Shown: positions 1 to 64,000 of the stretch, piece after piece | Layout: every line of letters begins with the position of its first letter | Position numbering within the stretch: position 1 is the first letter of the stretch | Source: Candidatus Poribacteria bacterium | GTDB lineage: Bacteria; Poribacteria; WGA-4E; PCPOR2b | Assembly (NCBI GenBank): GCA_965116925.1 | Contig: OZ220744.1 | Coordinates: 1,376,001-1,440,000, forward strand | DNA length: 64,000 nt | Direction of reading: 5' to 3' | The notes under the pieces: generated by a model | The model's database searches: none | What the model was told of the DNA's origin: nothing | What the model saw: only the letters and a program-made list of their open reading frames with translations | Position numbers and translations under genes: made by a program

Positions 1-369
1 GCAATCTTGACTCGCCAACGCTGGATACGCCACAAATTCATTCATGAAACCTACGACGAGCGGATGGTCAGCGAGTTTCTGCATCGGTCCGCCGAGAGGA
101 GAACGCTCATGTTCAGGGATAGATTCCGGGTCATTACGCAACTGGTAACCAAATTCTCGTATCTCTTTGATTTCGTTTTCCGTCAACACGCCCGGAATCA
201 ATACCCACCCTTTACTATCAAAGACATATTTCTGTTCCTGAGTGAGTTCAATCACCGGTTCACCGTCCGAATTGGTGCGGGTTAAATCGGTCTGATCGGG
301 ATCTAGGTTCGCCCCCAAGTTCTTATCGACAATGAACGGTTTCGCATAGGTGCTGTCTGTTAATGCCAT
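1..369 (-). CDS. PhyH-family (phytanoyl-CoA dioxygenase-like) protein, 5' part; runs off the window start
   Basis: Not in the ORF track; translated by hand. ATG at 369 follows GGAGGAG and the frame is open to position 1: MALTDST...ELTQEQKYVFDSKGWVLIPGVLTENEI..., a typical PhyH N-terminus. Confidence 0.75.
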   Translation of the reverse strand, partial: MALTDSTYAKPFIVDKNLGANLDPDQTDLTRTNSDGEPVIELTQEQKYVFDSKGWVLIPGVLTENEIKEIREFGYQLRNDPESIPEHERSPLGGPMQKLADHPLVVGFMNEFVAYPALASQDC

Positions 370-449
370 AGAAGAATATCTCCTCCAATAGTCGATGGGA
401 TTCAGGAATCAGTGGGATAACCAAGTCCTGTCTCCCACTTTCGTAACGA

Positions 450-1253
450 TTAGTTCGCGTCTCGATTTGTCTTATAACCGGATACGATGGTATTCGTGTT
501 ACCTTCCAGTACATTGTTCGGATCAATCTTGTATGGGTCATCCTCATATCGACCAACCGGGCGCATTGCCGAATCGTGGTAGCCAAAGCGAACAGATCGA
601 CGCCACTTATCGGTGCGATTGACATTGGACCAGTGGATAGTGCAGTAGCTAAAGAATATCACATCCCCCGCCTTAGCAGGTATCGGAATAGACTCCACTT
701 TGTCCGGGTGATACACATCGGTCGGTAGATGCGGTGCAGTTTCGGGGCCCATGATGTGTTCAAGCCCCCCATCCTTATGGCTACCCGGCACAACGCAAAG
801 GCTTCCGCTCTCAAGCGGCGTATCATCGAGGTGAAGCAGACAGTCGACAAAATCTAGACCATCATGAGGATAGAAGGGATAGTCCTGATGCATCGGGAAG
901 GGAGTCCCTCGTTCCGGGGGCTTTGCGTGTAAAACTGTATGATGCCACTGGACGCTGGAACCAATCAGATCTTGCACACAACCCACTAGCTTTTCGTTGA
1001 ACATCACGCGTCCCCAAGTCGCTGAGTAAAAATGGGGATTGTGCATCAGTACTGCCTTCGTTGCTTGCTGTTCATCTTCGGCGAGGTATTTCTCGCGCCA
1101 CGGTCCCCGCCAGCCAATTGTTTCCTCTCCCCAGTCGCCGATAATCTTAATCATTTCAGATCCGAGCTCTTCAACCTCTTCGGGAGTGAAAAGCCCTTCA
1201 ATTTTGACGTAACCGTATTGGTTATACGCATCGATCTGTTCTTGGGTTAACAT
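450..1253 (-). CDS. PhyH-family Fe(II)/2-oxoglutarate dioxygenase
   Basis: MLTQEQ start after AGGAGG; HQD motif, VPGSH and distal His (TIHWS). Confidence 0.9.
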   Translation of the reverse strand: MLTQEQIDAYNQYGYVKIEGLFTPEEVEELGSEMIKIIGDWGEETIGWRGPWREKYLAEDEQQATKAVLMHNPHFYSATWGRVMFNEKLVGCVQDLIGSSVQWHHTVLHAKPPERGTPFPMHQDYPFYPHDGLDFVDCLLHLDDTPLESGSLCVVPGSHKDGGLEHIMGPETAPHLPTDVYHPDKVESIPIPAKAGDVIFFSYCTIHWSNVNRTDKWRRSVRFGYHDSAMRPVGRYEDDPYKIDPNNVLEGNTNTIVSGYKTNRDAN

Positions 1254-1508
1254 GAGAAACCTCCTGTGGTAGAAAATTGATTCAATTAACTGATGCCGTT
1301 CCATACCTTGAAGCGGTTCAATTATTTTCGGTGCTGTTGATACAGGAAATATTAAACAACATCCACACTGAATATGTCAAGCCAATCTTGGCTTAATGTA
1401 GGGGCATTTAATTCTCCCGCAGCTCGATCTCCCGGTCGGGACTACGGCGGGGCAAGATGCCCCGCCTACAACTTTGGCCATTCCGAGATCGGTTAAAAAA
1501 CCTAAAAC

Positions 1509-1616
1509 TATAGTGAATTCAAAAAATAAACAGACACTTTCGCGCCCCATGTTTGGTAGGCGCTGTTTCCAACTGCGCCGATTTGGAGTGTCTCATTAAT
1601 TCTAAAATCTACTATA
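1509..1616. mobile_element. MITE family A (TA-flanked, Correia-like ends) carrying a GTAG REP hairpin
   Basis: Imperfect TIRs TATAGTGAATTCAAAAAATAAACAGACAC / GTGTCTCATTAATTCTAAAATCTACTATA; the same ends recur at 35796-36016 and 54326-55919. Internal GGTAGGCGCTGTTTCCAACTGCGCC at 1555-1579. Confidence 0.8.
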
Positions 1617-1702
1617 AATGACCCTAGGCTTAATGTTCAAAAGGGTTGTATAGGGGCGTTTAGTTCTCCTGTAGGAGGGATCTCCGAATCCCGGTGCCTC
1701 AC

Positions 1703-3727
1703 TCATTTTTCTTTCCGAAAAATTAAACTGAATTGATGGAGCTGATTGGAAACGTAAGCATACGGATAACCAAATGGATAAAGCTTCAACGATTTATCAT
1801 ACCAGATTTTGTAGCCTCGAAACCGCAAATTTTCCAAATCATCAAGAGTTTCGACAACATCAGCGTGGATCATGTTGTGATACTTTTCTGTCGGTTGGAG
1901 ATCTTTACAGAAAATAACAACGTAGCCTTTCGGTTTGAGGTGTTCCATCGCTTGAACAATCACCGCCCTGAGTGATTTGTAAAACTCAGATGGTGGCATA
2001 TTCCCTAAATCATCAGGGCTATCCGTGAAAGGCGTTGGACTATCATCTCCTGTTCTCTTTTTTCGATCGCCGCTGCGCTTCCGAGAAAGCATGTCACTGT
2101 AGGGCGGGTCGGTCAAGACCAAATCAAATGGTTCAGTGCCCGCCAAAAGATCCTTCAAATTTCTCGCATCTCCACAAAGGAAAGGTTGCGCTTCCAAGCC
2201 AAGTTCAGTCGAAGCTTGATGGTAAACCTCAAGATATTCGTGGGAGAGGTCAACCCCGACACCATGTCTGCCTGTCATTGCACACGCTAGCAGTGTGCCG
2301 CCGACCCCAACAAATGGATCTAAGACACGCCCTCCTCTCTTCGTAAAAAACTCAATCAGACGTTTCATGAGTGCCGGCGGTTTCGGTGAAGGGTGTTGCT
2401 TCCGAATCCGATGTGCATCAGATTGGGGACCGTTGGTCGGATAGTGTGTATCCCAAACGGGAGCCGATGCAATCGCCCACTCCTCCTCAGACAGATCATT
2501 GAGTTTACCCACATTGTGTCCTTCACCTTCCAATTCCACCGAGTTGAGAAAATATGTCCATTCGCTCCCGGACAGATCGTTGAGCGGATTTCGCGGGTCG
2601 TAGCGCCGTTTTGGCTCTTTTTCCTCGCTTTTTGGTCGAGGTCGTTTTGGCGAGGTTTTCACTTCTAGGTGAAATAGCAATTCCTGTACACGGTTGTCTA
2701 GAGCCGGTTGATCGCCATGAGAATTGCTTTTGAATCGCCGGTAGTCAATGGAAGAATCGCAGCGAGGTTCGCCTCGAAGGGCAAGGATAGACACCAATTC
2801 ATCACGCGACAGAATCCCTTCGTTGTTGTAACTCACCAGAATATGTCGTGCGTCAGCCTTCTCTATCAGGTCTTGGAATGCCTGATAACAATTTGATTTG
2901 GAGCAGTACGCCGATTTTTCCCCTTCGTCATCGTTCCGCAGCCCCGTTTTCCCACGTAGTACAGGGGCATCATACCGCGCGATTGTCTCCAACAGGTGAT
3001 AGTTGGTAATATATTGACGGGTGTTGTACGGCGGATCGAGGTAGAGAACATCGCACTGAATATCTTCAATTAGCTGATTCGCATCCCCCCGAAATACCTG
3101 ATGTGGCAGATCTGATTGAATAATCTCAGCCGGAACCACGGGCAAATCTTTGTAAGTCCGAGGATCCCAGTGTTTGAGATATGCACCATAGGTGCCAGAA
3201 ATATTAGCGACCTTTGATGTTGCCTCCAACAGTGGTAGGAGTAATAGATAAAATTCGTTCTCCGTGATCTCACCCGCATCGTGCCACCCTTGAATTTGCT
3301 GGCGGATCGCATCAATCTTCTGTCCATTGCTGTCGGACAGGTATTGCCGGCTATATTCATTATTTCCGGACGGACAGTAACTGTGGAAGATAAATCCCTT
3401 CTTGCCGGGGAGGCAGTTCAGCCAAGCAACCACCTTATGGTATGGTGAAAGAGTAGCAAACAGGCTATCACCTTGTACATCACCAAGTGTCTCGACAATG
3501 CCGGCAAATTTTGGTTCCTTGTTGTTGGCAATCAACGCTCGCTGAAAGGCGTAGGAGAGTTCGAGAAGGTCGTTAGAGATAATCTGAAAGCCTCGACGTT
3601 TGAAGTGCGCCGCAACACACGCCGTTCCGGCGAATAGGTCACAAAATATCCCTTCCTTAACTCCTAGCTTGTCAACTACTCCTTCAATATGGGATAGCAG
3701 ATTCCATTTACTACCGATATAACGCAT
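1703..3727 (-). CDS. Fused double DNA amino-methyltransferase (N-terminal D12/FokI-like N6-adenine MTase + C-terminal N4/N6 MTase)
   Basis: MRYIGSK, DLFAGT and YLDPPY in the first half; VLDPFVGVG and LTDPPY in the second half; Lys/Pro-rich linker. Confidence 0.85.
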   Translation of the reverse strand: MRYIGSKWNLLSHIEGVVDKLGVKEGIFCDLFAGTACVAAHFKRRGFQIISNDLLELSYAFQRALIANNKEPKFAGIVETLGDVQGDSLFATLSPYHKVVAWLNCLPGKKGFIFHSYCPSGNNEYSRQYLSDSNGQKIDAIRQQIQGWHDAGEITENEFYLLLLPLLEATSKVANISGTYGAYLKHWDPRTYKDLPVVPAEIIQSDLPHQVFRGDANQLIEDIQCDVLYLDPPYNTRQYITNYHLLETIARYDAPVLRGKTGLRNDDEGEKSAYCSKSNCYQAFQDLIEKADARHILVSYNNEGILSRDELVSILALRGEPRCDSSIDYRRFKSNSHGDQPALDNRVQELLFHLEVKTSPKRPRPKSEEKEPKRRYDPRNPLNDLSGSEWTYFLNSVELEGEGHNVGKLNDLSEEEWAIASAPVWDTHYPTNGPQSDAHRIRKQHPSPKPPALMKRLIEFFTKRGGRVLDPFVGVGGTLLACAMTGRHGVGVDLSHEYLEVYHQASTELGLEAQPFLCGDARNLKDLLAGTEPFDLVLTDPPYSDMLSRKRSGDRKKRTGDDSPTPFTDSPDDLGNMPPSEFYKSLRAVIVQAMEHLKPKGYVVIFCKDLQPTEKYHNMIHADVVETLDDLENLRFRGYKIWYDKSLKLYPFGYPYAYVSNQLHQFSLIFRKEK

Positions 3728-3773
3728 AAGCCACCCGCGTCTGGTTGGTGCAGACTATCATGCGCTTCTGCAT

Positions 3774-4640
3774 CTAACACTCAACGTCTTTACCTTCGCT
3801 TCCGAACACGTCCATCCGCTCTTGGGTCTCAATTTTTCCGGTGCTTTCAGGACAATAATGGAATTGCAAGGCCCGACGGCGCAGATTCGATCGATTCGCA
3901 GGCGTGCCGTGATGTAGCAGTCCATGCCAAAGTAGACAGCCCCCTGGCTTGAGCGGCACCATCACCTCTCGATCTACAGGGACATGGGTATCGCAGATCT
4001 GCCAATCGCGTCGGTTGAAATGTACCACCGGACCCTCTCTATGAGAACCGGGGATGATGTGCATACAGCCGTTTTCGGGTGTGGCTTCATCCAGTGCAAT
4101 CCAAGCAGCAACAACCGGTGTGTCCAACGGCAAATTGAAGTAAGCACAGTCCTGATGCCACGGCTTTTCTGAACCGATGTGCGGTGGTTTAATCAATCCC
4201 ATATCTTGGAACAGTCTAGGTGTATCCTCAATCAGGCGTTGAACGACAGCGATCAATCCTTCATGCTCGGATAGTGCTTTTAGGCGCGGTTCAAAGTTCA
4301 CAAAACTAGCGATCTTGCGGATAATATCGCGTCTCTCTTCTGTGGGCAACTCCGACCTATATTTAACTAGTTTCGGCTCATATTGAATGCCCCGGTAATC
4401 TGGATTTTTCCCGTCCATCAGGTACAGCATCCCGTCCAATGTTTCGCGCACCTCTTCCGGACCGAACGCGTCGTGGATAACTAGGTATCCGTTCTCATGA
4501 AAAAACTGGACAGCCGCATCGGTTACAGCTTCAAAACCACCGCAAATCCCTTCCGCCGCCGAATCGAAGTGATAAAGCTCTTCTGGATATAGAATCGCTT
4601 GGGCAGCTTTAATCGAGTCTTCATTTATAGATTTTAACAT
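3774..4640 (-). CDS. PhyH-family dioxygenase
   Basis: KPWHQD, WIALD, IPGSH and LLHHGT motifs. Confidence 0.9.
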   Translation of the reverse strand: MLKSINEDSIKAAQAILYPEELYHFDSAAEGICGGFEAVTDAAVQFFHENGYLVIHDAFGPEEVRETLDGMLYLMDGKNPDYRGIQYEPKLVKYRSELPTEERRDIIRKIASFVNFEPRLKALSEHEGLIAVVQRLIEDTPRLFQDMGLIKPPHIGSEKPWHQDCAYFNLPLDTPVVAAWIALDEATPENGCMHIIPGSHREGPVVHFNRRDWQICDTHVPVDREVMVPLKPGGCLLWHGLLHHGTPANRSNLRRRALQFHYCPESTGKIETQERMDVFGSEGKDVEC

Positions 4641-4687
4641 TTCATAATCCCCTTCTTATGTTAAATTCAGTGAGGACGTGGGGACTT

Positions 4688-5599
4688 TCAAAACCCCAGC
4701 AGTTGTACCTCAGTCTCCAGATCAACACCCCTCTCCCGTTTGACGTGAGCTTGGATATATTGGACAAGGGATAGTACATCATGAGCAGTCGCATCATCAA
4801 GGTTGAGGATAAAGTTGCCGTGGATTTTGGACACCTCCGCTCCACCAATCCGATGTCCCTTCAAACCGCATTCATCAATAAGCTTTCCAGCAGAATGACC
4901 GGGGGGATTCTTGAACATACAGCCTGCGTTCTCCTCGGCAAAAGGTTGGCTCGTGATTTTCTGGTTATAGAGATCTTGCATAAGGTTGTCAACTTCCTCC
5001 ACATCACCGGGAGTTAGGGTAAGCGTTGCTCCTGTAACGCAGAAGTAAGGTTTCAGTCCGCTATGACGATAGCTAAATTGTGCGTCATCGTGGCTGAGAT
5101 CTATGAGTTCACCTTCGTCTGTCATCACCGTCACGCGCTCGACCAAATCTCCGAAGCTGCTGCCCCAAGCACCTGCATTCATAATCAGCGCACCACCGAC
5201 GGATCCCGGAATCCCAAGCGCGAACTCGACGCCGCTCAATCCGTGACTTGCCGCGATTTTTGACAGTCGTGGCAAAGAGACACCTGCGCCTACGTCAACA
5301 CAGTTTCCATCAAATTCAAGTCGATTAAATTCTCCGATTAATCGGATGATAATCCCCGGATATCCGGCGTCACTAACCAGCAAATTTGACCCTCGGCCAA
5401 TGATGGCAACCGGTACGTTCCTACGCTTTTTCAGTTGTGCTACATACGCCAATTCGTCAATTGTGCTCACTTCAAAATACGCTGCGGCGTTGCCGCCTAT
5501 TCCAAAATAGTTGTGCTTACTGAGTGGCTCATCGAAGCGCAGTTTGGACAGGTCGTTTCGACTTTGAGTGAAGGAGGCGAGTTCTTCTTTCCAACCCAT
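4688..5599 (-). CDS. murB: UDP-N-acetylenolpyruvoylglucosamine reductase
   Basis: GRGSNLLV, GIPGSVGGALIMNAGA, AGCMFKNP (Cys at the usual Ser position), HGNFI and LETEV. Confidence 0.95.
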   Translation of the reverse strand: MGWKEELASFTQSRNDLSKLRFDEPLSKHNYFGIGGNAAAYFEVSTIDELAYVAQLKKRRNVPVAIIGRGSNLLVSDAGYPGIIIRLIGEFNRLEFDGNCVDVGAGVSLPRLSKIAASHGLSGVEFALGIPGSVGGALIMNAGAWGSSFGDLVERVTVMTDEGELIDLSHDDAQFSYRHSGLKPYFCVTGATLTLTPGDVEEVDNLMQDLYNQKITSQPFAEENAGCMFKNPPGHSAGKLIDECGLKGHRIGGAEVSKIHGNFILNLDDATAHDVLSLVQYIQAHVKRERGVDLETEVQLLGF

Positions 5600-5613
5600 T
5601 TTAATTTCTCACT

Positions 5614-6408
5614 TTAACTCGGATAAATAACATGCGAATTTCGAGGGATAATCAACGGTTGAGGTCCATCAGCGGGAAATTGTGCTGCCCACTCATTTGG
5701 GTCATAATCTCGCGTGACAAAGCAGGAACGGTGCGAGGGGACAGCGTGCTTGAGACCAATCCTTTCCGCCATCTTCACGCAGCCGTCGTAGAACGGAAAT
5801 TCACCTTCCGTCGGATGATTCGTCAAGAATCCGATGTCTGGGTTATGTGCAGCGACGGCGTTCACCAACTCATCGTGATCAGCAAAGGTGTTGATAGGAT
5901 CGCCGGAAAAGTAGAGCGTCACTCCATCCGTCTTGAGAACGTAACCGAGATGGGTGACATCGGGCGGGGCGATATCCGCATCCGGATGACCGTTTGGCGG
6001 CTTCGCATAGACGGCATTAACCGTGAGTGAACCGAGTGATGATGATTCGCCAGCGCGAATTGTCGTCGTCCGATCTGCGCCAACAGTCGTATCTGCTAGC
6101 ACCTGTGCTATACTCTCCTCTGGTCCGACGCACCTTACCTCCGGTGAAATTTGATGAATGCGATTGATCGATTCGGGCCAAGTGTGGTCGCCGTGGTTGT
6201 GTGTCAACAGCACATAGTCCGTTGGAAGTTGGGATTCGTCCAACGGCGGCTCAGTGTGGATGAATCTGTCAGCAGGACGGTCATGTGGGTAGTATGGGTC
6301 AATCTGTACAATTGTCCCGTGCGAATCCTTCACCGCGAAGGTGCTCTGCTCAAACCAATGAACAGCGACAGCCCCGTCTGGTACTTCAAGATCTACGAGT
6401 GGATGCAT
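5614..6408 (-). CDS. MBL-fold metallo-hydrolase (UlaG-like)
   Basis: THNHGDH, YFSGD and VPSH motifs. Confidence 0.85.
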   Translation of the reverse strand: MHPLVDLEVPDGAVAVHWFEQSTFAVKDSHGTIVQIDPYYPHDRPADRFIHTEPPLDESQLPTDYVLLTHNHGDHTWPESINRIHQISPEVRCVGPEESIAQVLADTTVGADRTTTIRAGESSSLGSLTVNAVYAKPPNGHPDADIAPPDVTHLGYVLKTDGVTLYFSGDPINTFADHDELVNAVAAHNPDIGFLTNHPTEGEFPFYDGCVKMAERIGLKHAVPSHRSCFVTRDYDPNEWAAQFPADGPQPLIIPRNSHVIYPS

Positions 6409-6446
6409 CTTAACTCCTCCAATTATCTTTATTGTATAAGACGTGC

Positions 6447-6521
6447 AATAAACTAATGAATCAATGAACTAATGAACCAATGTACCAAACCGTTTTCACG
6501 TTTCACGCATCACGTTTCACG
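6447..6521. repeat. Intergenic short tandem repeats: AATGAAC(C/T) octamers and TTTCACG heptamers
   Basis: Seen directly; related arrays at about 7830, 8907, 14521, 30271, 34327, 44655 and 48362. Confidence 0.85.
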
Positions 6522-6524
6522 CTC

Positions 6525-7610
6525 TTACAGTTTCCCCTCTCGTCGCAGGATGTCAACCAACGAATCACTCACGCCGAGGGGTAAATCAACCCAAGCGTTG
6601 TTGCGTCGTTCCGATTCGTAAATTGCCATGATAACCTCAATGGAGGCACGACCATCATGTCCGGTGCAGCGTGGCTGCGTGTCATTCTCAATGCAATTAA
6701 TCAAATCCTGTGCAGCGCGTAGGGTTGCGGTTTCCTTCCAAGTCGAATCAGGGAGCGGGCGCGGCTCAAGGTTCCACCAGGATCCCTTCTCAAATTCTAT
6801 CGGTTCCGCTTTCCACATACCCGCACCAAAGCCTAACCGCACCAGTCCTCTCTCGCACTGTAGCTCCACATCCCACCGCTCATATTCAGTCAGTTCATCA
6901 CTAATGACAGCCCCATCCACGCCATTCTGGAATTGCAACAGGGAATAGCTGGTATCCTCCACACGGAACTCATGACGGGTACGCCTCCGCGCCGTACCTA
7001 GCACTGATTCAACATCGCCTGCAAAGATGCGAAGTGTGTCGAAGGTATGTACGGCATCGTGCAACAACGGTCCTTCAGTATCAGCGACCCAGTCCGGAGA
7101 TGGCTTACATCCCTCACAATGAGCGACGACATGGAGTAGTGCTCCCAACTCACCGGAGTCTATCAGATCTTTCGCCGCCTGATACTCCCCTGACCATCGC
7201 CGCGAACAGTTGATTAGCATCTTCACCCCGTTCTGTTCGCAAGCATCGATCATAGCGTCGCACTCACCTATGCTTAACGCCATCGGCTTCTCACAAAAGA
7301 TCCCCTTCACACCCGCCTCGACGGAGGCAATTACCATCTCCGGATGCAGCGGTGGGTGCGTGGCGACGGCAACGATGTCCAAGTCCTCTTTTGATAGCAT
7401 CTCACGATAATCGTGATAAAGCGCATCCACTCCCCAGCGCTTTCCAAAGGCGTGCAATTTCTCTGCGCCTCGGTTACAGCCTGCAACGAGTTCGGTGCTG
7501 GACATTGCTTCAAACGCACCCGCAATTGAAATGGGATACGCATCAGACTCGTCCTCCATCGTGCTGGCAATGCGCCCACAACCCATAATCCCCACACGAT
7601 ACATGTCCAT
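6525..7610 (-). CDS. Gfo/Idh/MocA-family oxidoreductase
   Basis: GIMGCGRIA, CEKPMA and HDAVHTFD motifs. Confidence 0.92.
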   Translation of the reverse strand: MDMYRVGIMGCGRIASTMEDESDAYPISIAGAFEAMSSTELVAGCNRGAEKLHAFGKRWGVDALYHDYREMLSKEDLDIVAVATHPPLHPEMVIASVEAGVKGIFCEKPMALSIGECDAMIDACEQNGVKMLINCSRRWSGEYQAAKDLIDSGELGALLHVVAHCEGCKPSPDWVADTEGPLLHDAVHTFDTLRIFAGDVESVLGTARRRTRHEFRVEDTSYSLLQFQNGVDGAVISDELTEYERWDVELQCERGLVRLGFGAGMWKAEPIEFEKGSWWNLEPRPLPDSTWKETATLRAAQDLINCIENDTQPRCTGHDGRASIEVIMAIYESERRNNAWVDLPLGVSDSLVDILRREGKL

Positions 7611-7647
7611 ATAACCTCCTAAACGTGAAAAGTAATAAGCAATGGTA

Positions 7648-7767
7648 CTAGTACACTGTCAGGCAAATTATGATTGTCTATATGGATTGAGACTCATAAT
7701 ACTTTCGTAGGGGTCGGGTGACCCGACCCCCTTGTTGATATGCAAAACTTATCTGACTGAGTACTAG
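7648..7767. mobile_element. MITE family D (CTAG-flanked) carrying REP hairpin GTAGGGGTCGGGTGACCCGACCCC
   Basis: CTAG at both ends and imperfect TIRs; near-identical copy at 12563-12680. Confidence 0.85.
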
Positions 7768-7857
7768 TTTGGAGCTGTTGATAACGTGAAACGTGATGCC
7801 TAAAACGCTCTGTTTTTTCACCATAGCGTAATGAACCAATGAACTAATGAACCAAAC

Positions 7858-8745
7858 TCATCCAATTCCAATCTCACGTAGATACTCGCGAGTACGTTTG
7901 GCAATCGGCAACGGTTTATCGAAAGGGGCCGGATACATATCCTGCTCGACAATCGCGTAGCCGTTGTAATCAATCTCCTGCAGCAAATCCCGAAACGCAA
8001 GAAAATCCACCGCACCTTTTGACGGTTCAACGAACATATCCATTTTCACTGCTTCAGCGAATGGAATCCCTTCCGCTTCTACTTGTGTCTGTATCTCTGG
8101 ATCAATGCTCTTCAAGTGCAAGTACGGAATGCGATCATGGTGTCGGCGCATGAAATTGATGGGGTCTCCACCCCGATACGCGTGATGCCCCGTATCGAAG
8201 CAGATGGATACTCGGTCCGGATCGGTCTGCTCTAGGAATGCTTCTATCTGATCTTCGTACTCAACGTGTGTCTCCGCATGGGGGTGGAATACCAGTTGAA
8301 GTCCAAACCTGTCTCGTGCTATATCCGCCACCTTGTGTGTTGTTTCGATAAATCGTCCCCACGCATTTTCGTCAAGACGCTTAGGCGCGATTGCCTCACC
8401 AGTAAAGAGATCCGTATAGGTGTCGTCGATGAGCACAATATATTTCGCGTCGAGGGCTGCGAGACGCTCGCCTGCACCTAACACCTGCCGCTCTAGCTCA
8501 GCCCACAACGAAGGCTCCTCAACATTCGCCATTGCAAACGTTCCCGTCACCTTCAAACCGCGGCTGCTGAGTTCTCGGCGGAGGGTAGGCAAATCGGTCG
8601 GGAGATAGCCGTACGGTCCCAACTCCGTCCATTCGTAGCCGGCTTCGACGATTTCATCCATGAATCGATGCCACGGTGTCTGCTGCGGATCACTCGGAAA
8701 CCAAACACCCCAAGAGTCCGGCGCACTGCCGATTGTGATGTTCAT
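7858..8745 (-). CDS. Sugar phosphate isomerase/epimerase TIM barrel (IolE-like inosose dehydratase)
   Basis: APDSWGVW, ELGPYGYLP, FHPHAET, DTGH, HLKS and VEQD motifs. Confidence 0.85.
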   Translation of the reverse strand: MNITIGSAPDSWGVWFPSDPQQTPWHRFMDEIVEAGYEWTELGPYGYLPTDLPTLRRELSSRGLKVTGTFAMANVEEPSLWAELERQVLGAGERLAALDAKYIVLIDDTYTDLFTGEAIAPKRLDENAWGRFIETTHKVADIARDRFGLQLVFHPHAETHVEYEDQIEAFLEQTDPDRVSICFDTGHHAYRGGDPINFMRRHHDRIPYLHLKSIDPEIQTQVEAEGIPFAEAVKMDMFVEPSKGAVDFLAFRDLLQEIDYNGYAIVEQDMYPAPFDKPLPIAKRTREYLREIGIG

Positions 8746-8942
8746 ATTTTCGCTCCTCTATAGAAATATCTCCCACTACGCCACAGTACCAGGATTTTCC
8801 TGTAGGGGCGGGGTCTCCCCGCCCGTCAAGTGCCCTGCCTTTCCCCCCAGTTGCTTTGAATCCCGATTTATCGGGGAGGAGCACAATGTATAAGGTTCGT
8901 CAGTTTAATGAGCGAATGAACTAGTGAACCAATGAACTAATA

Positions 8943-9740
8943 TTACCAATCGCGTACGTAGCCAGCAGTCCAGCCACCATCCACCGGCAAGACAACCCCA
9001 TTAATGTAACTTGCCTCCGGTGACACCAAAAATAGCACAGCATTGGCTATTTCTTCCACCTTGCCCGGTCGACCCAGCGGGATGTGGGATAGCAAGCTAG
9101 CAGCGTTTTCGGTGTACGCGCCATCGGTGCCGTAGAACAACGCCTCGGTCCCGCGGGTCAGGGTAGACCCCGGCGCAACCGCATTGACGAGAATCCCCTC
9201 TGAACCGAGTTCTATCGCCATTGATTTTGTCAGATTGGCAACCCCCGCTTTGGCAGCGATATAGGCACTCTGCAACCGCAAGGGCACCAAACCCGCAATG
9301 GAACTCGTGTTTACGATGCGTCCGCCATCGGGGTCCTTCAGGAGTTCTGGAATAATCGCACGGCTGGTGACGAAAACGCCCGTCAGGTCAACCTGCACGA
9401 TACGATTCCAATCTTCAAGCGAATATTGGTGAATCGGCACACGATCGCTACGGGTATTGATGCCTGCATTATTGATCAGAATGTTAATCCGTCCAAGCCG
9501 ATCCATGACCTGCTCTGCCACAGCTTTCATCTGTTCCGCGTCGGATACGTCACCTTCCAGCGACATACACGAACCGCCGTCTTCAATAATCTGGTTCGAG
9601 GCTTTTTCACCGGCGTCGGCGTCGATATCCACGATGACGATGTGGGCACCGTTGTCGGATAATGCTTGCACAATGGCGCGTCCAATGCCGTGTGCTCCGC
9701 CTGTAACGATGGCGACCCGTTCATTTAGATCCACTTTCAT
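8943..9740 (-). CDS. Short-chain dehydrogenase/reductase
   Basis: TGGAHGIG, NNAG and YIAAK motifs. Confidence 0.95.
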   Translation of the reverse strand: MKVDLNERVAIVTGGAHGIGRAIVQALSDNGAHIVIVDIDADAGEKASNQIIEDGGSCMSLEGDVSDAEQMKAVAEQVMDRLGRINILINNAGINTRSDRVPIHQYSLEDWNRIVQVDLTGVFVTSRAIIPELLKDPDGGRIVNTSSIAGLVPLRLQSAYIAAKAGVANLTKSMAIELGSEGILVNAVAPGSTLTRGTEALFYGTDGAYTENAASLLSHIPLGRPGKVEEIANAVLFLVSPEASYINGVVLPVDGGWTAGYVRDW

Positions 9741-9765
9741 TGGATAATTTCCTCCTGCGAATATT

Positions 9766-10161
9766 TTATTGTTTTTGCGTTTCGTTCATTGTAGGTTTGT
9801 ACTGTACCGGGATTGGGAAAAGCCCGCGCTTTATCTCCATGCTTGAGACGTTTTCAGCTTGTAGTTTTTCTTGGAGATAGCGCGGAACGCCCCAGGGGTC
9901 AACGGAATCGCCGCAGGTAAATACATCGACAGCAGCGTAGCGATGTTCGGGCCATGTGTGAATAGATATATGGGATTCCGCAATGACGACCACACCGCTG
10001 ATCCCGTCCGGTTTGAAATGATGGAATGTATCCGATATCACCGTCGCCCCGGCGTGGTGCGCTGCCTCAAGCATGTATTGACGGATTCGATTTCTATCAG
10101 TAAGCACTTCACTCTGACAATCGTAAAATTCGATCAGAATTTGTCGTCCTAATGCTTGCAT
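9766..10161 (-). CDS. speD: S-adenosylmethionine decarboxylase proenzyme
   Basis: VVVIAESHISIHTWPE self-cleavage motif and DVFTCG. Confidence 0.95.
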   Translation of the reverse strand: MQALGRQILIEFYDCQSEVLTDRNRIRQYMLEAAHHAGATVISDTFHHFKPDGISGVVVIAESHISIHTWPEHRYAAVDVFTCGDSVDPWGVPRYLQEKLQAENVSSMEIKRGLFPIPVQYKPTMNETQKQ

Positions 10162-10587
10162 CGCCAGATTCCTGCCCTGTTACAGTGCCCGTATTCTCGC
10201 TGACCAACACAAAATCGCGTAAGGTGATGTAATTATAGCATAGTTGCCAAAAAACGGATTAAAAAAAGCAGCCTTGCTGCACATTGTGATGTTCAAATCA
10301 AGCGAGGAAGCTGAGAATTTGTCGGACTAACGATAGAGAAACCAAGTTTTTTCTTGACAAGTGTTTCGACGTTTGAAAAAATATCATTACCTATTTCGCG
10401 AGAGAGTGTCACATTACCGTCCGGGGGGACCTCTCGTGCTCAGTAACAAGAGTATGGAACGGAGATCCTAGAATCCATAAAATTGGTATTTTCCTAGCGT
10501 TGAGACGGCTCATGAGAAACTTTCCGATAATCCCATCGTTTCTAATAGTTGCCTTCTTTGGGCTTACAAGGAAATGAAAATTTCCAT

Positions 10588-10628
10588 TGTCAAAAATATT
10601 TGACACCTACACAAATGTATAGTATAAT
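10588..10628 (+). promoter_or_regulatory. Consensus sigma70 promoter with an inverted repeat over the -35 box
   Basis: TTGACA 10600-10605, 17-nt spacer, TATAAT 10623-10628; TGTCAAA-AATA-TTTGACA palindrome at 10588-10605. Confidence 0.8.
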
Positions 10629-10701
10629 TTGCCGAAGTGTTAAAATAGCAATATCATAACACTCGGTAATCGGTTGTCTAAAAAATGGAAGGAATACCGA
10701 G

Positions 10702-11091
10702 TTGGAATGGCCAGACTTTTATCCAGCGAACTGTCCGCCTGTGGAAGCCGAGCCCGCCTCAGGTATAGTTTACCGCCTTGTGAACCACGATCCGCCACAA
10801 GAGGAGGATTTCAAAACACCCTTTGAAGAAAACCCAAAAAGATTTGATAACAAACCAGATATCAGAAACTGTGGACTCTCCATCCATACAAATCCACAAG
10901 ATAGCCAGCAACTCAAGAAGACGATGAAGATGGTCCCGAGATTCAAAAACAGCCAAATTGCTGAAGGTGAACTCAATCCAACGCTAGGATTGACTCAACA
11001 TACACCGTCATCAAAATATAGATCTCATCATTCTTGGTGGATACCCATTGGAGCAGCACCTTGGGTTGTTTTTAAGATAATAAGCGGATAA
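10702..11091 (+). CDS. Hypothetical protein, possibly ADP-ribosyltransferase-like fold
   Basis: TTG start after AAGGA and downstream of a strong promoter. The VYR...CGLS...HHSWW pattern suggests the fold, but that call is an inference. Confidence 0.6.
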   Translation: MEWPDFYPANCPPVEAEPASGIVYRLVNHDPPQEEDFKTPFEENPKRFDNKPDIRNCGLSIHTNPQDSQQLKKTMKMVPRFKNSQIAEGELNPTLGLTQHTPSSKYRSHHSWWIPIGAAPWVVFKIISG

Positions 11092-11122
11092 AAAAGTAAA
11101 CAATAATTGAGAAAGGAGGTAA

Positions 11123-11739
11123 ATGATGGCTGATATACTCAATATTACAGGTTTAGGCAGACTTGAAATTGTAGAAACCTACGTATATTACGATCAGCCT
11201 GTCCTCTTCTCCTGCAAAAGCGCGGCAGGCCATCTTTACCTTGCTGTGGCTGCTGATAAAAACGACGAACATGAAACTTGGCTCTACGTTGGAGTTTCCG
11301 CTGAACGCCTCAATCTCATCCGATCTGGTACAATTGACCTCCACGACGCATTTGCTGAGCCTGAAGACAGCTTTTTACTCCAGGAAATAATTCCATACGA
11401 CGACCAAACCCAACCCCAGATGGAACCGATCCAGCCAGATCAGATCTCTGAGGATATGCTGCCAATACCGGGTGAATGTCTTGATCTTGAAATCGAAACA
11501 CTTCCAGTACTAAACAATTCAGAAGAAATAGCAAAACCACAAACCAAGAAATTTTGAACCTAACTCTCAACTTTGCTGAGGGCCCCAAAACAGAAGTACC
11601 TCTTGCCTTCCTAAGCAAAATTTTCGGAAAACTCCAAGACGTAATTAACACAATTGGAATGATTCATGCTAACTTAAATGAGCCGGGAATACACCGCAAC
11701 AATTCAAGAAATCACCCAAAGAAACGAAGCCACAAATGA
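11123..11739 (+). pseudogene. DUF6575-like protein, probably frameshifted and truncated
   Basis: AGGAGG RBS and YYDQPVLFSC motif. Adding one A to the A4 run at 11533-11536 joins 11123..11557 to the 11554..11739 frame (AKTTNQEILNLTLNF). Confidence 0.55.
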
Positions 11740-11826
11740 AATTACCAAGCCGAAATATCAACTGCTTAGCCTCAGATGATAATCGGTAGACTCAAGTAGG
11801 TTAGTTTGTCGAAAATGGTTCTTTTT

Positions 11827-11886
11827 GACAATGGTGCCACCAACATTCTAGATTTGGTCTTTGTCGCGCAACAGTTCAGCCAATAA
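11827..11886 (+). pseudogene. Dockerin-like C-terminal gene remnant 1
   Basis: Reads DNGATNILDLVFVAQQFSQ*; homologous to the 3' part of remnant 2 (ending 12797). Confidence 0.65.
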
Positions 11887-11961
11887 AATAACCCTTTTTT
11901 GCCTTTTCAACCCTGAAATCTGATATAATGGATGATTAAAACGTGAAAAAGGAGAGCTATC

Positions 11962-12186
11962 ATGGCAAAGCGAATAGATATCCAGCCTGACATCTGCAAT
12001 GGACGACCTGTTATTGCTGGAACGCGTATCCCCGTTCAAACCATCATGGAGTTTCTGGGCGCAGGTGATTCCATAGATGAAGTACTTGAAGCGTATCCTT
12101 CCCTTAAAAGGGAGGACGTTTATGCCTGTATTCAATTCGCTGCCAAATTAATGGCAAATCATTACCAGATTCAAAAAATTGCATGA
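11962..12186 (+). CDS. DUF433 antitoxin-like protein
   Basis: PDICNGRPVIAGTRIPV...YPSL..EDV signature; AGGAG RBS. Confidence 0.92.
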   Translation: MAKRIDIQPDICNGRPVIAGTRIPVQTIMEFLGAGDSIDEVLEAYPSLKREDVYACIQFAAKLMANHYQIQKIA

Positions 12187-12524
12187 ACGGCTTTTTATTT
12201 GATGAAAACCTACCCGCTAACATCCGATTCGCGCCTACCTTCCCCGTGATCCATGTTTCGGTTTTGGGCGAAAGCCCAAGTGATACGCAAATTTGGGAAT
12301 ATGCGAAGCAAAACGGTTTAGCAATTGTTACCAAGGACGCTGATTTCTCGGATCGGCTTATGGTTGATGCTTCTCCGCCGAAGGTTGTCCATTTGCGTTT
12401 TGGAAATATGCGGCAGCACGTTTTCCAACTGTTTTTAGCCAGTGTTTGGTCGAATATTGAAGCATTGATAGTGGATCATAAGTTGATTGATGTATATCAG
12501 GATCGGATTGAGGCGATTAAGTAG
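12183..12524 (+). CDS. DUF5615 PIN-like (VapC45-type) toxin
   Basis: FLFDENLP, SDTQIW and IVTKDADF motifs; ATGA overlap with the DUF433 gene. Confidence 0.9.
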   Translation: MNGFLFDENLPANIRFAPTFPVIHVSVLGESPSDTQIWEYAKQNGLAIVTKDADFSDRLMVDASPPKVVHLRFGNMRQHVFQLFLASVWSNIEALIVDHKLIDVYQDRIEAIK

Positions 12525-12562
12525 ACAAGGTCCTGTTGACGTTTGATTGAAACAAAAACCAG

Positions 12563-12680
12563 CTAGTACACTGTCAGACAAATTATGATTGTCTATATGG
12601 ATTGAGACTCATAATACTTCGTAGGGGTCGGGTCACCCGACCCCCTTGTTGTATGCAAAACTTATATGACTGAGCACTAG
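12563..12680. mobile_element. MITE family D, copy 2
   Basis: Near-identical to 7648-7767 and flanked by CTAG. Confidence 0.85.
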
Positions 12681-12797
12681 TTCTCTGATCTTGATGACGA
12701 ATTTTACCTGAAAGCCAAAAACCCCGCCGATGTAAATAGCAATGGTACTGTCAACATCCTCGATTTGGTCTTTGTTGCCCAGCACTTCAGCCAATAA
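12681..12797 (+). pseudogene. Dockerin-like C-terminal gene remnant 2
   Basis: Reads FSDLDDEFYLKAKNPADVNSNGTVNILDLVFVAQHFSQ* (DVNxxGxVNILDL motif); no start codon. Confidence 0.75.
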
Positions 12798-12824
12798 TAT
12801 CGGTACTCTCTTAGGCAAATTGAT

Positions 12825-14513
12825 TCATTGAATACCCTCTTGAATCGAATTTGCATAAGGAATCCGCAGTGCGTCCATAGCCCCCTGCGCCGCACGGATA
12901 CCCGAATAACACGCCTCCTCAAAAAGCGGCAGCCCCGTCACATCCGCATTTGCGAAGAAAATCCTCCCAAACGGACGCCCACGCAGCGCTCGATCCGGAT
13001 GCCAGATGAAATTCGGCGTTGGTCTTATCATCGCGTGACCCCACTTATAGAGATCCATTCGGGTGATATCCTTTTCAATGCCAGGGTGCATCTCCCAAAG
13101 GTCTCTCATGATTGCGTTCACCCAAAAATCGTGCCCCTTGTCTAACAATTCTCTCCGCTTAATATCCGGTTCACGATCAAAGGGAAGGTAATAGGTAAGC
13201 ACCGACGGACCCTCACCATCCGCTGCAGCCCGCGTCTGATGCTCCGCAACGATATAGCCCAACCCCTCACTCTCATACATAACATTATCCCAAGCAAGTG
13301 CGCTCTGTTTTGTCTGCGGTAGCCGTTTGAGGTGGACACTCGCGGTCAGCCACGGCGTATATTGGCACTCCTGAAAAGCGGTTTTCTGGTCAGCTGGGAG
13401 GTTCGGTATGATATAGTTGGCGATATGCTTCTGCCCGGCATAAATCGCTGTCTGCCCACGCAGCGTCGTGAACTGGCGGGTCTGGGTATCCATGAAGGTT
13501 ACTAGCACCTCATCCCCCTGCTGACGGACAGACAGGACGAGGGCATTCAAGCGGACGTTTGCCGAGGAGAAACGTTGTGCCATGCCGTTCACCAGAAAGG
13601 CGTTACCTTGGGACCATGTGACTGTATGGACTGGAAACCGATCTTGTAGTTGATCCGCATAATAACGGCAAGCGTAGTAGTGAATCCCTGCCCACGCCGA
13701 AACCTCATCAATCGGACAGGCGTAATCGTCGCGGCATCCGTAATTGACAAACCAATCCAACCGTTCCGAATCCCACCCCTTTTGGCGCATATATTCCTGC
13801 ATCGTGATCTTATCTAACGCACGCACCTCTGGATCCGCGCTACTATATTCTAACGGCAGCGTAAACGCACGGCGTTGGTCCGCGCCCCTATACAGCATCC
13901 ACCTAAGCATATCAGTCTCAAATTCTTCAAAAACTTGTTGATCTCCTTGAGTTCCGGTGGAAAAAGGATCGAGGTGCTCCACCCAACGGTCATCAATAAA
14001 CAGACGCTCCGCCGGTTCGCGCAGGATGTAATCAGGGTTCATGATGGGCCAACCGAGCGGCGTATAACCCACGACCACCTGAAGCTCCTCAAGCACTTCA
14101 AGGATACAATCCGCCTCCATCGGCGGTGTGTTGATGTAGTGCGCCCCCCAAGGGAATGCGCTACCATTCACCCCAACCTGACCTGAGATTGAGGTTCCAC
14201 CCAATTGGTCTCCCAGATCAAGAATAACAAAATCGGTGACACCGGATCTCGCCAACTTCCAGCCAGCACTGACCCCCGACACCCCACCGCCGATAATAAT
14301 TGCAGTGTATCGCTTGTCGTGTGGGGGTGGGATGAGCGCATCCGAAAGCGGTTGCCGAACCAGATGCCCGATCCCGCTCGGCTCACCGACCACTTCGCCC
14401 GGAATATCGAAAGTCGATGGCTTAGGGGTAGGGGACGAACATCTCGGCAAAAACGGCATCCCTAATCCGAGGAGACAGTATTGTAGGAAAAGACGACGGG
14501 GAATTGGACGCAT
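12825..14513 (-). CDS. Tat-exported FAD-dependent amine oxidoreductase
   Basis: PRRLFL twin-arginine leader; IIGGGVSG, WGAHY, WGHAM and LFEEA motifs; adjacent to speE. Confidence 0.85.
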   Translation of the reverse strand: MRPIPRRLFLQYCLLGLGMPFLPRCSSPTPKPSTFDIPGEVVGEPSGIGHLVRQPLSDALIPPPHDKRYTAIIIGGGVSGVSAGWKLARSGVTDFVILDLGDQLGGTSISGQVGVNGSAFPWGAHYINTPPMEADCILEVLEELQVVVGYTPLGWPIMNPDYILREPAERLFIDDRWVEHLDPFSTGTQGDQQVFEEFETDMLRWMLYRGADQRRAFTLPLEYSSADPEVRALDKITMQEYMRQKGWDSERLDWFVNYGCRDDYACPIDEVSAWAGIHYYACRYYADQLQDRFPVHTVTWSQGNAFLVNGMAQRFSSANVRLNALVLSVRQQGDEVLVTFMDTQTRQFTTLRGQTAIYAGQKHIANYIIPNLPADQKTAFQECQYTPWLTASVHLKRLPQTKQSALAWDNVMYESEGLGYIVAEHQTRAAADGEGPSVLTYYLPFDREPDIKRRELLDKGHDFWVNAIMRDLWEMHPGIEKDITRMDLYKWGHAMIRPTPNFIWHPDRALRGRPFGRIFFANADVTGLPLFEEACYSGIRAAQGAMDALRIPYANSIQEGIQ

Positions 14514-14664
14514 GGTTTAAGTGAAACGTAATGCGTGAAACGTGAAAACAATTTTGGTTCATTCGTACATGAATGAACTAATGAGCCAATGAACTCTTGA
14601 ACTCAATATCTTCACCAACTCATGCCAAAGATTGCATAGAACTCCAAGAATCTGAGGCAAATTC

Positions 14665-16200
14665 CTAAAGTCCCCAAGATTCCCAACCCTCCCGGTGATA
14701 GAACAGCAGAATTGGCGTCAAAAGGGTATTGATTTGCGTTTCGACCTCATCAATATCTTTGTTAAAGACAAACAGGGGGGCGAGCGATTCGTCCGAAAGA
14801 AAGCGGGTTGGCACCGTTATCCTAACCTTCTGTGGATCAATCTGCCACTCACCAAAAAGATTGAACCCCCATTCGCCAAAACTTGGCACATTCACATGGT
14901 AAGGGGTTGCATACAACCCGGCAGATTCGATTGTCTGATGGATACACCAGAACGCATTGTGTGCAAAAAAGGGAGAACTGCTCTGCGTCACGGCGAGTCC
15001 GTCTTTGGCGAGGCGACGTTTGACGAGGTGATAGAATGTATCTGAGTAGAGCGACACAAGCGACTCATCGGTAGGATCAGGGAGGTCGATAATAATTAAA
15101 TTATAGCGTTGGTCGGTTGCTTGGAGGAATTGCTGTGCATCCTGATTAATTACCTTCACCTTCGGGTTGTGGAGTGCGTCTTGGTTGAGTCGGCGCAATG
15201 TGCTGTCTGTAGACGAAAGTTCCGTTATCATCGGGTCAAGGTCAACCACCGTGATGTCATCCACATCGTTGTATTTCAGGATCTCACGCGCTGCGAGGCC
15301 ATCGCCGCCGCCGAGGACAAGCACCTGTGTCCGTGAAGGAATCAAAGAAGCCGCCGGATGAATCAAGGCTTCATGATAGCGATACTCGTCCATCGCGCTG
15401 AACTGCAAGCGGCCGTTGATGTAGAGACGGACATCGTCCTTCCAGCGTGTGACGACAATACGTTGATACTTGGACGCCTTCGACAGGATAATCCGGTCGG
15501 CGTAAACACGCTGTTCAAGGTAGCGGCTCACCGGATTGCTAATCACTAGCGCGACAATCAGTCCCATTGTTACTAGCACAGCTGCTGCAACGGTCCGCTT
15601 GAAGTGCTGGATTTCGCGTCGAAACAGAATCAGGTTGCCAATCACCACAGCAAGATTGGCAAGCCCCATGACCAACGAAGTCTCAAAAATTCCCAACAGG
15701 GGCAACAGCAGCAGTGGGAACGCAAGAGAACCGATTAATCCGCCCAGATAATCAAAGGTGAGGGCATTTGCTAGCGCAATTCGTAGGGTCGTATATTCGC
15801 GGAAGATTCGAGTCAGCAGCGGAAGTTCCAAGCCAATCAGCGTCCCAATGAGAATAATTAATATCCACATGGTTGGGACATAGAAGAATTTGAAGCTGTA
15901 TGCTGCAAAAAGGATAGGGCAAGAAAAACCACCGATGCACCCAATTACCAGCTCAACCCGGATAAACGCTGTGATGAGTTGACGGGTGATATATTTCGAC
16001 AGATACGATCCGATCCCCATCGCTGTCATAAACAGCCCGATCGTAATCGAAAATTGATAGATGCTGTTGCCCAAGAGGTAGGAAGATAAACTCCCGATCC
16101 CAAGTTCATAAACAATCGCACAAATTGCAATAATTGAAACCGAGAGGAGAAGTATAACGCCGCGTGACTTGAGACGCCGATCGATATCGTTTGCATTCAT
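14665..16200 (-). CDS. speE: Membrane-anchored polyamine aminopropyltransferase (spermidine synthase)
   Basis: Multi-pass hydrophobic N-terminal domain; DEYRYHE, LVLGGGDG and IIDLPDP motifs. Confidence 0.9.
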   Translation of the reverse strand: MNANDIDRRLKSRGVILLLSVSIIAICAIVYELGIGSLSSYLLGNSIYQFSITIGLFMTAMGIGSYLSKYITRQLITAFIRVELVIGCIGGFSCPILFAAYSFKFFYVPTMWILIILIGTLIGLELPLLTRIFREYTTLRIALANALTFDYLGGLIGSLAFPLLLLPLLGIFETSLVMGLANLAVVIGNLILFRREIQHFKRTVAAAVLVTMGLIVALVISNPVSRYLEQRVYADRIILSKASKYQRIVVTRWKDDVRLYINGRLQFSAMDEYRYHEALIHPAASLIPSRTQVLVLGGGDGLAAREILKYNDVDDITVVDLDPMITELSSTDSTLRRLNQDALHNPKVKVINQDAQQFLQATDQRYNLIIIDLPDPTDESLVSLYSDTFYHLVKRRLAKDGLAVTQSSSPFFAHNAFWCIHQTIESAGLYATPYHVNVPSFGEWGFNLFGEWQIDPQKVRITVPTRFLSDESLAPLFVFNKDIDEVETQINTLLTPILLFYHREGWESWGL

Positions 16201-16248
16201 CTCAACCCAAAAGCCCTCGCCAAAATCCTAAGCAGCATCAAAGAAGTG

Positions 16249-17355
16249 CTACAAAGGTCCCGCCATCTTGTTTGAGTGTAAGAGCTTTCTTGCCTTCCAC
16301 TGCCGCCAAAAATTCACACCTGCGCTGAATAAGAAACCGACACCAATCATACCCAATGTAAACCCACCTATCGCGTATTTTGGAATCATCATACCGTAAG
16401 AACCTACCCCAATAGCGAGGGCTGCAATACCGAAATCACTAAAACACCGGTCTCGTGCGCGTTTGCGAATCCGCTGCAAATTCTTTGATCGCTCCTGTCT
16501 GACATATTTGTTCAGCAGTTCAGCGGAGATCTGCGTCGGATAAACCGGCGTCTCCCGGCCAACTGCATCGGGGTTCAAACGAGCGGGCACGACATCTCGA
16601 ACACACCGAAAACCGATATTGCTTGCGGTGTAATTGGGTGGGGCGTGCAGACGGTTGGCGCATCGGAAATATCGATTTGCGGTTTCGTCCCGAACCTCTA
16701 ACCATGAACCCCCTCGCAAAACCTTATGTTTTTCCCCATAGTCACCATCTTGATAGGAGTTCCCTTCATACGGTTGATACCAGTCAGCGGTCCATTCCCA
16801 CACATTTCCAGCGACCTCGTGCACGCCGTAAGGACTTATAGCAGCAGGACGATCTCCTACCGGTGTAGGTTGATCGGTGAGAAGGCTCGTCCCCTGATTC
16901 GCGGCAGCTTCAAATTCATTCCCCCAGGGGTAAATCCGACCATCAGCACCCCGCGCTGCTTTCTCCCATTCCGCTTCGGCGGGGAGCCGCGCTTGCGCCC
17001 ATTCCGCGTATGCCTTTGCATCATACCAACTGATGTGAACAATGGGTAAGGTCGCTTCGTCCGCAGGAGCTTCCCCATCTTCCCAGTGGGGTGGCGGTGT
17101 GTGTCCTGTTGCATTCACAAAAACTTCATATTCTGCGTTTGTGACCGGATAACGATCGATTCGGTAAGGTTCAAGAAACCGAACATGTATCGGTGCTTCG
17201 TCTAATTTGGCACATCGCGACTGCTCCAAAATTGTGCCGTAGAACGGTTCGATGTCGGTGCCCATAATGAACGCACTCGATGGAATAAGCACATCATCCC
17301 AATTTGGGGGAGCGTTTGAAACGACACCACTTTGGTCTATCGACGAAAATTCCAT
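16249..17355 (-). CDS. FGE-sulfatase (SUMF1) domain protein with two C-terminal TM helices; probably not a catalytic FGE
   Basis: VTNAEY, AEWEKAARG, GNVWEW, LRGGSW and GFRC motifs; lacks the catalytic Cys pair after RGGS. Confidence 0.85.
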   Translation of the reverse strand: MEFSSIDQSGVVSNAPPNWDDVLIPSSAFIMGTDIEPFYGTILEQSRCAKLDEAPIHVRFLEPYRIDRYPVTNAEYEVFVNATGHTPPPHWEDGEAPADEATLPIVHISWYDAKAYAEWAQARLPAEAEWEKAARGADGRIYPWGNEFEAAANQGTSLLTDQPTPVGDRPAAISPYGVHEVAGNVWEWTADWYQPYEGNSYQDGDYGEKHKVLRGGSWLEVRDETANRYFRCANRLHAPPNYTASNIGFRCVRDVVPARLNPDAVGRETPVYPTQISAELLNKYVRQERSKNLQRIRKRARDRCFSDFGIAALAIGVGSYGMMIPKYAIGGFTLGMIGVGFLFSAGVNFWRQWKARKLLHSNKMAGPL

Positions 17356-18128
17356 TCAGCGGACCCGTACTTTGTCTGTGCAAGCAATTCAGCGGTTTCT
17401 ATCTCTTGGGGAAGTAGTTCGGTTTCAACGAATTGAACCTTGAGCGTCTGCCCAAATCCAAGGGTAACTGCATCTTCAAGCCGCTTCCGATAAATCGGGA
17501 CAGATCGGTGCTGGTTGATTGCAGTGGACTGGCCCGCTGCTACCCGATCAAAGCCGACCTGTTTTGAAGCGAGAGCTAAAACATCTGAGGTGGGAAGATC
17601 GAGGGCGATGTAACCTTGATACATTACACCCACTTGATTACGACGCTGAGAAACGCCTGCAATCTTTTTTCCGTTCAGCAGGGTATCGTACTGGGCTGGA
17701 TTGGTAAGGCAAATATTGGGAGCGTCGTCTGCTATTGGCTTTGCGATCTGGTGTGCGACATCAATTCCTAACCGCTGCAATCCGTTAATCAGGCAGTCGC
17801 TGATCGCGCAGTATGCCGCCGAAATATCCTTCGACAGACCGCCGCAACCGTGAGGAACGATAATAGTATAGGTCACATCCCAACCATGCACCACGGTGCC
17901 GCCGCCAGTCATTCGCCGAACAAGTTCAATGCCATGAGTATCACACGCTGCGACATCTACCTCCTCTGCAACCTGCTGGAAGTAGCCGAAACTGAATGAT
18001 GGCTGCAGCCAGTCATAAAACCTCAATGTCGGTTGAAAACTAGCTTTCTGCGTCAAAAGCATCGCCTCATCGATTGCCATATTCATGGCGGCGTTATTCT
18101 GATCAGTGTTGATAAGCCTCCAAGTCAA
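17337..18128 (-). CDS. Lipoate-protein ligase / octanoyltransferase (LplA/LipM-like)
   Basis: NMAIDEA, RRMTGGGTVVH and GKKIAGVSQ motifs. Confidence 0.9.
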   Translation of the reverse strand: MTWRLINTDQNNAAMNMAIDEAMLLTQKASFQPTLRFYDWLQPSFSFGYFQQVAEEVDVAACDTHGIELVRRMTGGGTVVHGWDVTYTIIVPHGCGGLSKDISAAYCAISDCLINGLQRLGIDVAHQIAKPIADDAPNICLTNPAQYDTLLNGKKIAGVSQRRNQVGVMYQGYIALDLPTSDVLALASKQVGFDRVAAGQSTAINQHRSVPIYRKRLEDAVTLGFGQTLKVQFVETELLPQEIETAELLAQTKYGSAEWNFRR

Positions 18129-18261
18129 TGATACCCCCTACCTACCCTTTCCAGTTGGTTCATTTCCATAGATGTGAATTTGCACATTCGCAGCTTCTGC
18201 CCATAGTGATGTATACACGGCATCTGACAGATCTGCTTGAGGAGTTAGCAACAGTAGGGAA

Positions 18262-18675
18262 TCACACCGTAACCCCGCGCCACTCATCCTTTGCACACGT
18301 AATGTCAATCACGTTGCCATCCGGATCAGAGACCTTGAAAGATCGGGTCGGCGGTTTTTCCCAATCGATCAGATTGCGCTGTTTGACATCATCACGTAGA
18401 AGGTCAGCGCCACTGTCTAGAAGTTTTTTGTAGATATCCGCCAAGTCTTCCACAATGACCCCAATGTGCATAAACTCGGTGAGTTCCTCTAGCGGCTGAC
18501 GTTCTTCTCCATCGTATTGGAGGATTGTCATGTTGAGCGTCCCATCGGTGAGATCGATGCTGCTGCTACTGTCTGGACCACGATAGCCAACAAATTTGAA
18601 TCCAATCATCTCATAAAATCGGCGTGTCTCTTCCTTATCTTTAACTCGCAATGCGACATGTCTCAGAAATGCCAT
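18262..18675 (-). CDS. VOC/glyoxalase family protein
   Basis: LRHVALRV, HIG and DPDGN motifs; start after AGGAGG. Confidence 0.85.
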   Translation of the reverse strand: MAFLRHVALRVKDKEETRRFYEMIGFKFVGYRGPDSSSSIDLTDGTLNMTILQYDGEERQPLEELTEFMHIGVIVEDLADIYKKLLDSGADLLRDDVKQRNLIDWEKPPTRSFKVSDPDGNVIDITCAKDEWRGVTV

Positions 18676-18860
18676 CTTGATATTCCTCCTAAAAATTACC
18701 CGTGTAGTAGCAGGCACACGCCGTGTGCCGTAACTTAAATTATTATAACCGAAATTCATAGACTTGCCAACAAAAAAGCGGTGCACTCTCCGCTTGACTT
18801 AGACCGCGAATCCGTGTTATAACTGCCGGTATACTACATCATCCTTTCAGGAGGTAAAAT

Positions 18861-19733
18861 ATGAGTTGGGATTTTGAACTGGTTGCAGGACCATTCGATT
18901 TCACGGAAGGACCCGCATGGGCTGGGGAAGCGGTACTATTCACCGATATTCCGAACAACCACATCATGCGTTATGATCCGAGCAGCGACGAATGCACAGA
19001 GTTTCGCACAGGAACAAACGAAGCAAATGGTCTGATGTTCGATAAGGCGGGACATCTATACGCCTGCGAAGGTGGAAGTGGAGGCAGGCGGATGGTGCGT
19101 TACAACGCGGATGGCACCACGGATGTGCTCGCGGATAGTTTTGAAGGTAAACGGCTCAACAGTCCGAATGACCTTGCTTTCGACGCACAGGGACGGATAT
19201 GGTTTACCGATCCACGTTACGGCGAGAAGTTCGACGATATGGAACTTGGACACGAATCTGTGTTCCGTCTAGATCCGCAGTCGGGTGGCGCGTGGGAAAT
19301 CAACCGAGTCACATACGACACAACGAAGCCGAATGGACTCCTGATTTCGCCGGATCAGAAGTGGCTCTATGTTGCCCAAAGCCACTATGGCGAGAACAAG
19401 CGGGAGTTACGCGGGTATCCAATCAACGACGATGGAACCGTTGGGGAATATGAGGTGCTGCACAACTTCTTTCCACATCGTGGGATTGATGGGATGTGTC
19501 TGGATACAGAGGGGAATATCGTCGCGACAGCGGGTTGGCAACAGAGCGGACCGGGCCCCATGATCTATGTTTTCGCACCGAACGGGCGTGTGCTGGAAAC
19601 CCATCCAATTCCGAGCGACCAACCGACAAATTGCACCTTCGGAGACGCAGATCTGCAAACGCTCTACGTGACCGCGGGGGGATGCCTCTATCGCACCCGG
19701 ACAGAGCGGAAGGGGTATCTGATTTATCCGTGA
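18861..19733 (+). CDS. SMP-30/gluconolactonase family protein
   Basis: FTEGP, NSPND, FTDP, PNG and DGM motifs; upstream TTGACT-N18-TATAAC at 18794-18823. Confidence 0.92.
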   Translation: MSWDFELVAGPFDFTEGPAWAGEAVLFTDIPNNHIMRYDPSSDECTEFRTGTNEANGLMFDKAGHLYACEGGSGGRRMVRYNADGTTDVLADSFEGKRLNSPNDLAFDAQGRIWFTDPRYGEKFDDMELGHESVFRLDPQSGGAWEINRVTYDTTKPNGLLISPDQKWLYVAQSHYGENKRELRGYPINDDGTVGEYEVLHNFFPHRGIDGMCLDTEGNIVATAGWQQSGPGPMIYVFAPNGRVLETHPIPSDQPTNCTFGDADLQTLYVTAGGCLYRTRTERKGYLIYP

Positions 19734-19753
19734 TGCGATTCGACAAAAGTAGT

Positions 19754-20317
19754 CTATGAAATGGCGCAAAGCCTCCGCTTCATGAAAACTGCTATCTCAC
19801 CTTCAGGATAATCATCGTTTGAGTAGAAGGAAATATCAACTCCTTCTACTCTGAAACCTAGCCTGCGATAGACATTGATAGCCGTGGGATTTGTATTCTG
19901 CGTCTCGCAAACGATTATCCGAAACCCTGCACGACTCGCTTTCGCTGCAACGCATTCCATCAATTGCCTACCGATACCCTGGTTGCGATATGTCTGGGCG
20001 ACATGAAACTCATGGACAGATAAGCTGCGATTCCATCGGTGTCCTTCGGCAATGGCAAGTCCGACAAGCATATCGCCATTGAATGCCCCAAACGAATAAC
20101 CGGTGTTGATGACCGCATTATATTGCTGGAGGATCTCATTGTCGTAATGAAATCTCTTGACATACGGCTTGTCGAGGGTAACAAGACACAGTTCAAATGA
20201 AACGCAATTTCCCGCTTCTGTGTGGCCGACTGCGTATTTGCTGTCAGAAGAGTAGCCGCTTGCAATCCGCCTCAAGTCAACGAGGTTTATTTGCGTCAAA
20301 GACCGGATCTCGACCAT
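19754..20317 (-). CDS. GNAT acetyltransferase, streptothricin-acetyltransferase-like
   Basis: RNQGIG, ETQNTN.TAI..Y..LGF and GVDISFY motifs. Confidence 0.8.
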   Translation of the reverse strand: MVEIRSLTQINLVDLRRIASGYSSDSKYAVGHTEAGNCVSFELCLVTLDKPYVKRFHYDNEILQQYNAVINTGYSFGAFNGDMLVGLAIAEGHRWNRSLSVHEFHVAQTYRNQGIGRQLMECVAAKASRAGFRIIVCETQNTNPTAINVYRRLGFRVEGVDISFYSNDDYPEGEIAVFMKRRLCAIS

Positions 20318-20318
20318 C

Positions 20319-21710
20319 CTACTCCATTCCGATACAGTACAGATGCGTCCCGGTCCGCATGAAGAGTTGAGAGCCGGAAACAGCAAGGGACGATAAAGTG
20401 TAGCTGCCATCCAGTTCATTGGCCGCCAAGACTTTGAACTCTGGACCGGCAGCGATAACCGTCGTTACCGCGTACTCATTGGTGATATAAAGTTTGCCAT
20501 CCGCAAGGATAGGCGAAGCACTTACAGTGCCTTGTGCAGTACGCTCCGGTCCCCAGACTACCTCGCCTGTCTTTGCATCAAGGCAGGTTGCTAAACCTCT
20601 ATCATCTACCATGTAAAAGTAGGTTCCGTCAGAAGCGGGTGTGGGAACATCCGGCGCACCGGCACCGTCCCATTTCCAGACTAGATGACTGTCCGTTATA
20701 TCACCGGTGCCTCCCGCACGCAGGGCTAACAGCGGTCGCTTGCGGGTCGGTGCGTAGATGATTCCATCCACGACGAACGGGGATCCGACAACCCGATAAT
20801 TCCTTTCTTGGTGTGGATTTAATCCACCAGAACGCCAGATTTCTTTGCCGGTATCCGGATGGTGTCCGGTGACATAATCCCCGCCCGAAATCACAATCTG
20901 CGTGACCCCGTCATGTTGGAGCAGTGCGGGTGTCGTGTAAGCGTCGGGTGATTCGGAAAGAGCGTCGGTTGGTCGTTCCTGCCGCCACATTTCCTCACCA
21001 GTGGCGGCATTGAAGGCAACAATATAGGACGGATCATCCGTCCTGTATCCGTGAAGCACTTCAATAATGAGCGTCCCATTGTAGAGCAATGGGGAGGAGG
21101 CATACCCCCACATAAGACCAAACCTGCCGTAATCATCCTGCAGATTTCTCTTCCAAATTTCCTTCCCTTCCATATCGAAGGCAGCCACAGCCCCTGTTCC
21201 GGTGACAACCCAAACATGCGTTCCATCCGTCACCGGCGAAGGCGATGAATCATTTCCCTTGCGGTGTAGTTGATTCCCTGTATCAAGTTCGCGCTGCCAG
21301 AGAATATTCCCGTCCGTTCTCGAAACACAAATCAGCAGCAGCTCGTCACCGCCGGGTGAACGTCCTCCACCACCCCGACGCCCGCGTCGACCTCTCCGCT
21401 CACGCTGCGGTTCCGGCGGTGTCTCAGACTCACCTGTCCCTTTCGTCGGCGAAGTAAGGAAGATTTTATCGCCCCAGACAATGGGTGTGCCACCACTCCA
21501 TGCGGGCAGCGGTGTCTTCCAGACGATGTTTTCCGTTCCACTCCATGTGGTGGGTAGGTTTTTCGCATCACTAACGCCGGTTTGATAGGGACCACGCCAT
21601 TGTGGCCAATCTTCTTCGGTAGCTTGGGACAGGGACTGCGGCGATGTGACTCCAACAGTTATCAGTCCAATGAGGAATAGGAGCACAGAAGGGATTTGAT
21701 GTTTTTTCAT
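20319..21710 (-). CDS. Secreted PQQ-like beta-propeller protein
   Basis: Signal peptide, DWPQWRGP, and repeated SP..D / TGEE.W motifs. Confidence 0.9.
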   Translation of the reverse strand: MKKHQIPSVLLFLIGLITVGVTSPQSLSQATEEDWPQWRGPYQTGVSDAKNLPTTWSGTENIVWKTPLPAWSGGTPIVWGDKIFLTSPTKGTGESETPPEPQRERRGRRGRRGGGGRSPGGDELLLICVSRTDGNILWQRELDTGNQLHRKGNDSSPSPVTDGTHVWVVTGTGAVAAFDMEGKEIWKRNLQDDYGRFGLMWGYASSPLLYNGTLIIEVLHGYRTDDPSYIVAFNAATGEEMWRQERPTDALSESPDAYTTPALLQHDGVTQIVISGGDYVTGHHPDTGKEIWRSGGLNPHQERNYRVVGSPFVVDGIIYAPTRKRPLLALRAGGTGDITDSHLVWKWDGAGAPDVPTPASDGTYFYMVDDRGLATCLDAKTGEVVWGPERTAQGTVSASPILADGKLYITNEYAVTTVIAAGPEFKVLAANELDGSYTLSSLAVSGSQLFMRTGTHLYCIGME

Positions 21711-21942
21711 TTTGAGTTCTCCGTTTCGATGATTACTCTTGCATCCAAATAAGGTTGGAATCCACTGTATTGATCTGGCTTTCTACAATATTATACCACG
21801 CATCTGACTCCTCGTCAATCTCACCACAAATGGAACCGTTATCGGCCTTTCTCAGATTTCTTTCCTTTTTCTGTTCTGATCTGCGATATTTGCGTCCGGA
21901 TCTACTTTTAGAATTGAAGCGCGTAAACCCCATTGAATCTGT

Positions 21943-21971
21943 TTGACAAAAAATAGGAGGCATTCTATAAT
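21943..21971 (+). promoter_or_regulatory. Consensus sigma70 promoter
   Basis: TTGACA-N17-TATAAT upstream of the gene at 22044. Confidence 0.8.
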
Positions 21972-22043
21972 AACTGACGCAAGGAGAGGTTGTGTCACCT
22001 TCCCACTGAGCAGCGGTCCTGATTCCTCGACAGAGTGTAGATA

Positions 22044-23990
22044 ATGCAAACAAAATTCTCCGCGACCCACCCTGAACCTATTAGTTGGCGACCAATTCTG
22101 ATTACACTGTTCCTCCTACCCGTTTTCTATTGGTGGCATATTGAGTGCGAAGCCCTTCCGTCCTTTGGTCCACCCCCTACCCTGATGTCGCCACTTTATA
22201 CCGTTATTCTCGCTGTGTTGATATTGTCATCGCTCAACCGGCTCCTGAAGAAATTTTACCCTAAGTACACCCTGACCGGCGGCGAGTTAATCACCGTTTA
22301 CGTGTTGATGTCAATGTCGCTGATCTTCATGTCCTACGACATGTTCCTCCCGTTGGCCTCTATCGTCGTGCACGCCTTCTATTTCGCCACGCCAGAAAAT
22401 GAGTGGCGTGATCTCTTCTTCCACTACCTGCCAGACTGGTTGACAATCAGCAATCCAGAGATAGGATTTGCCTTTTATCGGGGGGATAAATCCTTTTTCG
22501 AGCCGCAATATTTCCTCGCTTGGGTGAAGCCTATATTCTGGTGGTGTTCTTTTGCGTTTGTCTGGCTCCTTGTCACGCAGTGTATCAATGTCATCATCAG
22601 AAAAGCGTGGGCGGAACAGGAGCGGCTCACCTATCCTATCGTCGAAATCCCCTACCAGCTCGCCTACAACGCCAGCGGCTTCTTCCGCAGTCAGGCAATG
22701 TGGTGGGGATTTGCCATTGCAGGGGGAATCAGTCTAATCAACGGTCTGCACGTCCTATTCCCAATTATCCCCGTAATCCCGACGAAGTCGATTTCCTTAG
22801 CACCGTTGTTCACCGAAAAGCCGTGGAACGCCCTGCTACGCGGCGGGAGCACGATTGTCATATATCCCTTCGCCGTGGGGCTTTTCTTCCTAATGCCGAT
22901 GGATCTGCTTGCATCGTGCCTCCTCTTTTTCTTCTTATACAAGATGCAATTTTTCATGGCGATTGTGACAGGCATGGAGCAGATACCCGGCTTCCCTTAT
23001 CCTTATGAGCAGCAAACCGGAGCGTATACAGGAATATGTGTGATTGCGTTGTGGGCGACGCGCCGGCAAATTTGGCGAGCTTTGAAGGCTGCCATCAGAC
23101 CACAGCCGGAAGAAGAGAGAGAAGAACCGATGCGATATCGAACCGCTTTCTTGGGAGTGGTGTTAGGAGGACTTTTCCTCATCGGGTTTGGGATGCGAGG
23201 CGGGATGGGATTCAAGATTGCCCTGCTGTTTTTTGCCGCGCATTTCGCGACGATCGCGATTCCCCTCACGCGCCTCCGTGCTCAGATTGGCTTTCCAATC
23301 CATTCGACCACATTTATTGGCCCCCACCATAGCTTGGTCAGTCTGTTGGGGACTCGACAGATCGGTGCCCAAAACTTAACGTGGTTCTCGCTCTTTTTTT
23401 GGTTTAATCGGGACAACCGGAGCCACCCGATGCCGCATCAACTTGAAGCGTTTAAGCTCTCTGAACGGGGACATCTTGATGTCAAAGGTTTATCCCGTTG
23501 GATGCTTGGGATACTCATCGTAGCAATGCCGATGTGTCTCATAATGTTGCTGGAGACCTTTTTCAGGTTGGGGGTAGACACCGGTAACATCGGCGGACAA
23601 ATCAACAGCTTTGGGGGACGTGCTTATCGTTTTCTTCACGGTTGGTTGACCACCCCACGCGATCCACAGAACGGGCATATTGCAGCGATGAGTTTCGGGT
23701 TCTTTTTTACGCTGATACTAGGGATAGTTCGTGCACGGTTTTTCTGGTGGCCCATCCATCCGCTGGGCTACGGTATTTCGCTATCGTCCCACATGTTTAT
23801 GTTTTGGGCACCGTTTATCATCGCCGGTGTCGCCAAATGGAGCCTGTTGAAATACGGGGGTATCGTGCTTTATCGGAGAGCCATCCCCCTATTTCTAGGG
23901 TTGGCGTTAGGAGATTTTGTCTTAGGGAGCTTCTGGAGTCTGCTGGGGATTCTCCTCAAAAGACCGACATACACCTTTTATTTTGGCTGA
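22044..23990 (+). CDS. Polytopic membrane protein, DUF6785/DUF6784-like (OPT-like)
   Basis: Many TM segments; W..QERLTYP and WWPIHPLGY motifs. Confidence 0.75.
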   Translation: MQTKFSATHPEPISWRPILITLFLLPVFYWWHIECEALPSFGPPPTLMSPLYTVILAVLILSSLNRLLKKFYPKYTLTGGELITVYVLMSMSLIFMSYDMFLPLASIVVHAFYFATPENEWRDLFFHYLPDWLTISNPEIGFAFYRGDKSFFEPQYFLAWVKPIFWWCSFAFVWLLVTQCINVIIRKAWAEQERLTYPIVEIPYQLAYNASGFFRSQAMWWGFAIAGGISLINGLHVLFPIIPVIPTKSISLAPLFTEKPWNALLRGGSTIVIYPFAVGLFFLMPMDLLASCLLFFFLYKMQFFMAIVTGMEQIPGFPYPYEQQTGAYTGICVIALWATRRQIWRALKAAIRPQPEEEREEPMRYRTAFLGVVLGGLFLIGFGMRGGMGFKIALLFFAAHFATIAIPLTRLRAQIGFPIHSTTFIGPHHSLVSLLGTRQIGAQNLTWFSLFFWFNRDNRSHPMPHQLEAFKLSERGHLDVKGLSRWMLGILIVAMPMCLIMLLETFFRLGVDTGNIGGQINSFGGRAYRFLHGWLTTPRDPQNGHIAAMSFGFFFTLILGIVRARFFWWPIHPLGYGISLSSHMFMFWAPFIIAGVAKWSLLKYGGIVLYRRAIPLFLGLALGDFVLGSFWSLLGILLKRPTYTFYFG

Positions 23991-24186
23991 TGTCAACCTT
24001 TTATTTTAGCTGACGTTACAGTTAGTAGGGGCAGGAGTGACGCATTTGACAACGCAGGCTGATACCCATTTGCAATTCGGGTATATAGCAGTAACCAATC
24101 CTAAAAGCCCCAGCAGGGCGACATGTGTGTAACAAGAACCAACCTACACAATCCCAATGTACCGCTCCACACCGAAAGGATTAATC

Positions 24187-24621
24187 ATGAAAGCAACCTG
24201 TTTCCAATTACTTCATTGTATGATGCTGTTTGCTGCATGTATCAGTGCTATATATTGCATTGGTTGTGCGAACATTGATGATGTTCTCAAGGCTACCGGG
24301 GAACCGCCAGAAGGAGAGGGTGTTATCATTAGAGATATACCTATCCAAGAGATAGAAGTGCTACTTGCGGAGAGCGACCCCGTTCAAGTGACTGTTGAGG
24401 TCAATGGCTGGCTGCCAGATGGTTGTACCGAACACCATCAGACACATCTAACGCAGGAAGGAAACACTATCACTATCCAGATCACAAACATACGTCCGAG
24501 AGGTTTTGCTTGCGCGACGGTCGTGACAGAGTACCAGGAGCGGGTTTCTATCGGTACACTCCCTGCGGGTGATTATACAGTCATTGTCAACGGTGTGGAG
24601 CAGGAGTTTCGTGTCGATTGA
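24187..24621 (+). CDS. Hypothetical exported protein or lipoprotein
   Basis: AAAGGA RBS, hydrophobic leader, LPDGC...C pair and L..GDYTV.VNG. Confidence 0.7.
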   Translation: MKATCFQLLHCMMLFAACISAIYCIGCANIDDVLKATGEPPEGEGVIIRDIPIQEIEVLLAESDPVQVTVEVNGWLPDGCTEHHQTHLTQEGNTITIQITNIRPRGFACATVVTEYQERVSIGTLPAGDYTVIVNGVEQEFRVD

Positions 24622-24652
24622 TCTGACATTTTCCTGAGGGTTACTGTCGATC

Positions 24653-26914
24653 TTAAAAATTCAACCGATATAGGAGTTTTACATTCCTTCCCGACTCCGG
24701 CATCACCGATTTAATTCTCGAAAGATGTTGACGGTATTCGGCATCGAAAATATTCTCGACCGTGACAACCGCCTGATGCTGAAGTTGCCACACCGGAAAC
24801 GCCAATTGGATACCCGCATCGTAGACGACATACCCGTCGGTTGCCTCTTCAAATTCGCCAAGTCGGTGCTGACCATCTGAAAATCGAGCTGTGAAATGAA
24901 CGTTTAACGGAGGCGTAACGTATCGCAACGCTACTTTGCCGTTGAGTGGTGGGATACGTTCAAGCGGTAACCCGCTGGCCGTTAATGTCCCTTTGACGTA
25001 ACTCATGCTTGCCTGCGCCTGAAATCGTGGAATAATTTCAGTGTCAACGCTAAATTCGACACCATCAAGTACCGCGTCTTGTCCCTGATATTGATATATC
25101 CACAGCCACCCCGCTGCGCCACTCCCCCAATCCTTTTCACCTGTGTTGGTCTGAATCAGATAGCCGTAAATTTGGTTGCGAAAAACGGTGAGATTAAGTT
25201 TCAGCCGCTTGGCTGCATAGCGCAGGAATGCTTCTGTTCCTAAGCCATCCTCCGAGTCGAGTTCGGCGTTGCCAATTTCGTAGGAGTAGACTGCGAGATG
25301 AGGACCATCTGAAAAAAGTTCTTCGATCCCCGGCGTACGGAACGTCTTCATCAAGGTGGCTCCTGTTTCCAAGTGGTCATCCCAATGATAGATGCCCGAA
25401 ACTGCACTCGATACACCGCCGAAGTCCCGTCGTTCCACCGTTCCCGCGCGGGTGACAATACCTTCCTTAAACGGTTCAGCCCGCCTGACATCGTAGCGAA
25501 TCGCACCTTGCAGTGTTAAATCCTCGTTGAGTCGTTTCTGTTTCAAATAGAATCCCGCTAACGACATTTCCCGTGTGTGCGGTGTCCAGTAAAACCCACC
25601 GGTCGCATGGTCACGGTACTCGCCCCAAACCCCGGCAACCGCGTCGCCACGCATATAAGCCAGCGCGGAAACGTTGGTTGTCAGAACGCCAAACTCAACA
25701 CCGAGCCGGTTGTTCGATTCCCGCTCTTGATGTTGGTAGCGTGTGTAGGTCGAGTGCAGTTTCAGTTTCTCAAGAAACGATTGCTGAAATCCGTACTCAA
25801 AATCAGCCTCATACCGCTGGCGATCAAGGTCGATGGTGACGCCGTGGATATGTCCCTCCGGTGAACCGGGAACCCCATAATCTGAGCGGTAGCTACCGCC
25901 AGAAATCCCGATATGCCCCCAATCCTTGACCATTGAAAGACCTGTTGAAAAATTAGTTTGCGACAGGGCCGTGTTTTCTAAAATACCGATAGGGGTGTGC
26001 GTATCATCGGTGCTGCGGCGGTTCAACTCCAGTCGCCACGCAAAATCACCGATCGGTATCGTAAATCCCGTCGTTCCGGTCAACCCTGAATTGACCGATT
26101 CCCCCTGAAATGTGAGATTCATCGTTGGGCGACGGGGCAAGGTTTGTGGGATAGTTTCTCGCTTGACATTGACGACACCGCCGAGTGTGCTCGACCCATA
26201 AATGAGCGATGCCGGTCCGCGCGTAATCTCAATATTTGTTGCAGTGGTAGGGTCAATTGCGACCGCATGGTCCGCTGAGGAGGCTGATTTATCGCCGGTG
26301 CGTCCACCATCTTCGAGGATAAGCAGTCGATCGCCCCCCATGCCCCGGACGACCGGACGCGCGGTCGCTCTGCCCATTGTCCGCTGGGCAATCCCCACCT
26401 CCTCGCTAAGCGTCTCGGCTATGGTTGCTCCCATTTTCTGATCCAGTTCCTGGGCAGAGAGGTTCAGGTCGGTTGTTTTCTCAAAATGAGCATGCTCCTC
26501 GTCGCCGGGTGTGACAACAACCTCTCCGAGTTGGAGCGGATTGCGTTTCAATCTGATCGTCATCGTCATCGGATCTGTTTCGACAACGATTTTTTTACCT
26601 AACGTTTCATAGCCAACACGCTCAAATCGTAGCGTATATGTCCCTTGCACAATCTCGTCAAACCGAAACTCTCCGGTCCTACCGGTTCGGAACAAAGATA
26701 TTCCTTCTGCGTCGCGTAATAGGGATACGTGGACATCCACAAGGGGAGTTTCCGTCTCTGCATCAATCACCTCTCCTGAGATGGAGATATTGTGGGCAAA
26801 GGAGCTCCCTTTTATAAAACAGATGAGAAAAATAGCAGATAGCACAAGACGGAGCCACTTCACAGTAAATGTAATCAGTAACAACGTGCATCTAAAAAAA
26901 CAGGTAAACATCAT
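24653..26914 (-). CDS. TonB-dependent receptor (ZnuD-like) with N-terminal carboxypeptidase-regulatory-like domain
   Basis: ARPVVRG, DHAV, IEITRGPASLIYG plug, ELFSDGPH and C-terminal Phe; start after GGAGG. Confidence 0.92.
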   Translation of the reverse strand: MMFTCFFRCTLLLITFTVKWLRLVLSAIFLICFIKGSSFAHNISISGEVIDAETETPLVDVHVSLLRDAEGISLFRTGRTGEFRFDEIVQGTYTLRFERVGYETLGKKIVVETDPMTMTIRLKRNPLQLGEVVVTPGDEEHAHFEKTTDLNLSAQELDQKMGATIAETLSEEVGIAQRTMGRATARPVVRGMGGDRLLILEDGGRTGDKSASSADHAVAIDPTTATNIEITRGPASLIYGSSTLGGVVNVKRETIPQTLPRRPTMNLTFQGESVNSGLTGTTGFTIPIGDFAWRLELNRRSTDDTHTPIGILENTALSQTNFSTGLSMVKDWGHIGISGGSYRSDYGVPGSPEGHIHGVTIDLDRQRYEADFEYGFQQSFLEKLKLHSTYTRYQHQERESNNRLGVEFGVLTTNVSALAYMRGDAVAGVWGEYRDHATGGFYWTPHTREMSLAGFYLKQKRLNEDLTLQGAIRYDVRRAEPFKEGIVTRAGTVERRDFGGVSSAVSGIYHWDDHLETGATLMKTFRTPGIEELFSDGPHLAVYSYEIGNAELDSEDGLGTEAFLRYAAKRLKLNLTVFRNQIYGYLIQTNTGEKDWGSGAAGWLWIYQYQGQDAVLDGVEFSVDTEIIPRFQAQASMSYVKGTLTASGLPLERIPPLNGKVALRYVTPPLNVHFTARFSDGQHRLGEFEEATDGYVVYDAGIQLAFPVWQLQHQAVVTVENIFDAEYRQHLSRIKSVMPESGRNVKLLYRLNF

Positions 26915-27456
26915 TTCCTCCAGATATAAATAGATCGTCTTCCCAGCACCATTGCTGAGGCATACTAACACTAGCGTCAAATCAGCCGGGAAAGGCAGCA
27001 ATTAATTAAACAAAAACAGAAATATGGATTAGACCAAAAAATTAAACGGAGAACGTTGGTGGGGCACGACTTTGGATGCTTTTGTTGAGTGTTGTAGAAA
27101 TGAAAATTGAATCGAAAGGCGAGTGAATTGAGATGCACGTATCAACATTGGCAGTGTCAACAGGATCAATTTCTATACCGACGTGATTGGCACTGAAGAA
27201 ACAAGCAGAACAATCTGTCGAACAGTGGTTCGCATGGTCATGTTCGTGGTTATGGTCATGGCCATGTTCGTGTGGAAGTCCAACCAAGCTTATTGCCATC
27301 AGGCAATAAGAAATGCCCACCGCAATTATCCAGCTAGTTGGATTGATGTAGATTCGATCGCTCTGCAAGAGCCTTTACCTCTTTTAAGAGTCGGATATTT
27401 GGAAACTGAAGAAAAAAATCATAATACAAGGGAATAACTTTGATAATTTTTTATTT
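26879..27456 (-). repeat. Duplicated regulatory cassette, copy A (promoter + RAPP leader ORF + spacer + RBS + first ~12 codons)
   Basis: Colinear high identity with 33698-34266. Confidence 0.9.
27042..27368 (-). CDS. His/Cys-rich leader peptide with C-terminal RAPP (DUF2946-like candidate arrest peptide), copy A
   Basis: Hydrophobic N-terminus, HEHGHDHNHEHDH, CSTDCSAC and SRAPP four residues before the stop; GAGGT RBS. Confidence 0.8.
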   Translation of the reverse strand: MQSDRIYINPTSWIIAVGISYCLMAISLVGLPHEHGHDHNHEHDHANHCSTDCSACFFSANHVGIEIDPVDTANVDTCISIHSPFDSIFISTTLNKSIQSRAPPTFSV

Positions 27457-27594
27457 TGAAAATTATATGCAATAGTGCCGAAAGCCTAAATGATTAGGCT
27501 TTGGACTTCTTAGTGGTGGTGCGGGTATAGCAATGACTGGATTTGATCCCCAATAATGCTTTGGCTACGTTCTTTGGAGTATCAGGGATAAATT

Positions 27595-27669
27595 CTACAC
27601 GCTTGTCTTTGATTGGGCGTCCGAATGAATCAGGAAAATGGCGAATAGCAAAAGTCGTAGCCACTTCAT
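27595..27669 (-). pseudogene. N-terminal remnant of a TonB-receptor paralog
   Basis: MKWLRLLLFAIFLI versus VKWLRLVLSAIFLI at 26863, with mostly synonymous DNA differences. Confidence 0.6.
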
Positions 27670-27715
27670 GGAGGCACCGCTACGGTACGACAACTGGTGC
27701 CTCAAATTGTCATGC

Positions 27716-28825
27716 TTATCGTGCACGTTTTACCTCATCCAACTCTAATTGATAGACACCCATCAGCATCAAATCCTCCCGAAACTCCTGACCGACCGAA
27801 AGTTTACCAAAAACAGTGATTGGCATATCCATCACCGTTTGAATTTTCTGCTTTTTTGAGGATTCAACGTAGATAACCTCGTTGATACGGGGGGCAACGC
27901 CGAAACAGCACGACATTGTTGACTTAAGCAATAGGAACCTTTGCACTTTTCCCTTGTCAACGTCAATCGGGAGCATAAATCCCGTGATCGCAACCTTCTT
28001 TCCATCAATTTGCTTAACTTTGTCGGGAATCTCTGCGTCGTAGGAAAGCGAGGCGATGTATTCTGAGTCTGCCAACTGCCTCCAATCCGGCTCATCAAGC
28101 CAGTAGTCACCTAAGAAACCGAATGGCACGCGTAAGTAGTCGCCAACCATTTCGGTGGGAACGGCAATAGTTTCAGTGCTATCAATAGCAAACAGACTAA
28201 AGTTGATCGGCGTCGGAGAGGTCAATTCCGGCTCTGTCTCAACGTTGTAGTCAGCGAACTGGATTTCAAACCCACCGACGAGCCGTAGCACATCGCCCGG
28301 TAACCATTGGACAAACCGACTGTTTCTTGAAAAATAGGTAAACCGTAACTCCTTCAACTCCACCGACTTTTTGGCACCGTGTAACTCAAAGGTCGCTTTG
28401 GCATCAGTCTTGATGGGTAAGCCATCAACCAGTCGGACATCTTCCGCGACATTTAGGCTTTCAATCCGAAGGATAGCTTGCGGGTAGACATCAGCGTTCC
28501 ACCCAACCTTCTGTGGCTCTTCATCAACGCTGGTCTGCATTTTCAGACGTTTCATATCAAGTTGGAACATCGCCTTAAATGTCTTATGCAGTGCATCGGG
28601 GTCGAGCGCAATGGTTCCGTTGATACGTTCGGTTGTCGCCCGGAACTGACTGCCTCCAAACATGAACACATTTCTCTCTTTATCCAGCGTGAATGTTTTT
28701 AACTTCGCAGACGGGTCGTCTTGAGCGGAGGCAAAGCCAAATATCCCGAAGATTAACCCAAAAACCGTTGCATAAAAAACAAAACGTAATCCGTAAGAGG
28801 AGAATACGTTAACCATATTCCTCAC
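27716..28825 (-). CDS. YceI-like domain fused to DUF3299 (ZrgD-like)
   Basis: N-terminal YP.A...LHG.KK...F.DY pattern; C-terminal GKKVAITGFMLP and CCFGVAP.INE. Confidence 0.75.
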   Translation of the reverse strand: MRNMVNVFSSYGLRFVFYATVFGLIFGIFGFASAQDDPSAKLKTFTLDKERNVFMFGGSQFRATTERINGTIALDPDALHKTFKAMFQLDMKRLKMQTSVDEEPQKVGWNADVYPQAILRIESLNVAEDVRLVDGLPIKTDAKATFELHGAKKSVELKELRFTYFSRNSRFVQWLPGDVLRLVGGFEIQFADYNVETEPELTSPTPINFSLFAIDSTETIAVPTEMVGDYLRVPFGFLGDYWLDEPDWRQLADSEYIASLSYDAEIPDKVKQIDGKKVAITGFMLPIDVDKGKVQRFLLLKSTMSCCFGVAPRINEVIYVESSKKQKIQTVMDMPITVFGKLSVGQEFREDLMLMGVYQLELDEVKRAR

Positions 28826-29451
28826 TCCTTTTGGTCTAGCTGTATCCGATCCAGGTCAAGGTGGTAGATACCGGTAAGTACCACGCCTTCAAACTTTGCT
28901 CCGACGTGCAATGTACCTAACAAAGTTATCAGTACATCTTGATGGATATCGATTTTCTTCTTTTCTGGTACTCTAACATACACCCATTCGTTCAGACGGG
29001 GCATGTTACCAAAACAGCACGCCATCTGATCTTTGAGCAACATAAAGGTTCGAAGATTGCCCTCCGACATATCAAGCGGTAACATAAATCCTTGAATCTC
29101 AACATTCTTACCGTCCATTGCTTGAATCAGCGGGGAAATTTGTTCATTAAGTTTCAACGAGGCGATGTATGCCGGATCTTCCATTTTCGCCCAATTCGGC
29201 TCCCTGAACGGGTAGCTAGTGAGCATATTAAAGGTCAGGGATTGATATGCCTCTGTCGCTGATGGTGCTCCCTGCACAGTACCCGATTCGAGCGTTTGAC
29301 CAGTCCGGTCACTCACACCTCGAAGGGCGCGCATCGGGTGCGATTTCGGTAACAGCTGAAAAACGCCCAGCGACAACCCGACGACAACTGCGCTAACCAT
29401 TGTAAAGTTCAGCCACGCGCTGCGTCGATTTTTTGTTTTAAGCATTTTCAT
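28822..29451 (-). CDS. DUF3299 (ZrgD-like) membrane-anchored protein
   Basis: DGKNVEIQGFMLP and ACCFGNMP motifs. Confidence 0.85.
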   Translation of the reverse strand: MKMLKTKNRRSAWLNFTMVSAVVVGLSLGVFQLLPKSHPMRALRGVSDRTGQTLESGTVQGAPSATEAYQSLTFNMLTSYPFREPNWAKMEDPAYIASLKLNEQISPLIQAMDGKNVEIQGFMLPLDMSEGNLRTFMLLKDQMACCFGNMPRLNEWVYVRVPEKKKIDIHQDVLITLLGTLHVGAKFEGVVLTGIYHLDLDRIQLDQKE

Positions 29452-29467
29452 CCCTTCCACCCCCTGA

Positions 29468-30001
29468 CTAATGTTCATCATGCTCACTATGTGTTTCTTC
29501 ATTGCCTTCGGGGAACTCAAAGTCTATGTCGGTGAACATCTGACCTTTTATGTCAATCGAAACAATTTCTGCATGAAATTCCGATACACCCTGTAATGTG
29601 TCCGATTGTGCTGCAAATTGAGAAGTATCTCCTTCGGTTTCTCCGGTCAGAACGTTCGCAACCCCTGAAAGTTGCAACATAAATTCAGACTGGATATCTT
29701 CTCGATGTATTTTGAGTTCAATTGTCTTCTGCGAGAGTCGTACCGGTTTTTCCGCTTCACCGTCCAGCACGTAGCCAATAAGTTTTCCGGTCGTTTGGTC
29801 TAGCACAAACTCAATGTGTGCGAACTCATCGCCAAAGACAACCAATGTCCCACCGTGAGGTGCCGTATGTTCATGATGTGTATCGGTTTCGGGCGTTGCC
29901 GCCTGTTCGTGATGCTGCTCTTCCTTTTTCTCACAACTGAGTTGGGCAATGACAACAGATAAAATCGCCGTCCATATCAAGAAAGTTCTTTGGATTTTCA
30001 T
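29468..30001 (-). CDS. His-rich lipoprotein
   Basis: Lipobox-like QLSC, HHEHTAPHGG and terminal HSEHDEH. Confidence 0.8.
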   Translation of the reverse strand: MKIQRTFLIWTAILSVVIAQLSCEKKEEQHHEQAATPETDTHHEHTAPHGGTLVVFGDEFAHIEFVLDQTTGKLIGYVLDGEAEKPVRLSQKTIELKIHREDIQSEFMLQLSGVANVLTGETEGDTSQFAAQSDTLQGVSEFHAEIVSIDIKGQMFTDIDFEFPEGNEETHSEHDEH

Positions 30002-30088
30002 GATGATTTTCCTTTCAGCAAGACTCAATGAATAGAGAAAGGTGCTTAATTAACAAAATTTGGAACATTTCAACACGCTTGTATGGTA

Positions 30089-30374
30089 TATTAACTTAAG
30101 TTGCTAGTGATGTGCGAATCGATAAGATTCCCCTTATACTCGCAGGTCGGGCATCTTGCCCGATCTACAAAGCCCCAGCGGGGCGATATGTGTATAGCAC
30201 GTCGGTAAACCAATACCTCCAAGCCCCAGCGAGGCGACATGTGTATCCGAAGGGTGGAATATAAGAAGCAATGAATCAGCCAACTAATGAACCGATGAAC
30301 TCTCCGATAAATCTGGATTTTCAACTTGAACAGTGTAGAAACGATTTTCTCATAACTAGCGCCAAAGGTTAATA
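30089..30374. repeat. MITE-like element with REP hairpin and AAGCCCCAGCGRGGCGAYATGTGTA direct repeats
   Basis: TATTAAC..GCTAGT imperfect TIRs; repeats at 30170 and 30221, with a third copy at 24105. Confidence 0.55.
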
Positions 30375-30434
30375 CGTCGTTAGGTCTGTACATTCCGGCA
30401 CTTGTAACGCCAAATCAGTTAATAGGAGAATCCA

Positions 30435-30629
30435 ATGATTAAAGATTCCCTCATCGTTGAAGATATTCGTCGCGTCCGCCGCGCGATTTCAGAACGATTT
30501 GCCCATGATGTGAATGGATATATTGACTACCTTCAAAAAAAACGAGAGTCATCAGATCACGCGGATATCGTGGTCCCCCCTTCAGAACCGCCGCCAAATA
30601 CAGAAAAAGCCACGCCCCACAAGGTTTAG
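30435..30629 (+). CDS. Small hypothetical protein (antitoxin-like)
   Basis: AGGAG RBS; D.IVEDIRRVR...F..D pattern. Confidence 0.55.
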   Translation: MIKDSLIVEDIRRVRRAISERFAHDVNGYIDYLQKKRESSDHADIVVPPSEPPPNTEKATPHKV

Positions 30630-31891
30630 CTTATGGGTGTTAAATTCGTCGCAACATCTGTCTGGTACGCCTTGAAAGCAGGCACAATGCCAGCGATCAC
30701 CCCCAGAAGTATGACGCAGACTGGCACGACTACGAACGCGAGATGAAATTTCAACAGGTCTAAAACGATACCCGTCTGAGCGCGAACAATTGCTGATGCT
30801 GAGGTAAAAATCGCACCGTAGACTATAAATCCTATGATGACCCCTAATGCTGCGATCGATGCCGCTTCTAACACAATTACCGTAAACACCGTTTTACGAC
30901 GTGCGCCGATCGATCGCAAAATAGCGAACTCGCGCCGCCGTTCGTTGATGGAGTTATAGATGCTTGCGAGAATTGAACCCGCTGCAACAAGGACAACAAG
31001 ATAAGAAACGAGTGCCAGAATCTGATTCATCCAACCGATTTTGTTAAACAGATTAGCCATCACTGCCCCGATGGGCCATGCCAACGTTGCCACCTTCCCC
31101 TGTTTGTTGATCATGGCATCCATCATGAAACCGATCTGTGGATTCCGAAACTTCAGCATGACTGCGCTGACCTCTTTGTGTGCGTCGGGGATCTCTTGAC
31201 CGGGTTGGGCAACATATTCCTCACCACTTCCGCGCAACACATGGCCCTCCAGCCGATAAACTCCCTCGATCGGAATCCAGATGACACGGTCGGAGGGTGA
31301 ATTAGTCGCTTCGAGCACACCAACAACAACATATTGTTCATCATGCCGCATTGATTCATCAAACACCAAGCCGTGATACGGGTTAAACGTATCCCCTACC
31401 GTTAAGCCCAACTTCTGTGCGGCATAACTGCCAATGACTGCTTCCTGATTATTGGGATCGAAAAAACGTCCGTTCCCGCGTATCCGAAACCGAACCCCTT
31501 TGCGGTATTCAAACTCCGTAAACAACGCCGTTGTCGTGCCGACGATACGGAAACCGTAATAATTGTCTCCAAGCGCGTAGGGAATAGCGAGTTCGACACG
31601 CGGATCATTTTTCACCGCTTGATACATCGTCCACGGGATATTCCCCGGTGAGGTTTCGAGATGAAATACGGTGTTCAACACCAATTGTAACGGACTGCCA
31701 CGTGCTCCCAAGACCGCATCAAAGCCAATCGGACCTCCCGTGAATGCTGAAACGGATTGTGATCTGATGGCGATAACCGCCATGACAAGTCCCGTACCAA
31801 GCGCGATTGACAATGTGGTAATGAGGGTCGAAAGCGCGTGTTGTCGAAGACTGCGTTGAACGATGAAAAACAACCCGATCCGTTTTTTCAT
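30626..31891 (-). CDS. MacB/FtsX-type ABC permease (ZrgC-like)
   Basis: GARGSPLQLVLNTVFH and ERRREFAILRSIGA motifs. Confidence 0.92.
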   Translation of the reverse strand: MKKRIGLFFIVQRSLRQHALSTLITTLSIALGTGLVMAVIAIRSQSVSAFTGGPIGFDAVLGARGSPLQLVLNTVFHLETSPGNIPWTMYQAVKNDPRVELAIPYALGDNYYGFRIVGTTTALFTEFEYRKGVRFRIRGNGRFFDPNNQEAVIGSYAAQKLGLTVGDTFNPYHGLVFDESMRHDEQYVVVGVLEATNSPSDRVIWIPIEGVYRLEGHVLRGSGEEYVAQPGQEIPDAHKEVSAVMLKFRNPQIGFMMDAMINKQGKVATLAWPIGAVMANLFNKIGWMNQILALVSYLVVLVAAGSILASIYNSINERRREFAILRSIGARRKTVFTVIVLEAASIAALGVIIGFIVYGAIFTSASAIVRAQTGIVLDLLKFHLAFVVVPVCVILLGVIAGIVPAFKAYQTDVATNLTPIS

Positions 31892-31956
31892 TGGCTCATG
31901 TTAAGGGTCCACGGTAGGCGGGGCATCTTGCCCCGCTTTTCCTTATCAACTTTCTC

Positions 31957-32619
31957 TTATACACAATTCACTTGTGCGAAATCCTTTGCATCTTCAAATT
32001 GCCCTAAAACTTCTGAATCGTGGCTAACGATGAGCAATGCGGCGCTGTTTTCGTGGCAAATTTCACGGATAAGTGTTACCGCTTCGTTGGCATGATGATA
32101 ATCCAGATTGCCGGTCGGTTCATCGGCGAGTACGAGCCGTGGTCGATTTGCTACGGCGCGGGCAACCGCAACACGTTGCTGCTGCCCGACCGATAGCTGC
32201 GAAGGGCGATACCCCATCCGATCCCCTAGTCCGACCCGTTCAAGCAGATGTTGGGCAAAATTGGCGTCAATCCCTTTTCCAAACATCATTCCGAGCATGA
32301 CATTCTCTAAAGCTGTGTAGCCAGCAAGTAGATTGAAGGTTTGGAACATATACCCGATATAGTGGGCGCGTAACCTATCCCGATCAGATTCTGAGAGAGC
32401 AGTCATCTCCTCGCCAGCGAGCACAATGCTTCCGTTGTCGGCTTGCAGAATTCCAGCGATCAGATTCAGAAATGTCGTTTTTCCAGCACCGCTGCTCCCT
32501 CTGAGCGCAATCTGTTTTCCTGCGTCTATCTCAAAGTGGGGAACATTAATGATGTGGCTCCGTGAACCATCAGGTGAGGCGTAAGCCTTTTCAAGGTTCG
32601 TGACTGTCAAAAGGGACAT
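31957..32619 (-). CDS. ABC transporter ATPase (LolD/ZrgB-like)
   Basis: GSSGAGKT, LSVGQQQR and LADEPTGNLD motifs. Confidence 0.95.
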   Translation of the reverse strand: MSLLTVTNLEKAYASPDGSRSHIINVPHFEIDAGKQIALRGSSGAGKTTFLNLIAGILQADNGSIVLAGEEMTALSESDRDRLRAHYIGYMFQTFNLLAGYTALENVMLGMMFGKGIDANFAQHLLERVGLGDRMGYRPSQLSVGQQQRVAVARAVANRPRLVLADEPTGNLDYHHANEAVTLIREICHENSAALLIVSHDSEVLGQFEDAKDFAQVNCV

Positions 32620-32631
32620 TACAGTCTCCGA

Positions 32632-33030
32632 TTAGTCTTCTAGCATTTTGCAGTGTTGACATGCGCGGCACAAGCGGCGATTAAGAAGGTGACCTGCCAT
32701 AAGTAGAATCCCGCCGCAAGCCGTGAAGATGCTTTCGTACTCTTCTGGCACCCGGAAGCGTGCAATAAATATACATACGAACGCACCGCCTAGTATCAGA
32801 AATAATTGCCATTTTCGATGGTGTTGATAACCCCACGTCAGACTCCCTACGGCGAGTCCCACTGCTGCGACGATCATCACCAATTCGACAGATTCACCGA
32901 TCAGAAATCCAAGACCTATGAGCGGTAGGGCGATTATCAACAACGGAGTTGCCATACAGTGGAGGGCGCATGCAAAAGAGAGGCATGCCCCAACATTATC
33001 TACAAGTGAGTGATTCAGATATCTTTTCAA
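32632..33030 (-). CDS. MerC-domain membrane protein
   Basis: SFACALHC, four TM helices and C-terminal HLLN..LC..C..C. Confidence 0.85.
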   Translation of the reverse strand: MKRYLNHSLVDNVGACLSFACALHCMATPLLIIALPLIGLGFLIGESVELVMIVAAVGLAVGSLTWGYQHHRKWQLFLILGGAFVCIFIARFRVPEEYESIFTACGGILLMAGHLLNRRLCRACQHCKMLED

Positions 33031-33077
33031 TTGTTTCCCCTAAAATCATGTGATACTTATTCTTGCTTTCACTTTGC

Positions 33078-33131
33078 TTTGCCTATATTGCCAAACCCAG
33101 ATCAGCCATTAGATTTGGCAATATAGGCAAA
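33078..33131. terminator. 18-bp perfect inverted repeat (terminator or mRNA-stabilising hairpin)
   Basis: TTTGCCTATATTGCCAAA-N18-TTTGGCAATATAGGCAAA just downstream of the lipoprotein gene. Confidence 0.6.
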
Positions 33132-33154
33132 ACAATTTACCAAACAAACGCCCT

Positions 33155-33733
33155 TTACGGCGTAACCGTTACCGGAATTGAGAGTGCCGCCGTAAAATCA
33201 GGATGGTCGCCGTGCAAAAGTTGGAGTTTCGCTGATGTTTCTCCAGCTTTCAGCCCTTTCACCTCAAAGGTGAATTTCTCGGCAAGTTCATCGTCGTGGT
33301 GTTCCTCCTCTTCAGCGTGTTCATCTTCATGCTCATGTTCTTCACCTTCGTGAAGGTGGATTTCAACGATTGATGAGTCAAATTCGCTGAGAGCTAAAGC
33401 AAACACCTCTTCTTCGCCATGGTCATGTTCGTCCTCTTCTTCGGGGCTTTCAGGCAGAAATTCCTCTTCATCGTGGTCAAGGAATGCGGCAGCAATCTCT
33501 AATTCCTCCCCAACTTTGAGGGTAATACCGCCCTCATGTTCTCCTTCAAATTGGCGGTAAATCTGATTTCCGTCAACCTTGAGGACAAAACCGTCCGCAT
33601 CGGCATGGAATGGTTCGTCGTCATGGTCATGGCCATCGTCAATAATGGGATTATCATCTTCGCCACAAGCGGCGAACAGTACAACAAATGCGAGTAATAA
33701 CAACGTGAATCTAAAAAAACAGGTAAACATCAT
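33155..33733 (-). CDS. His/acid-rich lipoprotein
   Basis: FAAC lipobox, several HDHD/HEHE tracts and LLHGDHPDF. Confidence 0.85.
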   Translation of the reverse strand: MMFTCFFRFTLLLLAFVVLFAACGEDDNPIIDDGHDHDDEPFHADADGFVLKVDGNQIYRQFEGEHEGGITLKVGEELEIAAAFLDHDEEEFLPESPEEEDEHDHGEEEVFALALSEFDSSIVEIHLHEGEEHEHEDEHAEEEEHHDDELAEKFTFEVKGLKAGETSAKLQLLHGDHPDFTAALSIPVTVTP

Positions 33734-34266
33734 TTCCTCCAGATATAAATAGATCGTGTTTCCCGGCATCACCACTTAGGCAAACTAACACCACAGTCAA
33801 CTCCGCAGGGAAAAGGTATAAATTGATTAAATGAAAAACAAAAGTATAAGTTAGGCTATAAATTAAGTGGAGAACGCTGGTGGCGCACGACTTTGGATAC
33901 TGTTGTTAAGTGTCGTAGAAATGAAAGCAAAATAGAAAGGCGGGTGAATTGAGATGCACGTATCAACATTGGTAATGTCAACCGGATCAAATTCTATACC
34001 GACATGATTGGCACTGAAAAAACACGCAGAGCAATCTGTAGAACCGTGGTTCGTATGGTCATGTTCATGATCATGGTCATGTGGAAGTCCAACCAAGCTG
34101 ATTGCCATCAGGCAATAAGAAATGCCCATCGCAATTATCCAGCTAGTTGGATTGATGTGGATTCGATTGCTCTGCAAGAGCCTTTACCTCTCTCAAGAGT
34201 GGGATATTTGGAAACTGAACCGAAAAATTATAACACAAGCGGATTGACTTTGACAATTTTTTATTT
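33698..34266 (-). repeat. Duplicated regulatory cassette, copy B
   Basis: Matches 26879-27456; minus-strand TTGTCA-N18-TATAAT at 34256-34227. Confidence 0.9.
33863..34177 (-). CDS. His/Cys-rich leader peptide with C-terminal RAPP, copy B
   Basis: HDHDHEHDH, DCSAC and SRAPPAFST*; paralog of 27042-27368. Confidence 0.8.
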   Translation of the reverse strand: MQSNRIHINPTSWIIAMGISYCLMAISLVGLPHDHDHEHDHTNHGSTDCSACFFSANHVGIEFDPVDITNVDTCISIHPPFYFAFISTTLNNSIQSRAPPAFST

Positions 34267-34375
34267 CACAAATCGGCTGCCAAGGGTATAATTGAGAGGT
34301 GAAGTAGGGATTCCCTATCTACGGTAATGGGCTAATAAACTAATGAACCAATGAACTCCTAGAAAAGAAAGGATA

Positions 34376-35068
34376 TTGAGCAAAATGTATAGATTCACCC
34401 CTGTTTTGATAGTTGCGTGTATTGTGGCAATTACGAGTTTTTTAGTTCAAGCGGAGAGCGATGAAAGTGAATCGGCAGCCGAAAAATCCCGTATTCCCGG
34501 CTGGTTCCGCGTCGATACCGATAGCTTAGGTACGCATTTCCTTATCGGTGCTACTCATTCCGTCGGTGGACTTTCGCTTGAGTCTAATATCTTCATCGAC
34601 GACACCATCGGGGAGTTTGACCTCGGTGTTTCTATCCCCGCAGTTAAAGGCGATGGTTTCAGCGTCACACTGCTCCCCATGCTCGGCCTTGGATATGACT
34701 ATGCCGCGCCAGATGGGCCCCTCGCAATCTATCCACACCTCTTTGTTTTTATGCCTGCTGGAAAACTCTTCTTGAAATCGTGGACAATCGGCACCCTCTA
34801 TTCCGTGTTTGACGAAGACAGGAACAACGAGGTATACACCCGCAATTATATAACCTATTCCCTCAACAAAACCCTTGCCATCGGTCCGCAAGTCGAAGCT
34901 GTGATTGTGGGGAACGGTGTTGGGCTTGTCAGTTTGGTTGTCGGTCCGCGCATCAACATCGGCTACGGTGAAAATAACACCCTCGGCATTCTTGTTGGGT
35001 ATGACACCAAAAAAGAGGAAGACCAAACCGGGTTGACCGGAAGGTTGAGTTTCACCCGCAGGTGGTAA
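34376..35068 (+). CDS. Hypothetical outer-membrane beta-barrel-like protein
   Basis: Signal peptide, amphipathic strands and aromatic C-terminus (LSFTRRW). Confidence 0.65.
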   Translation: MSKMYRFTPVLIVACIVAITSFLVQAESDESESAAEKSRIPGWFRVDTDSLGTHFLIGATHSVGGLSLESNIFIDDTIGEFDLGVSIPAVKGDGFSVTLLPMLGLGYDYAAPDGPLAIYPHLFVFMPAGKLFLKSWTIGTLYSVFDEDRNNEVYTRNYITYSLNKTLAIGPQVEAVIVGNGVGLVSLVVGPRINIGYGENNTLGILVGYDTKKEEDQTGLTGRLSFTRRW

Positions 35069-35138
35069 CAAAGCATATTAACGGTAGGCGGGGCTGCCCC
35101 GATAAAATCGGGATTTCGCTACGTTCAACTTGCCCCGC

Positions 35139-35774
35139 TTACTTGACGATGACCATCTTCCGTGTGGTGGAAAAATCGCCTGCTATCAGCGTGTAAAAGT
35201 ACGCACCACTTGCCACCCGCTCACCGACATCACTTCTCCCATCCCAATGGATTGCCTTTGATCGATTCTCATAGGCAGATGCAATCCGATATCCAACCTC
35301 AAGTGTGCGGACAACATAACCCGTTTTGTCATAGATGGTCAAGGTGACGAAAGCATCCTCTGCCAATCGATACGGTATCCATGTCTCTAGGATTAAACGG
35401 ATTTGGATAGTTGGGTAACAGTTCCATTTCTTTTGGGGTGAGGGATACTAAAAGCTGTTCAAGCACCAGAAATCCACGTTTCATGATGGAATTCCTAACT
35501 TCAAGTGCCCGTGCGTCGGTCAGCCAACCCTGAACCTCTACCGTTGTGAGTGTCTCAGGGAGTTGCAGATGCGCTGAAGGCGCAGCTGCCGCACCGTCAA
35601 ACATCCCCGCAACCATTATTAGATCCAGAACATTGACCATCCCATCTCCGTTGACATCTACCGCTTTAGCGCGGAGGTTTGGATCGGGGATGTTTACAAT
35701 TTGTGCCGTTACGGGCAGCGGAGAAGTAAGCCAAATCAATAAAAAAAAGGAAAATAAAGAATTAGTTTTTTCAT
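35139..35774 (-). pseudogene. Degenerate secreted protein: signal + LRR N-cap + dockerin + FlgD-like tail, with the core missing
   Basis: VNIPDPNLRA is joined directly to DVNGDGMVNVLDL; NYPNPFNP...WDG...VASG.YFY. Frameshifts at the A8 run (35741-35748) and near 35388. Confidence 0.8.
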
Positions 35775-35795
35775 AGATTCCCTTCTTGAGAATAC

Positions 35796-36016
35796 TATAG
35801 TGAATTCAAAAAATAAAGAAACACTTGCGCCCCCCCGGTAGGTGCGGTTTGATGAAGTTTAAGTATTTAAATCGGTAATCCCTATTTTCCTCGAAACATA
35901 CGGTAGGCGCGGTTTTCAACCGCGCCGGTGTCGCTAGCAAATTACCGAACTGTTTTTTTAATTTTCATGTAACCGCACCGGTTTGGCGTGTCCCATTAAT
36001 TCTAAAATCTACTATA
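35796..36016. mobile_element. MITE A with MITE B (35852-35968) inserted in its REP loop
   Basis: Family A ends; GGTAGGTGCGGTTT | B | GTAACCGCACC. B has IS630-like TIRs and its own intact REP at 35902-35926. Confidence 0.85.
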
Positions 36017-36018
36017 AG

Positions 36019-36203
36019 CAGGAGTTACGCGCTGCAGTAGGGAACGCAGATCTGCGTTCCCTACGAACTCCTTGAGGGTGTCTCTGCTAGAGTTGCCCAA
36101 TTTATCGGGCATTGGCAACGGTGTCCTGTAACGATAAATCGCCGAACTGCAAGTCTAAGACTCTCCAAACAGGGCGGGTGAGCGTGTAACTGCGTAACTC
36201 CTA
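36019..36203. mobile_element. MITE family C (AGGAGTTACGC TIRs) with a GTAG hairpin
   Basis: AGGAGTTACGC / GCGTAACTCCT ends; internal GTAGGGAACGCAGATCTGCGTTCCCTAC; same ends at 55772-55910. Confidence 0.75.
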
Positions 36204-36501
36204 TTAGATAAAGATAACCTAAGTGGATCTCCTGTTTTGGGTAGGCACAAGTTGCTTTGAATCCTGATGCAGCATCGGGGCTATAATGATGCACATATCT
36301 CAATTATATCACGCCCCATTTCGCAAAGCAAAAGGAGTGGAAAGGGCTCAGGTAAAATTCTTACCCATATAATCATTCAGAAATGGTATAATTTCAACAC
36401 GTTGCACCGGTTAATTGAGGAAAAACTTCACCGTTTTTGGGTGAAGAAATCTAGTGGTAATGGATTAAGTAAGGTTGTGCTATCTACCAACATATATGGT
36501 T

Positions 36502-36592
36502 AACTCATATAAAAAGAAAGTGCAGAGCACGAAGAGAAACCGAGTTTTGCCGAAAAAACTCGGTTTCTTTGCACGAAATCTTAACGTGAGCG
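36502..36592. mobile_element. Small hairpin-carrying MITE with 8-bp target duplication
   Basis: ATATGGTT at 36494-36501 and 36593-36600; internal 14-bp stem AGAAACCGAGTTTT/AAAACTCGGTTTCT. Confidence 0.6.
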
Positions 36593-36611
36593 ATATGGTT
36601 AATGAAACGCT

Positions 36612-38849
36612 ATGAAAACGAAATTACTTGAGTCAATGCCACATTCGATTGGAGCAAAGCTGAACGGACTGCTCTCCACGGGAGAGGAGGAGCTTATTCG
36701 TGTATCTACTGACCTGAATCAGGAAGGAGAATTTGGGGAACAGTGGGTAATTGTTACAGATAAACGGCTCCTGATTGTCCCAACGACGGAGCTTAACAGC
36801 GTCATCGAGGTGCCGATTCAAGAGTTGATTCTTGTGCAGACCGAAGCCTTAGTTGGTGGAGGTCGCCTCAGCATTGAACGGAAGAGTAAACCGACCATCA
36901 CAGTGCCTTACTCCAGTTCTCTCGCAGAAAAATTTTCTGAGGTCGCGCGGGGCCTTGAGCAGCTCCGTAAGGGAGAAGCGTTTCTGATTAACACACAACT
37001 TGACCGCACACGATGCGGAAAGTGCGGCAAACTGCTCCCTGAAAAGAATGGAATCTGTCCTGCCTGTATCCGGCGGCTAGCAACACTACAGCGTATTGCT
37101 AGTTATCTGAAGCCCTACAAAGGGCTCGCCATCCTCTTGGTGATTGTTTCCTTGATAGAGATGGGTACAGCAGTGATCCCTCCAATGCTATATCAACAAA
37201 TCGTCGATGATGTCTTAATAACGAAGGAAGGAAACACCGATAGTATGTCTGAACGGCTGACCCTGCTCGGTTTACTGGTGCTCAGTTTGGTTGGCCTCCG
37301 TGTGTTGAACTGGGGAATGGAATGGGCGCATGGTTGGACGGTGAGCTGGTTGGGAGCGCGTATCACCGCCGATATCCGAAACCGTCTTTATCAACAACTG
37401 GAGTTGCTTTCACTCCAGTTCTATGATAGACGGCAGGTCGGCGCGGTGATGTCCCGTGTAACCAGAGATGCCGGCAGGCTCCAGGAGTTTTTGGTGGAAG
37501 GATTGCCCTACTTAATCCTCAACGCATTAAGGATTATCGGTATTTTAAGTATTCTATTTTGGAAACACTGGCTACTGGCACTGCTTATCCTCGTACCGAT
37601 TCCGTTTATAATGGGGTGGGGTGTTATCTTCTGGAAACGGATGCGGCTCTACTTCAATAAATGGGATCAGGCTTGGTCAGATATCATGACGACGGTGAAT
37701 GAGACGCTATCCGGTATCCGTGTGGTCAAAGCCTTTGCCCAAGAAGTAAGAGAAATCGCCACATTTGGGATTCGGAATAAGAAGATCCGGCAACTTGCCA
37801 TTCGGACGGAAATTAACTGGGAGATTTTCTTCGCTACAACAACCCTCTTGACTAGTTTTGGTATACTGGTTGTGTGGTTTTTCGGTGGAAGAGAGGTAAT
37901 CAGAGATACGCTGACGTTAGGGACGCTGTTGGCGTTCTATGCTTACATGTGGATGCTCTATGAGCCGATAGAATGGTTTGGGCAGGTCAACAACTGGATG
38001 ACACGGGCATTTGCCGGGGCGGAGCGTATTTTCGAGGTGATTGACACCCCCGCCGAAGCGTACGAAGACCCTAATGCACACTCAATATCGAATATCAGGG
38101 GAGAGGTTAGTTTCAAAGATGTCACATTTGGTTACGACAAGAGCAAACCTGTGCTCCACGAGATTAACCTCGATGTTACACCCGGTGAGATGGTAGGACT
38201 TGTGGGGCGGTCTGGGGTTGGCAAGACGACTACCGTGAATCTGATCTGTCGATTCTACGATGTTGATCGGGGCATAATTGAGGTCGATGGTGTACCGATT
38301 CAGAAGATCCGCCTTGAGGATTTACGGAGTCAAATCGGCATTGTGCCGCAGGAGCCGTTTCTGTTCAGTGGCACTGTTGCGGAGAACATCAGCTACGGCA
38401 AACCCGGTGCGAGTTTTGAGGAGATTATGGACGCGGCGATCGCAGCAAATGCTCACAACTTCATCGTTGCCAAGTCCGACGGCTATGATACCCAAGTCGG
38501 AGAGCGAGGAGGTGAGCTATCAGGCGGCGAAAAACAACGGGTTGCTATTGCCCGTGCCATCCTCCGCGATCCCCAAATTCTCATCCTTGATGAAGCGACC
38601 TCATCGGTGGATGTGGAGACGGAGAAACAGATTCAGGAAGCCATCGCCCGGTTGACTCAAGGGCGTACCACCTTCGCAATTGCCCATCGCTTATCAACGC
38701 TACGAAATGCAGACCGGCTCGTCATACTTGAAGGCGGTCGTATTGTTGAGATGGGAACACATAGCGAATTGATGGGAAAAATGGGTATTTTCTACGAACT
38801 AGTGCAGCTGCAACAGCAGACCTCAGAGATTATTGCGGTCAAAGAATAA
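36612..38849 (+). CDS. ABC exporter (TMD+NBD) with N-terminal extension and CxxC..CxxC ribbon
   Basis: GRSGVGKT, LSGGEKQR, LDEATS and CGKC..CPAC motifs. Confidence 0.92.
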   Translation: MKTKLLESMPHSIGAKLNGLLSTGEEELIRVSTDLNQEGEFGEQWVIVTDKRLLIVPTTELNSVIEVPIQELILVQTEALVGGGRLSIERKSKPTITVPYSSSLAEKFSEVARGLEQLRKGEAFLINTQLDRTRCGKCGKLLPEKNGICPACIRRLATLQRIASYLKPYKGLAILLVIVSLIEMGTAVIPPMLYQQIVDDVLITKEGNTDSMSERLTLLGLLVLSLVGLRVLNWGMEWAHGWTVSWLGARITADIRNRLYQQLELLSLQFYDRRQVGAVMSRVTRDAGRLQEFLVEGLPYLILNALRIIGILSILFWKHWLLALLILVPIPFIMGWGVIFWKRMRLYFNKWDQAWSDIMTTVNETLSGIRVVKAFAQEVREIATFGIRNKKIRQLAIRTEINWEIFFATTTLLTSFGILVVWFFGGREVIRDTLTLGTLLAFYAYMWMLYEPIEWFGQVNNWMTRAFAGAERIFEVIDTPAEAYEDPNAHSISNIRGEVSFKDVTFGYDKSKPVLHEINLDVTPGEMVGLVGRSGVGKTTTVNLICRFYDVDRGIIEVDGVPIQKIRLEDLRSQIGIVPQEPFLFSGTVAENISYGKPGASFEEIMDAAIAANAHNFIVAKSDGYDTQVGERGGELSGGEKQRVAIARAILRDPQILILDEATSSVDVETEKQIQEAIARLTQGRTTFAIAHRLSTLRNADRLVILEGGRIVEMGTHSELMGKMGIFYELVQLQQQTSEIIAVKE

Positions 38850-38920
38850 CTACTTCGGAAGGTGGTTGGGATGGATTGCCAAATCCATGTCAAAACCCTA
38901 ATCAGCAAAAGGAGCCAAAA

Positions 38921-40027
38921 ATGGCAAAATACCGAGGGGCAGTCATAGGACTTGGGTGGATGGGGATGCTCTACGATTTGGCACAACGCATGGGGGTGTG
39001 GCATGTTGATGATATCGACCGTCCCACACCCGAATTGGATGTCCACCGCAAGTTCTACTACCACGATCGACATTTGCCGAGAAAGTCGATGCCGAGCAGC
39101 TACGCAGAGGCACTGTCAGATCGGTCAGAAATAGAGCTGGTCGCCGCTGCCGAGCGTGACCGCAAACGACTCGCAGCTTTCGGGGAACGCTATGGTGTTA
39201 ATGCACTATACACCGATGCGATGGAGATGCTGCACCAAGAAAAGCCGGATATCGTTGCCATTTCCACCAATACCAAAGGACGTGCAGATCTGACCTGTTA
39301 CGCCGTGGCGTGCGGCGCAAAAGGGATTGTGACAGAGAAACCGATGGCTTACACCCTTGAGGAGGCAGACCGCATGGTAAAAACGTGTGCCGATGCCGGC
39401 GTGCCTCTATGCTGCGGTGCCATTTCGACCAGCCATCCCGCGTTCCGCACAGCCAAGGAGTTGATAACAAGTGGCGCGATCGGAGAGGTGCTTTCCATTG
39501 AGGCAGAGTCGGATAAGAATCTGTCCCAACACCAAAACTGGTCGTACTTTGTCGACAGTAGACCCGCATGGGTCATCGGCTTGGGAGATTTACCTAAGCG
39601 CGAATCTGGCAGCAACGAGTTCCGTGGTCAAGGCATGATGGTCACCGATACAGGACTTGTCGTGCATTTCAGGAAGGGTGCCCCAGCTGTACGAATCACC
39701 GGCACAGAAGGCGAACTTTTTCATCCAGAACATTACTCCGACTGGACTCTGTTTCAGGAGGTGGACACCCCTGCCGGGCGGCACCGGATAGAGGTGCCGT
39801 GGTCCGGACCGAAGATGCAGGTCGGTGGCGGTTCAATTAACGGACTAGCGGATGTGATGGAGTGCTTGGCGGGTAAACTTGACGAACCCAAAAATTCGGG
39901 CAGACGGGTGGCTATTGCACTTGAAGTTGAGATTGCCATAAAGTTATCTTCGACTCAAGGCGGCCAGCGAATTGACCTACCGCTAGCAGATCGTTCTCTC
40001 GGACTTGAGTACGACTGGCATAGATAA
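38921..40027 (+). CDS. Gfo/Idh/MocA-family oxidoreductase
   Basis: VIGLGWMG and TEKPMA motifs; start after AAGGAG. Confidence 0.88.
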   Translation: MAKYRGAVIGLGWMGMLYDLAQRMGVWHVDDIDRPTPELDVHRKFYYHDRHLPRKSMPSSYAEALSDRSEIELVAAAERDRKRLAAFGERYGVNALYTDAMEMLHQEKPDIVAISTNTKGRADLTCYAVACGAKGIVTEKPMAYTLEEADRMVKTCADAGVPLCCGAISTSHPAFRTAKELITSGAIGEVLSIEAESDKNLSQHQNWSYFVDSRPAWVIGLGDLPKRESGSNEFRGQGMMVTDTGLVVHFRKGAPAVRITGTEGELFHPEHYSDWTLFQEVDTPAGRHRIEVPWSGPKMQVGGGSINGLADVMECLAGKLDEPKNSGRRVAIALEVEIAIKLSSTQGGQRIDLPLADRSLGLEYDWHR

Positions 40028-40038
40028 GGAACAAAGTT

Positions 40039-41046
40039 TTGATTTTGAGAAGACTGATGTTCAAAATCGTTCTCATGTTCACCGCAATTTTCTGGATTGT
40101 GCCCCTATTGAGTCTTGCCAAAGCTGAGAAATGGGGTAAGAAAGCGGATATGCCAACCGCAAGATTCGCGCTATCCACCAGCACAGTGAGCGGCAAGATT
40201 TATGCCATTGGGGGGAGAGTGGGGAACACGCTTCTAGCTAAAACGGAAGAATATAATCCCTGGACCAACAAATGGACTAAGAAAGCGGATATGCCAACTC
40301 GACGGGAGGGATTTTCCACCAGTTTGGTGGTTGATAAAATTTATGCTATCGGCGGAGGGGACCTCGGCGGAATGCTTGCCGTCGTTGAAGCCTACGATCC
40401 AGCGACAAATACTTGGGCGCGAAAAGCAGATATGCCCACACCACGATGGGGACTGTCAACCAGTACCGTCAACGGGAAAATTTACGCCATTGGAGGCGAC
40501 GGGGTTGCGCTAACGGCGGTCGAGGTATATGACCCAACGACGAACACTTGGGGGCAGCGAGCAGACATGCCCACTCCAAGATGGGGATTATCAGCCAGTA
40601 CCGTCAACGGAAAGATTTATGCCATTGGTGGGACGCCAAACGGTCTTGAAAGCCTTCGCACCGTTGAAGTCTACGATCCGGCGACGAACAGTTGGGTACA
40701 AAAGGCAGACATGCCCACTCCACGATGGGGATTATCAGCCAGTACCGTCAACGGAAAGATTTATGCGGTTGGAGGCACACAAAATGGTCGTGATGGGCTT
40801 CAGAGCGTTGAAGTCTATGATCCGGTGACGGATACTTGGACGAAGGCACCAGATATGCCCACCCCAAGAGGAAATCTCGCTACCAGTGCCTTCAATGGGA
40901 AGGTTTACGCCATCGGGGGCTCACAGGGATTGCTGCGCCGTGCCCTTTCAACGGTGGAAGCGTATGATACAGGAGTGCCGCCTCAAAGTGCTCAATCGAT
41001 CGGAAAAATCGCTACAATATGGGGCAAGCTGAAAGTTGAGAGATGA
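40039..41046 (+). CDS. Secreted Kelch-repeat protein (six blades)
   Basis: Repeated ADMPTPR...GKIYAIGG...VEVYDP..W; signal peptide; GKIATIWGKLK tail. Confidence 0.95.
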   Translation: MILRRLMFKIVLMFTAIFWIVPLLSLAKAEKWGKKADMPTARFALSTSTVSGKIYAIGGRVGNTLLAKTEEYNPWTNKWTKKADMPTRREGFSTSLVVDKIYAIGGGDLGGMLAVVEAYDPATNTWARKADMPTPRWGLSTSTVNGKIYAIGGDGVALTAVEVYDPTTNTWGQRADMPTPRWGLSASTVNGKIYAIGGTPNGLESLRTVEVYDPATNSWVQKADMPTPRWGLSASTVNGKIYAVGGTQNGRDGLQSVEVYDPVTDTWTKAPDMPTPRGNLATSAFNGKVYAIGGSQGLLRRALSTVEAYDTGVPPQSAQSIGKIATIWGKLKVER

Positions 41047-41067
41047 TACAGATGCACAGCCTATCCT

Positions 41068-41862
41068 CTATCCTGTGTGAATTAAGCGTGACAGATATTG
41101 GTAAGCATCGGCGACGTACCGGGGCAGGTTTTCTGGATCTTCAACTTCTAACTCAACGGCAAGTGGGCCGCAGTAGTTGATGGCACGAAGTTCATGGATT
41201 AAGCCCGGCATATCAATTTCTCCCTGTCCAATCGGGACGGATTGAGAGCCGATGTGATCTTTCACATGGACGTTGTAGATACGGTCAGGGTATTTGCGGA
41301 TGAGCCCTTTCCAGTCTACACCTGCCTCGTGAAAATGTCCCGTATCAATCGTAATGCCGATTTGCTCCGTGGTGATATGGGCGAAGATTTCATCGTAATC
41401 CGTCTCATTTTGAAATTGAGATCCCACGTGCGGCTCCAACGCCACTTTCACGGGCAGGTCAGAAATTGCTTTAACAAGTTTGCCAAGCCCAGCGAGCGTA
41501 TGTTTCAAACCGTCAGTTTGTCGCTTACCTCCCGAAAACACAAGCAGTGGACACTTGAGTTTGACAGCTGCTTGAGCGTTAAACAGTAAATCTTCGACAC
41601 AACTTTCTGCTGCCTCGACGGAGTCGGTAGAAATCGCTGACGCGTAAACCTCTGTCAACCCTTTCAGTCCTGCTTCGGCTGCCTGACGCTGAAGTCCTTC
41701 TGTATCTAACCACCGGATAAGTCCAGGCGTCCAAGTGATTGGTCCCGCCAATCCCCAGTAAGTATACCCCGTCTTCGGTGCATGTTTGAACGTTTCCGAG
41801 ATTTCATCCAGAGGCGGATTTCGTAACGCGCAGGTTGTACAAGATAGAATTATTTCGCTCAT
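41068..41862 (-). CDS. Sugar phosphate isomerase/epimerase
   Basis: LEPH, DTGH, HVKD and VELE motifs. Confidence 0.88.
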   Translation of the reverse strand: MSEIILSCTTCALRNPPLDEISETFKHAPKTGYTYWGLAGPITWTPGLIRWLDTEGLQRQAAEAGLKGLTEVYASAISTDSVEAAESCVEDLLFNAQAAVKLKCPLLVFSGGKRQTDGLKHTLAGLGKLVKAISDLPVKVALEPHVGSQFQNETDYDEIFAHITTEQIGITIDTGHFHEAGVDWKGLIRKYPDRIYNVHVKDHIGSQSVPIGQGEIDMPGLIHELRAINYCGPLAVELEVEDPENLPRYVADAYQYLSRLIHTG

Positions 41863-41947
41863 AAGCTTTCCTTAAATTGATTAGGTTTGTGCTGAATTTC
41901 TGATTTTGACTTGCTTGTTCACCTATTTCTGGCGTTGCTGATTTCCG

Positions 41948-41975
41948 TTGACACCACCCGACAAATCTGTATAAT
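41948..41975 (+). promoter_or_regulatory. Sigma70-like promoter for the PoK/PPS pair
   Basis: TTGACA-N16-TATAAT. Confidence 0.65.
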
Positions 41976-42043
41976 ATTCGGCGACAAATATGCTAAAATC
42001 ACTGAACCAATCTCAACGGAAACAAGGTTAAAACAGCGAAAAT

Positions 42044-42883
42044 ATGAAACAGGCGAAAGCATTCGCACCCGGCAACCTCTCTTGCGTATTCAAGATCATC
42101 CCTCACCCAGAAGCAACCAAGATGCACTCGCTCGGCATGGGGTTTACCATTACAGAAGGCGTTGTTGTAACGGTTACCCAGCATAGCAGCCAGACCACCG
42201 TCCAATTTAATGACAGCAAGATCCATTTCCCCACCGTTATATCAGTTGCCCAAAAATTGACACATCAACCAATGCAGGTAGAAATCCATTCTCCCCTACC
42301 GCTTGGATGCGGGTTTGGTTTGAGTGGAGCAGCTTCGCTCGCTACAGCGTACGCGCTTAATGCCCTACTAGGATTAGGCAAATCCGAAGAAGAACTAGCG
42401 ATGACCGCTCATGTGGCTGAAGTGGAGAATCGAACGGGTTTGGGAGATGTCTGCGCCCAATATCACGGTGGTTGTCTCGTTAAGTTAAAGATAGGCTATC
42501 CCCTCGCTGCGGAACGCCTACCGATTCCTGAACAACCAATCTACTACCGATATTTCAGCTCCATCCAGACGAAAACCATCCTCGAAAACACCGAGCGGAG
42601 AGAACGTATCAACAGAGCAGCAGATGAAACATTGCAAGCTTTAGAAAAGCTGACGAAATCGGATACGGTTGACTTTAACGCCTGTATTCAATTGTCCAAA
42701 CAGTTCTCTCTAAACAGCGGGCTGTTAGAAGATAAGCGTGTACAGGGAACCATCCGCGAAATCGAGGAGGGGGGCGGGGTTGCGTCTATGATTATGTTGG
42801 GAAATGCGGTATTTAGCACCCATCCTTTTGAAGGAGCGACCGAAACAACGCTGTCTGAAGGCGAAAAGGGGAGGCTATTATGA
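42044..42883 (+). CDS. pok: Pantoate kinase (archaeal-type GHMP kinase)
   Basis: AFAPG, PLGCGFGLSGA, AHVAEV...TGLGDV and SMIMLGNAVF motifs; coupled to PPS. Confidence 0.88.
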   Translation: MKQAKAFAPGNLSCVFKIIPHPEATKMHSLGMGFTITEGVVVTVTQHSSQTTVQFNDSKIHFPTVISVAQKLTHQPMQVEIHSPLPLGCGFGLSGAASLATAYALNALLGLGKSEEELAMTAHVAEVENRTGLGDVCAQYHGGCLVKLKIGYPLAAERLPIPEQPIYYRYFSSIQTKTILENTERRERINRAADETLQALEKLTKSDTVDFNACIQLSKQFSLNSGLLEDKRVQGTIREIEEGGGVASMIMLGNAVFSTHPFEGATETTLSEGEKGRLL

Positions 42884-43617
42884 GCGATGTTCCTGAGAGC
42901 CATCCTCGGTATGCGTCGCTGAAACTGCGAGATGTCATTGTCGCCGGTGTGGAGAGTGGGGTGACCTCTATCCACGGCTTGATGGCGCATGGTCGTGGCG
43001 AAGCCTTCGACTACCTCATCGGCGAACAAACACAACCCTTTGCTATGGACGCAATTCGCGCCGGAGCAGCCACCCTTCTGCTTGCCGAACATCCCGTAAT
43101 CTCGGTTAATGGAAATGTTGCGGCATTAACGCCCGGTGAATTGGTGACGTTCGCAAACGTCCTCAAAGCCCCATTAGAGGTGAATATCTTCCACGCCTCG
43201 AAAGCACGGGAGGATGCGATACGAGAGCATCTCGCAAAACACGGGGCGGTTCGCGTTTTAATGCCTACAACGGAAGTGCAACTTTCGTTTATTGACTCAA
43301 ATCGGAAGTTCGTCCATCCAGAGGGAATTTTTCGCGCCGATGTGGTGTTCGTTCCTCTTGAGGATGGCGACCGCTGCGAAGCGTTGCGGAAGATGGGCAA
43401 AACAGTAGTGACAGTTGACCTTAACCCCATGTCTCGGACCGCTAAACAGGCAGGCGTAACCATTGTGGATAATGTGGTGCGAGCTTTGCCGCTGCTGATT
43501 CAGAAGGTTAAAAAGCTGCAAAAAGCATCTCCCTCTGAGTTAAGGAAAATAATCTCCGAATATAGCAACGACAAGGCTCTGCAAGCGGCAGTCCAATGGA
43601 TTCGCCGAGAGCGATAA
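42880..43617 (+). CDS. pps: Phosphopantothenate synthetase (4-phosphopantoate--beta-alanine ligase, archaeal type)
   Basis: HPRY.SL, AHGRGEAFDYLIGE, ISVNGN, VPLEDGDR and DLNPMSRT motifs. Confidence 0.93.
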   Translation: MSDVPESHPRYASLKLRDVIVAGVESGVTSIHGLMAHGRGEAFDYLIGEQTQPFAMDAIRAGAATLLLAEHPVISVNGNVAALTPGELVTFANVLKAPLEVNIFHASKAREDAIREHLAKHGAVRVLMPTTEVQLSFIDSNRKFVHPEGIFRADVVFVPLEDGDRCEALRKMGKTVVTVDLNPMSRTAKQAGVTIVDNVVRALPLLIQKVKKLQKASPSELRKIISEYSNDKALQAAVQWIRRER

Positions 43618-43620
43618 ATT

Positions 43621-44637
43621 TTACGCTCCGCCAACCTCCTCATTTGCCCGTTTGACGAGTGCGTTCATGTAGGCGATAGTGTAGGCTGTTCCGCTTCGAT
43701 CTCCCACCATAGACGGAACGTGGTCTGGAATCGCAACGCCCTTGAAGTTTACCTCACGCATCACCTTCATCACTTGGTACATGTCCTGATAACCGTTGTC
43801 CACAAAGGTCTCGACAAAGTGCGGCAGCGGCTGGTCCACATTGCGGAAATGCACCTTAAAGACCTTGCCCCATTCGCCGAAGAAGCGCATGGATTCTAGG
43901 ACATCCTTGCCCATCAGCTCGCCTCCCTCTAGCCAACAACCGACACAGAGACACATACCAACGTTGGGACTGTCAGCGATTTCAAGGGCGCGTTTGTAAC
44001 CCTCAAAGCTGCTGAAGATACAACGTGGGATGCCCGCTAGCCTTGGCACAGGTGGGTCATCGGGATGGATGCCAATCATCACTCCGGCTTCCTCCGCCAC
44101 CGGCGCGGCTTCCTTGATGAAATGAGTGTAGTTATCCCAGATCTCCTGCTCCGAATATTCGCGTCCATGTGAGAGCGGCATCTGATAGGTCTTCTCTCGC
44201 CAATGTCCTTCTTGTGCTTTGTCTAGGTCAAATCCTCTCGCACTCGCACCGCCGCGGGTGGTTTCACGTTCTGTGCTCCAGATACCGTTGCCCATGTGAG
44301 CGTAGGTCGTGTACGGAATTCCGGCACGACCCAGATCGCGGATATACCGTTTGTACTGCTCGACTTTCGCATCACGGTTAGGCAAGTTCAGCACAATTGC
44401 GTCCTGATTGTGGACATCGCTGTTGCCGAAGCCGTAGATTTTTAATCCGGCGTTCTCGAAAATTTCCCGTCGGCTCATGAAGTAGTCGTAATTGGCGTGT
44501 TCGCCATCCGTCCAGAGTACCACATATTCGACCCCCATCTGCCTAGTGAATTGTAGATCCTCCTCGGTCGGTTCGGGGGACATCTGCGCGGTTACTTTGA
44601 TGCCCGGCTCGATGTTATCCATTGGGTGTTTTGCCAT
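43621..44637 (-). CDS. uxuA: Mannonate dehydratase family protein
   Basis: HPDDPP, HFRNV and PDHVP motifs. Confidence 0.82.
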   Translation of the reverse strand: MAKHPMDNIEPGIKVTAQMSPEPTEEDLQFTRQMGVEYVVLWTDGEHANYDYFMSRREIFENAGLKIYGFGNSDVHNQDAIVLNLPNRDAKVEQYKRYIRDLGRAGIPYTTYAHMGNGIWSTERETTRGGASARGFDLDKAQEGHWREKTYQMPLSHGREYSEQEIWDNYTHFIKEAAPVAEEAGVMIGIHPDDPPVPRLAGIPRCIFSSFEGYKRALEIADSPNVGMCLCVGCWLEGGELMGKDVLESMRFFGEWGKVFKVHFRNVDQPLPHFVETFVDNGYQDMYQVMKVMREVNFKGVAIPDHVPSMVGDRSGTAYTIAYMNALVKRANEEVGGA

Positions 44638-44755
44638 GATTACATTCTCCTAGATGTGAAACGTGAAACGTAAAACGTGATAGATAGAGAAAAATTTCAT
44701 TTCATTGACTGTAACCCGGTTATTAGATTTTACTTTCAGAATTTCAGTCAGAATA

Positions 44756-45101
44756 CTATTTTGACATAAGTTGCTGGTAGTAGGCATATTGCTCTGAATC
44801 CCGATCCTATCGGGGATCCGTATACCGTAACTCTTGTGCATACGATAGGGCGATAGTGCTTGCCTGCCACTGTGGATAACACGTAGGTTGGGTTGAACGA
44901 AAACAGGCAAAAATCACAACCGTTACAACTCGATGCTGATGTACAATTCTCATTCAAATCTCAAAAATCGGAGTGAAACCCAACACTTGATGCTACCTAC
45001 AGAGCATCCATTTGGATAGGTGTTTGAGGTATCCGAATCAGATTTCTCAATTTCGTTCAACCCAACCTACGAATTATAACCGGCAACTTACGTTATTTTA
45101 G
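44756..45101. mobile_element. MITE-like element enclosing a REPIN (44882-45071)
   Basis: Outer imperfect TIRs (TAAGTTGC core); inner perfect 21-bp IR CGTAGGTTGGGTTGAACGAAA. Confidence 0.65.
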
Positions 45102-45129
45102 CAGAAACCGAAGGTGGGGTCAATATCAA

Positions 45130-45244
45130 ATGGGTTTTAAGAAATTAAACGGGTAATTCTATATTTCCCCAGACCCGGTAGGTGCGGTTTGCAACCGCAC
45201 CGGACATCGCTCGGAAATTACCCAATTAATAAATTAATCTTCAT
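45130..45244. mobile_element. MITE family B (IS630-derived ends) carrying an intact REP
   Basis: Right end matches the IS630 TIR at 54426 in 27 of 28 positions; internal GGTAGGTGCGGTTTGCAACCGCACC; flanks AATATCAA / TTGATATT. Confidence 0.8.
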
Positions 45245-45266
45245 TTGATATTTTCGCCGTGCTACT

Positions 45267-46160
45267 TCAATCAACATTCTGGAGAGGCACCAAACGCAGC
45301 GCATTTTGGTAAAAAATCTGGTTCGCCACCTCGTTAGGTAGTTCCAGTCCACCCAGAAATAGTTGTAGTGCCTGACCGTGTTGGTCACGACCAAAAAGTA
45401 AACGGTCTGCATAACGGGCAAGAAACTTCCGTGCATGGTCTATATCCCGCTGTAACGCACCTAGGCCTGATCCGGCAGACAGATCTGCGTAGAGGTTGGG
45501 ATAGGTATCAAGAAGTCGTTGTACCTGCCCCCCGGGTGTAATCGGTCCACGCGGGTATGTGGCCGGATCACTGTCGGCATCACCGCTGATATACCGCCAG
45601 AAACCGGGGGCATGACCGATGAAAATTGTTTCGGGGCACGCCTGCAAGGCACGTTCCAAAGGACCGACGCCACCACCGTACCAGTAAGTTTGGTAAACTT
45701 GCTTACCGTTCTCGTCCGGCAAATAAGGCACGTCCAGGTGTAACACCACTGGACACTTGAGTTCGCCAGCTTTGTGGAACAGTTCCAATGCGCGCGGGTC
45801 GTCCAACAACATGCGATAGCTCCACTCTCCACAGACCCGGACCCCGTGCATGTGATAGGCAGCTTCAAACAGTGCCGGTGCATCTCCTTCAGATGGGCAT
45901 GGACAATAGCCGGCGATAAAGCGATCCGTATATAGGTCTCGCGCATCTAGTAATTCATCTAACGTAGCACCTGCATGTGTGCCGTCCGGTCGGATATTGC
46001 AGGGGTTGAAGGCACGGCAACTGCCCGGCGCATTTTCCGCCGGTGGATGATACCAAGTTAGCAGCCAAGTTACATCAATCCCAAATTCATCCATTTCCGC
46101 GATCACCCCTGCGGGATTGAGACCGTGGTAGTATGCGTGTTGGTGTGAGTCAATAATCAT
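45267..46160 (-). CDS. Amidohydrolase_2 family protein
   Basis: IIDSHQH, VVLH, IGHA and LLFGRD motifs; start after GGAGG. Confidence 0.88.
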   Translation of the reverse strand: MIIDSHQHAYYHGLNPAGVIAEMDEFGIDVTWLLTWYHPPAENAPGSCRAFNPCNIRPDGTHAGATLDELLDARDLYTDRFIAGYCPCPSEGDAPALFEAAYHMHGVRVCGEWSYRMLLDDPRALELFHKAGELKCPVVLHLDVPYLPDENGKQVYQTYWYGGGVGPLERALQACPETIFIGHAPGFWRYISGDADSDPATYPRGPITPGGQVQRLLDTYPNLYADLSAGSGLGALQRDIDHARKFLARYADRLLFGRDQHGQALQLFLGGLELPNEVANQIFYQNALRLVPLQNVD

Positions 46161-46339
46161 GTTGTCCTCCGTCCATTCTGGTTCCGGGTTGAAATGGAAT
46201 AAATGCCTGCATTGTGTCACTTTTTTGTTGTTCTAAAATTCCACCTGTGATAAGATGATAGCATAGTTGGAGTAAACTACCACCAAATTTTTCCCGCCGG
46301 TCCCTATTTTCATGGAGATTGGTCTTTTAGGAAATAAAC

Positions 46340-47293
46340 ATGAGAATACTGATCCATTTTTCCTTCGACGAAGCGCAGATCGAAACCTTCCAACAGATTG
46401 CACAAGAATATGGCGACCACGAAGTTTGCCACGCCACCAGTGAAGAAGAAGCCCTCCAGTTTGCATCTGAGACAGAAGTTATACTGGGGCTTTTCCTCCC
46501 CTCGGTTTGTGCGGCTGCCCCGAACCTACGTTGGATTCAATCCAATAGCGCGGGCATGGATAATTTTCTGTTCCCAGAAATCATTGAGAGAGATGATGTG
46601 ACAGTCACCAACATGGCAGGACTCTATGCAAGCCAAGGCGGTGAACACGCATGGGCACTGCTCCTATCCCTAGCACGAGGTATTCCGCATGTTATGGGCA
46701 GTGAGGGACGCCGTGCATGGCGGATGCCAGTGGTTGAACTGACAGGTAGTACCCTTGGTATTATCGGTTTGGGTGGCTTCGGTATGGAAATGGTGAAGCG
46801 GGCTCGCGGTTACGATATGGCGATCATAGCAATCGATCCGGTGCGCCAGGACAAACCGGACGAGGTCGCTGAACTGAAACCTGCAACGCGCGAAAATCTG
46901 CACGACCTACTTAGGCGTTCTGACTCCGTTATGCTCGCTTGTCCCAAAACCCCGGAGACCTATCATCTGATTGGAAACGAGGAACTCGCTGCGATGAAAC
47001 AGACCGCCTACCTAGTCAACGTCACTCGCGGCGGTATTATTGATGAAGATGCCCTCGTTAGTGCACTGAAGAATGGCGAGATTGCCGGTGCTGGCTTAGA
47101 TGTGACCGAAATTGAACCGCCCCCGCCAGAGAGTCCACTTTGGGATGCCCCTAACCTAATTATCACTCCGCACCGCGCGGGTTCCTCCCAACACCGTCCA
47201 CGTAAGACTTTTGAATTTTTCTGCGAGAACTTGGAACGTTACCTGAAAGGGGAACCGCTGCGGAACGTTGTCGGTAAGAGGCGTGGGTTCTAA
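46340..47293 (+). CDS. D-2-hydroxyacid dehydrogenase
   Basis: GLGGFG, NVTRG, LDV.E.EP and TPH motifs. Confidence 0.93.
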   Translation: MRILIHFSFDEAQIETFQQIAQEYGDHEVCHATSEEEALQFASETEVILGLFLPSVCAAAPNLRWIQSNSAGMDNFLFPEIIERDDVTVTNMAGLYASQGGEHAWALLLSLARGIPHVMGSEGRRAWRMPVVELTGSTLGIIGLGGFGMEMVKRARGYDMAIIAIDPVRQDKPDEVAELKPATRENLHDLLRRSDSVMLACPKTPETYHLIGNEELAAMKQTAYLVNVTRGGIIDEDALVSALKNGEIAGAGLDVTEIEPPPPESPLWDAPNLIITPHRAGSSQHRPRKTFEFFCENLERYLKGEPLRNVVGKRRGF

Positions 47294-47367
47294 TTGTCGC
47301 TTATTTTAACAGAATCTCAAAGGCGGATTAATATCCATTCAGAAAAGTTGTTGTATCCTGTTTCCTT

Positions 47368-47396
47368 TTGACAGCCTTGCGATACGGTGCTATAAT
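47368..47396 (+). promoter_or_regulatory. Consensus sigma70 promoter with extended -10
   Basis: TTGACA-N17-TATAAT, with TG two bases before the -10 box. Confidence 0.82.
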
Positions 47397-47464
47397 CGCA
47401 GCTATTAATGATGTTCTCATCTATGGAAACAAACGCATCGCACCAAAAGACTGGAGGTTACAAT

Positions 47465-48361
47465 ATGAAAGGGCAAAGAATCTTTTGTCCATCCCCGGTG
47501 GTTCAAGGGTTAGTTATACTGGTTTTTGTGCTAGGGTGTGGCCTTAATGCCTTTGCACAAGAGGCAACTACAACCGAAGATACCCGATTGTTTGACACCG
47601 CCAAAATATGGATTTTTCTTGCTGTGATCCTGTACTCAGCCACAGTAGTCTATTGTATCTACCATGCTCGGAGTGGAAAGGAACTGTTTATCCGCCGTAT
47701 TCCCGGACTTGAAGCGGTGGATGAGGCGATTGGTCGAGCAACGGAGATGGGGCGTTCAATTATGTACATCCTCGGCCTGGGAGGGGTCAGCAATGTCGCA
47801 ACCATCGCGAGTATGAACATCCTCAGCCAAGTGGCACAGAAGACTGCGGATTATGAAACGCCGCTGCGAGTCCCGTGCAATGATCCCATTGTAATGAATG
47901 TAGTTCGGGAGATGGTGCGAACTGCTTATCTCAATGAAGGACGACCTGATGCCTACAATGAGGAGAACATCTTCTTCCTCACAGAAAGTCAATTCGCCTA
48001 TGCTGCGGGTGTTGATGGAATGATGGTTCGGGAAGAGCCGGCGGCGGTTTTTCTGCAAGGTTCGTTCTTCGCCGAATCGTTGATTTTGGCGGAAACCGGC
48101 AATTCCATCGGCGCAATCCAGATCGCGGGAACCGACAAGGAGCACCAACTACCGTTCTTCATCGCCGCGTGTGACTATACACTGATTGGTGAAGAACTAT
48201 ACGCAGCTAGCGCGTACTTATCCCGTGAACCGATGCTGCTCGGTAGTCTCAAGGGGCAAGATTACGGCAAGGTAATGATTTTTGGTGCTATCGTGATTGG
48301 CGTCATTCTCGAACTTTTCGGGATTACTTGGATGACGACCTTCTTCCAGCGAGTTAAGTAG
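47465..48361 (+). CDS. DUF6754-like membrane protein
   Basis: IRRIPGLEAVDEAIGRATEMGR and DYTLIGEELYAASAYL motifs; GGAGG RBS. Confidence 0.8.
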   Translation: MKGQRIFCPSPVVQGLVILVFVLGCGLNAFAQEATTTEDTRLFDTAKIWIFLAVILYSATVVYCIYHARSGKELFIRRIPGLEAVDEAIGRATEMGRSIMYILGLGGVSNVATIASMNILSQVAQKTADYETPLRVPCNDPIVMNVVREMVRTAYLNEGRPDAYNEENIFFLTESQFAYAAGVDGMMVREEPAAVFLQGSFFAESLILAETGNSIGAIQIAGTDKEHQLPFFIAACDYTLIGEELYAASAYLSREPMLLGSLKGQDYGKVMIFGAIVIGVILELFGITWMTTFFQRVK

Positions 48362-48391
48362 CGTTTTACGTTTCACGCTTCAGGAGGTGTT

Positions 48392-49042
48392 ATGAGACGA
48401 CAAGTTCCGTTAATTCTTTGTTTCGCCTTTGGTATTGTGATGGCACTTACCGAATTTAGCCCGCACCCATTTTCTCAGGGGCTCAACAAGGAGGTCATCG
48501 ATTGGGCATTGGTTATCGGTCCATTCGCACTTGTACTAGCTGTCGCAACCTTGGTGCAGACCCACTGGGTCCGCATCCGTCGGCGTAGTGAATATTGGCA
48601 ATATAGCTTTCTGGTCTTCATTGGAATGATCGTTATGGTTGCGATTGGCATTCCGTTTGGTCAAAGGCATCCGGCTTTTGTGTGGATGTTTGAAAACGTG
48701 CAAGTGCCAATGGATGCAACGATGTTTTCACTTCTCGCATTTTTTATCGCCTCTGCTGCCTATCGTGCTTTTCGGGCCCGCACCCTTGAGGCGACCCTGC
48801 TACTTGCTGCGGCACTAGTTGTCATGATTGGGAATGCCCCCGTTGGGGATCTCATCTGGAACACGATAATGCCATTTGGAGATAACTTGCCTTCTGCAGC
48901 ACGGCAGTGGATTTTAGATAATCCGAATCTCTCCGCACGACGGGGGATTATTCTTGGCATCAGTCTCGGTGTGATTTCTCAGTCAATTCGTATCATCTTG
49001 GGTATTGAACGTTCATATCTCGGAGGCGTAGAAGGAGATTAA
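48392..49042 (+). CDS. Conserved hypothetical membrane protein (operon gene 2)
   Basis: About six TM helices, SLLAFFIASAAYRAFR and C-terminal LGIER. Confidence 0.8.
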   Translation: MRRQVPLILCFAFGIVMALTEFSPHPFSQGLNKEVIDWALVIGPFALVLAVATLVQTHWVRIRRRSEYWQYSFLVFIGMIVMVAIGIPFGQRHPAFVWMFENVQVPMDATMFSLLAFFIASAAYRAFRARTLEATLLLAAALVVMIGNAPVGDLIWNTIMPFGDNLPSAARQWILDNPNLSARRGIILGISLGVISQSIRIILGIERSYLGGVEGD

Positions 49043-49045
49043 AAA

Positions 49046-49861
49046 ATGATCGAAAAACTAATGAACATAGATCGGCGAATTGTCTTCATTTTGGTTGCAT
49101 TGGCGGTGATCATTCCTTCCTTGCTGTCAGTCAGTTTTCCTATCACTGTTTCACAACCGACGCGTAGTACCTACGACTATATTGAAGCACTGCCCGCCGG
49201 TTCAACCCTCATGATTGGATTTAACTACGGTCCCTCGTCGTTAGCAGAACTCCACCCGATGGCAAAAGCGGTGATACACCACTGTTTTCGGAATAAGATT
49301 CGGATTATTGGCATGACGCTTCTGGCGGAAGGGGCAACGTTGGGAGATGGAATGTTGTCGGAGACCGCCGCCGAAGCGGGAGCGGTTTATGGTGAAGATT
49401 ACGTCTATCTGGGCTTTCGGCCGGGGGCAACACAGGTGCTCCTAGGAATGGGTACGGCAATTGATTCCGTTTTTGAAGCCGATTATGCCGAAACCCCACT
49501 CGCGGAAATTCCCATGATGACGGATATTAAAAATTATGATCAGATTGATCTGGTTCTCGATTTGGCATCGGGCAGCTCCACGGAATGGTGGATTGTTTAT
49601 ACAAACACAAGGTATAACCAGCAGATAGCCGCGGGTGTGACTGGTGTGATTGTGTCGCAAATGTACCCGTACTTACAGACAAAGCAGCTAATCGGTTTGA
49701 TGCCCGGCCTCTTAGGTGCTGCAGAGTATGAAAAGCTAATTGGGAAACCCGCAAAAGGAACCGAAGGCATGAGCATCCAATCCTTCGCACATCTACTGGT
49801 TGTCGGGCTTGTGATTCTAGGTAATATCGCCTTCTTTATCCAACGGCGTCAAGCTGAATAA
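49046..49861 (+). CDS. Conserved hypothetical membrane-anchored protein (operon gene 3)
   Basis: TM helices at both ends; YGEDYVYLG and YPY...GLLGAAEYE motifs. Confidence 0.8.
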   Translation: MIEKLMNIDRRIVFILVALAVIIPSLLSVSFPITVSQPTRSTYDYIEALPAGSTLMIGFNYGPSSLAELHPMAKAVIHHCFRNKIRIIGMTLLAEGATLGDGMLSETAAEAGAVYGEDYVYLGFRPGATQVLLGMGTAIDSVFEADYAETPLAEIPMMTDIKNYDQIDLVLDLASGSSTEWWIVYTNTRYNQQIAAGVTGVIVSQMYPYLQTKQLIGLMPGLLGAAEYEKLIGKPAKGTEGMSIQSFAHLLVVGLVILGNIAFFIQRRQAE

Positions 49862-49878
49862 AACAGGAGGTTTCATAC

Positions 49879-50529
49879 ATGACGGAATTGATTGGTACCT
49901 GGGTGGCTGCACTGCTTACACTCTGCATCTTTAGTTTTCTGTATCGAGATAATCCGTTTTACCGATTTGCGGAACACCTGTTTGTGGGGATCTCGGTGGG
50001 CTACGGTATTGTACTTACAATCCACCAAGGTTTTATACCGTTCGCGTGGAAGCCCATTGCACAAGCTGTCACGCAGCAACAGTGGGTTGGCTTGTTGAGG
50101 CTTATTCCAATCGGTATTGGCGCGTTATTCTTTACACGTCTTGCCCCGACACACGGGTGGTTAATTCGGTATCCAATTGCTATTCTCATCGGGGTAGGAT
50201 CCGGTTTAGCAATTCCAAATGTAATGCGAGCTGACATCTTTCAGCAGGTGCATGGGACGTTGGCTCCATTTGCACAGATTCATGCAGGCGAGTTAGGTCC
50301 GTTTCAAATCTTTGGTGTCATTCTTATGCTTATCGGTGTGATGTCAACGTTGACCTACTTCTTCTTTTCGGTCGAGCATCGAGGGGTGGTTGGTGGCGTT
50401 TCAAAGATTGGCATCGTCTTTCTAATGATTGGATTCGGTTCAGCATTCGGTAACACGGTGATGGGTCGTGTATCTCTGCTCATTCAACGGGTGGACTTCC
50501 TACTAGCCGATTGGCTACATCTGATTTAG
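49879..50529 (+). CDS. Conserved hypothetical membrane protein (operon gene 4)
   Basis: About six TM helices; SFLYRDNPFYRFAEH and FG..FGNTVMGR motifs. Confidence 0.8.
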   Translation: MTELIGTWVAALLTLCIFSFLYRDNPFYRFAEHLFVGISVGYGIVLTIHQGFIPFAWKPIAQAVTQQQWVGLLRLIPIGIGALFFTRLAPTHGWLIRYPIAILIGVGSGLAIPNVMRADIFQQVHGTLAPFAQIHAGELGPFQIFGVILMLIGVMSTLTYFFFSVEHRGVVGGVSKIGIVFLMIGFGSAFGNTVMGRVSLLIQRVDFLLADWLHLI

Positions 50530-50569
50530 CCTCTGATAGACACAGCGTATGGCATAATGGGAGAAAATC

Positions 50570-51598
50570 ATGGGCCTCAGAGCAGGTATTGTCGGACTCC
50601 AGAGCGTTTATTGGCCCAATGCTTTCGCAAACTGTTTGAGTGCTATCTCCCCCGTCGAACTTGTGTCATGTGCCGATCTAGACTACGACCCGGATCTGAT
50701 ATCTATCTCCCTCGGCAAAACACCGGCAGAATATGCCGCAGCGTACGGTCTCCGATTGTATCATGACCCGGTAGAAATGATTCAACAGGAGGATTTGGAT
50801 GCGGTTTGCATCTGTGCGAAGAACACCGAAGCGGTCAGTCTTGTCGAACAGGTTGCCCCTTTGGGTGTGGATATCTACATCGCCAAACCGATGGCGACAA
50901 CCCTTGAAACGGCAGAACGCATTGTAAAGGCGGTGCGTGAGCACGGAGTGATTGCCACCTCCGGCACAACGGAACGCTTCGACGGTGGTATCCGCGAGGC
51001 ATACCAGCATTTCAAGAGCGGAGCGATTGGGGAACTGATTTCGGTTCGGGCGTTGCACCAACACGGGAATATTAACAGTTTTCCAAAGGATGATTGGTAT
51101 TGGGAGGAAGCACAAGGGGGACCCGAACTGTCTCTGATTTGGTACGCTGCCGATGTGGTGAGATGGTTTGCCGGTTCAGAGGTGACAAGGGTTTACGCCG
51201 AATACGATAACTACCTTTCAGATCGCTCGCCTTTTATGGACAATGGCAAGATTATCCTACGATTTGAGAATCGGGTCATGGGGTCGATTGACATCTATTT
51301 TTCCGTTGACGGTTTTCGGCTGCCCGCTTATGAGGTTGAGTTAGTCGGCACAGCAGGTGCGATTCGGACGCAGCAAAGCGTGTATGAAGGAACGCTTTTC
51401 ACAAAAGAGGGAATCAGTAATTTTTACCGAATCCAAAATAACAACTTGCTCGACGAAATGACCCATTGGGTGGAATGTTGCCAGAACAAAACAGATCCGG
51501 ATTTGACCATCGAGGATGCACAGCATGTGATTGAGTTATGTCTCGCCTGTCGCCAGTCTGCACAGACGCATACGCCGGTTACTCTCCCTTTTGATTAA
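50570..51598 (+). CDS. Gfo/Idh/MocA-family oxidoreductase
   Basis: Rossmann N-terminus, IAKPMA (variant of EKP) and ELVGTAG. Confidence 0.85.
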   Translation: MGLRAGIVGLQSVYWPNAFANCLSAISPVELVSCADLDYDPDLISISLGKTPAEYAAAYGLRLYHDPVEMIQQEDLDAVCICAKNTEAVSLVEQVAPLGVDIYIAKPMATTLETAERIVKAVREHGVIATSGTTERFDGGIREAYQHFKSGAIGELISVRALHQHGNINSFPKDDWYWEEAQGGPELSLIWYAADVVRWFAGSEVTRVYAEYDNYLSDRSPFMDNGKIILRFENRVMGSIDIYFSVDGFRLPAYEVELVGTAGAIRTQQSVYEGTLFTKEGISNFYRIQNNNLLDEMTHWVECCQNKTDPDLTIEDAQHVIELCLACRQSAQTHTPVTLPFD

Positions 51599-51611
51599 CG
51601 GAGAATCAATT

Positions 51612-52439
51612 ATGAGCCCGATATTTCGCATTGACACACCTTCGCAAGAAAATCTCGAAGATTTTCATAGGGACGGCTACGTTGCGATACCTGAAGTTTT
51701 TGCGGAGGAAGCACTCTCGAAGTTGACGGCGGAGGTCCTCAATATGGAGGGTGCCCGTGAATATCTCCGCGCCTTAGACGAAGAGCAGGGTAGACCGAGC
51801 GATCCAACTGTATACTTTGTTAGGCCGTGGAACGACAGAGGTCCGTGGGCTGACCGCCTTATTGATGCACCGCTTGTTACGGCGTTGCTCCAAGCCACCA
51901 TTGGTCCCGATTATCACTTCTGCCATTCGGCACTGAATATCGCCCCTCGCGGCGCAGGACGACTCGGCTTTCATCAAGACCACCACCATTGGCGGCATGC
52001 GAACCCCGTCAATCTTGCTGAGAGGGACAAATGGTACATCCAGATACTTTACTACCCCAACGGGTTCACACGCGGAGACAGGAGTCTTTCGGTTATTCCG
52101 GGGAGTCACCGGGTTCCGCCAACGGAAGATGTTACGCCGGAAAGGCTGCTTGCGGGAGAATTTGACGATGTTGCCGGTCGTAAACTTGCGGCGAGACATC
52201 TAGAACTGCCGCCGGGAAGCATGGTTTATCTCAACGCCAGAATGTTTCACGGGGTTGAACCGAAGCCACTGGACTCACCGCAGCCGTTTAGACTTTTCCT
52301 TATTGATATCTTCAAAGAGGTAGGACCACCACACCGCTACACACAGGAAATCCCACCCGAATGGATTGAACGTGCAGGACCCGCACGGAAAAAGATGTTC
52401 TTGCGCGAAGCGTACACGCCGGAGTGTTGGATTAGCTGA
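51612..52439 (+). CDS. PhyH-family dioxygenase
   Basis: FHRDGY, FHQD, IPGSH and MFHG motifs. Confidence 0.88.
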   Translation: MSPIFRIDTPSQENLEDFHRDGYVAIPEVFAEEALSKLTAEVLNMEGAREYLRALDEEQGRPSDPTVYFVRPWNDRGPWADRLIDAPLVTALLQATIGPDYHFCHSALNIAPRGAGRLGFHQDHHHWRHANPVNLAERDKWYIQILYYPNGFTRGDRSLSVIPGSHRVPPTEDVTPERLLAGEFDDVAGRKLAARHLELPPGSMVYLNARMFHGVEPKPLDSPQPFRLFLIDIFKEVGPPHRYTQEIPPEWIERAGPARKKMFLREAYTPECWIS

Positions 52440-52460
52440 TTTTGAGGGCAAGGGTAGGTG

Positions 52461-53348
52461 TTACATTTCTGCTACCGTGAAGAAATCAATGGCTTCTAAC
52501 TCCGCTTTTAACTCCTCTCGTTTCTCCGCGGCGAAGGGAAGTTGAGGTAGGCGCGGCTTCCCACAATCGAAACCCAACATTCGCATCACCTCTTTGAGCG
52601 CGCCAAAGAAACCGAAAGAAAACAGCACACGGGTCACTTGATTGGCGCGGACTTGTAAATGGTGTCCCCGAGCGATGTTTCCTTGTTTGTAACTGTTGTG
52701 CATCTCACGATAGATACCGGGGATGTAGTTGAGCGTCGAACCGATATTACCGCACGCGCCCTGCATCGCGGCGTAAATACACTGCTCATCCATACCCGAA
52801 AAGATGCTCCAGTTATCACCGCGTAACTCCACAATTTCTCTAAACTCATACATATTGGGGCCCGTGTACTTCGCGCCGGCAACGGTAGGGATGTCCATCA
52901 ACTGTCGCATCAACGCCACGGCATCTGTGGGACCACCGAATATATAAGTTAGCAGCGGTATATTAGGAGCAGCAGCACCAACCCGCGCAAAGTACGCATA
53001 CAAACTCTCACTGTTCTGAAACATCGGTGGGATAACACTACTTATCCCTGCAGCTCCTACCTCTTGGGCATGTTCCGCCAATTGGACCGCATCGCCGACA
53101 ATCATGCTACCAATATGTACAATGGTAGGCACACGCCCATTCACTTGGTCAACGACGGTTTCAGTGACCAATTTTCGCTCTGCTGGCACCATGAACATCC
53201 CTTCTCCGGTGCCCCCGCAGACGTAAAATCCTCCAACCCCTTTATCGAGCAAATACTCTACTAGCTCCCGTAACACCCGTACATTCACCTTATCTTCGGC
53301 AGTGAAGGGTGTCACCAAAGCGGGCCATGCACCATTAAAACTGGACAT
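52461..53348 (-). CDS. DHDPS / N-acetylneuraminate lyase family protein
   Basis: ALVTPF, GFYVCGGTGE and Schiff-base Lys in AKYT. Confidence 0.88.
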   Translation of the reverse strand: MSSFNGAWPALVTPFTAEDKVNVRVLRELVEYLLDKGVGGFYVCGGTGEGMFMVPAERKLVTETVVDQVNGRVPTIVHIGSMIVGDAVQLAEHAQEVGAAGISSVIPPMFQNSESLYAYFARVGAAAPNIPLLTYIFGGPTDAVALMRQLMDIPTVAGAKYTGPNMYEFREIVELRGDNWSIFSGMDEQCIYAAMQGACGNIGSTLNYIPGIYREMHNSYKQGNIARGHHLQVRANQVTRVLFSFGFFGALKEVMRMLGFDCGKPRLPQLPFAAEKREELKAELEAIDFFTVAEM

Positions 53349-53411
53349 AAATTCCCTCCGTTTTTGACTATGATTTATATGAGAAATTCCCCCGTGACAC
53401 CGGAATTGCGG

Positions 53412-54302
53412 TTAATCTGTCCGGTGCATCGTTACCCCTCTGGGATGCTCAAGGGCATCAATCCAAAGCCGGCACCATTCATCATAATCACGCAAAACAC
53501 TCGCAGGATTGCTTGGAGAGCGCACGATGAATTCTGGGTAAGCTGTTCTGCCTGTGTGATGCCCCGTGGTCTGGTAGCGCAGATCTAGGGACCACCGGCA
53601 TTTGTCCGAGACGTTGGGCACTGAGCGGTGTGGGGTGAATTTATTCAATAGGACCACATCGCCTTTGTAACAGACGAGATCCATAGGTTTGACCGACGGC
53701 AGTACCTCAGGTCGGATCGTAACGGTCGCTGCTTCTTCTTTGAAGTGACTGAGGTAGCCAAGATCAAACACGCCGGGAAGTGCCTGCATACATCCCCTGT
53801 CAATCGTTGCATCTCCCAGAGGCAGCCAGCAGGTTACGATGTTTGACACTTCAGCTTCGGGCATCATTACACCGGCGTCTTGGTGCCAAGGGACGACATG
53901 GAATGAGGGTCCAGTGTGTCCATCGTATGCTGTCGGCGGTTTAGTCCGCGCATGTTGAATAGGATTACAGGTGATTTCTGGTCCGACAAGTGATTCTACT
54001 GTATCAAGCAGATGCTCATTGTGCAGAAACTGAAACATCGCCTGACCACGAGATGTACTGATGTCGAGTCCATCACCAACCTCTTTGCACTGCTTATACA
54101 GGAGCCCAAAACGTCTGTCGAAGGGAGCATCAGGATAAAGTTTCTCAATTTTCCCCGCAGTGTGTAATTCACATGCCCGTCTATCGACCCAAGCCACAAG
54201 TTCATCAATTACAGGATCTAACTCGGATTCAGGTACGGCATTCTTGACAATTAACACTCCATTCTTCGTAAATTCCTCAATTTGGTCGTCTGTCAATTTC
54301 AT
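53412..54302 (-). CDS. PhyH-family dioxygenase
   Basis: MKLTDDQIEEF, PWHQD, TPH.S and RWSLDLRY motifs. Confidence 0.9.
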   Translation of the reverse strand: MKLTDDQIEEFTKNGVLIVKNAVPESELDPVIDELVAWVDRRACELHTAGKIEKLYPDAPFDRRFGLLYKQCKEVGDGLDISTSRGQAMFQFLHNEHLLDTVESLVGPEITCNPIQHARTKPPTAYDGHTGPSFHVVPWHQDAGVMMPEAEVSNIVTCWLPLGDATIDRGCMQALPGVFDLGYLSHFKEEAATVTIRPEVLPSVKPMDLVCYKGDVVLLNKFTPHRSVPNVSDKCRWSLDLRYQTTGHHTGRTAYPEFIVRSPSNPASVLRDYDEWCRLWIDALEHPRGVTMHRTD

Positions 54303-54425
54303 CTGATTGCACCTAAATCCTCTATTATAGTAGATTTTAGAATTAATAGGACACGCCAAACCGGTGCGGTTATATGAAGTTTAAGTATTTAAATCGGTAA
54401 TCCCGAATATGGTAGGCGCGGTTTG

Positions 54426-55666
54426 ATGAAGATTAATTTATTAATTCGGTAATAATCCGACATAGTGTAGTAGTTGCTGTGACCCGTCTTTAAACTGCTG
54501 CATGAAGGCAAGCACTTTGTCTTGAAGTGCCTGCCAGTCATTACTGAGCCGATGGAGATGTATAACCGACTGACGCACCCAGCGCCACAACTTCTCAATT
54601 GGGTTTGTCCACGCGGCATAGGTCGGCAGTTGCAATATCTCAATAGGGAGTTTGGCGAGTTTGCCGATTTTGTTTGACGGTTTGCCTGTCCAGTTAGGCG
54701 GTGTGGGTTTGGCAAACGTCGTTGTCTGTTGCAGGAGTGCTGCGGTAAGGTTCGGATGAAAGTGTATCGCCCGATTATCCTGAACCAGATAGATACGTTC
54801 GGCTTTTGGGTAGTGTTGGCAAATCTGTGTGTAAAAGGTATGCAGTGCGACCACTGTGCAGGTTTCGACCTGCTGGTAAATGACCTCCCCTGTGTGTGGA
54901 TTGAGCGCACCGATGCCATAACAGGTTTCTTCGGAGCAGTGACTGCGCCGTGCCAAGGGATGCTTCGTGCCGGTCTCTGCCCAGTCTTTTGCGAGGGTCG
55001 GTTGTCGTTTGAAGCTAAACTCATCTTGGTAAAGCACAACGCAAGTTTCCAGCGTGTCACGTGCAGTTTCTAAAGCGTGCTGGACGCAAGAAAGTTTTTC
55101 AGTATAATCGGCATCCGGACTCCGCACATAGTCTCTGGCACGCTTATAGCTGATCCCCACCCGTGAGAGGATTTGGTGAATGCCCGGCACAGAGATGTCC
55201 CGCAACCAGGGTACGACCTGACCGAGTGTGTGCAGCGTCCAGCGGGTTTGATACGGAGGGATTTGCCCCGGATCTTGACCGATAGCTTGTAAGAGTTCTG
55301 ATTTGGCAACTTCAGCCGACTTGGGGAAAAAAGCGGGTTTTCGACCTCGACCGGGATTATGAAACAGCCCACGCAGACCTTGTGCGCGATAGCGACGCAA
55401 CCACGCATAGACGGTGTCAGGGTCACGTTTTTTTAGCAAGCCCTTACGTGCAACTTCATGCGGAGAAACGCCTTGATGTATTTTCAACAGTGCCGTTGCT
55501 CGTTCTCGGAGATAAGCCGGTTCGCCTTTATCTCGGAGTTCAACCAGGGCTTGGATTTCGGATTCACTCAACTCAAGTGTATGATGTTTTGCCATCAGAG
55601 AATACCTCCTTTGGCACTACGATAACACAAATAACAATATTACCGAATTATTTTTTTAATCTTCAT
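54426..55666 (-). mobile_element. IS630-family insertion sequence, 1241 bp
   Basis: 29-bp TIRs ATGAAGATTAA-N5-TAATTCGGTAATA (25/29 match) enclosing the transposase. Confidence 0.9.
54441..55595 (-). CDS. IS630-family DDE transposase
   Basis: HTH region, then YQDE, QDN..IH and LPTYA.W.NPIE.LW. Confidence 0.95.
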   Translation of the reverse strand: MAKHHTLELSESEIQALVELRDKGEPAYLRERATALLKIHQGVSPHEVARKGLLKKRDPDTVYAWLRRYRAQGLRGLFHNPGRGRKPAFFPKSAEVAKSELLQAIGQDPGQIPPYQTRWTLHTLGQVVPWLRDISVPGIHQILSRVGISYKRARDYVRSPDADYTEKLSCVQHALETARDTLETCVVLYQDEFSFKRQPTLAKDWAETGTKHPLARRSHCSEETCYGIGALNPHTGEVIYQQVETCTVVALHTFYTQICQHYPKAERIYLVQDNRAIHFHPNLTAALLQQTTTFAKPTPPNWTGKPSNKIGKLAKLPIEILQLPTYAAWTNPIEKLWRWVRQSVIHLHRLSNDWQALQDKVLAFMQQFKDGSQQLLHYVGLLPN

Positions 55667-56008
55667 TCAACCGCGCCGGCGTCGCTAGCAAATTACCGAA
55701 CTGTTTTTTTTATCTTCATAAAACCGCACCTACCGGGGGGCGCAAGTGTTTCTTTATTTTTTGAATTCACTTAGGAGTTACGCAGTTCAGTTTGTAGTAG
55801 CGCAATTCATTGCGCGTCCCGACAGGCTTGCCCGACTATAAACCGAAAATCTGACTGTAGGGGCAACCCTTGTGGTTGCCCGCTTTGAACGTTCAAGTGC
55901 GTAAGTCCTATTCACTATAATATGAACCACAATTGCGAGAGACGTACATCAAATCAAAGCACAAGCAGCAGGATATCGAAGTGTTTTTTTGTGTCGTTGA
56001 CTTCACGC

Positions 56009-58828
56009 TTAAAATGCCTGACCGAGCTGGAGGTAAAAGATGGGTTTAAATTCTCTCATTAACGGCACTCCCATGTCAATACGGGCAGGTCCGAGCGGGG
56101 TCTCTAAGCGCACACCCGAGCCTATTGCTATACGCGGAAGGTCTCTCTGGATATCCGAAAATTTATCCCATACATTGCCTGTATCCAAAAACAGGGCACC
56201 ACCGATGAACCTATAGATTGGAAAACGGAGTTCCGTGTTCAAAATGAATAACACATCGCCACGATGATTGCCGAATTGATCTTGCGGTCCAAGGCTCCGC
56301 TCCGGGTATCCCCTAACCGTATTTGATCCGCCGGCATAGAAACGCTCGAAGGAGATGATCTCCCGGTCCCGGTTTCCTCTTAGTCCTTTTTCATACCCAA
56401 GGCGAATCGCGCTGGCAAGGACAGCATCTCTCCAAAACTGCCAATAGTAGCGATGATCAGTTGTAAATTTGAAGAAACTGGTTTCCCCTCTGAGAAATCC
56501 ACCCGCATACTCAATCGCAACTTCATTGAACCAACCGTTTTTCGGATTCAGGAAATGATCTCGGCTGTCTCGATGAAACTCAACACCGAGACTGCTCACT
56601 GTGGTCTGAATTTTAGGTGGGTCGTCATGGTCACGTAGGTCTTGAGATTTGTACTGTAATGCAAGATTGCTGTATTGCCCCAACCGTTTGGCAAGGTTCG
56701 CCGTTCCACCACGCGCCCGTATATCTTCATATTCCTCAAGATTATCGTTGAATAGGCGAAAAGTTCCTATTGTCGGTCCGATGAGTTTATCGAGGGGCGT
56801 AAGGTTGAACCACGGTTCAATCAACGTTATTTCATACAAATTGCCTCTTGTGCCTCGACTCACCTTGCCACTGATTTTCATGTTACGTTTGAACAGGTTG
56901 TTGTGTGCAAGTCCCAATGTTCCGCGAATACCCTCAGAGGAGATATATCCCCCGCTGACGCTGATTGCCCCTGGTTTTTTTACCTTAACACCTACATTAA
57001 CATTAATAATTTCCGTATTTTCAACATATTGATCAGATGGCTCAATTTCAACTTCTTGGAAAAGACCTGCGGTCAATAAACGTCGTCGAGATTCCGTTAA
57101 TAATCGTTCTTCGTTAAATGCCGCTCCTTCAACTAAGCCGAGGTTCTCAAATGTTCGCTGCAAAACATGCAGTTTAATTTGCCCATCCCCATCGAAATAG
57201 AATTTGCCAAATTTGGCTTGAATCCCTTCAGAAATCCTATAGGTAAGTGTGCGCGTCTCCGGCTGATAGTCGTGACTGATATGTGCATAAATATATCCTT
57301 TCTCATTGTAAAGGGATTCGAGCTGCCGCTCGCCATAATTCGCAATCTCTAGGCTGTAAGGCGTTCCGGGTTTTGCGTCAAGTTTTGCATATAATTCAGC
57401 TATCTCAAAGATTGTGACCCCTTCTATTGAAACACGATCTATGATTTTCTGTTCTCCTTCGTAGATTTTTATATCTAAAATGAGCCGGTCATCCTTATCG
57501 ATCTTAGGGGCATTACTCGTAACCCGAACATCTGGATAACCTTTGCTTTTATATTCGAGTTCCAATGCACGTTTGTCCATTTCAAGTGTTGTCGGGTTAT
57601 AGATACCTTTGGACAACAACCATCCAAATCCCGGGACTACAAACCTACTGCGAGGTTGGGTTTCCATCAGATCTAGCAAGAAGGCATCTGTAAATGCGGT
57701 GTTCCCCTCGAAATTGATATGCCGAATTCGTGGGGCTTGCCCCAGCTGAATCTCGAAATAGATAGCCACTTCTTGACCCGATTTTTCCTCCCTCCTATGA
57801 CTTACTTTCGGGTCGTAATACCCTTTCTCTCGATAGATTTGAAGAATTTGTTGTTCTGTACTTTTAAGAATTGTCTCCGAAAAGTTCTCCCGTTTGAATA
57901 GAGTTAGCTTTTGCTGGAGTTCCGATTCATCGATACCATCACCAACAAATTTGATTTCGATCTTTTTTCCTTCAATAATTTCGTAGTTCAGGATAACTGT
58001 ACTAGCTGCGTCATCGTAGTTACGGCGAGGTATGACTTTTACAGTAAGATACTCATTTTTCCGGTATAATTCTCGAATACGGTTGGCATCGGCATCAACA
58101 GATTGTTTTTGATAGGTTTTACCTCTTTCACCTTTAATGGTTTCTTCTAACTTTTCAACATCAATTGATTTGACGCCTTCAAATCGGATGTCCTGAATAA
58201 GTGCTCGGTTCCCCTCATCAATATTATATAACAAATCAATCTGACGCGAGGAGTTGGGATTAGGAATAGGGGTTAGACGAATTTCTGTCTGAAAATATCC
58301 GTAATCTTTGTATAAATCGAGAACTTTACGCCGGTCATCTTCTGCAATCTCAAAGGAATATTCCTTTTTTGGACGAGAGACTACCACGTCAAGCAGCAGA
58401 CTTTCACTTAGACTGTTCCCCTTAAACTCGATTTTTCCGATTCGTATCTTGCCGGTAAGATCGAACCTCAATCGCACCCCGTTTGGACCAAGCATTTCGA
58501 TTGCTGTAATCTGAGAAAAGAGACCAATTGTATATATCCCTTCGATGCTTTTTCGGATCTGATAAGGCGAAGCAATACTTCCAATCTGTACCCGTGTCTT
58601 ACGCTTCACCTCCGCATACATTGAACCTGAACTGAGGGGTTCACCATCCAATCTGTAATGGATTTCAATAACGGGAGGACTCTCAGACTGGCTCCAAGCC
58701 AAATTGAGGGAAACAGCAGAGGAGATAAGCATCACGGGAAGCAATAACGGAAAAAGGTAGGACATGAAAGAAGGATTAAAGGGGAGTTGCGTCGTTTTAT
58801 GAATTTGCAGATTTGCCCATTTACCCAT
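56009..58828 (-). CDS. Omp85-family (BamA/TamA) outer-membrane protein with multiple POTRA domains
   Basis: Repeated I.F.GN / Y...GY POTRA units, ERFYAGGSNTVRGY and C-terminal LGQAF; start position uncertain. Confidence 0.92.
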   Translation of the reverse strand: MGKWANLQIHKTTQLPFNPSFMSYLFPLLLPVMLISSAVSLNLAWSQSESPPVIEIHYRLDGEPLSSGSMYAEVKRKTRVQIGSIASPYQIRKSIEGIYTIGLFSQITAIEMLGPNGVRLRFDLTGKIRIGKIEFKGNSLSESLLLDVVVSRPKKEYSFEIAEDDRRKVLDLYKDYGYFQTEIRLTPIPNPNSSRQIDLLYNIDEGNRALIQDIRFEGVKSIDVEKLEETIKGERGKTYQKQSVDADANRIRELYRKNEYLTVKVIPRRNYDDAASTVILNYEIIEGKKIEIKFVGDGIDESELQQKLTLFKRENFSETILKSTEQQILQIYREKGYYDPKVSHRREEKSGQEVAIYFEIQLGQAPRIRHINFEGNTAFTDAFLLDLMETQPRSRFVVPGFGWLLSKGIYNPTTLEMDKRALELEYKSKGYPDVRVTSNAPKIDKDDRLILDIKIYEGEQKIIDRVSIEGVTIFEIAELYAKLDAKPGTPYSLEIANYGERQLESLYNEKGYIYAHISHDYQPETRTLTYRISEGIQAKFGKFYFDGDGQIKLHVLQRTFENLGLVEGAAFNEERLLTESRRRLLTAGLFQEVEIEPSDQYVENTEIINVNVGVKVKKPGAISVSGGYISSEGIRGTLGLAHNNLFKRNMKISGKVSRGTRGNLYEITLIEPWFNLTPLDKLIGPTIGTFRLFNDNLEEYEDIRARGGTANLAKRLGQYSNLALQYKSQDLRDHDDPPKIQTTVSSLGVEFHRDSRDHFLNPKNGWFNEVAIEYAGGFLRGETSFFKFTTDHRYYWQFWRDAVLASAIRLGYEKGLRGNRDREIISFERFYAGGSNTVRGYPERSLGPQDQFGNHRGDVLFILNTELRFPIYRFIGGALFLDTGNVWDKFSDIQRDLPRIAIGSGVRLETPLGPARIDMGVPLMREFKPIFYLQLGQAF

Positions 58829-58936
58829 GCGTATATTCTCACCTCCTTTCTTTCCTTGCAACTCAGTTGGCAGGGTAGGAGTTACACCATTGCACATCTT
58901 AACTCAAGGGTCCCAGGGGACAGATTCCTTTATTTT

Positions 58937-60238
58937 TTACTCCACTTCGGAGAGGAGTCGTCTCAACTCTCCCTTAACCAGCTCATGTGTTTCCGTCTGT
59001 TTTAGGTATTGATCAAGGTCGTATACCAACTGCGGATTGACCAATGCAGTCACTTTAATTTGCCTCATCAGCGGCTCTTTCCGAAGCAGCTGAACAATGC
59101 GCAGTCGATCTTCCGCGTTCGTAATTTTGCCGGAAATCAACGCTTTAATAAGCTGAGCGGTCAACCCCTTTGCTAGCTTCTGTTCCGCATGGATACGCAG
59201 TGCTTCAGAAGCCGCTTGCTTTGCAGGGTTATCGGCTGCGCCTGTGAGGACTTCGGTGAGGGGTACGACTGCTTGTGCATCTGGCTGATTTTGAAATGCT
59301 TGTGCCGCATAGGTCACGACCTGATCATCGGTGTCCTGAAGTGCTTTCAAAACTTTACTTGCCGGATAATCGCGAAGATGTATCATCGCACGTGCGGAGG
59401 CACGACGGACGTTCACATCATCGTCGTCCAACCCTTTAATAATTGCCGTTGAGTATTCATGCTTTCCGAGCCTGTAGAGAGTAACACTGATTTCCATCTT
59501 CACTCCGGCCTCCTCGGTATTGCTGTGGATTGTTTCCAAATCTTCAAGTCCCCGTGGTTCACCGATTCGTCCGATCAGGCGTACGAGTTCAATTTTCGCC
59601 TCTGTTGATGTGTCAGCATTCTGGATGGCATCAACCATTAAGCCAAGCCCATCACTGCCAATTTGATACATCATCTCTACGATGTCACCACGCAGGCTTA
59701 GAAAATCAGCTTGACCTAAGGCACTAATCAGCACAGGGAGTGCATCTACGCCCTTGGCGATGACCACCTGCATCGCATCTTTCTGAAGGCGAGAACGTCT
59801 AACCAAAATTTGAAGGAGGTATTCAATTTCGTCATTTCCTAACGCAGCTAACCGCTGTGTACGTTCTCTTTCAAACTCAGTTTCCAATCCTTGTGCTTTT
59901 GCAGCTCCTGTTGAGAGACCGTGTGTATATGCGAGAACTAACAATACACGAGGCGGAGCCTTGTCTAGCTCATCCATTTCGGCTTGTTTCAGATGCTTAA
60001 CCGCGTCAATGGCAAGCCCCGAATTTAGCAGTTGCTGCCGTCCAACTTTCAAGTGGTCAATTTGTTGTTTCGGTTCACAACCAGTTAGCAAGATTAACAA
60101 TGTTAGCCCGGTACAAAGCATCATTCTGATTGAAATAAAGGATTTAGGAATCGTTCTAATCGAGAGATCCTTTGCACCATTCAAGATGGGAGAATCTGCT
60201 TGAGGAGTAGCGGGCATTGTGGTTACATGTTTTTTCAT
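58937..60238 (-). CDS. HEAT-repeat protein, probable lipoprotein
   Basis: LTGC lipobox and L.D.D..VR..A repeats; start position uncertain. Confidence 0.78.
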   Translation of the reverse strand: MKKHVTTMPATPQADSPILNGAKDLSIRTIPKSFISIRMMLCTGLTLLILLTGCEPKQQIDHLKVGRQQLLNSGLAIDAVKHLKQAEMDELDKAPPRVLLVLAYTHGLSTGAAKAQGLETEFERERTQRLAALGNDEIEYLLQILVRRSRLQKDAMQVVIAKGVDALPVLISALGQADFLSLRGDIVEMMYQIGSDGLGLMVDAIQNADTSTEAKIELVRLIGRIGEPRGLEDLETIHSNTEEAGVKMEISVTLYRLGKHEYSTAIIKGLDDDDVNVRRASARAMIHLRDYPASKVLKALQDTDDQVVTYAAQAFQNQPDAQAVVPLTEVLTGAADNPAKQAASEALRIHAEQKLAKGLTAQLIKALISGKITNAEDRLRIVQLLRKEPLMRQIKVTALVNPQLVYDLDQYLKQTETHELVKGELRRLLSEVE

Positions 60239-60504
60239 AAAATTTAGTTCTCCTGATTTCTTAATAGTTTCTTTACGATGATGTTCTAGCACTGACATCA
60301 CCATATAATATACAGTTGGCTTGCCCCCAAAGATACGGGCAGCTCACAGATAAGATACGGAAAAAGTGATTGTAACAGGGAGATGTTACAAGATTATGGT
60401 AATTTCGTTAGATTTTTGTATCATGGGTGTCAATCAGCAACCATTTAGTAGAAAGCACTCCATGTCATAATTCAGCGAATACGTTAAGAGCTCAGAGGCA
60501 CTAT

Positions 60505-63500
60505 CTAAAACCGCTGTTCTAGCTTGAGGTCTACGCCGTATTTTCCACGCTCATTCCGTTCTCCTTTGATATAAAAGTGTCGGTTAATTTGATATTCGAC
60601 CTCAATGCGAGGTTCTGTGTGAAGTTGGAAGGTAGAAGAGTAAGTCAACGAAAGGCGATCTGAGAGTTCTTTTGTCAAAAGGAACCGCGACTGTTCAAGA
60701 TTGTCTGGACTCAAATCGACATGGGTTTTGCTAAACCCCATTGCTTTTGCGAACCGGTTACCTAGATACCCTTGAACGAGATCGGCTGGCGTATAGGCTT
60801 CAGAATCAAGCAGATCAACTCCACCGACAGTCAAAATAGAAAAGATTTGGGGTTGGGTCAAATCATATTTTTCGTTGGCACCTCTTCTAAGAATTTCCGC
60901 TTCAAATACCGGATTATGTTTATCCTTGAGATAGCCATTCAACTGCATAACAACTCTGAGGTCCCTCGTATGGAATTCTCCGTTTGTAGCTGGAACTTGA
61001 ACACCCCGAATTGGTTCAACCGTCTCAGCGGTAATTTCATACCATGGGTTAAAGTCTAGGGTATTTTTGTTTTCTACATAAGAGCCTTCCCGAATCTCGA
61101 ATTGATGCCCTCCAGAAAGGGACAGCTCGCCTTCTAACAGATCCACCCGTCCGCTAAAAATAGGTTTTTGAATTGGTCCAACAAGTTCACCGTTGATAGA
61201 TGTTTCGATTTCAATTTCTCCGATATATGTTACAACTTCCCCTAGATTTGATTCCACCAAAAAATTGTTAGGGGCGGTGACATCCAGATCTAGCTGAAGA
61301 TCGCGCACGATTGGGTAATCAAACCAGACCTCAAACTGTACCTCTGCTGTCTTATCAACCAGATCCTGAATTAACTGCCTCCAGTCTTGCTCGTATAGCC
61401 CTCTTTTGACCCGAATCGAGCCCCTTAACGCGGGAAGTTTGAGATTTCCATCTGTCGTAATATTCCCTTTCATCTGTACGTTGACACTCTGGCACTCAAG
61501 CTGGTAAAGTCCGGGTTTTTCAAATATGGTTCCTTCGCTCAATTCTGCAACGACATCTATATATTGCACATCGAACCAGTCGGATTGTATCATACCGTTA
61601 ATTTCAAAGGTGCCGCCATTCATATCCCCTGTAACGCGCTGGATATTCACACCTTTCTCAGTCAAATTGAGATGTGCTGTTCCATTTGCTAAACTGATGT
61701 GTGAGTTCGGCAGCTCGAACGCAAACCCTTTCAAAGTTGTAGATCCTTTAAGCATGGGTGAATCAAACTGACCGCCAAGCGTGGCGTTAACGACACCCAT
61801 GCCTTCGGTAAAGGCAAATTGCGGAAAAATAAGGGATAAAAATTCTAGATCTTCGATAGCTATATCTAATCCACCCTCAATCTCCTCTGACAACGGTTCT
61901 GCTTTGAATTCTAAGAAAGACAGGTGAAATGGAATTAATACGGACAGGGCGGCACGATTTTTTCCAATAGATAGATGGGCATCACTGCCTTGCTTGCCAC
62001 TAATTCGGATCTTTCGATCCTCGTACCTGATATTCCCTGTAAATTGATCAACCTCTGCTTGATTTATCCGCAGTTCAGGGGTTTCCCACGTAAAGGAGAT
62101 TCTCGGTTCCGCATCCGTTCCACGTATATCAAGCGAGGAATTCAGGGAGCCACGGATGGCATAGGCGTCAGGAAGGAAGCCCGAAATAAAGCCGAGATCC
62201 AGATTATTCATTTCAACGTGAAAAAGCAACTTTTTCCCAAGTTCCCAACTTCCAAATCCCATCACCCGAAGGCGCTTTGCGTCGTCTACCGTTGGCTCTT
62301 GATCCTCCAAGCTGAATCCGTTTTCTAAGCTGAGTTTTTGGTTTGCAAGTTGGATTTCAATTGGGCTAGGGTTACGGATCTTATAGCCTAAGCCTTCGAT
62401 CAGAACATTCTGAATATTTAGCTGACCTGTTACATATTTTATCATATTTGGTGGGTTGAATGGCTTAATGAGTTGTGGAATCCACGCGGTTTCGCCGGGG
62501 ATGAGAAACTGATTTATTGGAATTTTCAAGCTGGCTTCCGCCGTAATATATCCATTCAAGACTTCGGTGGGCTTCACCTCTGTCCCAATTGCTTCGGGAT
62601 TTAAAACCCTGGAGACAGTAGGATTAAGGAACCGTGACTGATCCCCGATAAAATCAGCAATTCTTGCTTTATGGGCTGTGAATCGACTAATTTCAAAATC
62701 GGTTGCGATGATCCCCTCCAACGCGCAGTTGATTTCCGCGGTATACTCTCCTTGACCTACCTGAAAACTGAGTGTGCTAATACGAATTTGCCCCTTATCT
62801 GCCTTCAATTCAAACGTCCCATTTGAAATAGGCATATCAAATTTTGCCAACTTCAGCGTACCCTGTTGCGCCGAAAATGTTCCTTGCGGATAAGGCGACT
62901 TTGTTGTTCCTTGTATTCTAAGATCTATGTCAGCAATACCATCGGCATATTCGATCAACGGATAAAATAGTAAGCCTAGGGGTGCCAAGGAAATTTGTTG
63001 TCCTTGGAGTTTCAAGTCAATGGGCAGATCTAGGAATCGGTCCTCAAGAGCTAGTGGTTGAAAGGCGAGATTAATCGGGATCGTGCCAGACATTTCCAAC
63101 TGTTTGCTTACTCCAACAATCCGTTGGGTATTCTGGATGGAAAGCAGTTGTTCCTGATAGTCTGCCCTGCCACTATCTTTAATATTGGCATTTCCAATGT
63201 GACCGTCTGACTCCCATTTTGCGGTTATGATTGGATTCGCAATATTACCACGAATACCGATGTGGCTCGTCAGAAAACCATCAAACTGAAGGAAAGATTG
63301 ATCGAGTAGTGTTAGGGTTATCGCGGGTACGAGTACGCCGTAGGGCAGCTGATCTAATCCTAAACTGAGATCCACATTTCCATCAAGGTCTATGGCACCT
63401 GCGGCGTTGACCCAAGCAGTATTTCCCGCACCCAATTGGGTTTTCGGAAGTGTGAGTTTCCCATCCGCAAAGTGAAACTGAATCTCATCTATATTTCTCA

Positions 63501-64000
63501 TCTCACGGTTGCTTACCTTGATATGCAATTTATCGCACATGAGGGTTGCCGACATTTGGTTAGGATGGTAGCCATTGCCCTTTAGGTCTAGCATTACATT
63601 AGCTTGGCTTTCGATACCGGGGAATTGACGTTTCATTATGTAACTTAGAGGCGTGACAAGATTTACATCTACCCCATTGACGTGCAGTTGAAAGTGGCCG
63701 AAGTCGTTTTGTTCCAAAATCTCTATAATTGAAGTCAGGGGTAAGGCTTCGTCCGTTTTAGGCAAACTCCACTCCCCCGATGCCTGATATTGTCCGCCAT
63801 CGAACAGCCAATCCGCTGATTTCAGATTCATTGTGATCAAGTCGGGTGATGCTTTCTGCCCAACCGAGACCTGAAGCGCAACTTTTAAGTCTTCGATAGG
63901 TTGGGGCAGATCCAGGAGTTGCAGCGTCTTTTGTGTTGCATCAATTGAAGCGGTCAATTCTGGTTGAGCCAGATTACCGGTAATCTGTGCCTCTAGATCG
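60505..64000 (-). CDS. tamB: TamB (DUF490) translocation-assembly protein, 3' part; begins beyond the window
   Basis: Repeated G....P...G beta units and C-terminal VEYQI...YGVDLKLEQRF; upstream of Omp85. Confidence 0.85.
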   Translation of the reverse strand, partial: DLEAQITGNLAQPELTASIDATQKTLQLLDLPQPIEDLKVALQVSVGQKASPDLITMNLKSADWLFDGGQYQASGEWSLPKTDEALPLTSIIEILEQNDFGHFQLHVNGVDVNLVTPLSYIMKRQFPGIESQANVMLDLKGNGYHPNQMSATLMCDKLHIKVSNREMRNIDEIQFHFADGKLTLPKTQLGAGNTAWVNAAGAIDLDGNVDLSLGLDQLPYGVLVPAITLTLLDQSFLQFDGFLTSHIGIRGNIANPIITAKWESDGHIGNANIKDSGRADYQEQLLSIQNTQRIVGVSKQLEMSGTIPINLAFQPLALEDRFLDLPIDLKLQGQQISLAPLGLLFYPLIEYADGIADIDLRIQGTTKSPYPQGTFSAQQGTLKLAKFDMPISNGTFELKADKGQIRISTLSFQVGQGEYTAEINCALEGIIATDFEISRFTAHKARIADFIGDQSRFLNPTVSRVLNPEAIGTEVKPTEVLNGYITAEASLKIPINQFLIPGETAWIPQLIKPFNPPNMIKYVTGQLNIQNVLIEGLGYKIRNPSPIEIQLANQKLSLENGFSLEDQEPTVDDAKRLRVMGFGSWELGKKLLFHVEMNNLDLGFISGFLPDAYAIRGSLNSSLDIRGTDAEPRISFTWETPELRINQAEVDQFTGNIRYEDRKIRISGKQGSDAHLSIGKNRAALSVLIPFHLSFLEFKAEPLSEEIEGGLDIAIEDLEFLSLIFPQFAFTEGMGVVNATLGGQFDSPMLKGSTTLKGFAFELPNSHISLANGTAHLNLTEKGVNIQRVTGDMNGGTFEINGMIQSDWFDVQYIDVVAELSEGTIFEKPGLYQLECQSVNVQMKGNITTDGNLKLPALRGSIRVKRGLYEQDWRQLIQDLVDKTAEVQFEVWFDYPIVRDLQLDLDVTAPNNFLVESNLGEVVTYIGEIEIETSINGELVGPIQKPIFSGRVDLLEGELSLSGGHQFEIREGSYVENKNTLDFNPWYEITAETVEPIRGVQVPATNGEFHTRDLRVVMQLNGYLKDKHNPVFEAEILRRGANEKYDLTQPQIFSILTVGGVDLLDSEAYTPADLVQGYLGNRFAKAMGFSKTHVDLSPDNLEQSRFLLTKELSDRLSLTYSSTFQLHTEPRIEVEYQINRHFYIKGERNERGKYGVDLKLEQRF

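What the first reader, a model, noticed from the sequence alone, without database searches (positions are those of the whole stretch)
26879..34266. Twin His/Cys-rich RAPP leader peptides heading two metal-handling transcription units: candidate Zn/Ni/Co-sensing ribosome-arrest regulon
Seen: two paralogous 104-108 aa ORFs (27042-27368, 33863-34177). Each has an N-terminal hydrophobic segment, a His tract, a CxxC motif and SRAPP four residues before the stop. Each is the first ORF behind a conserved promoter and lies ~130 nt before a metal-related gene. Copy B leads His-lipoprotein / MerC / ABC ATPase / permease / His-lipoprotein / two DUF3299 genes; copy A leads a ZnuD-like TonB receptor. Established: RAPP-type motifs stall ribosomes (ApdA/ApdP), and the DUF2946 uORF CruR (CxxC + RAPP) controls a TonB receptor in response to copper. 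ZrgABCD-type clusters are normally under Zur control. Inference: the nascent exported peptide senses metal through His/Cys and the stall sets downstream expression, placing a Zrg-like operon under arrest-peptide control. I am not aware of this combination being described.
Basis: partly seen in the sequence, partly recalled or inferred. Interest (0 to 1): 0.85.

Follow-up and report, generated by a model that had tools for sequence, protein, structure and literature searches.

The report
Twin ribosome-stalling leaders for zinc genes
Two near-identical small genes in a Poribacteria genome each encode a histidine/cysteine-rich peptide ending in a known ribosome-stalling motif and sit just before zinc-type uptake genes, so they are likely an untested zinc version of a switch so far shown only for copper.

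Summary
Observation confirmed. Both ORFs are real genes: relatives occur in 130 of 151 sampled Poribacteria genomes, under purifying selection. CxxC is present in 76 of 76 copies, RAPP in 74 (RSPP in 2), with 44 residues between them in 73, matching CruR's 45. They score below the DUF2946 cut-off, so they are CruR-like, not formal members. Corrections: (1) This is not a two-unit regulon but one operon. Copy A is a duplicated promoter-leader cassette inserted before its last gene. (2) The pairing is not unseen. A 2025 paper's source data list 137 RAPP leaders before ZrgA-family genes, many annotated DUF2607, the family of Vibrio ZrgD. Its text never mentions zinc or those families. (3) Zinc is favoured over Ni/Co: ZnuD-like receptor, ZnuA-type and ZIP-like targets, and Zur-like boxes before 7 relatives' copies, none here. 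Likely mechanism: stalling keeps downstream genes on and metal releases it. A C-rich, G-poor stretch suggests Rho-dependent termination; ribosome-binding-site masking is a rival. Stalling and metal sensing are untested. This scan found the same system in another Poribacteria genome, and similar leaders in other genomes.

The parts
34227..34256 (-). Promoter-like site of copy B (TTGTCA-18-TATAAT, extended -10)
   Evidence: similar motif before most g1, g5 and g11 copies
34187..34190 (-). Shine-Dalgarno-like GAGG, 9 nt before the TTG start of leader B
   Evidence: sequence
33863..34177 (-). Leader B, 104 aa: hydrophobic segment, His tract, CxxC, 44 residues, RAPP, 4 residues, stop
34046..34081 (-). 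His tract of leader B (H33-H44)
34022..34033 (-). CxxC of leader B (C49, C52)
   Evidence: both Cys invariant in 76 of 76 copies
33878..33889 (-). RAPP codons of leader B, predicted stall site
   Evidence: stall geometry for CruR from PMC12992588
33731..33862 (-). Intergenic leader B: U-rich, G-poor first 50 nt, imperfect stem (33760-33814), SD GGAGG at 33736-33740
33155..33730 (-). His/acid-rich lipoprotein 1, predicted Ig-like fold; the usual first target of the leader
32632..33030 (-). MerC-family membrane protein
   Evidence: PF03203
31957..32619 (-). ABC ATPase, LolD/MacB type
30626..31891 (-). MacB/FtsX-type permease, related to the permease of the Pseudomonas PA4063-66-type operon
29468..30028 (-). 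His-rich lipoprotein 2, no family assigned
28822..29520 (-). DUF3299 (ZrgE-family) protein
27716..28825 (-). YceI-like plus DUF3299 fusion protein
26879..27456 (-). Duplicated cassette: promoter, leader, intergenic region, SD and about 12 first codons of lipoprotein 1, placed in front of the TonB gene
27418..27446 (-). Promoter-like site of copy A (TTATCA-17-TATGAT)
   Evidence: aligned with the B site
27042..27368 (-). Leader A, 108 aa: His tract 27225-27272, CxxC 27201-27212, RAPP 27057-27068
26912..27041 (-). Intergenic leader A: U-rich first 50 nt, imperfect stem (26940-26993), SD GGAGG at 26917-26921
24653..26911 (-). ZnuD-like TonB-dependent receptor whose first codons come from the duplicated cassette

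Best explanation
Both small genes are conserved leaders with the layout of the copper sensor CruR (hydrophobic segment, His tract, CxxC, 44 residues, RAPP), and they likely stall the ribosome at RAPP when metal, probably zinc, is scarce, which would keep the downstream uptake genes switched on. Shown: the genes, their motifs, their first position before zinc-type genes, and that copy A is a duplicated cassette inside one operon. Inferred from CruR: the ribosome halts with the two Pro codons in the P and A sites and covers a C-rich, G-poor stretch of mRNA, so Rho cannot load and transcription runs on. Inferred: when zinc binds the His tract and CxxC, which at 47-50 residues from the stall have just left the exit tunnel, folding pulls the chain free, the ribosome leaves, and Rho stops transcription in the 130-nt gap. 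Copy A would add a second checkpoint, with its own promoter, for the outer-membrane receptor.
For: Purifying selection: dN/dS 0.33 for A against B; median 0.32 and below 1 in 61 of 61 usable comparisons with A. CxxC 76 of 76, RAPP 74 and RSPP 2 of 76, stop 4 residues later in 66 of 76. Spacing 44 in 73 of 76, 43-45 in all, against 45 +/- 1-2 in DUF2946 (PMC9426467). DUF2946 is the top Pfam family of the alignment (20 of 74 members at E<=1, best 3e-4), and the profile reaches a protein over the DUF2946 cut-off (P0037). RAPP supports arrest in several peptide contexts, and CruR arrest was shown by toeprint (PMC12992588). Zinc: ZnuD best hit; DUF3299 plus MacB-type ABC as in zinc-repressed zrg and PA4063-66; one relative's leader heads a ZnuA-family binding protein and ABC-3 permease, another operon holds a ZIP-like gene (below cut-off); a Zur-like palindrome lies about 195 nt before 7 of 74 copies. 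A separate, unrelated RAPP leader serves the copper-export locus of the same genome. Rho: gene present; the 143 nt around the stop hold 38 C/15 G (A) and 39 C/12 G (B), a skew reached by a fraction 0.000 of 4,622 long-ORF ends; fourfold-degenerate third positions before RAPP are C 267: G 144 against 16,478: 18,687 genome-wide; the gap tolerates insertions (200-385 nt in 11 of 58).
Against: No experiment on stalling, metal or termination. Neither window peptide scores on DUF2946. All transporter labels are below curated cut-offs or general; the receptor has no His-rich cluster (at most 3 His per 30 residues). The related MacB-type system in Pseudomonas was reported to export pyochelin-cobalt, not to import zinc (PMC11481552, passages). 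CxxC is the Cu site in CruR. The C-skew comes partly from the RAPP codons and the copies are kin, not independent. In 25 of 61 copies, mostly one genus, the ribosome-covered stretch pairs unusually well with the next start region, which favours the rival. The Zur-like pattern was taken from one site of this genome.
Confidence: 0.55

Rival explanations
1. Same stalling leader, but control is at translation: the last codons of the leader pair with the next gene's ribosome-binding site or start region, and the stalled ribosome frees it, as for SecM and CutF.
For: The 24 nt after the A-site Pro pair with the next start region better than 90% of other windows of the same leader in 25 of 61 copies: 15 of 18 in genus g11, 2 of 2 in g3, 7 of 34 in g1 plus g4, 1 of 7 in g5. 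Both window folds show the SD paired. Two earlier scan notes on other genomes proposed this.
Against: In the two window copies the pairing is ordinary (-8.5 and -9.1 kcal/mol; matched by 27-29% of other windows), and their SD folds with the downstream coding sequence, which a stalled ribosome would not open. Masking the footprint changes SD opening energy by a median 0.24 kcal/mol over 59 copies, more than 1 in 20, the wrong way by 0.5 or more in 12. No consensus structure; the conserved stem has no two-sided change in 48 sequences.
Confidence: 0.25
2. The leader stalls and senses a metal, but the metal is Cu, Co or Ni rather than Zn.
For: CxxC plus RAPP senses Cu in CruR, with moderate cross-talk from Zn (PMC9426467). 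The Pseudomonas relative of the ABC system handles a cobalt complex. His tracts bind Ni and Co (own knowledge).
Against: No copper genes follow any of the 76 leaders examined; the genome's copper-export locus has its own unrelated RAPP leader; ZnuD, ZnuA-family, ZIP-like targets and Zur-like boxes all point to zinc starvation.
Confidence: 0.2
3. The leader stalls but reports membrane export or disulfide formation, not metal; the His tract is incidental.
For: RAPP peptides also head sec and thioredoxin/Dsb genes (PMC12992588); the hydrophobic segment is in 74 of 74 copies; His-tract length varies from 2 to 12 His.
Against: All identified targets are metal-handling genes; HxH before CxxC and a His six residues after it are at least 88% conserved.
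Confidence: 0.08
4. The product is a small membrane-anchored metal-binding protein and RAPP has no regulatory role.
For: His-rich peptides can buffer metal (own knowledge). Vibrio zrgD knockouts had no growth effect under chelators (PMC9820375, passage citing its ref. 15).
Against: RAPP is avoided in ordinary proteins (PMC12992588 abstract); fixed 44-residue spacing and fixed first position; the cassette was copied with its gap and SD in front of new targets several times. A clean zrgD deletion could simply remove the brake.
Confidence: 0.05

Closest known systems
CruR (Bp2923, Pfam DUF2946/PF11162) of Bordetella pertussis; PMC9426467 (read: abstract, introduction, results parts 1, 3 and 4 of 7, section 10, searches of text and 3 supplements); arrest shown in PMC12992588 (passages)
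   Same: First gene of the operon, N-terminal hydrophobic segment, CxxC, 44-45 residues, RAPP 3-4 residues from the end, long gap, TonB receptor target, C-over-G stretch at the 3' end.
   Different: Below the DUF2946 cut-off; His tract directly before CxxC; targets are zinc-type, not copper genes; duplicated within one operon; phylum not among those named in section 10.
ZrgD (Pfam DUF2607/PF10795), first gene of Vibrio zrgABCDE; PMC9817125 and PMC9820375 (passages); sequences in source data of PMC12992588 (file 8, rows seen)
   Same: About 100 aa, one hydrophobic segment, His cluster then Cys, RAPP near the end, heading an operon with a MacB-type ABC system and DUF3299. Counted by eye in three rows: CxxC-44-RAPP in two, a single Cys 44 residues before R in one.
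   Different: Only 2 of 74 members touch the DUF2607 model (best E 0.041); the next gene here is not ZrgA; the Vibrio operon is also under Zur. The papers seen call ZrgD a hypothetical protein of unknown function.
CutF of Rhodobacter capsulatus; bioRxiv 10.1101/2025.02.05.636593 (abstract and discussion read; supplements closed)
   Same: Exported nascent leader with Cys motif and Pro-rich end that controls the next metal gene by stalling.
   Different: CutF uses CxxxC and PPP, depends on EF-P, stalls in the presence of Cu and opens an SD hairpin for a detoxifying oxidase; here the targets look like uptake genes and no consistent hairpin was found.
ZrgABCDE / PA4063-PA4066 zinc-starvation systems; PMC9817125, PMC11481552 (passages)
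   Same: ABC ATPase, MacB-type permease and DUF3299 in the same order.
   Different: No DUF2796/ZrgA; two His-rich lipoproteins, MerC, a YceI-DUF3299 fusion and a ZnuD-like receptor instead; no Zur-like box at these promoters. The Pseudomonas and Phaeobacter records seen have no annotated leader.
ApdA/ApdP and SecM arrest peptides; PMC10951233 (passages)
   Same: [quoted passage not shown]
   Different: They monitor protein export and head sec genes; no metal site.

Membership tests
CruR / DUF2946 | Score over the PF11162 cut-off | tested here: not met
   No hit for either window peptide; 20 of 74 relatives at E<=1, best 3e-4; 34 of 96 profile hits at E<=0.05, 1 over the cut-off
CruR / DUF2946 | Invariant CxxC | tested here: met
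   76 of 76
CruR / DUF2946 | RAPP near the C-terminus | tested here: met
   RAPP 74, RSPP 2 of 76
CruR / DUF2946 | CxxC-RAPP spacing 45 +/- 1-2 | tested here: met
   44 in 73, 43 in 1, 45 in 2; definition
CruR / DUF2946 | N-terminal export signal or membrane segment | tested here: met
   Hydrophobic 19-mer of at least 1.6 in 74 of 74; hydropathy only, cleavage not predicted
CruR / DUF2946 | First gene of an operon, long gap to the next gene | tested here: met
   Gap 129-385 nt in 58 copies with a located SD
CruR / DUF2946 | Copper-homeostasis genes downstream | tested here: not met
   Zinc-type genes instead
CruR / DUF2946 | Translation arrest at RAPP, released by metal | not testable with these tools
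   Needs toeprinting and reporters
CruR / DUF2946 | Rho-dependent termination in the gap | tested here: inconclusive
   Rho present and strong C-over-G skew; indirect
ZrgD / DUF2607 | Score over the PF10795 cut-off | tested here: not met
ZrgD / DUF2607 | Lies directly before DUF2796/ZrgA | tested here: not met
   Next gene is an Ig-like His lipoprotein
ZrgABCDE / PA4063-66 | ABC ATPase plus MacB-type permease plus DUF3299 | tested here: met
ZrgABCDE / PA4063-66 | ZrgA (DUF2796) binding protein | tested here: not met
   No Pfam hit; profile probability 2.5% and 4% against a DUF2796 protein; no ZrgA among the listed fold matches (the lipoprotein 2 model is weak, pLDDT 62)
ZrgABCDE / PA4063-66 | Zur box at the promoter | tested here: not met
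   Best 6 mismatches of 16 at both window promoters; 2 or fewer before 7 of 74 relatives' copies; pattern from one site beside the Zur-like gene

The most novel reading that the evidence does not exclude
His-tract RAPP leaders form a widespread zinc-sensing branch of ribosome-arrest switches. In these Poribacteria the leader has replaced Zur at the main zinc-starvation operon and spreads to new targets as a copy-and-paste cassette, and the long-known 'hypothetical' ZrgD of Vibrio (DUF2607) is the same kind of switch working under Zur. That would be the first protein-based, post-transcriptional zinc sensor in bacteria, and testable in a fast-growing laboratory species.
Probability: 0.45. Interest if true: 0.8.

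Novelty: new variant of a known kind. Interest (0 to 1): 0.52.

Why it matters
Metal sensing by a stalled nascent peptide has been shown only for copper (CruR, CutF) in the papers found, and the CruR paper notes that no zinc riboswitch is known. A zinc version would give bacteria a translation-level zinc control beside, or instead of, Zur. The most useful result here is the link between two published data sets: Vibrio zrgD is DUF2607, and DUF2607 proteins ending in RAPP stand before ZrgA genes in a ribosome-arrest survey that did not discuss them. This moves the test from an uncultured symbiont to cultivable bacteria and offers a function for a DUF family. The anatomy itself is a known kind and this scan has met it repeatedly, which limits the surprise.

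Tried and rejected
Rfam scan of 24000-36000: 5 matches at E<=5, all far below gathering scores and none in the two gaps; no riboswitch. Intrinsic terminator in the gaps: none in A, one weak match in B, at chance level. Consensus fold of 48 gaps: almost no structure; the visible stem is 85.6% paired but has no two-sided change and does not beat shuffles. SD unmasking by single-sequence folding: inconsistent (the two window copies were missed by that script's pattern and one of its 59 rows had a wrong SD). Zur box at the window promoters: not found. ZrgA identity of the His lipoproteins: rejected. Getting ZrgD sequences by search: a metagenome scan with the published Vibrio Zur site gave 3 unrelated loci, a protein search gave only the query, plasmid records gave leaderless zrg-type operons. 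RNA-library contigs of related strains (4 of 13 runs laid): one contig bridges 34204 to 27063 and three begin at 34204-34220 near the predicted start, but contigs break at repeats, DNA may be present and no silent control was laid, so this is not used as evidence. ESM Atlas: top 30 clusters unnamed, nearest named cluster DUF2946 at 16% of members, a lead only. No complex prediction was run.

Full report
Observation. Both ORFs are in the sequence as described: A at 27042-27368 and B at 33863-34177, minus strand. They begin at TTG behind a GAGG element and end in SRAPP plus four residues. The receptor's best matches are ZnuD in NCBIfam (E 6.6e-54, far below the cut-off) and in the PDB. All but one of the 37 related loci from named genomes are titled Candidatus Poribacteria.

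Are they genes? A RAPP-like motif near a stop occurs in 108 of 82,605 frames of this genome, so the motif alone proves little. Comparison does. A protein search found relatives in 48 of 61 genomes, and a profile found them in 130 of 151 genomes of the phylum: 129 of 139 in the four families of this order and 0 of 11 in the other families sampled. I fetched 58 regions and extracted 77 leader frames, 76 of which reach the C-terminal region. Two further matches were read separately: one intact with RAPP, one with an internal stop. One N-terminal fragment was not fetched. The start column is TTG in 66, ATG in 6, GTG in 1 and CTA in 1 of 74 complete copies. Both Cys, the Arg and both Pro are invariant; Ala is Ser in 2. 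RAPP is written with five Arg codons and all four Pro codons; dN/dS is 0.33 for A against B and below 1 in all 61 usable comparisons with A, 11 being dropped for saturated or tiny dS.

What kind of gene? CruR of Bordetella is defined by CxxC, RAPP three residues from the end, 45 +/- 1-2 residues between them, an export signal, first position and a long gap (PMC9426467). Here the spacing is 44 in 73 of 76 copies, and a hydrophobic segment is in 74 of 74. The Pfam model is not reached: no hit for the window peptides, 20 of 74 relatives at E<=1. A profile search of 1.84 billion representatives gave 96 hits; 91 have CxxC and a RAPP-like motif, 88 of them spaced 43-46; 34 touch DUF2946 at E<=0.05 and one passes its cut-off. 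So the peptides work like CruR by anatomy and are distant kin, but I do not file them as DUF2946 members.

One operon, not two. The two copies are alike from the promoter through the first dozen codons of the next gene, so the receptor starts with the same residues as lipoprotein 1. In three genomes of the same genus with a single leader, the receptor overlaps the YceI-DUF3299 gene by 11 nt as the last gene of the operon. In more distant families the order is leader, lipoprotein 1, receptor. The tree needs at least three changes of target label on starred branches, with receptor-linked copies in separate clades in genera g1 and g11 (one row is mislabelled, a split lipoprotein gene). No terminator-like site lies before promoter A. 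Copy A is therefore a duplicated cassette inside the operon, and such copying happened more than once.

Which metal? The first gene after the leader is lipoprotein 1 in 51, the receptor in 22 and unassigned in 3 of 76. In one of the three the leader heads an unassigned gene, a ZnuA-family binding protein and an ABC-3 permease; another operon has a ZIP-like gene below cut-off. The ATPase, MacB-type permease and DUF3299 match the zinc-repressed zrg and PA4063-66 systems, but no ZrgA is present: lipoprotein 1 folds as an Ig-like domain and lipoprotein 2 matches nothing. The Pseudomonas system was reported to export a cobalt complex, so direction and cargo are open. The genome has a Zur-like gene with a perfect palindrome beside it. 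That pattern is absent from both window promoters (6 mismatches) but present with at most 2 mismatches before 7 of 74 relatives' copies, all in g11. The copper-export locus has its own unrelated RAPP leader. Zinc starvation is the best reading; it is guilt by association.

How the stall would act. Both known outputs make a stall switch the next gene on. For the Rho route: Rho is encoded; the region around the stop is more C-skewed than a fraction 0.000 of 4,622 long-ORF ends can match; synonymous sites before RAPP favour C over G against the genome trend; the first 50 nt after the stop are 27-29 U with 2-6 G; the gap takes insertions up to 385 nt. For SD masking: folding gives no consistent gain from a stalled ribosome, no consensus structure and no covariation; but the covered stretch pairs well with the next start region in 25 of 61 copies, mostly in g11, and not in the window's copies. 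I favour Rho for this genome, with SD masking possible in other lineages. That arrest occurs with the two Pro codons in the P and A sites is taken from CruR and ApdA/ApdP, and RAPP supports arrest in several contexts. Whether the metal is met in the cytoplasm (CruR) or the periplasm (CutF) is not resolved.

What is known. The source data of PMC12992588, Fig. 4B, list 137 RAPP against 2 AAPP small ORFs before DUF2796 genes, a 268.5-fold enrichment. Of 32 DUF2607 rows seen out of 40, 26 lie before DUF2796. In Vibrio parahaemolyticus zrgA is DUF2796 and zrgD is DUF2607, and ZrgD is described as a 101-aa hypothetical protein with one membrane helix. Several rows also show RAPP leaders before 'zinc-regulated' TonB receptors. 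The main text never names zinc, DUF2796 or DUF2607. The held file is cut and one supplement was not searched; Poribacteria, MerC and DUF3299 were not found in what was searched. Six literature searches showed no paper on a zinc-responsive arrest peptide or on ZrgD as a leader; most subscription papers are not in the library, and bioRxiv supplements were closed. The scan's own notes hold the same system in another Poribacteria genome and eight similar leaders in other genomes; a search for ZrgD with DUF2607 found no note. These notes are not independent support.

Verdict. A real, conserved CruR-like leader, a His-rich variant aimed at zinc-type genes, duplicated as a cassette. New variant of a known kind. 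Leader-with-stall about 0.85; zinc about 0.6-0.65; the full Rho model 0.55. Interest 0.52, carried mainly by the testable link to ZrgD.

Noticed in passing
L001:11695-12159 (-), outside the window: A third, unrelated RAPP leader (154 aa, Cys-Cys pairs, no CxxC) heads a DUF3347-like gene, an outer-membrane efflux protein and a multicopper oxidase. Found in 34 of 61 genomes; RAPP in 20 of the 20 loci read. A likely copper-export switch.
   Followed up: partly
PMC12992588 supplement file 8 (not a locus): DUF2607 proteins end in RAPP; of 32 rows seen out of 40, 26 lie before DUF2796/ZrgA, 4 before TonB receptors and 2 before porins. The table is selected for RAPP and was cut when stored.
   Followed up: partly
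L092:1180-1205 and 1340-1360: A perfect palindrome and a second near-copy lie between a Zur-like gene (best NCBIfam Zur, E 5e-38, below cut-off) and a divergent ZnuA-family gene; likely the Zur operator of this genome.
   Followed up: yes
L122, L115, L120, L123, L124 about 195-200 nt before the leader: In genus g11 an extra upstream promoter-like site overlaps a Zur-like box, so Zur and the leader may act in series there.
   Followed up: partly
L054, L055, L057 (genomes G021, G023, G027): A MerC-like sequence runs in frame into the TonB receptor, giving 864-872 aa frames; a fusion of an inner-membrane protein with an outer-membrane receptor is odd and may be a lost stop.
   Followed up: no
L053:9708-9989 (-): The one leader copy seen with an internal stop; lipoprotein 1, MerC and the ABC genes are missing behind it and the YceI-DUF3299 match is in two pieces, so it looks like a decaying duplicate.
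   Followed up: partly
window 30030-30625 and many relatives' gaps: Palindromic repeat-like insertions of varying length lie between the permease and lipoprotein 2 and inside leader gaps; the window also has a 64-aa ORF with no family at 30435-30629 (+).
   Followed up: no
window 34376-35068 (+): A 230-aa secreted-looking protein with no Pfam family is transcribed away from leader B, with its own promoter-like site at 34265-34292.
   Followed up: no
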